Of a stretch of 64,000 nt of DNA, positions 1 through 64,000 are shown piece after piece. The DNA is from Patellaria atrata CBS 101060. Its lineage: Eukaryota. Under the pieces are notes generated by a model. The model was not told where the DNA came from. It made no database searches and saw nothing but the letters and a program-made list of their open reading frames with translations. The translations under genes and the position numbers were made by a program. Every line of letters starts with the position of its first letter. Within the stretch, counting starts at the first letter, position 1. The stretch is from the NCBI GenBank assembly GCA_010093705.1, contig MU006092.1:378623-442622 (forward strand), in the 5' to 3' direction.

Positions 1-392
1 GCTTCCTCAAATCATGTACGAACTCATGTGGAACGTCACCGAATTCTCCGACAGGAACATGTGGCCCACCGACGGCTCCGATCCGTTCGTGTACAGCATG
101 AACATCGGCGGTGCCGCAGCTCACGGTGATTACGTCTTCGGCTGGAAGGGTGACAGTCTCCAGAAGGCTATGGACAACAGGTGCAATCTCAACAACGACT
201 GCCCCGCAGCTGGTCTTCACTCTCAACCTCCTGAGAAGTACAACGCCTGCACCATCAAGCAACAAGCTCCGGAACCAGTTGATGGATGTAAGTGACTTAA
301 TAACACTCCTAACGTAAGGAAAACAAAATGACTGACTTTTCGTTCTAGGGCTCTCAGCTCTCCCTATGGGTGAGGGTGCCATGAGGGCATAA
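1..392 (+). CDS. DUF1996-domain protein, 3' part (5' truncated by window)
   Basis: The motif HGDYVFGWKGDSLQKAMD is typical of DUF1996. Intron 288-348 (GTAAGT...CTGAC...TAG); the last exon WLSALPMGEGAMRA ends at TAA 390-392. Confidence 0.8.
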
Positions 393-2258
393 GCGCAGTT
401 CTGCATCATATCTCCTTCCTGTACTTCATTCATCGACTGGAGCGGTTTTGTAGAGACTCTCGGACTGTAAGGGTTAAATTGCCAGGTGCACAGACTATAC
501 CCAGACTACTTGACAACTACGCTCAGTGAACTCGTACGGATACATCAGCAGTTCTCTGATCTGTTGCTCTGTGTTGATGCGCTCTGCTGGTTTAGCATGG
601 TATCCATAGTATCGGTAATATAGCTATGAAATAGACGTTCTTAAAATTCACGATGACTGCACACAGAATCACTTGTATTCCTCCAATGTATCGTTTACTG
701 GCCATTCTTCAACCGCGAAATGGCTCTACGGTTTTCAGACATGCACTTGATCGTTAAGTCATTGAGTAAACCCCATCTTGAAAGTATTGTGTGACTACTG
801 GATGCCTTCGTACATCCTACAAGGACACTAGTTACCATTTAATCAAGGTTATATATTAAAATAAACAATCCGATCGAAACAGCCATGCGAAGGAAGACCG
901 TCCGTATGGCAACAACTAGAGTGGGTTTTCTGTTCAACTTCCTAACTTAGCATAGGCCCAGCTTTTTTCAAACTCCATGAAAAATCGTATAAGATTCCAT
1001 GGAACTAGTTTCCTCAAACCTGTTTCTTTAGTAGTCGATATTACCGTGACATATAGTATACTTCGAACATCACAGAGGTATGTATCTGTGTACGGAGTGG
1101 AAGTATAAGGAACAACCGATCTAGCGTAAGAAATGACAAGACTGAAGCTGAGACTCTTTTATAGCATTTGTGGGCTGAATAAAACCATAGAGAGCATGTG
1201 ATTGATACTTGACAAGGCACCAGATGCTCGGACGATCTTGCATCGCACAGTACCACACTGTACACTACTATTACAGTACCTTTGCAGTACCTTTTGCAGT
1301 ACGGAGCAAATGGTCTCAATAGGCACGGCACCTGGGAACGAATGCCGGGCATACCCAGCCCCCGATCGTGCGCTCAGATCCCCTCCAATATCCCCGAAAG
1401 ATTACCTTTACTCCACATTAACGGTTTCTCTATCTAAAACCACTATAAATAAACGATCTACGTGGGGAAACAGGGTTCGGCTATTGGAAGGCTTCCTTTC
1501 AGGCTGAAATGCCGCCTGCCAAGACTGGGGAACGTTTCTAAAAACCCCTGGCTCCACATGTCTTAGGAAGCGAAGTTAATATCCACGACTCATCTTTCAG
1601 CATCTTGTACAAGTCGCCCCTAAGTTGAAGCGTGAAGATTACGTCGCCCCTGGGTTTTATTTCAAGCATCGTATCCAGTCTTGTTAGGACATATTCGGGA
1701 CTCCGTACGGATGGATTTCCAGATCACTTTTGTATTTGTCCGTCGGCGAGATCTTTCGTCGATATCCATGATGACATCACTACTCTCTTGTCCCGGAGCC
1801 TCACCATGGGAAGGGCCATATTGAACGCTGGAAGAACGCTCTGGTAACTGGTACCCGGAGTGTGCATTGCTGCATAAGTGGGGTTTGCGCGCGCAGAGAG
1901 AAGTTGTTTGACTTTCTCTCTGAAGATATATATTTATGAGCATACAGTAGTCACCCCCTTGGACATTATCACACTCAATTGACGAGATCAAATGGTTCAA
2001 TATTCATAAATTGTAGCGTTATATACACTAATCGTCTTCCTTTTCGTGCATCACCGAGAAAATAGCTGCGATAACCGGACCCTCAAGATATCTCTTCCCC
2101 CTAACTAGATACACGCAATTCCGCACAAAACACTCGTTTGGACCAAACCGTAAATGGAAAAGTAGCAAGCCTGAGAAAGTCCAATATATCAACTAATCTC
2201 TCATCCGATGCACGCTCAGAACTTCGTCCCCTTGATGATTTCCATACAGCTGCACGAT

Positions 2259-2990
2259 TTACATGTTTTTGGTAACAAGAGCGTCGAAATTGGAGTTGAC
2301 ACCCTGCGAGAAGTCGTGTGCCCAGTAGTTGGTCACCTCGTGAACGGGAAAACTCGAGGAGTTGGATGAGGGCTGAGATGGGCGGGCACGCGAGTACGCA
2401 AATGCGAGGCGGTTCGATCCTCTGGAGTTGAGGATGACTCTGCGACCGGAAACATCGTTGAAGGAGGTGCATCCAGAGCACTTGGCGGTGACTTGCCAAT
2501 ATGTGCCGTTAGTACGGGTTCCGGTCCTGAGAACGGTGTATTGAGCTCCAGTGTAAGTTTGCGGCGTCGAGTGGGAACTGAAAATACGGTCAGTTTCCGT
2601 TTGGTATTGTTTCCGTAGGTCCAACTTACGGAGCCCAACGAGAGGAGATGACAGCGCTCTGTGCGTTTTGCCAGGCGACGCTTAGGGGGTTGTTTATCAT
2701 CTTGCCACCCCAGGCAAGCCCGCCCCAACCTACATCAGTGGGTGCTGCAATTTGGATGACGGAGTCATAGGAAGCATTCTCCGGGACGTTGGCTGGGACA
2801 GCGATGCGGAAGGTGATGCTTTTGCCGATTGCGTATGCGGCATTGTATTGAGAGAAGGTGAAACCGGTCTCAGCGTCGAAGACGGCGGAGACTAGAGATT
2901 GTCTGAGTAAAGGTTGTTGAGATCGTTGAGCATCTACTCACCTAAGGTCACCAGAGCGGCCGCAATGGTAAATGCAAGGTTCCAACGCAT
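2259..2990 (-). CDS. Secreted stand-alone cellobiose-dehydrogenase-type cytochrome (DOMON-like, CAZy AA8)
   Basis: ATG 2990 starts a signal peptide MRWNLAFTIAAALVTL. There are two short introns (~2892-2941, ~2578-2627). Motifs GWGGLAWGGKMINNPL (Met heme ligand), KCSGC and FPVHE (His ligand) are present; there is no flavin domain. Confidence 0.85.
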
Positions 2991-3076
2991 CGTGATATCG
3001 TTTCTTTGAACACAGAAGTTGAAGGAAAAAGGGCAGCAAACAAGCAACTTAAAGGCTTATATCGTGGTCTAGAGTT

Positions 3077-3125
3077 GGCTAAAGAAGTAAGAAAAGGTGT
3101 CATCGTCGGGCGCCTTTTATTAGCC
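3077..3125. promoter_or_regulatory. Two XlnR/Xyr1-type GGCTAA motifs upstream of the AA8 gene
   Basis: GGCTAAA at 3077 and TTAGCC at 3120 lie within 140 bp of ATG 2990. The motifs are short and could occur by chance. Confidence 0.35.
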
Positions 3126-5612
3126 AGAATCCGCGATATGGAATAAGATTCTTACGGTGCCGGAGCCTAAATTATTCACATATAGATCTCGTGGACAAAA
3201 TCGTTTTTGGGGAATGCAGTAAGGAGCTTATTGGTGTAGTTGTCGGTGCCAAGAGTCGATGTCCAGGTTGTATATAGAGAATTGCCCAGGTTATATACAG
3301 GGCTTCGGTAATTAAATGCACTCTAACTGGCTCGCTCCCCTCTCTATACCGGGTTGAAGGGGGGTACGAGAATTGTCAGATCTAGCGAATATGAGATTCT
3401 AGTAGTGCTTCCATCACTCATGTTGCTAAGAATACGCCGCTGTACGAGACTCGGGGTATGGCCGCAGCACAACATAGCGACCCGAGATGCCGTATAGTAT
3501 GAACGACGATTGATCCAATGGTTGATGCTCTATATCAAATCTTATGGTCACGTCTAGCTCTGCACTTGGTCCTGCAATATCGGTCTGAACGTCCCAAACC
3601 GTGCAACCCAACGTCACAAGTCTAGAATCATTTTTCTTAGACTATCGAATTTCGGTCACAAGTTAGCAATATGTCACCTGACTTCAATCTAAATGCATTG
3701 GAACCTGTCGGCCAAACACGAGTGCTTAGCTTCTGATACTCACATTGCATCCTCTAAATCAGATCTCTCCTATCGCTTTGCCAGGTCCCTAATCATTAAG
3801 CGAACAATAAGTTAGACAAAGATCAATTTGAGGCTCTCTTGGCCCACTAAAGCCGGTCGGGGTGAAATTGTCAAAATTCAGAAGATAGTTATACTCATGT
3901 AGTTGAAGGGACCCTTGGGGACATTGGATTACCAACCTTTCTCGTCCAGAGCAAATGTCTTCACAGACTGATTAGAAATGCTTTCCTGCCTTGAGATGTC
4001 GAACTACAACTCTTATGATAGTTCTTTAGGCGTTGAGTGTCTAGACTATATTCCCCCAGCTCCTCGCGTAGTAGCACCATAACGCTGGTTCCGTTTAGCA
4101 AAAACGGGAATATTTTGCGGAATTTATATACAATGATTGCCAGGCCCGCGGTCTGGGGTACTGATATTTCTCACAGTTAGCGCTCCTGCTCTATACACGC
4201 GAGGGATTGGCAATACCTGTATACCGCACTATTATCTACTACGCGAGACTCTCGTTTATTGCCCATCTCGCTCGAATTGACCAGTTCACATGTGGTGAAG
4301 ATGTCTTTAGTTGGCGACTCGTGGTAGCCTAGTGGATCTCGCAACGAAAATTGGAGCGTACTTTCGTGTAGCCTTATCGCAGTCGAGGACTTGGAGTACT
4401 GTTGGCCTAAAAAGGAGACAAAGTTAGTGTAGGTTTCGACATTTACAGCTTGGAGTATGCAGAACCTCAAAAAACCTTTTACCGCGTCTGGTGCAGTTCG
4501 GCTCAGCTGACTTCCCTCTAATCATCTTATCACGCAATGCAACCCTTTCTGCTCAATATTGTACCCGCTATCGCGTAAATTGAAGGGATACAGTGAGCCT
4601 TACGTTCATATTTCTACAACTCGTTTTTGCCATTAATGATTGCCGTTTGCTGAAAGAAAAAAGAAAAGAGACTGTAAGATAACTTCTGAAGACCAAAGTT
4701 CAATATTAAACTTCATTTTGCAGATCATGGCTATCGTTACCATTAGTTAGCTGCTTGAGATACAAATGCGCTGTGAGCAGTACTGACATGACATTGACGG
4801 GCTCTTCCGATAGGACAAATCCTGCTCACTCATCGAGAGGAATTACTCTTAAACTGATGAAAGCATTCTTCTTTTCGATATATTACAAAGCTTAGGAGAA
4901 ATAAACAGTACTTGAGCTCAGTCTTACAAATTCCGATAATATTGAGAAACACCAAATGGGTTTTGTAGAAAGATACAATTTAGAAAAGAAAGATAAAGCT
5001 TACCATATACTGTACCGTCAAGGAGTTCACTATCTACAATAAGACAGAGACTAGAAATCTCTTACTGCGCTCGTGAGGAAGCAAGGCTGCATCACACCAA
5101 AAGTTAGGCAACAATGACTTAGATATTTGAGTCGACAGCCTAGTAAGACGGAACTTCCTCATTGTATCACACCTAAAAGAAAAAAGAGCAGAAAGATTTC
5201 GGGGCTGAGCTTCCTATAGCCCCCACCGGCTTTTATTCAATTCCCTCGAACTCGACATTCTGACATTGGGGGATGCTGCGGTTTATGTACAGTGTAGGCG
5301 GTTGTTTTGCCAATGCAAGCCACTCGTCAAGCTTTGCCAAATGCGATCGATATGAACACCACCAACAGCCTTACCCGCTTAACGAGACCTATCATGACCT
5401 CCAATCCCACGGGTGGGAACAACACGGCGCGTATATACGGGATAGATGGCGTTCGAAAATAAGGCCGTGCAAAAGGCTATGTTCAACCTCATGAATTCGA
5501 GCCTCGTCGCTCAAAGACATTTAGTCTCGCGATGTAAACGCAGATCTTGCAATCGTACTGTACAACTAGGAGTGAACCCATTTTCGATTGAGCATCGCGC
5601 AGCTCAGCTTGA

Positions 5613-7307
5613 ATGATGATCAGATCACGACAAGACTGTGGAGCCGATCCGCTCTGGCAACCGACTGTTGAAGCTTATCAAGCTGCGGGCACAGACAACC
5701 ACCTCAGGTCTTGGTGGATTGAAACCTCAAGTCGAAGCGGACATACGTCTTTTGCAAACGAACTTGGAAGGCAATTTGGAGATCACAGAACGTCTTTCGA
5801 GTGCGGGATTGGGGATACCGCAACCTGCACGCTCTCTGGATGTTCTGGTAGCTTGATCAATTCTTTGAAAGCACTTTTCAGGATAGCTTACCTAGTTTAG
5901 ACTACCGAAGTGGCGGGGACGCTGCGTGGTCTTATCAAGCTCTTATTTCCACGGTCAATCTGAATACACTGTTCAACAACATCAATGCAAGTCGTATCTT
6001 CGCGATAGACATGTGAAACTGACGCTAACCATTCAACTAGGACGGAATCTCCAATGGACAGCAGGACTTCACAAACCTGATAGATGGTTTGTCACTGCGA
6101 TTCTTCCCGTGGAACGAACCGGAATTCGCCTTCGGAGATGCTTCTTTCTGGATTGTTGCCCTCCTTAGTATGTTGTTCGCTGCGATCCCGGTCATCGGAC
6201 CTTCAATCGGTGTAGGACTGGGAGCTTTTGCCGGAGCCGGAATACAACAAGCAGCTTATTCGCTTGCGCCTGAGTAGGACATCCAGTTTATAAATACCCT
6301 ATAAGCTACTAACATTGATCAGTCCAGATGGTGGAATCCAAACCGTATTGAGCATGAATCAGTACGCTTCAGATTTTGCTACGACGACCCGTTCTCAGTT
6401 GGATGTTTGGGCAAACACAACATTCCAGGGGGGGATGGACATGAACAACAAGAATATACTGTAAGCATCACCCCATAATGGTACAGGACCAAACCAACAG
6501 AATCTTAGTGACTATCTCGCCGGTGGGAGCTTCGTTGAAACCACAGGACTTCCAAGTACGTCCGAGATTGAAGCTTTTTATAAAAAACAGATGATATCAA
6601 GGACCATAAATTCCCAATGGAGGACTCGCAAAGTCTTCACGACTTTTTTCAAGACAAATGATTCAGCCGACAGTTCCGGTCCGAATGAAACGAAATGGTA
6701 TTCCCCAGAAGACGGAGGTGTATATTATACCTATATGTACGACGAAGATGGAACGTTGAAGGGCCATCTAGACAAGCCGTATGGTTTTGATTACCTTAAT
6801 GGCTCGGATTACGATATCCTCGGGAGTGAGATCACTCAGGCATCCGCCCGTGCCTTCAGATATGGTGGATTTAATTACACTAGAGAGATGGCGGTCGAAC
6901 AAGCCCAGGCATCTCTATCCTCCGGCGGTAGCCTCACCCCGTTTAGGGACGGAGCAGCTTGGAGTGGTACATGGAACCTCCCTGTATGCGAATTGCCACC
7001 ATCTCATAACTGGAACACCCCATTTGGGAATAAGACTTCTCGGTACGGGATTCTACCTTGTTGCTGCGGGTCAAATTGCGAAGATACAAAAGCTTTCGTT
7101 AATGCTACGAATATGCTAGGCTTTCAAACCTTGCTTAGGGGTTGCAAAGCTCAGCTAAAAGGAACCGATTTAGACTTCAGCAGCATTGACTATGGCTTCA
7201 AGTTAAAAAAGTCCTGTAAGCTTGGGTGGGCAGTATCGCCGGTCTGGAAAAAGGCTATGGCTGTAATACTGATGCCGATTTTTCTACCAATGGTCTGCAT
7301 GGCATGA
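5613..7307 (+). CDS. Uncharacterised 5-exon Cys-containing protein with a central hydrophobic hairpin and a C-terminal hydrophobic helix
   Basis: Splices into one open frame using introns 5848-5900, 5987-6040 (GC-AG), 6274-6322 and 6461-6508. Contains FWIVALLSMLFAAIPVIGPSIGVGLGAFAGAG, ILDYLAGGSFV and LPCCCG. The true start is uncertain because of an in-frame TGA at 5610. Confidence 0.75.
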
Positions 7308-7987
7308 CGCAGTATGATGATATCCACTAATGAGTTTGTGTCTCTCTTTTTAAGTTCTTTTCAAATGTTTTCTTTTCTCATACGAACAGGGTGGGCTCTT
7401 TGGTACTATACTTTGTAGTATAAAGTACTTGTTGACTCTAAAATGTTTGGCGAATGGTAATGGGGCGTCCTTTGAGTTCCACACACTATGGCGACGGCTT
7501 CGATCCTGGTGTTCTTTTGTAAAGTTTTCCCGAATTAGAAAATTTTCAACTAACTTCGTACTGTACATATCTATTAGGACTTGAAAATAATTTATGATTA
7601 TCATAGGAGTACTATTCAACTTACCTTGTAGACAAGCATATTAGGTTCTTAGATCGGTTGTTTATAGAACAAGGAACGATGACGGGAGGGAGCAAGGGGA
7701 GATTGCCATCCACTAAGGTTGCCTAACCTAACGGAAGGACCGTGCGCAATTTCCCTTGAACCAGAACTTTACCTTAACATCACTGTACTGTGGGTGTCTT
7801 GCATGTAGTTCCCAGTATTGCACAATCCAAATACACTTCTGTCTCTTTATAGTTCTACTGTCGAATCCGATAGTGTGCTGAAACCTTATCTAGAATACGA
7901 TCGGAACTATCCTACAAAGATATATCTCTCCAAATTCTTCAATCACCACGCACATGCTTGGTCAAGCAATATTATATCGAAAACACT

Positions 7988-10442
7988 ATGAATGATATCA
8001 CATCGTATAGCAGCGATGAAGATATAATCAATAACGATTCATTCTATAACAACCCGGTGGCTATGTTCGAAAGTCTTGGAGCCGGTCTACCGGAAAGGCT
8101 ACCGACGCCATCGATGCTATCTGCGAAAGAGGTCCGCTCTAAGGCGCGGCCACTCGTTGAAAATATCATAACTCAATGGAACCTCCTGAATGGAATCATA
8201 GAGAGATATGAAGCTACTATCCAGAAACGATGAATGAAGAAAACTACACAACAGCGCAAAGACATCCTTTTGACAGCATGGCCAAATATGTCAACAACAC
8301 ATCGTCCAGATATCGATGCATGGAAGATGAAGAACGACCGGACATCGAAATCAAAAGAGGACACATACTACTTTCCTTACATTAACTTAGAGGATTTAAC
8401 CAAACCGAGGCTGTTACTCTTGTTCTTCAATTCTAGAGGTCGCAACCCCCCCAACGCATTTGCCAATGCGGATCTCAGAGCAACTCACTTTGGTCAAACC
8501 TCACAAAGAATTATTCCTTTTTCTAAACGAGTATACCATGATGTTTAGTGACAGCCGGTGGCCAGACAGATATGGAGAGCTTATCTCATGGGACGACCAC
8601 CCAGATGCATCTCAGTGGCTCTTTACTGGACGCGGTGTTCATCCAGGACATGGGTTATGGATCTTACAAGTGCAGGAACGTTTGTACAGGTTCTTGGTGG
8701 ATTGCTGCAAACATATTGTGCATGACATTCCGGCTGCGAACTTGACGAATCTCAACCAGTCGATTCAACCTGAGCCTCCGTCACTATCAAGCAATTCTGA
8801 TGATTTTATATCTTTGACTATAACTGCAACGGAAGCTCCATATCGTCTTCCAGCTCATCTGAATTTCCGGAGACTAGAGTCACTTATTGAAGCAAAGCTA
8901 TCAGAAGCAGAGGACTATATTTGGTCATTAAGAGAAGACTTAGGTTACTCTGCTTCCGCCATTCTTGAATGGAAAGAACACCGTCGAGAAACCATGCTCG
9001 ATACTCGCGGCCATAGACACCCTGACTTCAACCCTACTCCAAGTACTTTGTTCTGGAATCGTGTCATAGTAAACGTGACTTCTTGGGCGTTCTCAAGGGT
9101 AGAAATATGGGGTCGACTTCGCGATATGGTCGCTGAGCTCTGTCGTCTCCAAACTGTGTATGCGGACGATATCTCCCCAGACAAAGATCTTCCTGAGCCG
9201 TACAAATCTGCACTATTGAGCTTTTACTTCCATCTGACTCAATTCGTCAAGGGCTCAATAGGTTCTCTAAAGACAGGTTTTATTCCCTCTCCGCCTATAC
9301 GGCCTTGCTTCGTGCGTGAACCACAGGAGCCACATTCTACAATTATCAGGATGATAAGGAGAACAAATCTAACCAAAATCAAAGGCCGAGAAGATTTGAT
9401 CTGGATATTCATGACGCTCTTTGATGAACGACAACTACATATTGCTGGTCTCAATACGTTGATGGACGAACTTGAGAGGCTCACGGAGAGCGATAATAGT
9501 ATAAAGGATTTGGTCTCACCGTTGGTAGCAGATTTTGTATCAGAGCTAGCATTGTTTTCACAGTGCCTATATCAAATTGAGTTGTACCAACCATGGGCAG
9601 CTACCTTGGAGCATGACTTGGCAGAGAATGATGAAAATCTTAAGGCTGAATACGTTGAGTCCCAAAGGCCTATAGCTGGATATGTTGGTTATCAACTATC
9701 TCCGAGAATAGTAGAACTCGGTACACCAGCGGGAGACAGGTTCCGCTACCCTATCGACAAGCGACGAGCTCGCCAAAATGTAGAGTCAATGATAGCTGCC
9801 GAGAAACAGCTGGATTCATTTTGGAACGCCTTGGATCTCCAGTTAAACGGCGCCGGCAGGATCTCTCCTCGCCTCAAGGCACTTTTGAGGCAACGTATGC
9901 TTCATCGAACTCCGGAGTGGCAAGAACCTCAAGGGAAATCTAGCACGTCGGCGGTTACAGAAGACGAGGGAACTGTTTTATTCCCTCTCTCTAGTCTAGG
10001 ATTTCACGTAGGAGAGGATACTGGCCGATACACATTTACTCAGTTCAAAGTCAAGCCTAAGACTCGCGGTGCCGCACATCCTATTCAGGAGGCGGAAAAG
10101 TCAGATGAAGTTACACCGTCTCCGCGAGGTCACAAATTTACGGTTGACAAGCGAGCTTTCAAAGTCTTCAACACTTTATTCTATACCCCAACAGTTTCTT
10201 CACAACCGGGCACGATAGCTTGGGCAGACTTCCTTTATGCCCTAGCAGCGTTAGGTTTCACGGCTGAAAAACTATACGGTTCCGTATGGCAGTTTCATCC
10301 AACCAAGCTTGATGTTGAGAGAAGCATCAATATCCACGAACCACATCCAAGTGGTAAAATTCCATTCACAACAGCAAAGAGGCATGGGAGAAGACCGAAT
10401 AGGGCATATGGGTTGCATACGGAAAGCTTCGTCCTGTCATAA
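7988..10442 (+). pseudogene. Disrupted ~810 aa fungal protein with a C-terminal HicA-like domain
   Basis: Three collinear ORFs. An in-frame TGA at 8231-8233 (IQKR*MKK) sits where Trp is expected, and a frameshift occurs in the T-run at ~8516-8523 (RIIP / FLNEYTMMF). The C-terminus reads IAWADFLYALAALGF...YGSVWQF...IHEPHP. Confidence 0.75.
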
Positions 10443-11911
10443 GTATGCGTTGCGGTTTGTTCACTGGATCAGGATAATGATTATTATATATAGGGCCGAC
10501 GAACGACCAAACAGAGTCTCCATCTATGTAGGAGCCTGGAACCGGGAGGTAAGTATTGAATGTAGGAACAATAACTGAAATGAAAACTTAAATCTATACC
10601 AGTCTCTTCCAGCTCTAGTATCTTTGCAAACTAACTATGTCATGTATAACCTGGAATTGCAACTCAGGCGATACGTTCAGTACTTTTAGCTTGTGAAGTC
10701 TGACATGATACTTTTCCCTTTTTGTTGGACGTCATGTTCTGTTCCATCTCCTTTTGTTTCTAAATTTTCTAGACTCAGCTTTCCTACCGCCCATTGCCGC
10801 CTCTCAAATGACTGAAGAGTTCATGGATTTCATTTCTTCGGTTCCATTCTTCAACAGGGAGTACAATCAAAAGTCTTTGCTCGTCTTAATGGATCACAGT
10901 TCTTTATAATCCCCTGTCATAGAATATCTCATCTACTGCTTGCTTACTCCCGAAGGATTCTCTGCAAAATGACTCATTAACATATGAAGGATTCCTCAGC
11001 GTACGTAGGACTAAACCGTACAGCGATAGAGGTTTGTTGATACTCCAAACGTAACTCACGCCAGTAATTGTCCAGTGAGCGTATGAGACCCGAGAGATAC
11101 CGAGAGATGCCGAAAGGTGACAGGAAAGACAACCTTCTATGCAATGAATTGGTGGTCCCAAGGAGTTTCTGCGAATAAGGTGTTCCTCTCGTGGCATGCA
11201 ATGATTCTGGATAAACATACATGATGGAAGAGATGATTCGTGCCGCATAACACACAATAGTTCTGTAGGCGGTCCCACTCGACCAGTTGGCCAAGGGCCC
11301 TGGATAATTGGGATAGAGATCAACCCGGGTTGGCGGTCTTAGACTCTTAGTTGTACCCCATACTTTACATCAACCGCGGAGAGAAGGACTACTGTATATC
11401 CTCGGCATCGAACGTGATGCCGATCTTAGCTCGTCTTCCATACGATTCAATTTCTGTCATATAGTTAGAGTACTTGGAAGTACATGTTCGGTGAGTTCGG
11501 TAAACAATTCATTCCCGAAAAGAATTAATGATGTTCCTAAAGCGTAGACGAAGCCGGCGGAATCGCTCCCACGCTTGCGTGTGAGTTGAGGGCATACAAC
11601 AGCAATAGTGATCATACTATTAACAACTATTAAGAAAAAAATATGAACGACGAAAGTAAACCCACGAACCATTTACTTGGACTATTGTATCCGTTTTTCC
11701 ACGCACGTCATATATTCCCCCGCGCACTAGACATGGCATATAGGCTGAATGTGGTAGTCCTCAAGCTTGGCGACATGGGCAAACCCTTGTATGAACAAAT
11801 TGAATATGCAGGCACCGGGAAAAAAGAATCTTTCTAGAACAAACACTCTATCCTCGTCCGCAATATAAAGACATATATCATGGGTTCTCCTCCCAGGATA
11901 GTGCAGAAACA

Positions 11912-14443
11912 ATGTTCAGTTTCCTGTTTTTCGCGTCTTTTGGCCTAGTTGCTGCTGAGAACGGTTTGGATGGTTGGTTGCGATATGCTCCCTTACCCTC
12001 CGCCGACAGCTATCATGATGGTATCCCTTCGAAAATTGTCGCCTTGAACGATACAAAGATTAGCCCTGTTTACACAGCTGGACAGGAACTGCAGCAAGGC
12101 ATAAGTGGTATTTTCGGCAAGGAACTCGACGTCCAGTACGATGACTGTACTTCATTTTCCTCCATCGTTGTTGGAACCGTTGAGGAATACAGCAATGGCG
12201 GTGGCGAAACCGATGACATTCCTGAGCTTGAAGCGGATGGTTTCTACCTCAGCGTTGATGGCGACTCAGTAAAGATCCTAGGTCAAAATGAACGTGGTGC
12301 TCTATATGGCGCTTTCGAATACCTCTCCCTACTTGCTCAGGGGAACACATCTGAGTTTTCATATGCTTCGAATCCTTCTGCTCCAATTCGATGGATAAAC
12401 CAATGGGACAATTTGGTTTCTGGTGGTACCCATGGCAGCGTTGAACGAGGTTACGGAGGACCTTCTATTTTCTACAAGGACGGTTACATCAAAGAAGACC
12501 AAACGCGTGCTGCTCAGTATGCTCGACTTCTGGCCTCTATCGGCGTTAACGCTGTCGTTGTTAACAATGTCAACGCCAATGCATCATTCTTGACTGAAGC
12601 TAATATGGACGGACTCAAACGAATCGCTGACGTATTCCGACCGTATGGTGTTCAATTGGGTCTTTCACTATTCTTCGCTTCCCCTAAAGACCTCGGTGGC
12701 CTTGACACTTTTGATCCCCTGGACGAATCAGTGGTCGAATGGTGGCACGACGTGACCGACAAGCTCTACCGCCGCATCCCCGATATGGCTGGCTACCTCG
12801 TCAAAGCTAACTCGGAGGGTCAGCCTGGCCCCTTCACTTACAATCGTACGCTTGCCGACGCTGCGAACCTCTTTGCCAAAACAGTCAAGCCTTACGGTGG
12901 CGTTTGCATGTTCCGTGCATTTGTTTATGACCACACCACTCTTAACCAAACACTTGACTGGAAAGCCGACCGCGCCAATGCCGCCGTGGAGTTTTTCAAG
13001 GAGCTAGATGGCCAGTTCATGGATAACGTCGTCGTGCAGATCAAGTATGGTCCAATCGACTTCCAGGTCCGCGAACCCGTTTCTCCCCTATTTGCCAACT
13101 TACTGGAGACGAATACCGCCATCGAACTACAGATCACACAGGAATACCTTGGTCAGCAAGCCCATGTAGTCTACCTCCCACCCCTTTGGAAGACGATCCT
13201 CGACTTTGATCTCCGTGTCGAAGGCCAACCTTCCCTAACCCGTGAAATCGTCTCCGGCGCCCGTTTCAAGCGGCCCCTTGGTGGCTACGCCGGTGTCGCG
13301 AACGTCGGTACCAACACTACCTGGCTCGGCTCCCATCTTGCGATGTCGAATCTATATGCCTACGGTCGGCTGGCCTGGGATCCGACACATTCTTCGGAAA
13401 GATTAGTACAAGATTGGACCCGACTCACTTTCGGGCTTGATTCCAGCGTCGTCGACACAATCACCCAGCTGAGTCTAGAGTCTTGGCCCGCGTACGAGAA
13501 CTACACCGGCAATCTCGGAATCCAGACACTCACGGACATCCTCTTCGGCCACTACGGGCCCAACCCGGCCTCTCAAGACGGCAATCCCTGGGGCCAGTGG
13601 ACGCGCGCAGACAACGACTCCATCGGTATGGACCGCACGGTCTGGAACGGCACCGGCTTTGCAGGCCAATACCCCGCCGAAGTCGCAGCAATGTACGAAG
13701 ACATCGAAACGACACCCGACGACCTCCTACTCTGGTTCCACCACGTGCCTTATACGCAACGCCTCAAGTCCGGCAAGACGGTCATCCAGCACTTCTACGA
13801 CGCGCACTACGCAGGCTCCGCAACCGCGCAAACCTTCGTCTCATTGTGGGAGTCGCTGAAGGGGAAAATCGACGACCAGCGCTACGAGGAGCAGCTGTTC
13901 AGACTGAAATACCAAGCCGGGCACTCCCTCGTCTGGCGCGACGCCGTCAACGGCTTCTATCACTCCCTCAGCGGGATCGCGGACGAGAAAGGGAGGGTAG
14001 GAAATTACTCCTGGCGCATCGAGGCCGAGAACATGACCCTCGAAGGTTACGAGCCTTATTCCGTCCATCCCCCCTCCATGGCCTCCGAGACCCGCGCCAT
14101 CGTCACGAGCTCCAATTCCACCCAGGGCACAGCGAGCGCCGTTCTGTCCGTCAAACCGGGGACGTACAACCTCGCGGTGAATTACTTCGATTTGGCGATC
14201 GGGAGGAGCAAGTGGGAGGTTTTCCTGAACGAGGAGAGTGTGGGGAGCTGGGAGGGCGATAGCGAGTATGTCCTCGGTCACGCGCCGAGCTTTTATCTCG
14301 ACGGCACGTCCGCCACGCGTATCACGTTTGAGAACGTCGAGGTTGGGAATGGGGATTTGTTGAAGATTGTGGGTGTGCCGGATGGAGAGGAGCCGGCGCC
14401 GTTGGATTATGTGAGTCTTTTGCCTGTGGGGATTGTTGATTAG
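11912..14443 (+). CDS. aguA: Alpha-glucuronidase, GH67, secreted
   Basis: 843 aa intronless ORF with a signal peptide. Motifs ENGLDGWLRY, RWINQWDN, VKANSEGQPGP, QIKYGPIDFQVREP and ELQITQEYLGQ are diagnostic of GH67. Confidence 0.96.
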   Translation: MFSFLFFASFGLVAAENGLDGWLRYAPLPSADSYHDGIPSKIVALNDTKISPVYTAGQELQQGISGIFGKELDVQYDDCTSFSSIVVGTVEEYSNGGGETDDIPELEADGFYLSVDGDSVKILGQNERGALYGAFEYLSLLAQGNTSEFSYASNPSAPIRWINQWDNLVSGGTHGSVERGYGGPSIFYKDGYIKEDQTRAAQYARLLASIGVNAVVVNNVNANASFLTEANMDGLKRIADVFRPYGVQLGLSLFFASPKDLGGLDTFDPLDESVVEWWHDVTDKLYRRIPDMAGYLVKANSEGQPGPFTYNRTLADAANLFAKTVKPYGGVCMFRAFVYDHTTLNQTLDWKADRANAAVEFFKELDGQFMDNVVVQIKYGPIDFQVREPVSPLFANLLETNTAIELQITQEYLGQQAHVVYLPPLWKTILDFDLRVEGQPSLTREIVSGARFKRPLGGYAGVANVGTNTTWLGSHLAMSNLYAYGRLAWDPTHSSERLVQDWTRLTFGLDSSVVDTITQLSLESWPAYENYTGNLGIQTLTDILFGHYGPNPASQDGNPWGQWTRADNDSIGMDRTVWNGTGFAGQYPAEVAAMYEDIETTPDDLLLWFHHVPYTQRLKSGKTVIQHFYDAHYAGSATAQTFVSLWESLKGKIDDQRYEEQLFRLKYQAGHSLVWRDAVNGFYHSLSGIADEKGRVGNYSWRIEAENMTLEGYEPYSVHPPSMASETRAIVTSSNSTQGTASAVLSVKPGTYNLAVNYFDLAIGRSKWEVFLNEESVGSWEGDSEYVLGHAPSFYLDGTSATRITFENVEVGNGDLLKIVGVPDGEEPAPLDYVSLLPVGIVD

Positions 14444-14962
14444 AGGGCGTGTGGATGGAGGTGGGTGAATAGTTGTGTATGTGTACATTAATGCAAAAGG
14501 GTATCGGTCTCGGTATCAGTGCCTGGTACTCTTACGTGACTCGAAATCTGAAGACGTAGATATCCCGGTGCATATTCAACCCCAAGAACCCTCAAACACC
14601 CGGTTCCTAATAGCGCCTCATTCGAAACAGCACGCGGTGAGGGATAATAAGGTTAACACCGATAGCAGCCACACCTTCATGGCAACGAGTGTCCACATCC
14701 CCACTACATGAAAAAGACCATCCAGTCAACAGTGCCAAAGCCAACAGTCTAGATTTCGTTCAAAGGTGTCCGTATCTTGAGGTTTCCGGTGAACATGATC
14801 TTAATTCCCATCTATCTAACACCCGGTCCTATCAGATCCCGATCCATAAATCTTAAGTTAAACACCACGCTTGACAAAACCTAACAGATAGCCCACCCAC
14901 ACACATCAAAGTAGGAACCACAATACAAACACTCCACAGATGCCAGACATGACCCAACCGAA

Positions 14963-17950
14963 TCACATCTCCCCATCCTTCTCCTCATGCTTTCCATCCC
15001 CGCCCTCATCCCCATCAACCCCCTTCCCCATTTCCTCCTCTCTGTCGTCCGTACTGACCACACTCCTCCCATCCACATCCGCATTAACAACCCTCAACCT
15101 CTGCTTCGGCACCGAAAACATAATCTGGACCTCCCTCCCCCCCACCGCGGCCTCAACATCCCACTCCCCCTCATCCTCAATCTCTCTCCGCAATTCCAAC
15201 TCCCTCACCTCATCCTCCGGACTGCCCCAATCATCCCCGCTATTCCGTCTCCAGACGTTCCTCTCATCCCACGCGCTGGACCCCCGCCTCGCCTTGAAGC
15301 ATGCGGCATCCGACGCCGAGCGCCTTGGGACATGACCACGCGTGGGCGACTTGATGGGGGAAGACTCGCCGCTCGTGCGCGGGTGGGCGGGGAGGAGGAC
15401 GGTAGATGCCATGCTGTTAGCACGGTCTGTATTACCCGCCGATGAGGTGGCGCGGCTGATAGCACGACGCACGGTGCCCATCCAACTCAAGCGGCGTTCC
15501 CGGGTAGGACTTACAGCCGCGGAACCGGGAGACGGGTCTCTGTGACGGTCGTCGGGGGGTTCGAGGGGCGTTGGGCGACGGCCTGGGGGCCCGCCGAGGA
15601 GGGCCTCGCCTTCTTGTTGGAGCTGGAGGAAGGAGGTTTTGGCTGTTGTGAAGGAGTCGGCGCCGAGACTGTAGCCTGTGTTGGGCCGGGTGGAGGAGCG
15701 GTGCCCGGTTGGCGAGTGCGCTGAATTGGAAGAGCCGGCAGAATAGGATGTAGGGTAGGAGAGGTTGTCGCGGGCGTTGATGGTGCGGATGGAGACTGTG
15801 CGTGCGACGTCTATTGCTGCGCTGCTGGCGCCGGATCTTCCGGAGTTGGCTGAGATGTTGGATCGTACGGAGCGATCGCTTAGGGTGGATTCGGTTCGGT
15901 CGGATTTTGTAGGAGAGACTCTTCCAGTAACGGGATCAATACAGAACGCATTTTTACTGACATCTGCCGGGACGTTTTGAACTTGAACTGGTAGTGCAGG
16001 TGTTCGAGAGAGTTTCAAGGGACGACGGGGAATCATAAATTGCGAGTTGTGAGGTGGAGAATCTGGATCTCGGAATGGGTCAGATACGACAGACGCACGG
16101 TTACCGGTCTCGCTCATCTCAGGAGCTTTACCGGATACCGCTGTGTTTTGTACTTCATCATCTTCGTCGCATTCCTCAATTGGATGAATAACGGGCCCTC
16201 GAGGATCATCATTGCGAGGCGCGAGATGATATTGACCACGGCCTCCAAGACTCCGTCGAAGACCACGGGTAGGGCTGGGTACATCTACCAGTAACCCTGT
16301 GCGCTCTGCTTCGGAATTGCCTCTCCAAGCGCTTCCCACGGGTTGAGGTGATTTTAACCCTTGAGCAGAGCCAACCTCAGCATCATGATTATGATCAACT
16401 GATGAAAGTCTCCTAGTGATGCCTTCTAGCACGCGAAGACTCGATCCGGTGTAGTGGGTTCCCATGGATAGATTTCTTATGTGATTGTCACGCGCTTCGT
16501 GTCTCTTTTTCAGTCTTCTACGGTGCCAGAACCAAAAAATCAATATGACCCCTATTACCGCAAGGCCTACTCCTATTCCTACCCCTAAACCGGCTTTCTG
16601 GGAGGTTGTCGACAAAGGCCCACTCTGGGTCATTAATTGATCGTATGCATCGTTCACTGGGAAATCATACTCTGGGATCCACGCGTTAGAAGTGATGTTG
16701 TAGAACATGAATCCTGTATTTCTGTCTTGTGTGCTGCGTTTCGACTTAGAAGCTGTCGAGCTGGGTATCTTGTATCCTCCAACAACCATCATCACGCCAC
16801 CCGGGAGTATTACGGTATCATGACCGTATATGCCGCTTCCAGATGGAACTGATTCCCCTGATGTTACCGGGACAGTCCATTTCCATTGACCTCTACCGGG
16901 ATATCCGGCACTAATATCGAGGATGGCTAACTGTGGTTGTGCCGCCGTACTGGTGTCTCCAACCCAACCGCCAAACAGGATGATACTCTTTCTGTCAGGA
17001 CCGAGTACAGCAGTATGGCCAGATCTAGGTTCTATCTCCGTGAGATCAGACCTGACGGTCAGATCCGTATGTTCATCCGATATCTGAGCGATTGGTATGA
17101 AGGTCCAGGCCTCTTGAGGAAGGGAGAAAATTGCGACCTGGGACATGTTGATAAAAGCTTGTTGTGTATGTCCCCCGAGAAGAACAAAATCCTGCTGTTG
17201 GTTTCGTACGCTGTCGGTACCGTTTGAGTAAGTCGGTTCCAGGGGGGTAATACTGAATCCCGCCTCCGGGATGGGTGCACCACGGCTGGTACTGAGGGTC
17301 AGACCATAGCCCGGAATCTCCGCAGTACTTGAGACGGGTTCAAAAGTGAGCAAGGAATTTGAATAATTGGCCGAAGATTGCCACTCTTGTTCGGAAGCAT
17401 CAGCGTATGGACACATCCCACCAAAGACATATATGCTCATCCCAAATTCGTCATCAACGATGGGCGAGAAGGAGATACTAGCTGCCAAGAAATTTGCAGC
17501 ACCCAAATCTTGATACGCATCCTCCGTGATAGTAGCCTGTACCCAAGTCCCATTGCCTTGCTCTTCACCCTCCTTTGGTATGAACCTCCATAACTGCGAT
17601 CCGCCGGCTTCTAACTTGCAATGTCCACTATGTACTACAATACTTCCGTCTGTACTCATAACCGCATTGTATGCAACTGCACCATTGTCTCCCAAGGAAA
17701 TTGGTATGGAGTCATATAGAATCTTACTCGAGGGCGTCGAAGAGTCTATCCGTGAGTCAAAATAGATACTGGAAAGTTGTATCTGACTACCGGGCGTTCC
17801 AGGCTCTTCAAGTACGTATAACAGGTGTTGAGTTTTGTTTGGCGAGAGGAATACCCGAGTTGGATTGTACGGGAGGTTTGCGGTGCATTGGGGTACGAGT
17901 AGACCTAGTAAGGCCAATAGAAGAAGCCTGAACGGTGTATGCGACCTCAT
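14963..17950 (-). CDS. Kelch/galactose-oxidase-type beta-propeller single-pass membrane protein
   Basis: 995 aa ORF with a signal peptide, kelch motifs (YVFGGMC, LLGGH, PRSGHTAV, LFGGW), a TM helix GLGVGIGVGLAVIGVILIFWFW followed by RRR, and a long low-complexity cytosolic tail. Confidence 0.85.
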   Translation of the reverse strand: MRSHTPFRLLLLALLGLLVPQCTANLPYNPTRVFLSPNKTQHLLYVLEEPGTPGSQIQLSSIYFDSRIDSSTPSSKILYDSIPISLGDNGAVAYNAVMSTDGSIVVHSGHCKLEAGGSQLWRFIPKEGEEQGNGTWVQATITEDAYQDLGAANFLAASISFSPIVDDEFGMSIYVFGGMCPYADASEQEWQSSANYSNSLLTFEPVSSTAEIPGYGLTLSTSRGAPIPEAGFSITPLEPTYSNGTDSVRNQQQDFVLLGGHTQQAFINMSQVAIFSLPQEAWTFIPIAQISDEHTDLTVRSDLTEIEPRSGHTAVLGPDRKSIILFGGWVGDTSTAAQPQLAILDISAGYPGRGQWKWTVPVTSGESVPSGSGIYGHDTVILPGGVMMVVGGYKIPSSTASKSKRSTQDRNTGFMFYNITSNAWIPEYDFPVNDAYDQLMTQSGPLSTTSQKAGLGVGIGVGLAVIGVILIFWFWHRRRLKKRHEARDNHIRNLSMGTHYTGSSLRVLEGITRRLSSVDHNHDAEVGSAQGLKSPQPVGSAWRGNSEAERTGLLVDVPSPTRGLRRSLGGRGQYHLAPRNDDPRGPVIHPIEECDEDDEVQNTAVSGKAPEMSETGNRASVVSDPFRDPDSPPHNSQFMIPRRPLKLSRTPALPVQVQNVPADVSKNAFCIDPVTGRVSPTKSDRTESTLSDRSVRSNISANSGRSGASSAAIDVARTVSIRTINARDNLSYPTSYSAGSSNSAHSPTGHRSSTRPNTGYSLGADSFTTAKTSFLQLQQEGEALLGGPPGRRPTPLEPPDDRHRDPSPGSAAVSPTRERRLSWMGTVRRAISRATSSAGNTDRANSMASTVLLPAHPRTSGESSPIKSPTRGHVPRRSASDAACFKARRGSSAWDERNVWRRNSGDDWGSPEDEVRELELRREIEDEGEWDVEAAVGGREVQIMFSVPKQRLRVVNADVDGRSVVSTDDREEEMGKGVDGDEGGDGKHEEKDGEM

Positions 17951-19051
17951 CTCTGGAATATTGAGGTCCAGTATCGATCTGTCCGTGTGGAGATCAAGGT
18001 TCGCAATTATTGCACATTCTCGTATCTTGCACCCAGCTTGTCACAGAGTGTACTTATTCCATAAGCGCGAAAGAAGGTATTGTGATAACCTTGAAGAAAC
18101 CTTAGAGTTGAAATGAAAGTAAGAACAGAAGTAAATGGTGACAATATCCAGTAAAGATGAGGAATTTGAGGTTTACAGGTGGTCGCAGATGAGGTCTGGT
18201 GAATAAACACCCGCCCGGTACCAGCCCGCAGTTGCGCAAGCTGAATCAGCCCCGCCAAGCACGAGCAGTTCTGAGCGGTTCTTAGAAGGAAGCTAAAGAT
18301 ATAAAGACACCAATTAAAGGTGGTAGCGAGTATCCGTGTACGGACGTGATGAAAGGCCTGATCGGGATGGCGGAATAGGCGGGGAATGGGCTGTGGGGCT
18401 GTTTGTTTGGGTTGTCGTTGCCATTAGCAACCGATATCCGAGGCTGGACGCTAATCGATAAGATAACGAACAATCCATCCCGTCTCACCTCCGTTTCTTC
18501 CCCTCCAACCTCTCCACTCTTCTCAGATTCCAGACATAGTTCATACCTATCTGGCATCTAGGAGGCTGGATATTGACAGATCAATATTAGAACCGCGTAT
18601 AGTACATTTATTAGTACAGTAGCACGCTGGTTCACCTGATAAGTGCCGTCACACCTAAAGCTCTCACTCTTTGTTACCGTTTGGACGGGTGTTGATACCG
18701 ATTCCGTGAGATGCATTTGAATCTTATCATTGCCGCTTTTGCAATTCGATCGCGTTTTTGATCGTCTTCCAGCCCTTCGTCCAATCTTCCTCCCTCCGCG
18801 TGTGAGGCAGATCGTCAGCCATCCCGCGCGGCATTGGACCCCGCAACGCGGCTTATGGACGGCCCTTGGATCATCCCACAGGCACATTCCAGAAAAGATG
18901 ACGGGATTCACCTTGACAAGGCACTTGTGGAACGATAAGGACCACAAAGCAACGATGGAATTTCCTTTTTAAACTTCGTGACCTGCTCCATTTTCATGGA
19001 GCTGTAGGCCACCTATATCCTTTTGCACTTAGTATCATACCCAACGTCACT

Positions 19052-19987
19052 ATGGAAGAGCAGCTGGAACGATTGGTGAATAAAGTCTGGGGTAAGTCAA
19101 CCACATATTCGCACTATGCATTCCATCTCTACGAGCATCGAGTTACTGACTATCTAAACTCGCCACAGACAAATACGAACAGACGCCCAGAGCGAAACGG
19201 CTCATGATCGCGGTGGCCGGCATCCCAGGCTCAGGTACAGGAACATCCCACCTCACACCACCCTCATCCCAACACGCACCCCCCTTCCTCCCTCTTCCCT
19301 TACCCAAAACCTAACATAAACCCAACAGGCAAAACCACCCTCGCGGCAGCGCTAATAAAGCGCCTCAACGCGCGCTACCGCGAAACCAGCCCGGGCACCT
19401 CCCAAGGCAACCTCATCGCGGCCTTCATCCCCATGGACGGCTACCACCTCACGCGTGCCCAACTGAGCGCAATGCCGGACCCGGTGACCGCGCACGCCCG
19501 GCGTGGCGCCGTCTTCACCTTCGACGGCTCCGCCTACCTCGCCCTCGTCAAGAGGCTCCGCGAGCCCATCTGCGCCGAAACAACGACGCTCTACGCGCCG
19601 AGCTTCGACCACAAGATCAAAGATCCCGTCGAAGGCGACATCGCCATCGCGAAGGGCCACCGCATCGTCGTGTTCGAGGGGAACTACTGCGCGCTGGACT
19701 TGCCGCCGTGGCGGGAGGCGGCCGGGCTTATGGATGAGCTGTGGTTCGTTGATGTGGGGTTCGAGGTTGCGAAGCGTAGGCTCGTTGCGAGACATGTGCG
19801 CGCGGGGATTTCGAGGGATGAGGAGGAGGCGGGACGGAGGGTTGAGGGGAATGATTTGGTTAATGGCAGGCAGATTTGTGAGGTGAGGTTGCCGATTGAT
19901 GAGATGATTGCTAGCGTGGAGGATGAGGGGTGGAGTTGGAAGAGGCAGGAGGATGAACACGATTTGGATCCTAAGGTGCAGCGTTAG
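19052..19987 (+). CDS. P-loop kinase, phosphoribulokinase/uridine kinase family (Yfh7-like)
   Basis: Introns 19092-19168 and 19235-19328 restore the Walker A motif AGIPGSGKTT. Also contains PMDGYH, RRGAVFTFD, PSFDHKIKDP and EGNY. Confidence 0.9.
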
Positions 19988-20593
19988 ACCGTGCCGTGGC
20001 GTTGGGTCTGCTTGCTTTGCTTTTTGTCGCGCGAGGTACGGTGTTTGGAGTGAAGAGGCGGGATAAGCGTTCGTGGAGTGTGGGTGAGGCATCACTTTCC
20101 AAATGAAAAGCTTGCATTGTCTCGAATCTAACCTAATCGACCTATCACTAATGAGAACATATACTACCCTTCTTAATTTTCAAGTTTCCGATCACTCAGC
20201 AATAAAAAAAAAGCATGCGTCTGAACCGAGCAACTCCATTCTCGAAGTATCGCAGATCTCCCATCCTCAAGGGTCCCTTAGGCAGGAGCACAGCAACATC
20301 AAGAGCGACGATCATGATACAATTCAAAACTCCGCTATCCATTTTCTAGGGAAAATTGGTATAGGACGCCATAGAGTCCTGCGCACTTCCATTGTAGAAT
20401 GGGCAAATACAGTGACGTCTGCGCAACTCGCACATCGAGCCAGCCACTCAGCACAGCACGACCTCTCATCTCCCCCGACGACGACCATGTTTCCACAGCA
20501 TACACACAAGAGCCTTCTTGAATGTTTTCCCCCATGTCCCAAACCGTCCACACCATCCCATACCCAACCATAGACTCACCCCACTCACCCTCC

Positions 20594-22251
20594 TCAATCA
20601 TACTCATCATAAGCATACGCGCCCCTCTCCCTCTGCGTCGAGCAAAACTCCTCACTAGCCAATCCCTCCTCCATCCTCCTAACCAACTGAACAGGATCCT
20701 TATGCCAATCGCACGCATAATCGCACTCAGGCCTGGCATCCTCCCCAAAATAATCACAGATAATCTGATGCCTACACCTGTTAGTCGCTTCACAATAGCC
20801 TACCAGCGCCTGCAGACTCTTCACCCTAGTCTCCGCCTTCTGCACTGCTGCCGCAGTGACTTTCGAAGTTTGCTGTCTCGCCACGTCTTTAGCCATGAGC
20901 TGGAACGCTCTGTCGCGGTCCTCGCGCCCATAATACAGTATGCAGACTGCTGCTTTGCCGTCGCGGCCCGCGCGGCCGGCTTCTTGGTAGAAGCCTTCGA
21001 AGGACTTGGGGATTTGCCAGTGGATTACGAAACGAACGTTTTCTTTGTCGATGCCCATGCCGAAGGCGGTAGTTGCGACGATGACGTCGTAGCCTTCTTT
21101 GTTTGCGACCCAGCCGGCGAGGTGGTCGTCTTTCTCGGGGGGGGGAAGGCCGGCGTGGTAGGGTTTTGCGCCGATGCCGTCGGAGCGGAGGCGGGCGGCG
21201 AGGGATTCGCAGTCGCGGCGGTAGAGGGTGTAGATGATGCCGGGAACGTTTGTTGTGCGCTGGTTCAGACTGGCGAGCTGTGCCGCTCGGTTTGAGCGAG
21301 CTGCTCGTCGAGAGTGCGTGGCGCGGATCCAGGAAAGGAAGTCGTCGTAGTGGTCCTCCTCGTCGGACTTGAAACGGACCTCGAAGTGAAGATTTGGGCG
21401 GCTAGTGGTCATGGTGAAGAGACGGAGTTTTCTGGGATCAAGTTCGAGGACGTTAAGGATGTCGTTTCTGACACGTTCAGTGGCTGTGGCGGTACAGCAT
21501 ATCATTGGGACGTCGGGGAATTCGCGTTTGAAGAAGGATAGGGACGTGAATGCTGGACGAAAGTCGTGACCCCATTCACTTATACAGCTGTATAGGGGTT
21601 AGATTATCATTGTATTTATGGTCGTCTACTTACTGGGCCTCGTCGATGGCGATTCGTGCAAGTTCTCTCTGCGAGTGGATGACCCTGAGAATCCTACGAA
21701 AGTGGTCCATCTGACAATATTCAGGAGTAACGTAGAGGAGACGGATATGTGGATGACCGCATTGTAAATCTTCGAGAATCTCCTTCCGAGTAGAAGAATT
21801 GGTACCGCTGTTGATAGTAGCTACTTTGATACTAGCAGCACGCATAGCTGCTACTTGGTTGTTCTAGTTTTCCTGTCAGCTAGTCCAGACCAACAGAGAC
21901 TGTTTTTCATACCATCAATGCTAGGAGCGGAGACACTACAATGGTGACTATATAAAGAGGTTAATCCAAATTTTCTGTGAGGTTTGAAGGGAGTATTACT
22001 CCCGTAATCTACTACTGCTGGTAACTGATAACACAGACTCTTGCCGAAAGACGTGGCAGCTTGGAGGAAAACATCATCACCCTCGAGAGCCGCAGCAATG
22101 ACTTCCCTCTGGACAGGTCTTTGGAGAATTAGAATTTGCATTATGTTTTGAGGATACTTGGGTCCGACCTGAACGTTGATTTTCCAAAGACTCGACGGAG
22201 TGTGAAGTCGATATCGATCACCCTCGACCTTACCTTCTTCTGTGGGGGCAT
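20594..22251 (-). CDS. Short RecQ-family DNA helicase (helicase core plus Zn-binding RQC part, no HRDC seen)
   Basis: ATG 22251 (MPPQKK...IDIDFTLRRVFGKSTFR); multi-intron. Motifs AATSFGKSLCYQLPA, YVTPE, DEAH/CISEWGHDFRP (intron-split), ATTAFGMGIDK, QEAGRAGRDG and CRHQ...CDYACD. Confidence 0.93.
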
Positions 22252-22881
22252 TGTGAGCTGAAATAAGAGACTGTTTTTGAACAGAGCCCGGTTTGCCTAA
22301 TGTACCCAAGGGTGTAAGGTGGAGGAAGGGTTTAGGAAGTCCTCATGGGTGAATGTGCTTATTGCATACTTCGAGAACCAGAACCTGAGCTCCGTCTCAT
22401 CAGGCTTCAACCTATATAATTCGACATTTCAGACGCGTCAAATTCATTATTGTCACGTTTTAACATTGTTTTTAGAAAGAGTAAAGTGAGAAGTTGGGAC
22501 GGGAAAGGCGCGCGATGTCACTGATAAACCGTTTTTTGATGCCAAGATCCGCTTTTGTATGGAACAGGATGATATTTAGTCAATCGATAACTTAAATTCG
22601 CAGTCTAGTACATTCTGCGAGATAAATTCGTATTGTTACGATCTCATTTGTTTCCAGGAGTCGTCAAATTGGATGTTCAACGTTCGATTGAACATTGAGA
22701 GCTGGGGTTAATGATCCAGTTATATCCTTGGCAGGGTCAGCCAACGGCAAGCGATCGGAGCTTGGTTGGACCTTTGAGTATCGCATTATCACTCCAGTCC
22801 TCCTTATTTCACGCCGGTCTGGAAGCCATTGACATTTAGGATCCGTTGTACCTTAATTTCATCGTTAGGTTGGGTATCACG

Positions 22882-23591
22882 ATGACCGTCGCAGGAGCAA
22901 AGGTATCTGCTTCCGCAGCGAAACAGGCTACTAAGTTCAAGGTACGGACGAACGTAGTCGTTCTATATCATTATATCCTAACAGTCTAGTAGAAGTACAC
23001 AGTGCAGCCAACGGGGATCTGGAAATACATCAACAAATTTCTCGCAGTCGATTCTAGTCGCTCCACCGGCATCCCTCTCAACCCTCAATTCCGAAATCCA
23101 CCACCGGGATCCAACGACCCAAATGCTTACGACGATCCGGTTACGGTTCCGGCAGCCGATCTTGCAGAGAACCCATACTGGAAGCGCGATGTACGGCGAC
23201 GGTATATGCAACCGAGTGTGGTGAAGCCGGCTGATGTGGTGGGGCTGTTGACGGTGGGAAGTAAGGCGAATCCTAAGGAAGAGGTGCTGAAGATAGGACA
23301 GGAGGGCCAGAAGCAGCTCGTTGCAGTGAAGGAAGAAGGGGAGAAAGGAGGGCTTGCGGCATTTTTTGAGAAGAACAAGGACGTTGCAAAGTCTGTGTTG
23401 GGACAGGATGGATTACCCCCGTTTCCCAGCGGATTGTCACCTTTATCATCAGAGGGGAAGAGGTATGAGATACTGGATGAGCAATCATATGACGGAAAGT
23501 ACGTTCATTTCATATCTTATAGTTCGATCCCTAAGGTGAATTGAACAACTACTGACTCACCTTTAGATATCCCTGTAGAACTTTCCAGTAA
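22882..23591 (+). CDS. NADH:ubiquinone oxidoreductase 21.3 kDa accessory subunit (fungal)
   Basis: Motifs KKYTVQPTGIW, RSTGIPLNPQFRNPPPG and DLAENPYWKRDVRR. Two introns; the last exon YPCRTFQ ends at TAA 23589-23591. Confidence 0.88.
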
Positions 23592-23987
23592 ATTCTAACA
23601 TCATCAATGACCGCTTAATCATGGAGTAGCATGATTTGTATATATTGAGATCATTTCATTATAGTAATCTGGACACAAGTTATCCACTCAAAATGTCTCT
23701 TGCTATTTTCCATAGGGGTTGCGAATAAGTTCAGGCAACACCCATAAACATCGTCTAAGCTAAGCTCAGAGTAAGATAATAAAAATCGAAGTGAAGTGCG
23801 TGGGGTAGGTAGTAAGGTACAGAAATGTTGAGATAGCGTAAGTTTCTAAGGAGGCGATGTATTTGGTGTACGCGTGCCTGCTTTATTTGGACTCTTTTCT
23901 ATCTTACCCATCTAGTCTTCTGCACCTCACCTCCTACCTCGATTCTCCTTCTCAACCATCATCTTCAATGCTAACATAAGTTTCAAT

Positions 23988-26291
23988 ATGGCAGAAAATA
24001 CATCGCTCGATAAACCCCCGTCTCCATTTGAAATTATAATGAGCTGTTCCATTTGCCAGAAACTTATTTCGGACATCTACAGACACCCGGAAACAAACAG
24101 TCTACGCGACGGAACAGATAACCTAATCATCACGAAGCTATGGTTGACGGAATGCGCGCACCTCACCTGCTCTCAGCATCTTGAAGGAGGTGGTACGTCC
24201 ATTCGTAGCGGACTTTTGTTCGTTCATGAGCTGATTGTCATGATAATAGGGCCGCCTTTCCATCGAGAAGGGGAGCAACCCAAAGCGCCTTGTCCTATGT
24301 GTACTGCAGAACGAGGTGATAGGAAACCGAAACGATTGTACGGAATTCGAGGCAAAGCAGATGATGAACATGATGAGGCGATACCTGGGAATTGGTTTCA
24401 AACACCTCCCATGGATCTAGGACCAGGCATGGAGGCATTTAGGGTACATACATCCTCTGACCATGGATGGGGTGACCTTTGTCTAATATGTCTTCAACAG
24501 TTTCAATACCTCTCGCTGATCAAATATGGGACTATGATCACTCGGCGTTTCCGAGAAGCCCTGAATTCCCGTGAACAGTATAAAGTTCAGCTTATCAACG
24601 TTACGAATGATCGAGCATCCCTCGAACAAGAAATGAATGGCTTAAAATTGAGGGTAAAAGACCTTGAAGAGACCGAAGCTAAATGGTTGCGATACAAGAA
24701 GCGAGAGCCATCTGTGACGCATTACCTTAGTATTGTATCTGACATTGCAAAGTTAGTTCTTGTTGAAGTGACATATTCTCAATACTAACATATGCGCAGT
24801 GAGAATGCACTTCTGAAACAACAACTAGTATCTTTGGGTTACAAGGTGCCTCAAACAAACTATGCGTTCAAAGGTCCTAATGAGTCTGGGGAACTTACGA
24901 ACAATGAAGATACCTCGAGACGAAACTTCGGCACGCAAAGACCTGCAACGCGAAGCAGCCCAACCCGTCAAGGTACACCAAAGCAACAAAATGGCTCATC
25001 GTGGAGCCGTACACTCCTTAGTCGAGGCGCTGGATCGTATCACGGCAATGCAAATGATTCGGGTTCACCAGTGAGAAAGAGAAAATACCAACAGATTCAG
25101 GAGGACGTTGAACCTCAGATATATGCCCGGCAAAATAGCCGTGAAAAGATGCCCCCTCCTCCACTCCCACCTTCGCGAACGGAACTGAAAGCTAGGGATC
25201 TTGCACATGGCACGTTTGTAGAGCTGACACAACATGGACAACAACATCTGGACAGTCAGACGTATTCTGAAGCTATGATTTCAAACGTGGAGCTCCATGA
25301 CGATAGAGGAAGGCAAGAGTTTCAGAATAGACCGATGCTGGCAAGAGAAGAGCATCCGACCAGTTTCAAAGGACGTAACGCTGAACCTGAGCCCCTAATG
25401 AGCGGTCCTTTCCAACTAGAGCGTGATCACCCTGACGACTACCGTTGGATGAAAGAGCTAAGAGGCAGCCTCAGCGCATCTAACGGGATACGAGATCAAT
25501 ACGAAGTACCCGGATTGATACAAGACCCAAGAATCCTACACCCGGACCGAAATGTGGGTCATCTCCCGTCAACCCCTTCTCGTGTTCAACAAATCAGTCT
25601 TCCACCCCCCGGAATGTATGTGAAACCAGACCATCTAGGCGAAAGGCGATACAACACGGTTGGATCCCTCCCGTTAGACTCCACTCTCAACTCGTTTTCA
25701 AATAATCGTAACACTACAGTTTATAGACCGCATTCTCGGTACCAAAATGACAGCGTAGCTCCCAATCCAGCTCATCGACGACCTCCTATTTCGCAGAGAT
25801 TTAACGTTTCAAGTACTGCTCCAAGTTATAGAAATCCGCGCAGCTTGAATGGATTATCATTCATAGAAGAACCTTACGACGTTGTGAATGAGCCTTTACT
25901 TCAAAGTAGCACACGCTCAAGGATGTACTCTGGGTTAACAGAGCCCTCTAGGTCGGTGAACCCCCACGTCGACGGGAATGGGATATTTCACCGATCTGAG
26001 ATCCCACCTTCTTCTCATATCCGTAGTGGGGCACCGGCAGCCTCACCCCGCGATGAACAACTTTTTAGAGCGGTGCCAGATCTTCCTTCAAGTACTCCAT
26101 CCGTATATCAGAACATTCCACCGACGCTCAATGGGGGGTTTTCAAACATAAGAGATGGCAGAATCAGTTTTCCGGTCAGGTCTACTGCAGTATCACAGCG
26201 GAGGATGACGGAGCCGATCCGACGCGATGATAAAGCTCCTTCTCGTGGCTTATTTTCATCTACTGGGGGTAGAAGAGTTGTCAGAAGATAG
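23988..26291 (+). CDS. RING + coiled-coil + disordered-tail protein, Zip3/RNF212/HEI10 crossover E3 ligase family
   Basis: RING CSIC...LWLTECAHLTCSQH...CPMC, then a coiled coil (LEQEMNGLKLRVKDLEE) and an S/P/R-rich tail. Introns 24193-24249, 24444-24500 and 24752-24799. Confidence 0.7.
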
Positions 26292-27286
26292 TGGCTATGC
26301 TTTGGTTATACAAATTTGTGGGGTTATCGAGCGGTAACAAATGTAGTTCTATGAAGGGTAAACACTAAAGTGACGCATTTGATGTCATGGAGTATCATGT
26401 GCTTGCCACTTTCAATCCAATATTTTTTTAGTCAGCTAGAAAGTAAGAGAGTTCCCTGGACTACTAGTGGATGTTTGCGATGATTTTTCAGTTCTCTTTT
26501 TCTTGACTTCGATGTATACCACCGTTTAACTAATCACTTCTCTTTAACCTTGTTTTCTCCATCAGTCAGTTAAAATCCATACACTCTACTCCCAATTCTA
26601 CAAAATGGAATCTTTCACGCGATTATGGATAGTGACGTACGGGCCGATTTAATACCCAATTTGTGAAAACGCCCCGCTTTCCGTCTCCAACCCATAGTAC
26701 ATGCCCCTGGTTCCTGTATAATGATTGCGAATGTGATTATGGAGTTGATATTAAAAAGCAGGGACCATAGCTGATTCATGCATGACTTTCTTATTTCCCC
26801 GGATTCACCAGTCCGCGCTAGATTCTCAACCAATCAACGTTTGCCCAAGTCCAATTTATATGAAGCGTAACGACAACCTCCGGACCGCAAAAGGTTAGGA
26901 GTAGAGGATTAGTGTCAATCAAAGGCAAGAAATCTTCTAGAAAGCTTCTGACGTATGCAATTTTCCTTGGGTCTCCCGACTGGGCAATCTTGTTTTAACA
27001 TTCACGTCGAGGAACACAGTAGGATTGGACCAGTAGAAATGCTCTCAGTGGTCGCATTGCGAATATAATTGCAGATTAGAAACAGCTCATTCGGGTCGGC
27101 TGGGATCGAGAATGTAGATCATTAATTGAAACCTTCACTCAATCCGCCTCTTAATATGACTATCATAGTGGGTATACTAATATCAATAATCAACTTCAGG
27201 GTACACCACGCTGTTTAAATACTGGTCCTCTCTCTCGCCATGAATTTCTTTGGTCCTACACTTTGTGAAAAGTGAACTGAATCAAT

Positions 27287-28432
27287 ATGCGTCTTTCCTC
27301 AACCCTTCTTGGTGCTGCAGCTGCAGCAACTGTACTCGCTGAAAGAAATGGTCATACATTCCCAAGAGTCGGAGCACGCCAGACGACAACAAACACTTCC
27401 GAGCATCTTCAATGGTGGGGAATCAATCTGAGTGGTGCCGAATTCGGGAACCAGAACTTCAGCGGAGTTTACGGTAGAGAGTACATATGGTATGACTTTA
27501 ACGCAATTGATGTACGTTATGAATTAGCTTTCTATGTGGATGGAAAGAGATGCCTTACTAAGTTCATATGATAGACCTTCCTTGCACAAGGCATGAACCA
27601 CTTCCGTATCAATTTTCTAATGGAACGTTTGACTCCGAACGAACTCACCGCACCTCTGGATCCTTACTATGCTGGTAATCTTTCAGAGGTATTTGAATAC
27701 TTGTATTCAGGTCTATAATATGTCTAACGAAAGCAGACTGTTTCATATATCACCCAAAAAGGAGCATACGTACAGATCCAACCCCATAACTACGGCCGCT
27801 TCTACAACGAAATCATCACCGACGTCGCCGGCTTCGAGACCTGGTGGAAGAATGTCGCAACACCATACGTCGATAACGACCTCGTCATCTTCGACACCAA
27901 CAACGAATATCATGACATGGACCAACAGCTCGTCTTCGACCTCAACCAAGCTGCCATCAACGGCATCCGCGCTGCGGGCGCTCTGACCCAATACATCACC
28001 CCAGAGGGCAACAGCTGGACCGGCGCCTGGACCTGGGTCTCCAGCGGCAACGGCGCCAGTCTCATCAACCTCAAAGATCCCGCTGACATGCTCATCTACC
28101 AGATGCACCAGTACCTCGACACCGACGGTTCCGGCACGCACGAGGAGTGTGTTTCTGCGACCATCTTCAGGGAACGTCTTGTGGCTGCTACCAATTGGCT
28201 GAAGCAGAACAACCAGAAGGGGATCATTGGTGAATTTGCGGGTGGCGCGAACGAGCAATGTATCAAGGCTATTCAGGATGGTCTGACGTACCTGAGGGAG
28301 AATAGGGATGTCTGGACCGGTGCGCTATGGTGGGCCGCTGGACCTTGGTGGGGTGATTATATGTATTCGATGGAGCCCCCGAGTGGACCGGCGTATACGG
28401 GTGTGTTGCCACAGATTAAGGATTATGTATAA
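27287..28432 (+). CDS. Endo-beta-1,4-glucanase, GH5 (subfamily 5 type)
   Basis: Signal peptide; [17 protein letters not shown], acid/base [15 protein letters not shown], nucleophile GEFAGG and WWAAGPWWG. Introns 27512-27574 and 27689-27736. Confidence 0.95.
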
Positions 28433-29696
28433 TCATAAGGCGGAAACCTCTCGGGATGGGGATGTTGCGAGTCTTTATGACTATATTTAGAATATCTTGA
28501 ATGCGAATCATACGAACACTTCCATACCCCCTATGCCATTAGTCGTATATGGTGATTAGGTCGAATATGAATAGAAATAGGTAGAGGTATGATTCGGTAT
28601 CGTACTCTATCCATGGATCCATTTCCTCAAATCCTTGTTGGAGCATTTCAAAACTCTTTGTACACCTAAGCTGCACATTTATCTGACTTGATTATACGGC
28701 ACGCTGAAATGTCATGCTCAGCCCACCTGGGGCCTCATGACGTTGTCTGAACAGCAATTGTACAACAAGCTAGTAACTTGAGACCTGAAAAGGGGAAGGA
28801 GATACACATTATTCGTACAATCCTTCGAAAGACTCTCATATATTCCACTAATACAATTCTACGATCCATATATCGCTGTAGACACTCCTCACTCCCTATA
28901 CGCCGGGTATGAGCATATTGTTGAAGTCGAAATATACCTCCTTTTTAAGTTTTCATTTTCCTGAACATGCAAGTCGAGGGGCGTCGATTATACGATCAGG
29001 ATAGTTAGTGAGAAAGGGGGGAGAAGGCCATGAAGAGAGTAGAGTATGATTGCTGGGAAATGCTGAGCCAGATAAAAATGAGATTTAAGGTTATTAAACG
29101 ATTTTAAACCTCGAGCAGCCGTTCATATTACAGGATCTATCGACTACTAATACAGAAAAACTTTCCTAGATGATATCTTGATGTACCGTACAACTGAGCC
29201 AGGAAATGGTTGATTTCAGTTAAGACTCGAATGTAGCTATTATTTGATGCTAAGTAATACTAGTATATGGAAAATTGAAAGTGAAAATCAATGTTGGATA
29301 TGGAGAAGTTCGACGTCGGTGTTATGATTAAGATTTTATGGCTGGCGACCTTTCCCAATTAGGTAGAGCTTCAGCGACTTAACGTAGTGATTTCACATAC
29401 TGACTCGAACATCAGACTCACATCCTTCTGCTTGATACAGTACCAGTCGGAGAAAAGAACTCGATTCTAAAGGAATCTTGACCCTGGCGCGTTGAGTATA
29501 CCAGACGAGATGGAGTCACTCAGTCGAGCTTGCGTCACCGCGCAGTTCCACCGATCACCCACCGAAGCTCCACCTAAGAAACAAACACTCTCCTTTTCGC
29601 ACAATTACCACAACAACTAAACTAAGATACCCAGATTCACTGTTCACCTAGAAAGTTAATCCAGAAAGTTTAATCAGAGCCACTGAATCCGTCAAC

Positions 29697-30659
29697 ATGT
29701 CTCGTCCCAATCTTGGAAGGATCGCATCCACAAACCTTACAAGTGGGGTCGGTAGCAGGATCCTGGAGGGAAAAGTTGCTATTGTAACAGGTGCTTCTAG
29801 AGGTTCGTCTCTTTAAACACTGTCTATACACTGATTTGCTAATCACTCAATTTCTCCAGGCATTGGAGCGGCCATCTGCCGCAACCTCGCAGGCAAAGGA
29901 TGCTCGCTCGTCATGAACTACACTTCAGATTCCTCTGCGGAACCCGCCACTAAACTCGCGGAGGAGTTGCAAGAATCAGAAGGGATTAAAGCTATCACAG
30001 TGCAAGCGGATATGGGCTCCGAAACAGGTCCTGCTCATGTCGTTGAGATTGCGAGAAACCACTTCGCGCATCCTAAAACCGGAAAGTTCGTCATCGATAT
30101 CATCGTGAACAACGCTGGTGTTGCTAAGAATCAAGCGATCGAGGACGTCACGATCGACGCCTTCTCGAAACTCTACAACGTCAACGTACGTGGCCCTCTC
30201 TTGCTCATGAAGGCAGCCACCCAGTATCTTCCCACCGACCGCTCCGGCCGTATTGTCAATATCTCGAGCGTCAGCGCACGCTTAGGGTATGCAACACAGT
30301 CTATCTACGGCGGTACGAAGGCGGCGCTGGAGGCTATGACGAGGACATGGGCAAGAGAGTTGGCAGAACGAGCAACAGTTAATGCAATCAATCCTGGACC
30401 GGTAGCGACTGATATGTATGAGAAGACTGATGAGGCATTCGTCAAGCAGAATGCACCTCATATCAAGAACGGGCCACTTACAGCGCCACGTCAAGGGGTT
30501 GATCCTCAAAAGTACGTGGATGCGGCACCGGTGACTGGCGGACGGCCAGCCTACGATTTCGAGATTGCGGGCGCTGTAGGAATGTTGGTTCTTCCAGAGG
30601 CTGCCTGGACCACTGGGAGTGTGGTTTGTGCTAATGGTGGTATGGTCTTCAGTCTGTAA
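29697..30659 (+). CDS. Classical short-chain dehydrogenase/reductase
   Basis: TGASRGIG is restored across intron 29803-29859. Also NNAG, catalytic YGGTK and NPGPVAT. Confidence 0.92.
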
Positions 30660-30971
30660 TGCAGAGACATAATGCACAACATTGTTCAAGTTCCTCACTC
30701 GTGCACTTGTTGATTCAAGCTGTCTACGTAATGTACCTGACAGCCAGTCTATCACGTATGAAATTCGAAGAAAATTTTTGTTCATTCTACATAATGGGTG
30801 TTCGAAATACGCTTGTACGGCCAAGGGGACTTATATGAACAGTAAGTCGCCACCAATCACATGTGGCTGTAGGCGAGCCCCAGCCTCATCCCTCATCCCT
30901 CTTCAAACTTCAAACTTCAATCTTACCTCACCTCCCCCCTATTCTTTCACATTGTCCAATTACGCTCTTAT

Positions 30972-33022
30972 GTGGTCGATGAAGACGCGCTTACTATGCC
31001 GAAATCTATGCATGCCGTTGAGCCGAATTGTACAACGTGTGAATCGGATCATTTTGTTCAAAAGCTTGTGGAAGCCGACACAGACTTGGATTATATTTCC
31101 CTAGAATATTCTAGCTTAAAGCGAAGCTCAGGTGACAGTTGCGAATTATGTACTTGGCTGGTCAAGATTATTTCGAGCTTCTTCAAACCTCCGTTAGAAG
31201 ACTTCACTTTAAGTGCGGATACTCGTCCCACAGATTTGAGACGCAAATCATGGAAGTTAGAATCAGGTGCGGATGATTGGACACCTAATTACATCCAAAT
31301 TCTTGTACATGATGACCTCGACTTGTAACGAGAACATAATTTGCTCGGATAAAGACAGCTGTACTATTGGATCCGGCGGCAAACTCATCAATCCAAATAA
31401 CGCCGATCTAAAGTTGTTTTCGTAATGGCTTTCACTATGCTAGCACCACTATGTTCAGTGTCGCCCAAACGTCTGGCCAGAGACAAGTGCACTCAAACTT
31501 CGGCTAATAGACGTCGTGGATGGATTTGTGGTCGATACATTTGGACAAACGGAAGACTACAGCTATGATACTCTCAGTTACGAATGGGGAGAAAAGGTGC
31601 AGTTTGTCTTACTCAGTTAAGCTTTACTCAGTTGACGAAAGCAGAAGGCCTCTTTGACCATAGTTGTGGGTTACCATTGACTGTTCAAGATGCTATAGGG
31701 GTATGTCGACTAATGGGGTTTCGGTATTTGTGGTGTGATACCCTCTGCATTATACAAGACGATGGCGAAGATAGGATCTAACAGATCAAGCATATGGATG
31801 CCGTGTATGCATGTGCTACCTTCGCAATTGCAGCTACCTTGGGGACCAATAGTGAGGCTGGACTCCCAGGTATCGATCAGAGGCAAAGACGAACACACCA
31901 ATCGACAAAGACTTTCCAAGGCCATAAGCTTATTGCCACATGTGGTGGTCTTGACCAGAATATAAGGACATCCAAATGGAGGTCAAGACTGTAGACTTTA
32001 CAAGAAGAAGAACTCTCCTGTCGAGTACTCTATTTTAGCACTGAAATGGCTATGTTCCGTTTTAAAAGAGCAGAATGGTGGGAAGACATCTCCGAGGGTA
32101 TGATAGACGGTACTGTTCCACTGCGCCTAACCGAAGAATCTTCAGACACATATTCTGCAGTTTTATCTGCCTATCAAAGCTATACTAAGTCACTAGCTAA
32201 TGCGTGGAGCAAACGGGATGTAACTCGTGATGAGCATGCACTGTACGCTATTACTAGCTTTTGAACTCTTATTCAGCGGACCTAGGTAAATTTCACTGGG
32301 CGATTCCCGAGACCTAATTCACTAAAGGGTTGCTCTGGGTTTTAGGGCGCATGATCAGGTGTCCCCAACGAACAGGATTTCTTTCGTGGTCCTGGCTAAG
32401 CTGTAAATTCGAAGCAAATTCCACGCGGAGCCTATATTGTGGTCTAGCATCCGATGCAGCGATATTCAGAATGACAATATATTACCATAACTCGAACGGA
32501 TTGCAAAGTTTCATAAACTATCCTAGTCACACCATCATATCCGAAGGGTTCATATTCCGGAATAAACTCTACAAGGACGGACTCGACGTGATATCTTTTG
32601 TCATTCTAGATCATATGCGCTCTGAACATCCTCCAGATGACCTATCTTTTGGGGAATTTGAAACCCGTAAACATCTTATCATGTTTTAGACGAGTTCAGC
32701 CATGCTGAAATTCGAAAGAACGATCGGTCCGCTCAAGATATCCATACTTGAGCTATCCACGCTTTCCGGTCAAACCCCTTCCTTCTCCTATTAGATGACG
32801 GGGTTACCGATTTACAATATCAATGGGCATATGGAATGCATCGTTCTTAGCTTTTATCAAAATCCAAGTGGAGCCCAGAAACAAAGAGATGGTATGGCTA
32901 CGCTGTACGTTATGGCCATTGAGTGGGTAAATGGCATAGCGTATTGTGTTAGTGTATACCAGGTTCATCAGTCCCTTTGGTTGGAAGCAAATCCAGTACG
33001 CAAATTCATTCCTCTCGCATGA
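30972..33022 (+). pseudogene. HET (heterokaryon incompatibility) domain pseudogene
   Basis: HET motifs [45 protein letters not shown] and SRL*TLQE are broken by many stops (31326, 31423, 31441, 31779, 31992, 32262, 32687) and a frameshift at ~31590. Confidence 0.9.
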
Positions 33023-34189
33023 GCTTACTGGTAGCGATCTGGTTCTCTACTCACCTTCATCAACCATTAGTCTCCTAGCCGTGCATATCCTCACTCGTTG
33101 CAGAGCCTTCTGATTTATATCTGAATCTTTCCCATTCATTATATTAACGTTATCTGAAGTTGTTATTAATCGTTGTATCTAATCGTTCTCTTCATCATCT
33201 TTGTCTCCCCTAAATCATGAATGTGCTCGACGTCCGGCGAACCTTCTAAATATACAGTTGTCTTGCTAGTATTGTCTTCTCTTTAGCATATGAGCTCTTC
33301 ATTTCTAGCCTTAATTTCTTTGTAGGGTGTCACTTTCCCCTTTATATATATCTAACCCTTATATCCTTCATCTAGTTACGATACATTTTCATTTTTCGCA
33401 AGGACTCCTCAAGATTACTATCTGAATGCCAGTTCTAACGCCTGTTACGACGAAATAAACGAATTTGGCATCTCAATTGTTCCTCATACTTGGGGCCAGA
33501 TCCGTAACCGTTTCCAAACTTCAGAGGAGCTCCTTCGTTAAGACATCTGATTCAACTTTTGAATCTAGATATCATGACAAGTAATCACACCCCCACAATT
33601 TTGTAGTCAGAAAGATATGTAAGGTTATAATACCACTCTGGATCATGTATTCGCTCAAAAGAGGATGTATGAGAATATACTCGTTATGGCTGTACAGTAT
33701 GACAAGAGCCCCCACTGTACTGTAAGACCGCGCCTGACCGAACGAAGCAACTCTTGTCATCTGTACCAGCTAACCCTACATAACCACCAAATAGTACAAA
33801 ACGACCCGATGTACACTTTCCCATGATTGAGATATGAAATGACATGTGAAGAGCTGCGTGGTTCACTTAAGCGTATATATGTAAATTCTCTACTGCATGC
33901 GGCACGATTCCTCAAATATGTCGCCGACTTCACGGTACGAGAAGAGCCATACTATAAGAGTACCCATAAAATGTACAGAGACCTCTGCTGTTACCTTAGG
34001 TGCTTCTATCATGTGGCCCGCTCGAAGGTTCCTGATTTAACGGTTCCGTATAACTATCATCAACTGTCCAGACGATTATACCGTACAAACTACCAGTACT
34101 AAGCCATGAGTCATTTTAAAAGGTCTTCAATTGTAAATATGATACATCGAGTCCATGCCCACCAACTCACCCCAATTCCAACATAAACC

Positions 34190-36301
34190 CTAATCATCTT
34201 CCCCATCTTCGACCCTCGGATTCCTCTCCCCATTCGGACCAATCCCGCCAATCCCAGCCACCTCATCCGTATCCAGATGATCCAACAACTCCTCAATCTC
34301 CTCATCCGCGACCTCCCGCTCGCTGTCCTCCTCAAACGCAACCTCGGTCTCAACCGCATGCTGCACCATCCACCTCTGCAGCTCCCGCAGACGTTCCGTA
34401 TTCTCCACGATCCTATGGGCCGGGATACCGGACTCCCTGATCCGTCTCTCAACGTCCTCGACCGTAGGCTGCGCGCCGGTCGCGGGGTCGACAACTGGCT
34501 GGTTGATCTCGCTGGCGTCGTACCAGGGCAGTATAGAGTGGAAGAAGGCCTGGAGCGTGCGGACCTCGCCGAGGACCTGGTTGAGATTCATGGCTGACTG
34601 GGAGCTGGAGTCGCGGGGGACGGTTGGGGAGTAGGAGGGGAGGTTGTCGTCCGGAGGAAGCGGGTCGGACGAGGAGGAGAGCTGTGAGGTGATTTCGCGG
34701 GGTAGGAGCGCGATGATGGAACGTTCGTTTGTGAGGATGGCGTGGCGGGCTAGGGGCTTCTTGATGGGGTAGTCGCCGTCTGCGTGGGTTTCCGAGGAGG
34801 GTTTGGCGGCGTGCGCGACTTCCATGAGGAGGGATGTCGCTTCAGGCGTGTTCCAGATGTCTTTGGCGCGGAGGACGTAGAGTTCTGTGATTAGTTTCTC
34901 GTAGGGGGTGCGGGGTTGAGAGCCCCATACTGAGGGTGGAATAGGGTCGATGTTCAGTTCTTGAAAGAGGCGGGCTGTTGTCCAGGGATTCTTTTCTATG
35001 GCAGAGATTAGGAGAGTGCGGCCTTCTCGGGCTTTGCCTGTTTGGACGTATGCGAGACCAAGCGTATATTGGATGTTGGGGATGTTCTCCCATTTAGGTT
35101 TGAAGAATGCACTTTCGGCAAGTTCGATAAAATGTTGAGGTTGACGGGCTCGGAGAGCATATTGATCGATGACCAGGTGAACACGGTACGGATCTCGATC
35201 GGGATCTAAGCTCAGCAAGAGTTTTGCCCATTCGTAGACTGTCCGCCAGGTAGCTCTTCTGCTGAGATTCTCGATGTACATCCACGAAGCCAACCAGAAC
35301 TCTCTATTTTCTGGGCGATTGAAGTCAAGTCGAGCCTTCCCTTCTGCAAGCTTATTCGGGAAAGTAGAATGTACAGCTCGTCCAAATGAAAACAAAGCTC
35401 GCTCAAGTCGATCACCGGAATCCGCGTGTTGTCCGCGGTGTTTGACTATTTCAGAGACCTGAAGTAACGTGGATATGTGATAAGGGTTAAAATGTTCTAA
35501 TCCAAGTAGACGTTCAGGATCCATAGAAGCAACGCATGTTTGAAACTGCCGCTGCGTGTCTTGATATAATGTACTGTGAACAAAACGATACTCGACAACT
35601 CCATCTGACTCCTTCTCCACGACATCCATCCCCAACCCACCTCCGGTACCGGGGGGCCATGTGTCCTTAGGTTGCATGAAGATGTTGGCCCGTGAAATAC
35701 GGAGACCTGGTTGATTACGTCCAGTACCAATGTTCTGTGCCCTACGGCCTTGCTGGCGCCGAGCAGCGGGAGCTGGAGCATCTTCTTCCATGGCTGCTCT
35801 CCCAAATAGTCTCCTCATCTCATTGCTAGCATGGAGAGACTGTCTGTCGATGCAGATGAGTTTGTACAGTTCTTCAGCAATGGGGTCAAAGGCGTCCGAT
35901 GAGAAAGTTTTCGGTGTTACCCCCATGTTAGTGAGCGATAGAGCCTTGAGAGCACGATCGATTTCATCCTCTTTGCTCTCATCCTTCTTTGAGGTTCCCG
36001 CCTTGGGTTGCTGGGCTTGTACTGGTTCTGGAACTTTTACCTTTTTTGACTTCTTTTTTTTCCGTTTAGCACTGGTACTCTTGATATGCTGAGTTTCCGG
36101 AACGGGAGTGTCTTCTTCCTCTTCGTCTGGCTCATGATCTTCTTTATCCTCTTCTGCATCTTTCAACATAGCAAATAAACTCTTTTTCTGAGGCATAGTC
36201 GATCCCTCCTCTTCCGATTCTTCTTCTTGAGCTTGGAGTTCTTGAAGTTTTCGTTGCTCTTCTAGCTCACGCTGAGCTTTCCGTAGCGCTCGTGAAGACA
36301 T
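34190..36301 (-). CDS. RQC1: Ribosome quality control protein Rqc1 / TCF25 family
   Basis: 703 aa ORF with N-terminus MSSRALRK, PYHISTLLQVS, ERALFSFGR, RLDFNRPENREF and EWAKLLLSLDP. Confidence 0.88.
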   Translation of the reverse strand: MSSRALRKAQRELEEQRKLQELQAQEEESEEEGSTMPQKKSLFAMLKDAEEDKEDHEPDEEEEDTPVPETQHIKSTSAKRKKKKSKKVKVPEPVQAQQPKAGTSKKDESKEDEIDRALKALSLTNMGVTPKTFSSDAFDPIAEELYKLICIDRQSLHASNEMRRLFGRAAMEEDAPAPAARRQQGRRAQNIGTGRNQPGLRISRANIFMQPKDTWPPGTGGGLGMDVVEKESDGVVEYRFVHSTLYQDTQRQFQTCVASMDPERLLGLEHFNPYHISTLLQVSEIVKHRGQHADSGDRLERALFSFGRAVHSTFPNKLAEGKARLDFNRPENREFWLASWMYIENLSRRATWRTVYEWAKLLLSLDPDRDPYRVHLVIDQYALRARQPQHFIELAESAFFKPKWENIPNIQYTLGLAYVQTGKAREGRTLLISAIEKNPWTTARLFQELNIDPIPPSVWGSQPRTPYEKLITELYVLRAKDIWNTPEATSLLMEVAHAAKPSSETHADGDYPIKKPLARHAILTNERSIIALLPREITSQLSSSSDPLPPDDNLPSYSPTVPRDSSSQSAMNLNQVLGEVRTLQAFFHSILPWYDASEINQPVVDPATGAQPTVEDVERRIRESGIPAHRIVENTERLRELQRWMVQHAVETEVAFEEDSEREVADEEIEELLDHLDTDEVAGIGGIGPNGERNPRVEDGEDD

Positions 36302-36701
36302 GGTGATATAGTTTTATACACCTACTTATTCGTTCCGAATAATCCTCTGAGATGAGATGGATCCTGTAGCGGACTTTGGGGTTCTATGTGTAACATCCCA
36401 AGCTATGACTTGTGAGATTTAAATCAAGGACAACCCAAGATATTTGAAATTTGACATGAGTCACCAGAGTTATGATACAGTACCTTCTGTATGTAAGTCT
36501 TAATTTTTTTTTTATTGTTTGTACAAAGTGTTCGTCCAGTTACAATTGTGTCATAGTAAAATTACGGTATGCACTAGCCGTATTCGGCGTGGCTCGGAAC
36601 GGTTATCTCACTTCATAACCGGTGAGGGAGATCAGAGATCTACGCTCCATCTTTCTCTCTCTATCCTCCCTCACGGTGTTCATCTTGCGCTTCCAGACCA
36701 A

Positions 36702-38677
36702 ATGCGTCGAGCAGCTCTTCAAGTGTTCCGCTCTGCTCGTCGCCCGGTACTGCGAAAGCTAGTAAGGAGCCGTACATCCATTAACGTCCCTTCGAGCCAT
36801 GCATTAAGCACGCGATCGTTATCCTCACGTAGCAGAACCTCCAATATTAACTTAACCTCGTCTATGCACATCCGGCAATTCTCTATTGCTCTATTATCGG
36901 CTGCCGTTGCTACAGGAGCGTTCTATGCCTACAAAGGAAGAGAGACTCCTGAGTCGCCATTTGGTTCCTCTCCAAGCTCCGTCTCTGTATCTGGTAGTCA
37001 GACTAGGGGTTTGACTGCGTCCAATGTTTACACCACATCATCAACCGCAGGACCGAGTGCACCCTCCGAAGCAGCAGCAGATTCTGCACGAAGAGCCTTA
37101 GTTGTAGAGCAAGGTCAGTTATACACGGGCACTATCACTGGTGACGGACCTCTGTCAAAGGAGACGGATGATTATGGCAGGAAAGTCCTTGAGATGTTGA
37201 CACCGGAACAAGCAACTGAGAAACTAAGGAAAAATGAGCAATCATGGTTTGTTGGCAGGGGAAAAGGTGTCGTCCGTTATGATGTTGTCCAAATTCCCAG
37301 CAATGACCCCATTGAGGACGATCATGCCGAGAAGATTATCGAAATACCACAAACAGTTGCTGGTGCAGAGGGCAGTACAAGCAGTGACTGGATGTTCTGG
37401 GGTGTATTTGATGGTCATAGGTAAAATTTCTATAGTTCTTACTCTTAAAGCATTTGTCTAACTTCGCCTTAGTGGCTGGACAACATCAGCCAAGCTACGA
37501 CAAGTGCTAATCTCATTTGTCGCCCGCGAATTGAATTCGACATATAAATCCGCTCTCGCTGATCCCTCACTTAAGCTACCCACTGCGGAGTCCATTGATC
37601 AGGCAATCAAAAAGGGTTTTCTCCGTCTAGATCATGAAATCGTTCATGAATCTGTAGAAAAGGTTAAAAAAGCACAATCGAAACGTGTGGCCGCTGAACT
37701 TCTAGCTCCAGCTCTTTCCGGTTCTTGCGCACTGTTGTCATTTTACGATAGCAACTCGAAATTACTTAGGATTGCATGTACTGGCGATTCGCGAGCCGTT
37801 CTTGGAAGACGTACTGCGAATGGATATTGGTCTGCAACCCCTCTCTCCGTAGATCAGACGGGTGGTACTCCAGAAGAAGCTGCCCGTCTACGTAAAGAGC
37901 ACCCCGGGGAAGAAAATGTGGTTAAGAACGGCCGTGTCCTTGGTGGTCTTGAGCCTACCCGTGCATTTGGAGATGCAACCTACAAGTGGACACGGGAGAC
38001 GCAGGCGGAGCTCAAGAAGTCGTTCTTTGGCCGCACAGCATCAAGCTTACTTCGCACTCCGCCATATGTTACCGCTGAGCCAGTTGTGACGACTACTAAA
38101 GTCGATCCTCAGAGAGGAGATTTCCTTGTCATGGCTACAGATGGTCTATGGGAAATGCTCACTAATGAGGAGGTCGTTGGTCTCGTTGGCCAATGGCTAG
38201 AATCCCAAGCGGACAGTAAGACAAGAAAAACTGGAGATAAACAGGCAGGTTCTTGGCTTGGGAGCTGGTCCAACTCGCAAAAGAAAGGCCTTCCCATTGA
38301 GAAAGACTCTAGGCATGGTGACAGCAGCGGCCAGCGTGCACCAATAAGACAACAGCAATGGGGAATCGACTCTCAGGAGACTGGAAGATTTGTCGTTGAA
38401 GATAAAAATGCGGCCACGCATTTGGTCAGAAATGCTCTAGGAGGTCGTGATCGTGACCAAGTCTGCGCGCTCCTCACCCTTCCAAGCCCATTCTCGCGGA
38501 GATATAGGTACGTTTGATGCTGTTCAAAGCGGTTTCCCCAAGAACTTCAGTACTAATATGCATAGGGACGATCTCACCGTTGAAGTAATTTTCTTCGGCG
38601 AGGGCGATACTTCAGGCACCATCACACTCAATGTCGATGCCAGTGCTTCAAGCCCTAACCCTCAGGCCAAGCTCTAG
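36702..38677 (+). CDS. PTC5: PP2C phosphatase, Ptc5/pyruvate dehydrogenase phosphatase type
   Basis: Arg/Ser-rich presequence from ATG 36702. Motifs GVFDGHSGW (intron 37421-37472), GDSRAVLG, TRAFGD, MATDGLWE and RDDLTV (intron 38508-38565). Ends in AKL. Confidence 0.9.
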
Positions 38678-39226
38678 TGTTTCTTTCTACACTTTTTCGT
38701 ACAGTCGGACAAAGATAGATACCCATTTTCTCACTGCAATGGTGTTTTGGGCGTCAGCAGCGTACAAGTATGCGAATGATTGATAAAAGCCAGGCGTTGG
38801 GAGGGTAGGCATCTCTACTTAGATGTTGCGGCACAATTTTACCCTTTTGAATTATAGATGCATTTGGGCTGAAGTAGACTATTTCCAAAATCTTGAAATA
38901 TACCTGGATACGTGATAGTCTGTATAAGTACCTACGTAGTCCCATTCATGCATTTCCAGTTATTTGTACAGTAAACTACTACCTTAACACCCACAGGCTT
39001 GTAGAACCCCTGCAAGCGGCTCAGTTCAGTGACGTTCGCTTCGGAGCTGTTTTTAGCTATCGGATCTGGACCACCAGCTTGGACCCTTCATGTGGGACAG
39101 GGTCAAGATCCCAAAACTTTCTCGATAAAGAGAAAAGGCTCGTAGAAACACCGTTGGGCCGTATATACGTCCTTTGTACAATTGTTGAACTAAGTTTACC
39201 GTCACTCTTTTTATTTTCACTTCAGT

Positions 39227-40443
39227 ATGCGTTCCTCAGTCGCTACTGCCACCATCAAGCCCGAGAAGTCCCTCAGACGCACACTCATAGGGGTTCAGGA
39301 ACCAGGGAGAGTTCAAGCACCACTACCTCAGGATGAGCACGACAACTTTTTCTGGACATACACAGAAGAACCGCACCGAACGCGGCGGCAAGCTATTATA
39401 AAAGCACATCCAGAGGTCAGCTCTCCTTCAATTGCACCCCAAATCAGACCATTTGCTCACTAACAGTTACATAGGTCCTCAAACTATGCGGTCCCGAACC
39501 ATTGACAAAATACCTTGTCACCGCAGTTATGGGACTGCAAATTACCTGCGCATATCTCCTTCGCAACACCCCTGTCCTCTCCTGGCCGTTCCTCTTGACG
39601 GCGTATGTCATCGGGGCGACGGCGAACCAGAATCTCTTCCTTGCCATCCATGAAATATCGCATAATCTCGCGTTCAAATCGCCATTAGCAAACCGTATGT
39701 TCGCCGTCTTTGCCAATCTGTCCATTGGTATACCATACAGCGCTTCATTCCGTCCATACCACCTTACCCACCACAAATCCCTCGGCGTCTCTGGGTTGGA
39801 CACCGACCTTCCAACCACCCTCGAAGCCTTCTTTCTCGACTCTTTGGCCGGAAAGGCTTTCTTTTGCACCTTTCAAATCCTTTTCTACGCTTTACGGCCA
39901 ATGTTCGTCTACGTACTCCCCATTACGCGTATCCACCTTTTCAACATCGCTGTCCAGGTAGCCTTCGACTGGGTCCTCGTGCATTACGCCGGGGGGAACG
40001 CGCTGGCATATCTGATAATGTCTTCATTTTTGGCTGGATCCTTACATCCCTGTGCGGGTCATTTCATCGCGGAACATTATGTTTTTTCCCATCCATCACC
40101 CGCGCAGAAGGACCCAGCGACAGGCGCGCAGCTGCCCGAGACATACTCCTACTATGGCCCGCTGAACCTCCTAACCTACAACGTGGGTCTGCATAACGAA
40201 CACCACGACTTCCCCGCCATCCCGTGGAGCCGTCTTCCCGCTCTTCATAATATTGCGAAAGAGTTTTATGCGGAGTTGCCGCGGCATGAGAGTTGGGTTA
40301 AGGTGATGTGGCAGTTTGTGCTGGATGAGGAGGTCGGGTTGTGGTGTCGGGTTAAGCGCGCGGAAGGGGGAAGAAAGGTGGGTGGGTGGAAGGAACAAGA
40401 ACTAGGTAGTAACGAAGGGAATAGCATTGCGGGAGTGAGATGA
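39227..40443 (+). CDS. DES1: Sphingolipid delta-4 desaturase
   Basis: FFWTYTEEPHRTRR and His boxes HEISH, HLTHH and HNEHH. Intron 39416-39474. Confidence 0.95.
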
Positions 40444-41228
40444 TAAGAGGTGGGACTAGGAAAGAGGGCGTGGATAGGGCTTTATGGGATCGGTATACAG
40501 ATGATAGCTTTTTTAAAAAGATAAAAGTTTTACCTGATACCACTATTTGGTCTTCGTGTAAAGAAAATTCATAAAAGAATGTTCGGAAAAAAAGGTCGAA
40601 CTATCTTCACGTAAAAACAAAACTCGGGAACCAGATACGCTATGGTAAAAGTAATGATGGGACGTACTTACCCTTTGGGTGTTCGAGAACGGTACAGAGG
40701 AGCTTTTCCAGGATACTGGATGGTAAGATATACGCATGGGATGTATAGGGATTGTTGGCCGGTAATTTCTTGGATATGGCGCTATCTCCTTCAATAGGAG
40801 AGTAACTACCTGTCATTTTATGACCTTTTTCTATCGCGACGTTTTTCATCTACTACCCCGTACTGTGCTGTACACTACAATCACTTTGAACTCTTTGCTC
40901 CTCATACCCATAGAAATGACGAAACAAATAATGGACCCACCATGTACGTGGACTTGACGGGGATGTGAATTCTTGTTTGACCTTGTTCGTTTTGGCTATG
41001 TGAGGAAGATGATTTGGGCTTTTTCTTTGGCGATGGAGATTGACGAATGATTATCGAAACTATTTGAGTTTTGACGCAAATTGTATCTTTGATTCCATTT
41101 TAAAATAATTGCAAAGGGCATCGGGACTAATTAAAAACGAGGGACAATAAGGGGAGCCAATTAGGGTCTTCATAAACGCACTTAATAACAATGGAGGTTA
41201 AGCGGGTTTAAAACGTCATTTTATTATT

Positions 41229-42920
41229 TCATAGCTTGGATGTGGATTCCGACCTTGGTCGCCACTTTGCGTATGGGTGGTCTACGGTTGAGGGGACCAA
41301 GTGGTCGATATCAAGCGTGTTTACTAAGCTCGGGTGAACTTGTGAGAGATTGGCAATACCAATCATACGCATCGTCGTTTCGAGCTCGTCTTTCATAACT
41401 ACTGTCTATTAGTCCAGATTACATGGACTGTATCTCAAGAGCAATGAACAGCATAGTGAGTTAGAGGGTTTTAAGGAGCTAGAAAACTTACTCTCGTAAA
41501 GATGTTCTACGCCCTCGCTACCATAACTGAGGGAATAAAGGAAGGGCCTTCCCATACCTACGGCCGTAGCTCCAAGACAGAGAGCTTTGAGAATATCGGT
41601 CCCACGCCGGATCCCACCGTCTATATACACCTCCATATAATTAAAGACTTCAGGACAGCAGCGTTGAAGCTCCAACAAGACTAGGATTGCAGGCGGAGCT
41701 CTGATGAAGAATCAGCATCCAACTTTCATATATCAAACGTACAGGAATGTGAACTTACGTATCCAAACTCCGACCGCCATGGTTACTGATAACAATACCC
41801 TTACAACCGTGTTTTAGGGCCAATTTTGCATCTTCCGCACATTGAACCCCCTTAACGACCAGTGGTAGATCCGTACAACTCCTCAGCCACGCTAGATCAT
41901 CCCAGGTAAGGGATGCGTCGATATACCCACCCATAACTCGACCCAGACCGCCACCTTTAGAGTCATTCTTTGCCCTTTGTCCGCTCATGGGCGCAGATAA
42001 AGATTCATCCGCTCGTACGCGCTCATCTGATTCTCGTTTCCCAATGGTAGGGGCGTCGATAGTGACGAAAATAGCTTTGACGTTGCTGAGTGAGTTGATA
42101 GTCTTCAACAATGCCGCAGTCTTCGGACGATCCTTATTGACATACAGTTGAAAGAAAAAGGGGTGTCTTGAAGGTGCAGTGGAGACAATCTCGGTCACGG
42201 GAAAGGAGGCGCTTGTCGACACACATTGGATTATTCCAGCTGCTGCACAGGCTCTCGCTATAGCCTTTTCGCCGTCGTCGTGAGCGAGGCGCGCCATCGC
42301 AGCTGGACTCACGAAAAGGGGCATACTGACATCGCAGCCCAGAATGCGGGAGCGAGTAGAGACAGTCCGGACGTTCCGCATCAGTCGGGGACGGAACCAG
42401 ATGCGGTCGAAGAAGGACTTGTTGGCGCCATGAGTGATCAAGTCGGTTGCTGCGGAGGAGTAGAAAGCCCAGGTCTTCTTCGAAAGGGTCCGGGATGCTA
42501 CTTCTTCGAAGTCGTAGCTGTTAATGATACTGCTGAGCGGCGGCTTCTCGTAGAGTGCGAATTGAGGGGTCTTCGATGGAGGAGGTTTGGTCCAGTCCTC
42601 TGTGATAGTCTTGGTATCGAGTTGGCCTATTAACTTTGATGCGTCTAGGTTATCGGAAAGGACAGAGGGAGAGTGGATGGCGTTATACTCGGTGGATGCA
42701 TCTTGACCAGCACATTTCAGAATGACTGTATGACAGACACGTCAGAAGTCAATTGCATTCATGACACAAAGATAACATGTACCGTACCCTCAGCACCACC
42801 AGGATGTTCTGGGGCAAATTCAGTCAGGTCCCAGACCTTACCGTCTACGACGAGCCAACAACTATCAGATGATGCATGTTTTTTGATCTCCTTCACTGAC
42901 ACGAGCTTTTGCTCCCCCAT
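41229..42920 (-). CDS. Flavocytochrome b2-like FMN-dependent alpha-hydroxy acid dehydrogenase
   Basis: Cytochrome b5 domain (HPGG) and FMN domain ([27 protein letters not shown]). Introns 42726-42787, 41701-41758 and 41399-41491. Ends in SKL. Confidence 0.92.
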
Positions 42921-43440
42921 TCTGATGTCGAATCCTAAGTTATTGATCAGAATAGCTGTCCTAAGCATATGGAGTCACTATTTGAAGGGCCATCGGGATA
43001 CGGATCGGGTAAACATCATTGGGAGGCGAACTTCGCTTTATATTCGCCCGAACGACGTCGTGAAGCCGCAAGGTGAGGATACGCAGAGGACTCTATCAAT
43101 ATATCATTTCAAAAACCATATTCGTGAATAGAACAACATCCAATATGTTCAAGGACATGAATAATTGTCTGTACAGCGAAGGGAGATGTTTTTGTACGAA
43201 TTCCCCTATCCTGTACCGAGCACGTTGAAATACAGTTTTACCCCATGAACGGCGGAGTACGGAGCGGCTGTTCTACACCCTAAAAGATCATACAATTGTG
43301 ATGGCATATTGAGAGCACCAATAATCATTATCACATCTTTATGAGTCCCTCCATCCCCCCCAACTCTTGGCTTACCTCTAGAACTTCTAGCTATCCCATT
43401 ACGGTAAGTCTTTCAATACTTAACTCGACTGCATCATTGA

Positions 43441-45085
<1,645 letters not shown>

Positions 45086-46231
45086 CTCACGTAGGCGTTT
45101 ATCAATGTATAACTTAATTTATCCCCTTAGTAGAAAACTAATTATCATACAGATTTAAGAATGCTGCCGCAATATCTGTGTAGCCGCTCTTACTGTTCGC
45201 TCGACTCATCACCACATTTAGCAACGTGACAGCCCTATTGAAACCTGGACCTCCCGAGATATGGGTCATCAAAGGCATCCTTACACATATCTACAAGTTC
45301 GCACAAACGCAGTTAGTAAATCCCGCCTTAACACTCACTTAAAACCCCAACTTCCAGCCCTCATGCTCTTCCCTCTTTCAAAACCCTTCACCTTAACTCC
45401 CTCTCCTTCACCGTACCCGTTTGTCAACAAACCCCTCCCACCAGAACCCCATCCAAACCTCCTACACTTGCTCAAAGGGCAAAACCCATCACTCCACCTG
45501 AAGCCCTCTTCTCTCCTCCACCCGCAACTCTCACCATCCATTCACCATCGCGCCACCTCTCCCACACCATCAAATCCAACCACTTTACCCCTATCTCTCT
45601 TCCCGTAAATCATCCTCCACGAACCGCCCACCAATGAGACCCCCTCCCCCCATCCTAATCAAAATGCCGCCAATACAACCCCCGCACCTCTCACCCCTCC
45701 CCGTCTCGAAACCCCCGAGGACATCCTTTCACACCTACACGCGGCCATCGACGAGACCCTCGCTGCGTACCGCTCTTCTTTCCTCCGGAGACGGATATCT
45801 GACGCCGGTCTCTGGAGCCGGAGGACTGGGTTTCCGTACGCGGCTACAATGCCGTACTGGGTCCGGAACAGGCGGGGGACGGGGAGGTGTATGTGAAGCC
45901 GCTGTCGCCTGTTCCCGGGGAGGAAAGAGGGGGGTAGTAGGTCGGTACGTAGCAGAGAGCCGTCTCCTTAGGCCCGGATGAGAAATGTGGGAGCCGTGCC
46001 GAGTCTAGAGAAACCGGCTAAGATGGGGGGTTTGCGCCGCAATGTCTTGGGCGCCAAGAGGGTACGTACGATTCCTTCTCCCTAATCCGCAGCACAGTTT
46101 TCAGTTCTCAGTTTCTGTCAGGATCAGCGCTGATACGGTACGATGCGATACAGGTGGCCAGCGATCCGCTGCGGCATGCGGACCTTGCTGCTTTTCTGAA
46201 GGCGAGGACGTAGTTCTGGCGTGGTTGGCGT

Positions 46232-46362
46232 TCTGTTTCGGTTCGGTTCGGTTCGGTGCGGTTGTGTTGGTTTCATTTTGGATCTGGTACGGCGTTTGGT
46301 TTGGCGTTTGGTTTCGGTTCGTTCCGGTTCGGTGTGGTATCTTCGGTTCCGGTACGGTATCT
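46232..46362. repeat. Degenerate pentanucleotide (GGTTC/GGTTT-like) microsatellite
   Basis: TTTCGGTTCGGTTCGGTTCGGTGCGGTTG...GGTTTGGCGTTTGGTTTCGGTTCGTTCCGGTTCGG. Confidence 0.6.
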
Positions 46363-46738
46363 TCATCCATGATACCAGTACAGTCCCCTGCGGTACAGAT
46401 CCTTACAGTTCGACGCCTCATACAAGCTGTTAGCCATCATAATTGGGCTCCCTTAGCATTCCGCGTCTCGTCATGCGAACCAAAGTCTCGGTCCTATATC
46501 CAATATACTCATATCAAGTGATAAAACGTGGTGGACCTAACAGTTATTGCCCTATCTTCTATATATACACCTATTTCGAAACAAATAGCCTTAATCCCTC
46601 CCTTATACAATCTACGTAGAAACGCCTCGGTGTTCGTGATTACAGGATTTTCCATCTCCATCTACCTTACATCACCACTCCACTCTCCTTCCCCTCCACC
46701 AGCACTATTTCCAGTATACACTCCACCACCCCACTCAC

Positions 46739-49101
46739 TCACCTCGCCCCCTGCACCGGCATCTGATTCAACACCTCAGCCGCAAACCCATCCTTACTAC
46801 TGACACCCCTCAAATCCCACGTCGGACGCAACTGATCCCTCAAATCGTCTCTACTGGTAACGACCTCCTTCGGGATCCTAGAGACCCTATACGCACCATT
46901 TCTCAAGCTGTGGAGCTGGACCTGACTCATACCGGACCTATTACTGCGAATGCTACCCGCATCGGAGCCGTTGTCGCCGCCGCGGAAGCGCGGTGGAGGC
47001 GCGAAGTCGAGGGCGGTGAAGGTTTTGGAGTTGCGAAGGAGATGGCTGTGGTTGTGTTAGTTGGGTACATTGTTTTGATAAAATTTCGTGGGGTGAGGGG
47101 AGTGTGACTTACGGGCTTGGTACTGGACTTAATTCCTCAAAGGGGCTCGCGAGGGGGATATGCGGGCTCACTGCTGGACTATACGGTCTTCGGATATTTC
47201 CCATCGGGCTATCTGGTCTCCTCCCCTGTTGGCGATCCCTGAACGTCGTCGGGGGCGCAAAGTCAAGTGGATTGAATAGCGCGACATTATCGTCCTTCAA
47301 CAAATGCGGGGTAGGGAGAGACTTGAGCTCGGAGGGAGGCGGCATGGGACGTCTAGGTTGAGGCTGACGCGGTCCCGGACCACGGTAGTTGCTCATCGAG
47401 GAGTTACCACGGGGAGGGATGTAGCTGGGCTGGGAGCCGCTTGAGGAACGGCCGCGTGTTGCTGGGTCAGCGCCACGGAAGCGTGGTGGTGCACGAGGGG
47501 GAGGAGTCATGGCGCGACGCATGACGGGTTCGGCATAGGGAGCTTGGGCGACAACAAATTGACCGGTTGCCGGGTCGAAGATGGCACCGTCGCTGAGAAA
47601 CTCTTGGCCGTAGTCTTCATAGTAGGCGGTCTGTTGGTTGATACGGGGATCGGGCTTTGAGTCGTCGAAATACTCCTTGTAGAAAGAGCGGATACGGTTG
47701 GCACGTTGTTCTGGGTTATCCGCAGGGTCATCCGGTGGTAGAGGACGGACGCTCATAGATAGTCTCTTTGAACTGTAATCAAGTTCTGCCACTCCCAAGC
47801 CTACAGGTTGCTCATGCTCATCGATAACGGCCATAGGAGCTTCCGTGGATTGTCTTCTGGGAGAGGGAGGCGTAATCTGGAACCCATCACCGTAGTCGCT
47901 TGAGTCGCTCATGAAGCTAGTCGTATTAGGGTTATGGACAGAAGCTTGCATGGACTGGAGCCTCGGGGGACGGTGGTCTGATGACCTATTAGCTATCGCT
48001 ACAGGAGTGGGCTTCGCAACCTCAGCATTTGGAAGTTCAGCAGGAGACTGTGAAACAGTTGAAGTCCGAGAAGCATCCATCTCGACGACATGGTTGTCAC
48101 GAGAAGCGTCCCGGCTATGGATGAAGGCGCCGAGGTAGTTGTTGCTTGCACGTAACGCGTTGGCGTTCTTATCAAAGTAAGAGTCTCTCGACAGATCATT
48201 GGTACCAGGCGCTAACCCTCCGTTAGTTGACTGCTTCGGGGATGAATTTGAAGGTGACTGTTGGTGAGTGGGTTCTGGAAGGTTTAACCGAGGAGCATCA
48301 TAATGATCCTGGGCGTCTCCTCCAAGCGGAAATGAGTGAGACATCCGTTGGGCATTCTTCAGGAGACTGCCGTTCATTTTGCTACTATCGTCACTGTGTC
48401 CAGTATAAATCGAGGCATTATCCGCTTTGATCTTAGGAAGAGATCGGATGGATGCTCCGTCGTCGTTCTTTAAGAAACCAACCGGACGATAGGGATCCTC
48501 GTGGTCATGCATGGAGCGGGAAAGTGAGTGGAAAGATTCTCTAGAGCCATGGAGATGCGCTGGGAGGAGGTATGGACTTCCAAGCATATCCATTGATAAG
48601 CCGCGACCACGCATTGATTTTTCAGTATCCTGCAAAGACATTTCCGGAGGGCCTCCTTTACCCTTCTTCTTTTTCTTCCCCTGAGGTTCAGGCATTGGAT
48701 CCATACCAAAGTCGAGTGACTTATGCTTATCATTAATTTCCTCTTCTCTTTGTTTCTTTACATGACGACGGTGCATGAAGATTAAAAGGACGATAGCTAG
48801 AACAAGAGGGACGCTAGAACTTGGGTTAGTATGGTAATGTGGCGGAAGTGAAGTTTACCTACGCTACAGAAAGTGCGATTGGAAGTGCCATGCTTCCGGT
48901 AGGTTTCTCGCAGACGTTCCTTGTGTCTCCCTCGCTGCATGTCGCGCGCGACTCGGTCTCAGTTGTAGATGCAGCTCGTGGTTCTAAAGCAGGAGTGGGA
49001 GGGTCGTGGTGAGCTAACTGCAAAGGACGGAAGACATTTCGAGGACTTGGAGTCCTCTTCACATGGTGAAAGGCCATATGATTGTGGTGTCGGTGTTCCA
49101 T
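46739..49101 (-). CDS. Conserved fungal single-pass membrane protein, unknown function
   Basis: CEKP...LPIALSVAVPLVLAIVLLIFMHRRHVKK TM segment, then RANRIRSFYKEYF and a Pro-rich tail. Introns 48814-48862 and 47046-47112. Confidence 0.82.
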
Positions 49102-50980
49102 CGCGTTAATTCTTCGATCGGGTTGGCCAGAAGTTTACCAACAGAAACAAGATGGCTTGGTTCGAGGATAGAGCAATTGTATCGACAACGTGGGTATATT
49201 TGACCGAAATCCAGCCTTGATCAAATGAAGAGAGATTCTAAATAGATATTACAGCGTAAAGTCGTTATGGCGAGGGTCGTTATTATCGCTTGACTGTGCA
49301 GAGGCTGATTAAGGAGTGATTAAACGCGAACAACAGAGCCGACAAGACAACAACAGCAATAGCTAAGGTACCTCTCCTATTAGTGAAAAGAATGACTTGG
49401 GTAAGTTAATGTTAAAAGAGTGACTGATCCAAAGCTGGACCTGAACTGACGCTGTCCTCAGCGCACCTGGAGATAGTCTTGCGAGCAGGTTGCGGAGTTG
49501 AGGATGAGGAAGTCAAGAGAGAAAGGAAGCAGCAGTTGCCAGTTGGGTCTGGGCTGCAGTGATGGGCGGAAGGGAGAAGGTGCGGTTGGCTCCCGGCGTT
49601 CTTTCCCAAGACACGGCTAAGGAGCTTGAAGCAATCCGAGTGAGATTTTTGATTGGCGCGTACCTGACCAGATTCGCAGATCCCTGTTCTTGTTGTATCT
49701 GGGATTTGTGGACTCGTGACTGGTCAAACACAAAATTAGCACAAATTGATCTCGAAGACAAAGAAACTTTCAAACATTTCTCCATTATTCAATCTGAGTC
49801 CATCATATAAACTCTCAACACTATTTGGACTTTATATCTTCAAGACACAACATGATTCCCGTCCAACTGTATAACTCTGAGGGCACTCGCACAAGATACA
49901 AAATTCACGCTATGACTTGCACAAGACCAACGCCTTGCGTAATAGGGTAAGCGCCTCATGATGCAAGCATCCCCTTAGCCACGAGGGTGCCTAATCGGGT
50001 TTAACTCAGGTACTGTACCGGCGGCTCTAGCTTCTCTAACCCCTTCATAAAGAAAAAGAAGAAAATAGATTGCCCAGAGCTGCAGCCACAACTCCAACGG
50101 CTTTTGGCGTTTTCGTTATCTTTTTATCAAGGTAAGATCAATTTCTTCCTCCAGTACCGAAGGTCAAGTGAAGTCTTTTATATACATCGAACGGGATCAA
50201 AGATAGAAATTGTAACTGTAACCGTACAGTGTATTCGCAGAACTATAAAGCCCTCGTCTCATTGTCGACCCCGTACCTCGACCCTCGCGTGTGGCCATGT
50301 GCAACACCCGACCCATACCCTCATTTCGCTTCCGCTCTGTTGCATTTGCACTGTTTTACAGCATGTTTCCAGTATCATAATACAGTAAATTTATTCCGCA
50401 TTATGCCACACCCTAGTCAAACAACTTAAACAAGGAGCCTCATCTAGGCCTCTGTTTCGTGGCTTGTGTAGCTTCGGGGTTACCATCCTCGATCAATCAA
50501 ACTGGGTTGTTGTGATTATCACTTTATCCGCCCTTGTCTTATCGAGTACATTAGGTATGACGACAGTATGATACTGCACTCTGAATTTCACGATGAATAC
50601 TGGGAGAGAAGTTGAGATTTGATATGAGGCAGGATAAAATATCTGTTTGGTTCACACAACCACCACCTATAAAGGTCACCGTAGAAATTCAACGAGTTGG
50701 TTGGTCCTAAGTCTGGACTGTTAGGCAACAACGTATTCTAAAGGCCTATTATACGGTACTTCTGAGCGAAGTTTCTGTAGTATCTCATCATAATAAGTAA
50801 CGTTTTCCTAGTCAAACATACTTTCCTAAACACATCGATCTGATTCCTGAGGATGGAGCTAATACGCAGCAACACGCAGAAACCATAGAGTTATCGCTCA
50901 AGAATATCGCCACTCTCCACGCTTTTCTCACTCCCCTCAACAATTCTCTACCCCTTTCTCACTCCCACCACCCACAACCA

Positions 50981-52865
50981 TCACCCTCGCCCCCCAACCC
51001 TTCCCCCTTCCCCTTTGCTCAACAACATATCCCCCATAACCTCAATCTCCCGCCGATAGACAGCAACCTCATCGGCATCTCCAAACAGTACCGCGATCTC
51101 TTCGAGCGGTTGCTGCCTGTGTCCGGGAAGCGGAGCCAGATGATCAACCCGCCAATCGTGCCGGGGATGATGAACACAGAGGTAGAACTTCCAACCGATG
51201 TTCCTGCAATGCGGTGTTAGCTTTAAACTGGTTGGTTTCTGGGAACTGTGTTGTGGTATTCCTTGTCCTAGGTGGACGATTGCTTGGATGGGAGTCGGGG
51301 TGACTGTGAGATTGAAGGAGATTTTTGTTACTTGGGCTTGACTGTACACCCTAACGAGGCTGTAATTATAAAGTATACAATATCGCCTGAGCGTACGGTA
51401 CAAAGTGATCTGATTATACAACCTGACATGACGAGGCAAGGAAACTTTAATGTACAGAATGACTGGACTATAATGATACTGTACACAACTGCGTGACTGT
51501 ACGAAGATCACTTGACGTTATAAGATGAATGATTGTACGAAACCACAATTGTACAACCGGACTGGACTGTGCTGATAATCTAATTGTACGAATAACAAGC
51601 GAAGAGAACCTTAGAATCTACCATAGAATACTCAATAGAAAAGCAAGCGCACAGCGAACAAGGAACCACAGCAATGGATGAAATTATCAGAGAAATACGC
51701 ACTCAAATGCAGAAGGCGCAGCTTGCAGCCACATGATATTGGGCAGGGCTGTGACAGAGACACCTAGAGCCAGTCCCTTCGCGCGTAATGTGAAGGCCAA
51801 ACTTCAGCCCTGTAGAGATCAGTTGCGACACATTACAGACACACTCCTATCGACGCAAACCTACCAGAAGCTAAACTGTGTTCCGTCGACAAAAAGCCCA
51901 TACGGGATCTGAAAGATAAGAAGCATGGTAACAGCAGCATGAAGAGCAGCCGTATTGTCCGAAGGAACGAAAGTGGCGACAAGAGCTGCTTCGATGATGA
52001 ATGTGACCATACATCCGAGCACGCCGAACCTGAGATATCTATTGCATAGGAAGTGGCCGACTATCCATACCGCCATCAAATTGATACCTAAGGTAAGTGT
52101 AAGCCATGCTGCTGGATACAATAACTGCTTGACTGGTCTAAATCCTCGGTCTCGGTAAAGAGTCGGTCTGTAATCTAGGGATTGCTGGCTACGGATCTAG
52201 AACCAGGAGGTATGAACTGACTGTTGATAACCAGAACACCAGAGCATTTGATCAGAGAAAGCTAGGCCTACCGTAATCCAACCACGCATGCGGTAGGAGG
52301 GCTTCCGAATGATATGAAGCCAAGAACTTCCCAGAGTACGGTCGGTTGCGATCTACTTCTGAATTTGATAGAACTCAACTCGCCCAACTTGGTTATCTTG
52401 GTCAGTTGGATCGCTGTGACGTCTATCAAGAATTGCACGTGCCTCATCATGCTGATCTTTCATACAATAGCGGTGGCTCCGGGATCCAGTACAGTCTAGC
52501 TACGAGCATCAAGGGCCAAGCACATTTGAGGTGCAAGAGGTGAGCGCCATGTATTTCTCCCACCATTTTCCCAGAAGAAGAACCCAAAGCTCACCCACCC
52601 TTGGACCATTTAGCCAAAGATCTAGGCCACTGCATGTATGTCAACAAGACCGCCTCGCATGTCCACCGGTGACCACTCAGACATCCAGATCTTTGAGTGT
52701 AAGCTAAAGGAGCATATTCATAAACCGTTGAGAAAGCTTACCGGAACTGCGGCCAAGGACATGAAATGCAGCTGCACCCGCAATGAACCGGAAAACCAGG
52801 AACTGCACCAGAAATAGTGGCAAATGTAGCGCCCTGGAAGAATCGATGGTATGTAGGGACGCCAT
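50981..52865 (-). pseudogene. MFS sugar porter pseudogene
   Basis: Fragments FLVFRFIAG, IWMSE, RGGLVDIH, WLQAAPSAFE/NIGWKFYL and PLEEIAVLFGD are interrupted by stops, frameshifts and deletions. The N-terminal helices are missing. Confidence 0.85.
51249..51673. mobile_element. 425 bp solo-LTR-like (or MITE-like) insertion in an intron
   Basis: TG...CA termini with an imperfect terminal inverted repeat (TGTTGTGGTATTCCTTGT / ACAAGGAACCACAGCA) and internal TGTAC-rich repeats. Removing it shrinks intron 51204-51702 from 499 to 74 bp. No clear TSD. Confidence 0.6.
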
Positions 52866-54284
52866 TCTTTGTTAACGTTGAGAAGATAGGGATGGTTATA
52901 GATAATAGCTCTTTTGTATGGTGAGAAGATGAAGTTCGAATATGTTGAGGAAGTTTCAAGGATTCATATACTCTGGTGGTCTCTTTCGCCACCAGCGGGA
53001 GGTGCACTGACTGTAAGGCAGGATGGTAGGCGTTTGTTCACTGTGGTATCTTTTGATAGAATGGAGGGATATCGGCTTCGGAAAAGTAAAAGTGCTTGCT
53101 GTTTGGCGAATGCGGTTTCTTAGGGGTGTTGACGGTCTAAGTTTTTTTGGTTCTATGATCTCGATGGATTATGCTTTGTATCTTTTTTAATATGTATTAG
53201 AATAAAAGCTCTAAGTCTATGCGTACTATAGAGTAAATCAGTTTTATATCTAAAGTATGTCCTTGTGGGTGCATCTTACAAAGGCCAATACAAGTAGCAT
53301 GAACAGATCTTTTAAGTTATTGACAAGGGTATGCGGGAACGTGCAGGATATGCGCGGATAGTTACAGAACACTCCCAGGACACTTGCAAGACAGATTCAG
53401 GACAAGAACATCAGTTCTAGGATAAGGTCGAAAGAAGAGGACATTAACCATGAGACAAGAGCGAGGAGAGAAAGAGTAAAGACAAGGACAAGGTGTTATA
53501 GAAGATTATAGTTTTTCTCATTCACAATAAGACAGTCATGTCTCTTGGTTCATTTGGTTCTAGAGCTGATAGAAAAATGGATGGCGAATCGTCCATGGGG
53601 GAAAGAAACACGTCGTCTTCAACCTTGGAGCTGGAAAGGCCGCCATCATCCAGGAGAATGCATGGCTTACTGTTTTCTATTCATCTTAGCTTATGTGGCA
53701 GGTTCGTCTAGAAATACCGCTGAAGGGCATCCCAGAGAGTTGCTTAGAATTTGTTTCGGGTCGAGCTTGACGCAGGGTTCTTGTGGTAATAGAGCAGGAA
53801 TGAATCGTAGTGTACCGTTTGTAATGTAGGTTGGGCCCTTAGCCTATTTTTCTAGAGTTCTTGAAAAGCGTGCTGGTTGAGAAACGAGATTTTAATAAGA
53901 GGTGTTGTATACAGTATCTTTGGGATGTGAGCCTTAAGCTGAAGACTGCATCGTGTGAGTCACGTTCCACAACTTAGTATTCTCTGCTCATTTTGCAGGG
54001 CCGCTATTGTACGTATACATGGATACTAGTGAAATTCACCAGGAGTCGGATTTGGACAAGGATTCTTTCGCCACTATATGGTTCCTGCATTGCTGTACAG
54101 TACACATAATGGGACGAAAGCTTAACTCACAAATTCATTTCGTTAGCATTGAACTATACAGTGGGTTGATAGCCTTCTCCGAGTGTACAGCTATTCAAAT
54201 AGCTTCCCAACAAGAAACCTAATGATATATCGTCGTGACGTTGGTTGCGTTTGACGACTTAGTAATATGGGTATACTAACCATC

Positions 54285-56520
54285 TCAAATAAAGTCAAAC
54301 GTATCTCCCCTCTTATCTTTCACCATCCCGTTAACTCTCTTAGTCCCAATAATCCTCTCCATCCTCAAACCGTCCCATCTCGAAAACATGGCCCTCAAGC
54401 TAACTTCACTTGGATCCGTCTTCCCCTCTGCCACTGTTTCCCCCAGAAATCCGCCCACGATCTCCTCGTAGAAGATAGGATTATCGGGCACAGCATACAT
54501 AACAACCTTCTTCACTCCTCTGACCCGATACCGTCTGAAATGATGTGCGCGACCACTGTACAGCAGGACCGCGTGACGACCGGTAAGGAAATGTGAGCGC
54601 GCTCGCCGCACGTCGGGTACGTCCGTATACTCTGAGATCGCTCCAAATGATATATTCTCCGTTTGGGTTGATGTGGCAAAGTGATTCCGGACACGCACAA
54701 AGTCATGATATGAAGGAATGAAAATGAGGATGCCTTGTCCGCCTTCCGCCGGCTTCGGTAACCGTGTCAAGCCTGGAAGAATCGCAGTGCAGAAATACTT
54801 GAACCGGGAATCCGGATCCGCGACGGGATTAGGAGAGTCGTATCTCGAGAACGTCTGTTTGACCTGGAGAGGGAGATGTACGATTGCTCCGTCGTACTCA
54901 GGTTGATATTTGACTTTTCCGGCGACGTTGTGGCAGTATCTGGAAAAAAGACTATTGAGTTCAGGGGTTAGGTAAGCAGAGAGTATGACGGTCTGACGGA
55001 GATATTTTGCGTTATTATCCAGGTACCAAGAACGTACACGACTGAAATCGCAACCGTGGGCCTCCTTAGGCTGTTGATTCAAATGGCTGAATATATATTC
55101 TACATGGTCCCAGTTTTGCATGAGCATCGCGTCTGCCTGATCAACAATGACCAGTTCGATTGAACTTAGGAAATCGGAGTCCTGTTTCTTGGTTTTGGGG
55201 TCAACTGTCTCAATAGTTCGTCGGAGTCCCAGTGGTGAAGCAAAAATAATATCGGAATTATAGAATTTCGAGAAAAACTTTATGGTTTTGCGCGTAAACT
55301 TCAATCCTAATTTGTATTCGTTGTTGTCGTTACCTTCGAATAGTTCTCGGAAGTCTTCAGGCTTGGCTTCAAATAGCTTCCCGTCATCAACGTTAGCAAA
55401 TGTGTCCTGAAACCTCTTCTTGTTTTCCTGCTGCTCTGGGTCGCATAACTCTGTGATAATGTTGACCGCGTGTACGCAAGCTTCTTTCGTTTCGAGAAGC
55501 ATAAGAATTTTAGGCCTGGTAAAGCCTTGATCCCTTAACTCGAGATCCGTCTCCTCTTGTTCTCTTGATAGGCGTGCTGTGTTCTTCAGTATCCGATCTC
55601 GAGTTTTGAATAGGTGGTTAAGGGCATGTAGACAGGCGACCTTCCTTAAATTTCTCCCGTTACTGACTGTCCGCCCGGCAAATAAGATGTCCTTATAATC
55701 AAATAAATGTGGCGTTACTGCAACTTGCACTTTATCCAGTTCCCCAATGGATTTCTGCGCGGGATCTATAATTCTCCGCTTTAGCTTTAAATCATCTAAT
55801 GACCGAATGTTTCGTTTTGAGGGTGGTGCCGTATCTCCAGCCAGGCTAATTGAAGCTTTACCGAGAGATCCTATTTGGATCTTGTGAGAAGCCCATTTAT
55901 TTGCTTGGACATCTTTTACTTTTAAGTTTAGTTGCTCCATAGTGGGAGAGAAGTGAGACTCAAATGGATCAGCTGCATCCTCATCCTCATTGTCAAGCAA
56001 CTGATCCTCAATTGCTTCTTGTTCATTTTCGTTTACATTCTCGACGTCGTTGGGATCAGGAGCCCCTTCATCAAACGATGAGTCTTGATTATGACCTTCC
56101 TCGAAGTCGTCATCGTGAGTGGCATCCGGCGTACTGGCAGAGGACCTATCTTCACGTACATCATCATCATTCAATCTTCTTTTTTTCTTTGGAGGCCGGG
56201 TTGAACGAGATGATTGCTGGAAAAGCTGGAGCAACAAGTTGTATGCTTTAGTAGGAGGTTCAATAACTTCTTCCTCGCCGCCAGATTCTTCGCTCGAGCT
56301 TAACTCGTCCTCCTCTTCTTCAGCCCGTGTAGGGCTTGCAGTATCCCTAAAGATGATGAGTTTTAAATCTAAGTCAAGTGACCCTATTATCTTACTCTAC
56401 TTCCTGCTCAGGATCTTCTATACGAGACTTTTGGAAATTGTCTCGGCGAGGAAAACTCTTCTTCTGCCGCTTTGCAATTCTACCTGTATTATGACTAGAT
56501 TTGCGATGTATTGGAGCCAT
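54285..56520 (-). CDS. UTP25: U3 snoRNA-associated protein 25 (DUF1253)
   Basis: ATG 56520 and intron 56347-56395. Motifs RDQGFTRPK, DIIFASPLGLR, DFLSSIE, MQNWDHV and GCDFSRVRSWYLD. Confidence 0.93.
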
Positions 56521-56790
56521 AATCAAGGTATCTCTTGTAAAGGTGATAGCAATAACGGTCGTTGAGGTTCATATGAAAAAAAGTCTACGCACAGACCATA
56601 AGATTAGATCCACCAAGATTAGATTTTTTTTCTGCGGTGTTCAGACGAAGCGAGGAATTTTGAGATTAAGCCCACGACAGCCCACCAAACAGAACAATAT
56701 CCCCACCGGCGTCCACCAGAACTGTCTGGTTTTTGAAATCGAGGCCTTTAGATTGAGAGTCTTAGACAGTTTACCTAACATCCGCCCGTC

Positions 56791-57940
56791 ATGGCGGACA
56801 CGCAATCTTTCCTCCACCTAGCCCGTCCTCTTGGTCCCGCATCTGTTGGAGCGCAACCGTCAACCGCACCCTTGTCGGTTACGATACAACCACAAGTAAG
56901 AACAAGCACAAATCATATCTCAGATTACATTCGACTGAACATAGAATAGGCTCTTTTCTCTATCCTAGATCACGCCGTCCGAAGACCTCAAGATCAAGAT
57001 CGCGTAATTGGTACGCTACTGGGTACGCGCAGCGAAGATGGCACCGAAGTTGAGATTCGAAACTGCTATGCAGTCCCACACACAGAGACCACTGAACAGG
57101 TCGAAGTAGACATGGACTATCAGAAGTCTATGCTGGCGCTTCATCTACGCGCCAACCCTCGAGAGGTTCTTGTGGGATGGTACGCCACGTCAGGCGAGCT
57201 TAACACATTCTCCGCCCTTATTCAAAACTTTTACGGCCAGCAAGGTGATGGGACATGGCCACATCCCGCAGTGCATTTGACGGTCAGCACCATTCCAGGG
57301 GAGGATATTGAAGCAAGGACGTATATTAGTGCGCCAATAGGGGTTACTGCTGAGAGGGCAGCTGATAGCTGTTTATTCATACCAGTACCATATGAAATCA
57401 AATATGGCGAGGCCGAAAAGAGCGGATTAGAAATAATAGCCGCTGCTAAAGACAAGGAGGATCGAACCACAAATATTGCTACAGACATTGAGTCGATAGA
57501 GACTGCTATTGAACAGGTGCTTGATATGCTGGAGCGCGTCTCTAACTATGTCAGCAACGTATTGGATGAGGAAGCGGAGCCAAGCACCGCTTTAGGACAA
57601 TTCTTGATGAATGCTTTGAGTTTGGCGCCGAAGGTTGAGCCTGCAGATATTGAGAGAGATTTGTACGTAATGCTCTTTACTTTTATACATCGATTACTAA
57701 TGGTCACTCAGCAACAACCACATCCAGGATGTTCTAGTCGTCTCATATCTGGCCAACACTATCCGTACACAGATCGACTTGTCGAATAGATTAGCAACTG
57801 CTGCCCTTACTCTTGGAACTGGAGACGCACTAGGAGGCTCCACAGGAGGCCAGGAAGGTGGCCAGAAAGAGGGAGGGAGACAAGACCAGAGACGTGGTGG
57901 GAAAGGAAGAGGGCAGAACAGACAGCAGCAGCAGGAGTAG
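56791..57940 (+). CDS. eIF3f: Eukaryotic translation initiation factor 3 subunit F
   Basis: MPN domain ([24 protein letters not shown]) and [21 protein letters not shown]. Introns at ~56896-56949 and 57663-57711; TAG at 57938-57940. Confidence 0.92.
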
Positions 57941-58588
57941 GTTCAGTAATGTGCGCTTTATGAAATATAGTGATGTGCATGATGGATGCATTTGGCCGGG
58001 AAGAGGTCTGGCGTTCAAGGTGCAGCATAATTGTGTATATTTGGTGGCCCCTATTCTGAGCGCTTTAAAAGGACCTGTATATCCGGTCCCCAAAGTTGAC
58101 GGCCGAGCGTGCTGTCTGGTAGCAACTTGGAATTGCGTTGAGCAACTGTATTCACACATCGTCCATGACAGAAAATGGCTTTCGAATCCTTGGCCGTTCG
58201 TGAACTCAGAAACTGTCTCCTATTCTATGGAAATGACTGATTCACGTGTATGCTGAGAAATATTAATTTTCTTCCGACCGTATTGATAGTTCACAGGCGA
58301 TATTTGCGTACGACATGCCCTTTGGTGTGACAAATAAATAGCTAACTGTACTAAAATGACCGTAAAATCTTGTCTGACGTCTTCTTAAGCAACAATAAGC
58401 TCAAAGGGACGAGGGCGGATAAATTCCGGCTCATTACGCCTTAGAAATGTAGACGCCCGAATGCAAGAACTCAACTCGGCGCGTCTCCGTTCGAATTCCA
58501 CAACTACACTCCTTACTCGACAACGAGGTCGGAGATGGGCTTACAAAACCAACACAGACCTTGATAGTGTCGAGTTTCTACCTTAATC

Positions 58589-59693
58589 ATGGTACAAATA
58601 ACGCTATCATCGTAAGCAACAGCGCCCCTCCAGACCAAGCACCACTCCAAACTAACACCCCACACACAGGCTCTGGAGCATATTCCTCTTTGTCGGCCCC
58701 ATCCTCCTCCCAAAGCTCATCGTCTTCTACCGCTCCGTGCGGAACCCTCCTCCAAACGTCCCCATCCGGCCCACCCCGCCCAAAATCAAACGCGCCCGCG
58801 GCCTCCTCGCTCTCTCAGTCTGCATCTTTCTCGCCCTGACCCTCCCCTACTTCGACCCCCCGAACATCTTCAAAGTGACCCAATCCAGGCTCCAGACGCC
58901 CACCGACGTGCTCTTCGCCCGTCTCGCCGCAACGGGCCATCCGATCACGCCCCGAGAAGAGACTCTCCGCGCGCGCTTCGTGAGCCTGGACGCCCGGCTC
59001 GCCTATCTCCAGTTCGGCCCCGCGGTCGTGGGAGACTGTCCGTTCTGCAACTCCGCGGACCCAGCGACGTGGCTGTACTTCGCGCTTCCGTCGCTACTGG
59101 CGCCGCATCTGGTGCACATATCCGTGCTGCTGCTCGCGACGTCGAGCGTCTTCGGCCCGGAGGCGCGGCGCTGGAGGTTACAGGCCATGATCGCGGGCGT
59201 CGCGCTCGCGGCTGCGGAATTGTATATCGTTGCGACGTATGATAGTAGCTATAACCGACGCGCTGTGCAAGGGGAGGCGCTGTTCCCGCTCTTTTGGTAC
59301 GCGAGGATGGTCAGACCGGTTGCCTTTTGTCTTGTGCAGTTGTCTCTCAGTTGGTTTCTTAAACTCACTGCTACAAACCGACTTTTTCCCATTCCGCCTT
59401 CCGTGGCTGAGCGACTGGAATCCCATAGTAGGCTGTTAGAGACCGTAGGCGGGAAGATAGGAGCGCTGGTGCAGGTGAGAAACGCGGTGTTCAGGGATAA
59501 GGCGCTTATGGAACGGGTGGAGGAGTACTGGAGCGAGGAGGGGAGAGTTATCAGCGAGACTCAGGAGGAAAGGGAGGTCGTGGAAAGCGTTAATCGCGTG
59601 TTGGAGAGGATGGATGTGCCTGCTCTGGAGAAGCATGCGGAGGACTACGTGGAGCAGGTTACGAAGGAGATGTTCAAAGCTTCTAAAGCTTAG
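58589..59693 (+). CDS. Conserved fungal multi-pass membrane protein, unknown function
   Basis: ATG 58589 and intron 58612-58669. Contains NIFKVTQSRLQTPTDVLFARL, YLQFGP..VGDCPFC and several hydrophobic helices. Confidence 0.8.
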
Positions 59694-59852
59694 GTCGAGA
59701 GCATGGTGGTTATATTCACGCAGCGAGACAGCATTGCAAGGTCGCACGATCGGCGTTCGAAGGAACAAAAATGTATAAGTAGTTGATCAAGGAAATACCC
59801 AACGATTTCGTCAAAAGATGATAATACATGTACCGTAGGAACACCACATCAG

Positions 59853-59883
<31 letters not shown>
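59853..59883. repeat. T13-A18 homopolymer junction; possible Pol III terminator for the minus-strand unit
   Basis: T-run at 59853-59865 directly followed by an A-run at 59866-59883. Confidence 0.7.
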
Positions 59884-60056
59884 GTTTGAAATCACAAAAC
59901 AATTAGGCCCGTAGGTCTCCTTGAATCCCCGGGCGGGTTTTTGCTGCCGCTGCTCCATTGACCTGAGGTTTACCGATAAACCCGCCCGGAGGGATTCGAA
60001 CCGATGACGTTTGCGGGGATTGTAGTCAGACTGCCTGACCGCTCTGCTATACGGGT
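59880..60056 (-). ncRNA. tRNA-derived (Arg-like) putative Pol III unit with a 3' fold-back extension
   Basis: A-box TAGCAGAGCGG, B-box GGTTCGAATCC and a partial acceptor stem. The anticodon arm is broken. An 18 bp downstream inverted repeat and a T18 tract follow. Confidence 0.5.
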
Positions 60057-60106
60057 TAGTTGAATGTTGGACGCGCCTGGATCGAATATAAGTCAATGAC
60101 CCGTAA

Positions 60107-60194
60107 ACTCATTTTAGGGGGGGATAAGGGGGTTATCCCCCGCGGAATTCAGGGGGAATGTGTTCGAGTCCCGTGGTGAGCGGGATGGCTTTTT
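60107..60194 (+). ncRNA. Second degenerate tRNA-like unit, divergent from the first
   Basis: CTCATT/GGTGAG acceptor-like pairing spanning ~75 nt, T-arm ATGTG-TTCGAGT-CCCGT and T5 at 60190-60194. There is no canonical anticodon arm. Confidence 0.3.
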
Positions 60195-60773
60195 GTTTGT
60201 CTCTGCGGATATGTGGGGTTTGTTTGGTTTTATTGGGCTGAGGAGGCTTATGGGAATGAAGTCAGCAGGGAAAGAGATAAAGGAGAGGCTGTAGGTCTTT
60301 TTCTGGGACGTTCGGATTGCTCAGGAGAAAGAAAGGGAGCCGACGAGTTGGTGAAAGGGGATATCACATTTGTTATTACGAAGGGAGAGAAGAAGTGTCC
60401 TGGACGGTTGTTAACTTTTTGAAGAAACTAATCCTTATCATATTCTTTTGCAGGAAAGAGATACTTCTGACTTCTGAGTTACCCTCAATGGGATAAATGT
60501 TGACAGAATATTAAAAGAATGGCGCGTCCTACAACTGCCTGAACTACCCAGCTCTCCCTCTCTATAACCCCTGAACTCAAAATGTATTATAACACGATAT
60601 TTCAACAAGGGGCAATGTGACCCTCTGAACTTTGATTAATATTAGAGTCGTTGTCTACCAAACGTTTAGACGCACCCGCCAAAGATAATGCCATGCTAAA
60701 CGCCAAATCCGAAATATGCCGCCCCGTAGCTCCAGATTCTTCTGATCTTAACACCTTTGGACCCGATTTTAGC

Positions 60774-62105
60774 CTAGACCTCCTGTACAGCGTCATGCTC
60801 CTCTTCTTCAATGATATGACCCCACTCATGCTGCTCCTTCCCATACATGATCCCCTTCAACCAACCTCTGATGAGTGTGGTAACCATCCCACCCATTCCA
60901 TCCTTCCCCATCGGAATTTTGTAATCCTCGCCCCTGAACGTGACCATTTGCACCGGCGCGATGAAAAACGCAGTCCCGCACGCCAGAGCCTCGACTAAGC
61001 GTCCCTCTCTAGCTGCTTCAACCATCTCGTGCATATAGAACTTGCGCTCCATGATCTTCAAGGCTGGTAGATCAATCTCCAGGTTGGAATCGTAGTAACC
61101 AGATATCAGTCGTTGTCGCGCGAGTTCCAACACTGATCTTCTCGTAACTCCGTCTAGAATGATGCGGCCATGGAGGGGTGCCGTAACTAATTCCAACTCA
61201 CCCTCCTTCGTCTTCCACACTACAAAGAAATTGCTCGCCCCCGCTTCCGTAACCTCGCATTTCTCACCGAAGAGCCATAGGATCTGATGATACCCCTTCT
61301 TCTTTGCCTCACCTTGAGCTAGCAAGCTAGGCCCGTAATTCGCACCGACTTTGGCGTACCCAAAACCCCCGGGCCAGGCGCGGACCATATCGTCTTGGGA
61401 GGCGAGGAGATTCATGCCGATATTAGGGCTACTGGAAGCGAGATCGGGAAAACATGTGAGGATGATGTAGAGGAGTGCCTCTTTGGGTTTTTGGACACCG
61501 AGGGCGGGATCGTTGGCAATCATAGTCGGGCGGACGTAGAGGAAGCGCCCAGGATATTTCTTCGGTAGCCATTTCGGTCCATCTCGAGCACATAGTGCCT
61601 CGACTAACTTGAGCAGTTCCTCGGGAGGGAAACCAGGAAGTGCGATCCGAGTCGAGGAAAGGAGCATACGTGCACAGTTCAAGTTCGGCCGGAACAACCG
61701 CAATTTGCCGTCGTACCCGCGATATAACTTCATTCCCTCGAAACATTCGGTTGCGTAGTGCAGGACGCTCGCGGTCGGCATGAGGGATAGGGGACCGTAG
61801 GGGTGGAGGTGAGGCGCTTGCCAGCCACCGTTGAGTGTCCATTGGCAGGTTATCATGTGGTCAGTGCAGCATTGCATGGACATGATTTCGGGGCTGTTTG
61901 GTTCGGGTACAAGTTTCGGGGTTTGGGAGAAAGTTATGCGAAGCAGAGAAGCATCCAACTCCGGTAGAGGTGTTGAGACTCCCTCGACGCCATTTGGTAG
62001 TGCTGATGAGGTAGATGTGGAAAGGGAAGACGTTATGCCATTGTTGGTGAGTTCAGTAGTTGTAAGGTCCGAAGATCCTTCAATTGGAATAGCAGATGGT
62101 GACAT
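60774..62105 (-). CDS. Branched-chain amino acid aminotransferase (PLP class IV)
   Basis: LHYATECFEGMK, LYVRPT, RAWPGGFGYAKVGANY (PLP Lys), TEAGASN, ILDGVTRRS and CGTA. The start is probably MSPSAIP at 62105. Confidence 0.93.
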   Translation of the reverse strand: MSPSAIPIEGSSDLTTTELTNNGITSSLSTSTSSALPNGVEGVSTPLPELDASLLRITFSQTPKLVPEPNSPEIMSMQCCTDHMITCQWTLNGGWQAPHLHPYGPLSLMPTASVLHYATECFEGMKLYRGYDGKLRLFRPNLNCARMLLSSTRIALPGFPPEELLKLVEALCARDGPKWLPKKYPGRFLYVRPTMIANDPALGVQKPKEALLYIILTCFPDLASSSPNIGMNLLASQDDMVRAWPGGFGYAKVGANYGPSLLAQGEAKKKGYHQILWLFGEKCEVTEAGASNFFVVWKTKEGELELVTAPLHGRIILDGVTRRSVLELARQRLISGYYDSNLEIDLPALKIMERKFYMHEMVEAAREGRLVEALACGTAFFIAPVQMVTFRGEDYKIPMGKDGMGGMVTTLIRGWLKGIMYGKEQHEWGHIIEEEEHDAVQEV

Positions 62106-62221
62106 TATGAGGGATTTAGTCCGTATACTGTTGGGATAGTCTGATATAAAGTGGAAAAGGAGGCGGGGATGAGTGTATGTATAACTGGATGTATGACTGA
62201 TGAAGAGAGTAATCACTCGAC

Positions 62222-62251
62222 GTCTAATTGAAGTCTAATTGAAGTCTAATT
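62222..62251. repeat. 11 bp tandem repeat GTCTAATTGAA, ~2.7 copies
   Basis: GTCTAATTGAA GTCTAATTGAA GTCTAATT lies in the upstream region of the BCAT gene. Confidence 0.8.
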
Positions 62252-63780
62252 CGATTACAATGGAGTGAATATTGATACAAGAGGAATCAAGTGAAACAGA
62301 AGAAACCGAGATACTTATAGTCTCCGAGTTTGTAGACTAACTTAGGATTTTCACTCTTATCACGCGCGCGATACTATGGCGCCTCAGCCGCCGCATCAAG
62401 GTGCAAATCCGCAAACATGCCGTCACTGGTCAAAAGCTTGTATGTGTATATCGCCGGATAGTGGCTTAAAGGAGATAGTAGTAGTTAAATTTTTCCAATC
62501 GGTCCAGTCATAACGCTTGTTGGGTCCATCGTGTGGATATGTACATTGTCAAGAAGGGCGTAAGGTTTGTACCTGGAGAAAGAACCGAGTAGGCCGAGAG
62601 CTCGTTCATCCGATCGCCTTTGAAGGAGAGGCCATATCCCGCCCATTGCCGTATTTAAGCGTCATTCGCTTCTGTTTCTCCACCGGAGAACTTCCATCTC
62701 CCTACTTCGATGACCTACAAAGTATCATTCTACGTATATAGATCATTGAAATTTTCTCCTCTATCTTGATTCATAAGTATAGAGAAATCTCTGCGTTAGG
62801 GTGATCTGATGTGTGGCGTTCGCCCCTGACCCTCCCTAATAAGATCGTCATAGGGCTGAAACCGTGTTCATATTTTTCTCACTGCATAATCGTAACCCTT
62901 ACATACACCTTCTCTCGGATATTTTGAATCGTCTCTATTTTGTTATTGATTTAGGACTTACGGTCCAGTATATTGATGACCGCGGCAACCCGACGTCATT
63001 CGCCTCGGATAAGACTTGATTCTATCAAACCACTACCTCATATACTGATCCTTACCAGAACCTATAGTTTGTATATGTACCATACCAATCAGGCCCTGAT
63101 CGATGGATTCTTCAAGTCCAAGCTCCTGAATGTTGTATGCCGTCACTGCAGCTGGCGCCGCAAGGGTGTGCGCTGTGTTCTAAACCGAGTCTCCGTGTAT
63201 GGTTGTTATCGTATAAGGGCATGTTCTTGATAATGACCTTCAATAAAGACAAGAAGTTATTTTGAAATATCGATTTCCGACTCCAATTCATCATTCCATC
63301 TCGCTTCCCTCAATAACTTTCATTTCGTCACTTTGTCCTCGCATCTCAGTATTCCTAACCTATCAAATCTGTTACCGGGGGGTTAAAGTCCACCAAATCC
63401 TAGCACTATCCGTTTGGGTAGCTTCTTTGCGTTTTTATATTGCCAAAATACCAAAATGCCAGTTATACCTTTCTATTCAATTTAAATATCCTTCTAGAGC
63501 TTCTAGCCTTGTGAATAAACCCGGTTTTCGCATTGGATCCAATCAATCTAATCGTTCGCGGTCAAGCGGTCCGACGGGGATAAAGTTAAATTTCAACACC
63601 ACCTCATGCTGCCTATACCAGAGTCCACATTAGCAATTTACGACAGGACACATGATGCCTACCCATCACCATAGTTTAAAACGGGACCAATTCCCCATGA
63701 TCGTTCGATCAAGCTTTCGTGACAAGTCCTCCTTTTCTTCTCCTGGTTACAGGGATCCGTATCTCTAACACCCAACCACC

Positions 63781-64000
63781 ATGCACTCCACCACCCTCCT
63801 CGCTGCCGCTCTCGGCCTCCTCGCAGCATCCGTATCCGCCCAAAATGGCGAATGGCAACAATGCGGCGGGACAAACTACTCCGGGGTCAAAGGCTGCAAC
63901 GCCGGTCCGTCCACCGTCCCCTTACCCATCCCCTTCCACTCCCTCTGACAACCCCCTTAGGCCTCACCTGCGTCCCCATAAACGACTACTACCACCAATG
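63781..64000 (+). CDS. Secreted protein with an N-terminal CBM1 (3' truncated by window)
   Basis: MHSTTLLAAALGLLAASVSA-QNGEWQQCGGTNYSGVKGCNAG/LTCVPINDYYHQC with intron 63905-63960. The ORF track misses it. Confidence 0.93.

Follow-up and report, generated by a model that had tools for sequence, protein, structure and literature searches.

A decayed gene of a large fungal family with a divergent HicA-like C-terminal domain

In the literature we searched, HicA is a toxin domain of prokaryotes and phages. The locus at 7988-10442 on the forward strand of the window (the whole 64,000-nucleotide stretch analysed here) raises the question of whether a large fungal protein can end in such a domain, and whether this gene copy can still make it. 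A sequence-only reading had proposed a fusion of this kind and had suggested that it could belong to a cell-death, allorecognition or antiviral system. We consider the best overall explanation, at a probability of roughly 0.7, to be a decayed copy of a fungal family whose C-terminal domain derives from HicA and may have an RNA-related role in the intact members.

The gene copy in the window is a pseudogene

The roughly 100 residues quoted in the sequence-only reading were correctly placed. The translation of 10017-10439 on the forward strand reads ...FTVDKRAFKVFNTLFYTPTVSSQPGTIAWADFLYALAALGFTAEKLYGSVWQFHPTKLDVERSINIHEPHPSGKIPFTTAKRHGRRPNRAYGLHTESFVLS and is followed by a TAA stop codon at 10440-10442, as seen in both the translation and the ORF list. 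The quoted residues are encoded by 10137-10439 and form the end of a 680-codon open frame that covers 8400-10442 on the same strand. The window protein matches a protein of Patellaria atrata CBS 101060 at 100%.

The gene carries two lesions upstream of this domain. The ORF list and tblastn placed an N-terminal segment of 81 codons, from the ATG at 7988 to ...YEATIQKR, at 7988-8230 (+). Comparison with the homologues showed that it is followed by an in-frame TGA at 8231-8233 (IQKRW to IQKR-stop, W82X) in the place of a Trp that is present in 72 of 73 homologues. The same frame resumes at 8234-8518 (MKKTTQQRK...QRIIP), and the public gene model of 711 aa, P0003, begins at its Met. With tblastn against two intact homologues, residues 11-191 of P0006, a protein of Trichoglossum hirsutum, aligned to 7979-8518 and residues 20-190 of P0014 to 8015-8521, both in frame +2, and 8520-10436 was 54% identical to residues 193-838 of P0006. 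The alignment to homologues runs in frame +2 up to 8518 and in frame +3 from 8520, and this jump marks a +1 frameshift by one surplus base at 8519. The remainder of the large N-terminal region, mostly helical in the predicted P0006 model, and the start of a linker follow at 8520-10016. Two sets of contigs derived from reads also contain the letters of the TGA, with word depths of 313 and 452, and both sets agree with the window sequence in the region of the frameshift. Because of the premature TGA and the frameshift, the full protein cannot be made by this copy.

The possibility that the gene is functional as annotated was considered, since a public model with the complete C-terminal domain exists and the 680-codon frame persists. 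Such a gene would begin with the Met that follows the TGA and have the frameshift region spliced out. However, P0003 lacks about 80 N-terminal residues, and its 'intron' bridges the frameshift area by deleting a conserved stretch of about 30 residues around FLNEYTMMF, which is present in every intact homologue. The alignment gap from 8518 to 8520 is a single base, which leaves no space for an intron. In addition, the window copy deviates at 11 of the 138 columns that are at least 90% conserved (8.0%, compared to a median of 2.9% across 73 homologues); these changes include R793K and L799P inside the domain, where both residues are invariant in 73 of 73 homologues. A working gene is therefore very unlikely, and we conclude that 7988-10442 (+) is a pseudogene, a decayed copy from a large family of fungal genes. 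The earlier claim of a large fungal protein with a HicA-like C-terminus thus holds for the intact homologues of about 840 aa, but not for the window copy with its breaks at 8231-8233 and 8519. The genes neighbouring this copy are ordinary; no direct or terminal inverted repeats flanking the gene were seen in the window, nor was a marked AT-rich island seen at the gene.

Distant homology of the C-terminal domain to bacterial HicA

The domain at 10137-10439 (+) is predicted to consist of an extra strand and helix, an alpha-beta-beta-beta-alpha core and a last strand. The core (H69-78, E81-85, E90-95, E104-107 and H117-131) was modelled with pLDDT above 90, and its predicted order is the alpha1-beta1-beta2-beta3-alpha2 of the dsRBD-like fold by which HicA is recognized. 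A Foldseek search with the domain model returned 6g26_E with a probability of 0.94 and a TM(target) of 0.68. The top four structural matches among 48,161 chains were all HicA-type, which supports the HicA/dsRBD-like fold that had been suggested from sequence.

A bacterial HicA subgroup of the kind that the earlier reading had described was recovered here with sequence searches. Its members, for which we coin the name 'long HicA', have 84 aa, fall within PF07927 and carry the motif H.KTL..IF..P....W..IE.L..LG....G.GS.V.F....FH[RK]PHP. The profile of this subgroup (A4) was made from 11 bacterial sequences that were selected, out of 20 regions, for carrying the motif H[RK]PHP, so that it is biased towards a match at that one motif. 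When the fungal profile (A2) was compared with A4 by hhalign, the probability was 92%, with an E value of 6.5e-7 and a score of 41.0 over 65 columns, and the two were in the same register over five separate motifs. The scores of 200 column shuffles had a mean of 12.2, a standard deviation of 2.4 and a maximum of 22.0, which puts the real score about 12 standard deviations higher. Of 267 fungal proteins, 66 scored 10 bits or more with an HMM of A4, in every case through the C-terminal domain; no control reached 10 bits, the maxima being 3.7 bits for reversed and 2.3 bits for shuffled sequences.

The long subgroup itself is tied to known HicAs. A4 aligned with 29 canonical HicAs at an hhalign probability of 89%, and all six A4 members tested scored 35-44 bits with PF07927, over its cut-off of 27. 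The ORF that follows these members resembles HicB. The fungal profile compared with the 29 canonical HicAs alone gave a probability of 5% and a score of 18.5, which equals the best of 100 shuffles and is not significant. The link of the fungal domain to HicA is therefore transitive, by way of the long subgroup. With PF07927, the Pfam model of the HicA toxin family (COG1724), the window protein gave no match, as no Pfam family was found for it at E ≤ 10, and one of 56 homologues matched at 15.0 bits (E 0.027), below the 27-bit threshold. PF07927 is present on 26% of the 88 members of an ESM Atlas cluster from the fungal family. The proposed profile and structure check was thus positive with Foldseek and with hhalign against the long subgroup, but the Pfam HicA model stayed under its threshold.

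Direct searches for relatives were negative within their scope. Single-sequence and profile searches of the PDB returned no HicA, and the designed helical protein and ATP synthase subunit d that they did return (E about 0.4-0.5) were judged to be chance matches. A pattern scan of 185,579 prokaryote species genomes with the fungal alignment found 61 stretches, of which none was confirmed and none was a close relative. The fungal profile run on 5 bacterial and then on 401 Pseudomonadota genomes gave only E values of 0.09-0.7, with translations that were unrelated ORFs. Nothing credible was thus obtained from the 401 Pseudomonadota genomes, although genomes of this kind contain long HicAs. A tblastn search of 72,556 plasmids with the fungal domain P0123 gave four matches at E 1-9, lying under unrelated genes.

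The small size of the domain, its modest structural scores and the negative Pfam and PDB sequence searches would be compatible with a likeness that arose by convergence, or by chance, in a small alpha/beta arrangement of a very common type. Such an origin is exceedingly improbable given that the four best structural matches are all HicA-type, that the hhalign score lies so far above its shuffles with five motifs in register, and that the independent signal of the A4 HMM always falls at the right place. Even the sub-threshold Pfam HicA match spans profile positions 1-54 of 58. We conclude that the C-terminal domain, though divergent, is homologous to bacterial HicA toxins and groups with the 84-aa long HicA subgroup.

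The fungal family and a possible role in RNA binding or cleavage

The catalytic histidine of canonical HicAs (His23, 24, 28 or 36) lies at the start of beta2 (PMC11594946). It is His23 in E. coli, His24 in B. pseudomallei and His28 in Y. pestis, and Gly22 of the B. pseudomallei and gonococcal proteins is conserved two residues ahead of it (PMC11594946, PMC12297915). In all 74 fungal sequences, the residue aligned with this histidine (that of GSH) is V, A or I and never H, and the preceding G88 and S89 (P0002 numbering) are invariant in the same 74, with G88 aligned to the G of GSH. In the window copy, the codons for G-S-V are at 10278-10286 (+); by alignment and hhalign register, G-S is the G-S of HicA and Val stands where canonical HicAs have their catalytic His. 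The bacterial long HicAs have R, S or A at this position in 11 of 11 sequences.

A second motif is common to both groups. The codons for H-E-P-H-P at 10335-10349 (+) are, by the alignments, the counterpart of FH[RK]PHP in the bacterial long subgroup, and hhalign aligned the two motifs on each other. As the earlier reading had anticipated, both histidines of HxPHP are conserved: H107, P109, H110 and P111 of P0002 are invariant in 74 of 74 sequences, as are H57, P59, H60 and P61 in the 11 bacterial ones. The identification of an HxPHP residue with the HicA catalytic His was not supported. Since none of the 74 sequences has the experimentally defined catalytic His of beta2, a catalytic His in HxPHP would be a hypothesis and not one inherited from the studied HicAs. 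In gonococcal HicA, the histidine of the PHP-equivalent site is described as 'close in space' to His24, the catalytic residue, and the H40A substitution at this site did not abolish toxicity (PMC12297915). The loss of the canonical His in all 74 sequences, together with the persisting toxicity of H40A, means that an active nuclease is not implied. The fungal domain may plausibly cut RNA even with the usual catalytic His missing. We know of no RNase assay for the fungal family or for the bacterial long subgroup. Helix alpha2 of the fungal domain is Arg-rich (ARRxGRRLxR), with GRR invariant.

To place the domain in its family, 152 homologues of 374-1190 aa were recovered among 730 candidates. 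In an exhaustive HMMER search, representatives of 1,925 clusters (at 50% identity) reached E ≤ 1e-3, 822 of them with values between 1e-10 and 1e-3; the best 150 of these all belong to the fungal family, whose taxa are Pezizomycotina and Mortierellomycota, with homologues in Podila/Mortierella. A search for short proteins (55-177 aa) found eight, all of them fragments of the fungal family and none bacterial. Intact members of about 840 aa have a conserved helical region of about 660 aa, a disordered linker of about 70 aa and the C-terminal domain of about 100 aa. Apparent fusions to a SET domain in Fusarium (P0071 and P0074) were set aside: the SET part lies beyond the family C-terminus, and these are apparently merged gene models. 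No alternative architecture was found among nine long or odd members compared with P0006, and a Pfam scan of eight such members gave no family for any. The fungal classes lie scattered over the gene tree, and copies decay.

The large N-terminal region that had been proposed to accompany the domain is indeed joined to it by the linker in the predicted model. The P0006 model has helices across residues 1-665 with pLDDT mostly of 85-97, and the linker has pLDDT below 50 in the predicted models. Within this otherwise disordered linker, the family alignment revealed a basic motif, KVKPKTRG at 10047-10070 (+) in the window and KxKxKTRG as the family consensus, in which the P0002 residues K13, K15, T16, R17 and G18 show full or at least 90% conservation. 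Invariant polar residues are numerous in the N-terminal region, for example in HRPD, REDP and EHRQE, and structure searches with the P0006 model gave no fold match for it. The whole protein has a mean column identity of 43%. NACHT, NB-ARC, HET, WD40, ANK and TPR families were without a match in 56 homologues at Pfam E ≤ 10, and the full-length model predicts a single compact helical region with no repeat solenoid. No HicB family was among the Pfam matches of these 56 homologues (E ≤ 10) and no HicB chain among the structures matched by the full-length model, results that leave room for a divergent HicB-like part; the ORFs flanking the gene in the window are unrelated. A complex prediction for the N-terminal region and the HicA-like domain scored 0.20 against a mark of 0.34, which bears neither way on docking.

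We propose that the domain was probably acquired from bacteria and that in intact proteins it would bind RNA. It may also cut RNA through the invariant pair of histidines in HxPHP, beside the canonical active-site position, and the large N-terminal region may hold or direct it in cis. Alternatively, the HicA-derived fold could have ceased to cut RNA and become a dsRBD-like module for binding RNA or protein, with the real activity in the N-terminal region and no toxin system at all. The replacement of the canonical His in all 74 sequences, the Arg-rich alpha2 suited to nucleic-acid binding, the enzyme-like invariant polar residues of the N-terminal region, the good conservation of the whole protein with no variable repeat region, and the ordinary neighbouring genes are all in line with such a module. 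On the other hand, the two invariant histidines adjoin the canonical site, and the bacterial long subgroup has the same pair while still lying beside HicB-like genes, which suggests that it is still a toxin. The scattered gene tree and the decay of copies are also commoner in accessory or conflict genes. A pure binding module is therefore possible but rather unlikely.

A more elaborate version of the proposed explanation is distinctly doubtful. Here, intact members would be eukaryotic single-chain toxin-regulator systems, in which a captured long-HicA RNase with a relocated catalytic His (HxPHP) is joined to a large domain that acts as sensor or inhibitor. They would have spread between fungal lineages and phyla (Ascomycota and Mortierellomycota), with frequent decay and a role in conflict, such as abortive defence against mycoviruses or an addiction module. 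Roles in cell death, allorecognition or antiviral defence are speculation. The corresponding claim of the sequence-only reading found no backing in the family, which has no NLR-like or repeat architecture and ordinary neighbours in the window, or in the literature searched, where no such paper was found.

Comparison with known systems

As a pseudogene, the window copy matters little by itself. The HicA-derived domain gives a first handle on a fungal protein family of about 840 aa that has so far had no annotation. The most recent survey of HicA describes 14 genetic contexts, all prokaryotic, and the words 'fungi' and 'fungal' do not occur in its available text (PMC10865869). Our literature search for a fungal HicA found nothing relevant. 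A large conserved fungal family with a HicA-derived C-terminus would add eukaryotes to these contexts. It also highlights a HicA subtype, common to bacteria and fungi, that lacks the validated catalytic His but retains an invariant His pair adjoining the active-site position, and this poses a testable question on the nuclease mechanism of HicA.

The bacterial long HicAs share with the fungal domain an extra N-terminal helix, the elements IF..P....I.W, LG, GS.V.F and FHxPHP in identical order, and the lack of the GSH histidine. They differ in being stand-alone proteins of 84 aa followed by a HicB-like gene, whereas the fungal domain forms the end of a protein of about 840 aa in which, unlike in these hicAB pairs, a HicB-like part was not detected by Pfam or fold matches. 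The fungal domain also has a longer beta2-beta3 loop, the Arg-rich alpha2 with its invariant GRR, and a final strand. A search for a structure of the long subgroup found none. Canonical HicAs (E. coli, B. pseudomallei, Y. pestis HicA3 and S. pneumoniae) have in common with the fungal domain the alpha-beta-beta-beta-alpha dsRBD-like fold, a conserved Gly ahead of beta2 and a PHP motif past beta3. The catalytic His at their beta2 start contrasts with V, A or I in the fungi, and the direct profile-profile similarity is not significant.

Other large proteins are known to end in HicA. Classes 11-14 of Gerdes 2024 are prokaryotic fused HicAs, for example an SMC domain with a C-terminal HicA (PMC10865869). 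These resemble the fungal proteins in the C-terminal position of HicA in a larger single chain and in the proposed logic of regulator plus toxin; as far as that source describes them, they are bacterial or archaeal with HicB or SMC as partners, and the fungal N-terminal region matches neither. Bacterial polymorphic toxins (S8-PTS and RHS) likewise carry HicA as the C-terminal module of a large protein, but they are described as secreted and about 50% identical to TA-type HicAs (PMC9424270). The fungal proteins are far more divergent and showed no signs of secretion among the features tested. The Spok proteins of Podospora and Fusarium serve as an analogy only: they have no homology to the present family, they contain nuclease and kinase domains, and their killing and resistance are reported as experimentally shown (PMC12693581). 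Like the arrangement proposed here, Spok is fungal and combines toxin and control in one chain, and its distribution is described as patchy with frequent pseudogenes (PMC12693581).

The gene copy in the window

Translation of window positions 10137-10439 (+) recovered the C-terminal string quoted in the sequence-only reading, with a TAA codon directly after it. This HicA-like stretch ends a 680-codon open frame at 8400-10442. The frame matches, at 100% identity, the C-terminal part of a hypothetical protein (711 aa) from Patellaria atrata CBS 101060, a member of the Dothideomycetes. A tblastn search with intact homologues as queries placed the true start of the gene near 7988. With P0006, an intact 839-aa protein of Trichoglossum hirsutum, residues 11-191 covered 7979-8518 in frame +2, and frame +3 carried the match to residues 193-838, at 8520-10436. 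Two lesions were found: an in-frame TGA at 8231-8233 (+) in place of a tryptophan (IQKRW) that 72 of 73 homologues share, and a single extra base at 8519 (+), where the frame changes without space for an intron. The public 711-aa model bypasses both by starting at the following methionine and splicing away conserved residues.

The region 7600-10800 was identical in two read-derived contig sets (word depths 313 and 452) from one sample, probably the one that the assembly was made from. Since these sets, which do not represent an independent isolate, show no difference, neither lesion is an assembly slip. The conceptual product deviates at 11 of 138 sites in columns conserved at 90% or more (8.0%); the same measure across the 73 homologues has a median of 2.9%, a 95th percentile of 10.1% and a maximum of 14.9%. 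The deviations include R793K and L799P, each at a site invariant in 73/73, and W805L, all three inside the C-terminal domain. The window copy is dead, and from these sequence comparisons we read it as a fairly recent pseudogene.

The neighbouring genes are ordinary (GH67 glucuronidase, kelch protein, GH5 cellulase, SDR, TCF25, PP2C, UTP25 and others), and a search for repeats flanking the gene found none. Immediately upstream lies a 280-codon open frame (6465-7307, +) that is Cys-rich toward its end and matched no family in a Pfam scan. Elsewhere, a 334-codon frame at 20597-21598 (-) has Helicase_C and RecQ_Zn_bind as its only Pfam matches; it is either an intron-split piece of a larger RecQ-type helicase gene or a fragment.

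The fungal family and its architecture

The gene belongs to a large and conserved fungal family. Among 730 candidates from a word-based search (lengths 374-1190 aa), 152 were homologues at E<=1e-3, mostly of 800-870 aa, and almost all lacked a precomputed Pfam domain. Named sources include Ascomycota (Dothideomycetes, Eurotiomycetes, Sordariomycetes, Leotiomycetes, Geoglossomycetes and lichen-forming lineages) and Mortierellomycota (Mortierella, Podila and Entomortierella). An exhaustive HMMER search with a nine-sequence domain profile returned 1,925 representatives of 50% identity clusters at E<=1e-3, with 1,103 at <=1e-10 and 434 at <=1e-30; the best 150 of the 1,925 all belong to the fungal family.

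In a quick, unrooted maximum-likelihood tree of 73 full-length members the fungal classes were scattered, with four changes for Eurotiomycetes, four for Sordariomycetes and three for Dothideomycetes. The eight Mortierellomycota sequences (P0094, P0101, P0104, P0114, P0115, P0120, P0121 and P0122) grouped as a single clade with support 100; the stem of this clade is short, and its neighbour is an Aspergillus sequence (support 96). Their identity to the Trichoglossum protein is 46-50%, and many Ascomycota members are equally or more distant from it. Both the scatter and this placement would fit either old paralogy or horizontal movement, including transfer between phyla, and the unrooted tree does not separate the two.

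The full-length model of P0006 (839 aa; 73-sequence alignment) had a mean pLDDT of 83 and a pTM of 0.80. It is mostly helical to about residue 665 and disordered over 666-734, with the HicA-like domain at 739-839. The N-terminal helical region contains many invariant polar residues; it matched no family in a Pfam scan and gave no informative match in a fold search. Within the disordered, poorly conserved linker a basic motif, KxKxKTRG (window 10047-10070, +), is conserved (>=90% or invariant) at the equivalent place in homologues and may act as a signal for localisation, processing or docking. Nine odd-sized members compared with P0006 had the common architecture, a tandem double copy or SET-merged models, and no domain shuffling was seen among them. 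The double copy, P0131 (1751 aa), carries two full-length copies head to tail (residues 42-865 and 927-1748 align to P0006) and would be explained by a tandem duplication or by the merging of gene models. In two Fusarium gene models, P0071 (F. mundagurra) and P0074 (F. fujikuroi), a SET domain lies downstream of a family member or of its C-terminal domain alone; P0074 keeps just the last ~130 family residues. Both are probably neighbouring genes merged into one model.

Relationship of the C-terminal domain to HicA

Direct searches gave little sign of HicA. The window protein matched no Pfam family at E<=10, PDB sequence searches found no HicA, and a plasmid search found nothing. A pattern scan of 185,579 prokaryote species genomes returned no close relative, and the fungal profile gave chance-level matches only in 401 Pseudomonadota genomes. 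One of 56 homologues, P0111, matched PF07927 (E 0.027; 15 bits, cut-off 27); the match lay at the correct place in the protein and spanned positions 1-54 of the 58 in the profile. In one ESM Atlas cluster of the family, PF07927 is found on 26% of 88 members; therefore automatic annotation already reaches some of them.

The bacterial HicA subgroup to which the sequence-only reading had pointed was recovered by searching 121 Pseudomonadota genomes with PF07927, which matched in 52. Twenty weaker matches in 80-105-codon frames were inspected, and 11 of them code for proteins of 84-94 aa that fit the pattern H.KTL..IF..P....W..IE.L..LG....G.GS.V.F....FH[RK]PHP, here called long HicAs; this set is selected by the motif, as the other nine (GSH-type or without a clear frame) were omitted. 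All six members tested pass PF07927 at 35-44 bits. The downstream ORF, partial in the fetched regions, is HicB-like in four of the six (PF05534, 17-22 bits).

Profile-profile comparison of 20 fungal sequences with the 11 long HicAs gave a probability of 92% (E 6.5e-7, score 41.0, 65 columns, 32% identity). The alignment paired fungal KRAxKVFxTLFxxP with HRKTLxxIFxxP, I.W with I.W, GF with GA, YGSVWQF with GSRVxF and IQFHEPHP with xxFHRPHP. As controls, 200 column shuffles scored 12.2 on average (sd 2.4, max 22.0) and the reversed alignment 13.5. The long HicAs matched 29 canonical HicAs (the 30 best loci minus one with an internal stop) at a probability of 89%. For the fungal profile against the same 29 the probability was 5%, with an unchanged register and a score of 18.5, which the top one of 100 shuffles also reached. 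An HMM of the 11 bacterial proteins, applied without filters, hit 66 of 267 fungal proteins at 10 bits or more (max 19.1), each time in the last 60 residues; reversed copies reached 3.7 bits and shuffled ones 2.3.

The domain was modelled from the last 141 aa and an alignment of 73 homologues, with pLDDT 81-95 from residue 41 onward. The model runs strand, helix, loop, helix 69-78, strands 81-85, 90-95 and 104-107, helix 117-131 and a final strand, and its core is the alpha-beta-beta-beta-alpha arrangement found in HicA. Foldseek returned zero matches at E<=0.001; the first eleven include 6g26_E (probability 0.94, TM to target 0.68), 1whz, 4c26 and 5yrz_B. Absolute scores are modest, as expected for a 60-residue fold, and the top of the ranking is exclusively HicA, in agreement with the HicA/dsRBD-like fold first suggested. 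Taken together, the structural and sequence results favour, as the best reading, homology of the fungal domain to HicA via the long subgroup, with a probability of about 0.85.

Proposed working and active-site residues

Members of the family carry a HicA-derived domain that a flexible linker joins to a large, conserved domain. We propose that fungi gained the HicA-derived domain from a long-HicA gene of bacteria and that it would act on RNA in intact proteins. Because no HicB-like partner was detected, the N-terminal region may control it in cis. Helix alpha2 is Arg-rich with an invariant GRR, which fits RNA binding; binding is predicted to be likely, and RNA cleavage is plausible, if rather tentatively so. 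The role could be defence, addiction or something housekeeping. Cell death or allorecognition, as first proposed, found no direct support, and nothing in the family proteins resembles NLR or HET. We found no published literature on HicA domains in fungi: the available part of a 2024 survey of HicA contexts, restricted to prokaryotes, has zero occurrences of 'fungi' or 'fungal' (PMC10865869), and a 2009 TA census lacks 'fungi' and has a single 'fungal', in a cited title on APSES factors. The fungal family is of moderate interest and the decayed window locus of low interest.

According to the available parts of two reports, RNase activity and toxicity of studied HicAs require a histidine at the start of beta2, which has a glycine two residues before it (His23 in E. 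coli; Gly22/His24 in B. pseudomallei and gonococcus; His28 in Y. pestis HicA3; His36 in S. pneumoniae; PMC11594946, PMC12297915). In the fungal family that glycine and the next serine are invariant (74/74), and the place of the canonical histidine is taken by V, A or I in every one of the 74 and by R, S or A in the long bacterial proteins. H-x-P-H-P is invariant in 74/74 fungal and 11/11 long bacterial sequences. Thus the HxPHP histidines are conserved as the sequence-only reading expected, but the catalytic histidine of studied HicAs lies elsewhere. The first HxPHP histidine sits at the end of beta3, which pairs with beta2, and this strand topology suggests that it may substitute for the missing catalytic residue. 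The long bacterial proteins have three invariant histidines (H5, H57 and H60 of the 84-aa form), lie upstream of HicB-like genes and matched no solved structure better than E 0.5; having no GSH histidine, they raise the question of how such proteins could be toxins. The second HxPHP histidine, in both fungal and long bacterial proteins, is the counterpart of the PHP histidine of canonical HicAs, which in the gonococcal protein is close in space to His24 yet dispensable, as H40A stayed toxic in the available part of that report (PMC12297915).

What the first reader, a model, noticed from the sequence alone, without database searches (positions are those of the whole stretch)
59880..60056. tRNA-derived Pol III unit whose 3' extension folds back onto its own T-arm and acceptor strand
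Seen on the minus strand: intact A- and B-boxes and tRNA-Arg-like sequence (GGTCAGGCAGTCTGACTAC), but the anticodon and T stems are broken, so it cannot be a working tRNA. About 37 nt downstream, 59923-59940 is an 18 bp inverted copy (2 nt bulge) of 59978-59997, followed by a T18 tract. Inference: a ~175 nt hairpin Pol III RNA. It could be a microRNA-like precursor (Pol III and tRNA-linked milRNA precursors are known in Neurospora), a SINE, a TFIIIC-binding boundary, or an undescribed ncRNA.
Basis: partly seen in the sequence, partly recalled or inferred. Interest (0 to 1): 0.7.

Follow-up and report, generated by a model that had tools for sequence, protein, structure and literature searches.

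The report
Dispersed fungal Pol III RNA family
This hairpin-forming, tRNA-headed stretch is one of about 22 scattered copies in a fungal genome that keep a TATA box at a fixed distance upstream and a conserved loop, so it looks more like a family of small RNA genes than a jumping repeat or a microRNA precursor, but no RNA has been shown.

Summary
The 18-bp inverted repeat, the A/B boxes and the T18 run are real, but the unit is not unique. It is one of 23 copies on 16 contigs of this fungal genome.

Against a SINE: copies have no target-site duplications and no likeness to the retroelement flanks tested. Of 22 copies, 16 carry a TATA-like word at -31..-24 against 7.5% background, and 10 carry an upstream CACGTG. 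The leader inside the unit takes 16 forms in 21 copies while the motifs on either side barely change. This points to selected Pol III genes.

Against a microRNA precursor: the loop is better conserved than the arms, and the long stem shows almost no covariation.

No Rfam match and no relative elsewhere was found, and there are no expression data. Best reading (0.55): a lineage-specific family of ~165-180-nt Pol III RNAs that present a conserved loop to a protein. The scan noted similar Pol III-type units elsewhere in this genome; look-ups by sequence found none.

The parts
60087..60090 (-). TATA box, -29..-26 from the inferred start; palindromic
   Evidence: TATA-like word at -31..-24 in 16 of 22 copies vs 7.5% background. 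At least 5 of 6 A/T at -30..-25 in 20 of 22 vs 17.8%. A U6-like gene of this genome has TATA at -30..-27.
60055..60061 (-). Conserved start motif AACTAAC; inferred transcription start near 60061
   Evidence: 6 of 147 letters differ from the majority; three columns are invariant in 22 of 22 copies. The start is inferred from TATA spacing and was not measured.
60050..60054 (-).
   Evidence: 33 of 56 letters differ; 16 different forms in 21 copies.
60039..60049 (-). A box
   Evidence: 20 of 231 letters differ across copies.
60024..60040 (-). 5' hairpin (6 bp, 5-nt loop) in place of the D/anticodon arms
   Evidence: 91.2% of cells paired; 9 changed cells keep pairing and 11 break it, so it is predicted but not shown by covariation.
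60003..60023 (-). Variable pyrimidine-rich linker
   Evidence: Length varies by more than 20 nt among copies.
59992..60002 (-). B box, overlapping the 5' arm of the long stem
   Evidence: 14 of 188 letters differ.
59978..59997 (-). 5' arm of the long stem
59941..59977 (-). 37-nt apical loop, more conserved than the boxes and stems
   Evidence: 32 of 759 vs 122 of 1458 mismatching letters, Fisher p = 2.0e-4.
59923..59940 (-). 3' arm of the long stem
   Evidence: 1 of 15 pairs with a two-sided change.
59905..59918 (-). Small 3' hairpin (5 bp, UNCG-type loop in 10 of 21 copies); one pair is mismatched in this copy
   Evidence: One pair occurs as G-C 9, U-G 4, C-G 3, G-U 1, U-A 1, unpaired 2, gap 1; 18 changed cells keep pairing and 6 break it; loops listed.
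59866..59899 (-). Terminator zone: first T4 at 59899-59896, T18 at 59883-59866
   Evidence: The first T4 lies at or just past the unit's end in 20 of 21 copies. Short T-runs follow tRNA genes of this genome as well.
60162..60194 (+). Divergent B box (60162-60171) and T5 (60190-60194) on the other side of the TATA box; role unproven
   Evidence: A reverse B box lies at -75..-101 in 4 of 22 copies; background 4 in 50,160 nt. The upstream stretch is single-copy.

Best explanation
The locus is one member of a lineage-specific, dispersed family of about 22 small RNA genes built on a tRNA-type (A box + B box) promoter with an added upstream TATA box and, in about half the copies, a CACGTG site.

Shown by sequence: copy number, fixed TATA spacing, uneven conservation, no target-site duplication.

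Inferred from established Pol III biology: TFIIIC binds the A/B boxes, TFIIIB binds the TATA box, Pol III starts near 60061 and stops in the T4/T18 zone, giving an RNA of about 165-195 nt.

Inferred fold: 5' hairpin, pyrimidine linker, a 15-18 bp stem, then a small 3' hairpin. The stem ties up the T-arm so the RNA cannot fold as a tRNA.

Inferred function, the weakest step: the stem presents the conserved 37-nt loop to a protein, as a decoy or scaffold RNA, and is not cut into a small RNA. The family probably spreads by DNA-level duplication with about 80 nt of upstream flank and loses copies by decay.
For: 23 copies on 16 contigs.

Promoter: TATA-like word at -31..-24 in 16 of 22, binomial p = 4.6e-14 (window chosen after seeing the alignment). 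CACGTG within 150 nt upstream in 10 of 22 vs 3 in 27,500 nt, and in 0 of 12 5S and 1 of 30 tRNA flanks. The one copy with no A/T at the TATA position (L078) is also the most diverged. PMC7279448 (passages) reports such boxes and upstream factor sites for type-2 ncRNA genes and random sequence there for SINE copies.

Flanks: residual upstream likeness in 60 of 210 pairs at -80..-1, 22 of 210 at -80..-33 without the TATA, 0 of 210 at -300..-161. Three 5S genes here also share their upstream flank.

Conservation: leader 59% variable between motifs that are 4% and 9% variable; loop twice as conserved as boxes and stems; four pair types plus a wobble at one pair of the 3' hairpin.

No TSD; no match to 30 reverse-transcriptase loci.
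Against: No transcript was seen. The long stem is not shown to be under selection for pairing: 19 changed cells keep pairing and 27 break it, and wobble-making vs pair-breaking transitions are 31 vs 23. The tree is a star (15 of 18 inner branches open, none starred), as after a burst of copying, and copies average only 82% identity vs 92% for 5S. Agreement between upstream and body similarity is weak (Mantel r = 0.30, p = 0.029; not significant for either sub-segment). The best upstream pairs reach 57-73% against a shuffled baseline of 55-62%, so part of the upstream likeness may be shared promoter constraint and not descent. This copy lacks CACGTG. No relative was found outside this genome, though no close genome could be searched. 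No partner protein is known.
Confidence: 0.55

Rival explanations
1. A tRNA-derived SINE: copied through RNA by a LINE enzyme and now decaying. The upstream TATA would come from insertion into sites already bound by TFIIIB, or from survival of the copies that landed there.
For: tRNA-sized A-to-B spacing (47 nt here), 154-190 nt length, low-complexity T-rich 3' end, star tree, neutral-looking changes in the long stem, 78 reverse-transcriptase matches in the genome. Fungal SINEs of 11-160 copies are described (PMC5063351, Introduction). A divergent B box shares the TATA in 4 of 22 copies, which could mark older Pol III sites.
Against: No TSD above control in three windows (own means 5.19, 5.29, 6.38 vs 5.23, 5.30, 6.50; 21 copies). 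No repeat of the start motif downstream in 21 of 21. No shared A-tail. No likeness to 135,340 nt around 30 RT loci (best E 0.59). 22 of 23 copies keep the 5' end. No intact tRNA gene within about 1.5 kb of any of 23 copies. A family-enriched CACGTG at about -62 to -75 and a saturated internal leader are not expected from neutral decay.
Confidence: 0.2
2. A Pol III precursor of microRNA-like RNAs (Neurospora milR type): Dicer cuts the long stem and loads one arm on Argonaute.
For: The stem is real (z = -2.95) and about 91% of cells stay paired across copies. Neurospora milR-1 to -4 are Pol III transcripts with downstream T clusters, and milR-1 needs TATA-like elements (PMC3547838, passages).
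Against: Only 15-18 bp with a bulge, shorter than a 21-22-nt duplex (recalled). The loop is more conserved than the arms, the reverse of a precursor. Arms carry insertions and deletions, and one copy has lost 12 nt of the 5' arm. No intact tRNA is present for the RNase Z step used by milR-4.
Confidence: 0.08
3. A non-autonomous rolling-circle DNA element (DINE-1/HINE type) that carries a Pol III cassette.
For: No TSD, T-rich 3' end, and a short hairpin with compensatory changes a few nt after an inverted-repeat arm, as described for DINE-1 (PMC2374699, passages). DNA-level copying would explain the shared upstream flank.
Against: The partner of the 3' arm lies 65-85 nt inside the unit, not at the 5' end. 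No inverted repeat between either candidate 5' end and the 3' end above control (means 5.2-6.1 vs 5.0-5.8). The CTRR-like word overlaps the hairpin stem and is followed by more conserved sequence. G-U pairs and a UNCG-type loop suit RNA better (recalled).
Confidence: 0.07
4. A DNA-level element: TFIIIC/TFIIIB landing sites acting as chromatin boundaries, with the RNA a by-product.
For: A box, B box, TATA and start motif are among the best-kept parts; extra reverse B boxes in 4 of 22; this copy lies between the 3' ends of two convergent genes.
Against: The apical loop, which is no known promoter element, is better conserved than the boxes and stems taken together, and the 3' hairpin covaries.
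Confidence: 0.07
5. A derivative of the SRP (7SL) RNA: the loop descends from the 5' end of the SRP RNA, as Alu-like elements do in mammals.
For: With lenient gap costs the loop aligns to the first ~50 nt of this genome's SRP gene better than to nearly all background windows (0-3 of 2330 as good for 4 of 5 copies); copy L077 stays at 0-3 of 2330 under all four scorings. The SRP gene also has ACTAAC at its start.
Against: Under the two strict scorings the match vanishes for 4 of 5 copies (163-1894 of 2330 windows as good). A profile of the loop does not list the SRP locus among 51 hits. Rfam SRP models do not hit three copies at E up to 10. A normal SRP gene exists elsewhere.
Confidence: 0.03

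Closest known systems
[quoted passage not shown]
   Same: Internal A and B boxes, a TATA-like box at -31/-24, an upstream factor site, T-run end; 4.5SH and 4.5SI arose from SINEs.
   Different: No sequence relation shown; fungal; about 22 dispersed copies; upstream site is CACGTG at about -62 to -75, not CRE near -50; no transcript shown.
Fungal tRNA-related SINEs: AfuSINE2, MgSINE, Foxy, nrs1 (PMC5063351, abstract and sections 3 and 16 read)
   Same: tRNA-type head that cannot fold as a cloverleaf, unrelated body, 140-500 nt, low to moderate copy number.
   Different: AfuSINE2 have 4-14-bp TSDs and degenerate boxes; here no TSD, intact boxes, a fixed upstream TATA and uneven conservation.
Dictyostelid Class I RNAs (PMC7919456, abstract and section 8 read)
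   Same: Multi-copy, lineage-restricted small RNA class recognised by a conserved upstream element, a stem and a conserved unpaired motif amid variable sequence.
   Different: Class I RNAs are about 60 nt, their stem joins the 5' and 3' ends and covaries strongly, and they are shown to be expressed; an analogy only.
Neurospora milR-1 to milR-4 precursors (PMC3547838, passages read)
   Same: Fungal Pol III units with TATA-like elements, a hairpin and a T cluster.
   Different: milR-1 has no A/B boxes, milR-4 comes from intact tRNA-Ala genes via RNase Z; here the stem is short and the loop is better conserved than the arms.
Dispersed 5S rRNA genes of the same genome
   Same: Scattered single copies on many contigs; some share upstream flank; decayed variants exist.
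   Different: Different sequence and promoter type; 5S copies are more uniform (92% vs 82%) and have no CACGTG upstream (0 of 12).

Membership tests
tRNA gene | Cloverleaf with acceptor, D, anticodon and T stems | tested here: not met
   ARAGORN 0 in the window and in 23 copy loci; Rfam tRNA not hit.
tRNA-derived SINE (SINE2) | tRNA-type head with A and B boxes | tested here: met
tRNA-derived SINE (SINE2) | Head traceable to a particular tRNA | tested here: inconclusive
   Head of copy L008 aligned to 30 of the 39 tRNA matches: several score alike, driven by the B box. No tRNA-Arg(ACG) gene was recovered.
tRNA-derived SINE (SINE2) | Dispersed multiple copies | tested here: met
   23 copies on 16 contigs.
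tRNA-derived SINE (SINE2) | Target-site duplications | tested here: not met
   No excess over control in 21 copies; old TSDs can decay.
tRNA-derived SINE (SINE2) | Unrelated flanks, random sequence at -31/-24 | tested here: not met
   TATA-like in 16 of 22, CACGTG in 10 of 22, residual upstream likeness.
tRNA-derived SINE (SINE2) | 3' end shared with a LINE | tested here: not met
   nhmmer on 30 stretches around RT matches, best E 0.59 (these cover about 28 of 78 matches); the genome-wide DNA search found only family copies. Not all SINEs have this feature (recalled).
tRNA-derived SINE (SINE2) | Presence/absence polymorphism with clean empty sites | not testable with these tools
   No second strain or close relative is held.
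Type-2 promoter small-RNA gene (4.5S/vault/VA kind) | A and B boxes plus TATA-like box at -31/-24 | tested here: met
   criterion from PMC7279448.
Type-2 promoter small-RNA gene (4.5S/vault/VA kind) | Upstream transcription-factor site | tested here: inconclusive
   CACGTG in 10 of 22 copies, absent in this one; binding untested.
Type-2 promoter small-RNA gene (4.5S/vault/VA kind) | Discrete Pol III transcript | not testable with these tools
   The two runs found are probably DNA.
milRNA precursor | Stem long enough for a 21-22-nt duplex, arm conserved over loop | tested here: not met
   15-18 bp; loop 4.2% vs boxes and stems 8.4% mismatches. The criterion is recalled.
milRNA precursor | Dicer/Argonaute-dependent small RNA | not testable with these tools
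   No small-RNA data.
SRP RNA | Match to an SRP covariance model | tested here: not met
   the real gene scores 121.1 bits at another locus.
7SL-derived element | Robust homology to SRP RNA | tested here: inconclusive
   Depends on scoring.
DINE-1/HINE rolling-circle element | Subterminal inverted repeat at the 5' end matching one near the 3' end | tested here: not met
   criterion from PMC2374699.
DINE-1/HINE rolling-circle element | Short 3' hairpin, no TSD | tested here: met

The most novel reading that the evidence does not exclude
A previously undescribed class of abundant, regulated fungal Pol III RNAs: about 20 genes, half under a CACGTG-binding factor, whose RNA uses a fold-back over its own T-arm to avoid tRNA processing and displays a conserved 37-nt loop to a protein partner. 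It would be a cellular fungal counterpart of VA, EBER or vault-type decoy RNAs. At the outer edge, the loop could descend from the SRP RNA 5' end, which would make it a 7SL-derived family in a fungus; my search for that returned 0 papers.
Probability: 0.3. Interest if true: 0.72.

Novelty: new variant of a known kind. Interest (0 to 1): 0.48.

Why it matters
The Pol III transcript set of filamentous fungi beyond tRNA, 5S, U6, SRP and milRNAs is poorly charted, and units like this are usually filed as SINEs. Here the flanks separate the two readings: a fixed TATA box, an enriched upstream site and uneven conservation mark a maintained gene family. If expressed, it is a new small-RNA class with an obvious handle (the conserved loop) for finding its protein partner. 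The same flank tests can be applied to the other tRNA-headed families noted in this genome. If it is not expressed, it is a modest repeat family with an unusual link to Pol III promoters.

Tried and rejected
Rfam: nothing at gathering score in the window; only chance-level hits by E-value for this copy, L077 and L006.

SRP identity: first suspected from a recalled likeness of the loop to SRP helix 8; rejected because the real SRP gene lies elsewhere and the loop does not align to that helix. The likeness to the SRP 5' end depends on the scoring.

tRNA-Arg donor: 17 pattern hits, none a tRNA; a gene with an intron would be missed.

Pairing with 5S rRNA: a 12-nt antisense match over the A box beats 40 of 40 shuffles, but the shuffles destroy the A box, and the A-box variant in about 6 of 21 copies, this one included, breaks the pairing. 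Not accepted.

Relatives: one metagenome scan with a 19-nt loop pattern gave 7 loci, none with matching flanks (5 of the 7 scored with the model, best E 0.59). A viral-contig scan gave 0. The prokaryotic genome collection was not scanned.

Expression: no RNA holder listed; both runs are probably DNA contigs, so they say nothing on expression, and their summed depth is no copy number.

Terminal inverted repeats and Helitron ends: not found. RIP signature: C>T changes are not concentrated at CpA.

Paper searches listed no description of this family; I judged most hits from the listing only, and subscription journals are missing from the library.

Rows left out: L020 (3' part is N) and L079 (decayed) from the alignment; L079 from the promoter counts; L083 from the 5S flank test.

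Full report
OBSERVATION. The window is fungal. Its neighbours are a gene of unknown function with ascomycete homologues (58656-59693, +) and an aminotransferase class IV gene ending at 60774 (-); the unit lies between their 3' ends. On the minus strand I read an A box at 60049-60039, a B box at 60002-59992, arms at 59997-59978 and 59940-59923 that pair exactly with a 2-nt bulge, a 37-nt loop, a T4 at 59899-59896 and T18 at 59883-59866. The stem region folds better than shuffles (z = -2.95, 2 of 200); the whole unit does not (z = -1.22 and -1.70). It is no tRNA and matches no Rfam family.

IT IS A FAMILY. A DNA search of the own genome gave 24 matches: 23 copies on 16 contigs with E at most 1.1e-8, this one included, plus one self-match of the T run. 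Twenty-two keep the 5' end; one (L079) is decayed but still scores 35.7 bits with the family model. Twenty-one were aligned (L020 left out because its 3' part is N). Mean pairwise identity is 82% and the tree is a star (15 of 18 inner branches open). No copy has a tRNA gene within about 1.5 kb (0 of 23), although the genome has normal tRNA genes (39 matches), dispersed 5S genes (13 matches), U6 and an SRP gene.

THE FLANKS CARRY A PROMOTER. Anchored on the start motif AACTAAC, 16 of 22 copies have TATA, TAAA or TTAA within -31..-24 against 7.5% of background windows (p = 4.6e-14; the window was chosen after inspection), and 20 of 22 have at least 5 A/T in -30..-25 against 17.8%. The spacer between is about 33% identical. 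A U6-like gene here has its TATA at -30..-27, which supports a start near 60061. CACGTG occurs within 150 nt upstream in 10 of 22 copies against 3 in 27,500 nt further out; it occurs upstream of 0 of 12 5S and 1 of 30 tRNA genes, and I saw none upstream of two U6 loci or the SRP gene. A longer pattern drawn from these copies hits 24 places in the genome (reversed control 9), 6 of them directly upstream of copies; this test is partly circular. This copy lacks CACGTG and instead has a divergent B box at about -100, as do 3 others at -75 to -101. Upstream likeness among copies extends to about -80 (60 of 210 pairs above the 99th percentile of shuffles; 22 of 210 without the TATA; 5 of 210 at -160..-81; 0 of 210 further out). 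Against over-reading this: the correlation with body similarity is weak (r = 0.30, p = 0.029), and best-pair identities of 57-73% stand against a baseline of 55-62%. Three 5S genes share upstream flanks in the same way. PMC7279448 (passages and Table 1) reports TATA-like boxes and upstream factor sites for type-2 ncRNA genes, and random sequence at that position for SINE copies.

NO MARKS OF RETROPOSITION. Longest direct repeats between upstream and downstream flanks equal the cross-copy control in three windows, the start motif is not repeated downstream in any of 21 copies, and the A13 after the T18 is private to this copy. The genome has 78 reverse-transcriptase matches, but profiles of the family find nothing in 135,340 nt of 30 stretches around them (best E 0.59). 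Terminal inverted repeats are absent.

CONSERVATION IS UNEVEN. Mismatches to the column majority are 6/147 in the start motif, 33/56 in the leader, 20/231 in the A box, 14/188 in the B box, 24/347 and 37/420 in the arms. The leader has 16 forms in 21 copies: a few nearly saturated bases between two well-kept motifs, which neutral decay from one master would not give. The loop has 32/759 mismatches against 122/1458 in boxes and stems (p = 2.0e-4). The long stem stays 91% paired but only 1 of 15 pairs changes on both sides; after a local register fix 19 changed cells keep pairing and 27 break it, and wobble-making transitions (31) do not clearly exceed breaking ones (23). The small 3' hairpin (59918-59905) does covary: one pair occurs as G-C, U-G, C-G, U-A and G-U, 18 changed cells keep pairing and 6 break it, and 10 of 21 loops are UNCG-type. 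These counts are cells, not independent events.

HOW IT MOST LIKELY WORKS. Shown: copy number, promoter layout, uneven conservation, no TSD. Inferred from standard Pol III biology: TFIIIC on A/B, TFIIIB on the TATA box, initiation near 60061, termination at the T4 or the T18, giving 165-195 nt. Inferred: the fold-back ties up the T-arm, so the RNA avoids tRNA processing, and the 3' hairpin guards the end. Weakest inference: the stem displays the conserved loop to a protein (decoy or scaffold). Spread by DNA-level duplication with decay of some copies (L078, L079) fits best. Confidence 0.55. Rivals: SINE with targeted insertion or later selection 0.20; milRNA precursor 0.08 (short stem, loop better kept than arms, no intact tRNA for the RNase Z route described in PMC3547838); rolling-circle element 0.07 (3' hairpin and no TSD fit PMC2374699, the 5' subterminal repeat does not); DNA boundary 0.07; SRP derivative 0.03. 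On the last, the loop aligns to the SRP 5' end under lenient gap costs (0-3 of 2330 windows as good for 4 of 5 copies), not under strict ones except for L077, and not by profile search.

COMPARISON AND NOVELTY. It is laid out like type-2 promoter small-RNA genes (4.5SH/4.5SI, vault, VA, EBER) and resembles Dictyostelid Class I RNAs as a multi-copy class with an upstream element and an unpaired conserved motif (PMC7919456, abstract and section 8). It is a member of none by sequence. It fails the TSD and random-flank tests for fungal SINE2 (PMC5063351, abstract, sections 3 and 16). Eight paper searches listed no description of it. No relative was found in metagenome or viral contigs, but no close fungal genome could be searched, so lineage restriction is untested. 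Earlier notes of this scan describe several tRNA-headed Pol III-type units in the same genome, mostly read as SINEs; whether any is this family cannot be told, and look-ups by sequence or relatives returned nothing. They are leads, not support.

VERDICT. A real feature and an undescribed family, most likely a maintained set of small Pol III RNA genes; expression, partner and function are unshown. New variant of a known kind; interest 0.48.

Noticed in passing
window 60116-60194 (+): Possible divergent ~80-nt Pol III unit sharing the same TATA box: a G/C hairpin, a B box at 60162-60171 and T5 at 60190-60194, no clear A box; single copy. Reverse B boxes at -75..-101 also lie upstream of L002, L005 and L009, all without CACGTG.
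   Followed up: partly
L124 (G000:C6:115564, minus strand, about 230 nt downstream): An unrelated Pol III-type unit with CACGTG, a TATA box, an A-box-like word, a weak B box and T-runs; suggests CACGTG is used by more than one family.
   Followed up: no
L185 1501-1597 and L186 1501-1650: Two U6 loci: a divergent intron-less U6-like gene with a downstream B-box-like word, and a canonical U6 with an intron that holds the B box.
   Followed up: no
L091 and L092, from 1501: Two 5S variants whose first ~25 nt are replaced by a shared different sequence while the rest is intact.
   Followed up: no
L084, L085, L086 upstream of 1501: Three dispersed 5S genes share 90-170 nt of upstream flank; L080 and L083 have identical flanks.
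   Followed up: partly
L122, L123, L129, L132 from 1501: A separate repeat of about 110 nt holding CACGTG and ending in a shared word, possibly solo LTR ends.
   Followed up: no
window 60039-60050 (-) and 5S genes L080, L085: The family A box is a 12-nt antisense match to 5S rRNA, longer than in 40 of 40 shuffles; the A-box variant in about 6 of 21 copies breaks it.
   Followed up: partly
L021 1776-1790 (-): The SRP gene start also carries ACTAAC followed by AGCGGTCA, like the family head; the head alignment was not significant.
   Followed up: partly
G000 reverse-transcriptase matches (L138-L157): Many copies are broken by TAA/TAG stops and sit in A+T-rich, TpA-rich DNA, as expected from RIP; the family copies sit in ordinary gene-rich DNA.
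   Followed up: partly
G000:C17:129608-129899 (L049): Two tRNA matches in tandem about 80 nt apart.
   Followed up: no
window 59853-59883: T13 directly followed by A18 on the + strand, private to this copy.
   Followed up: no
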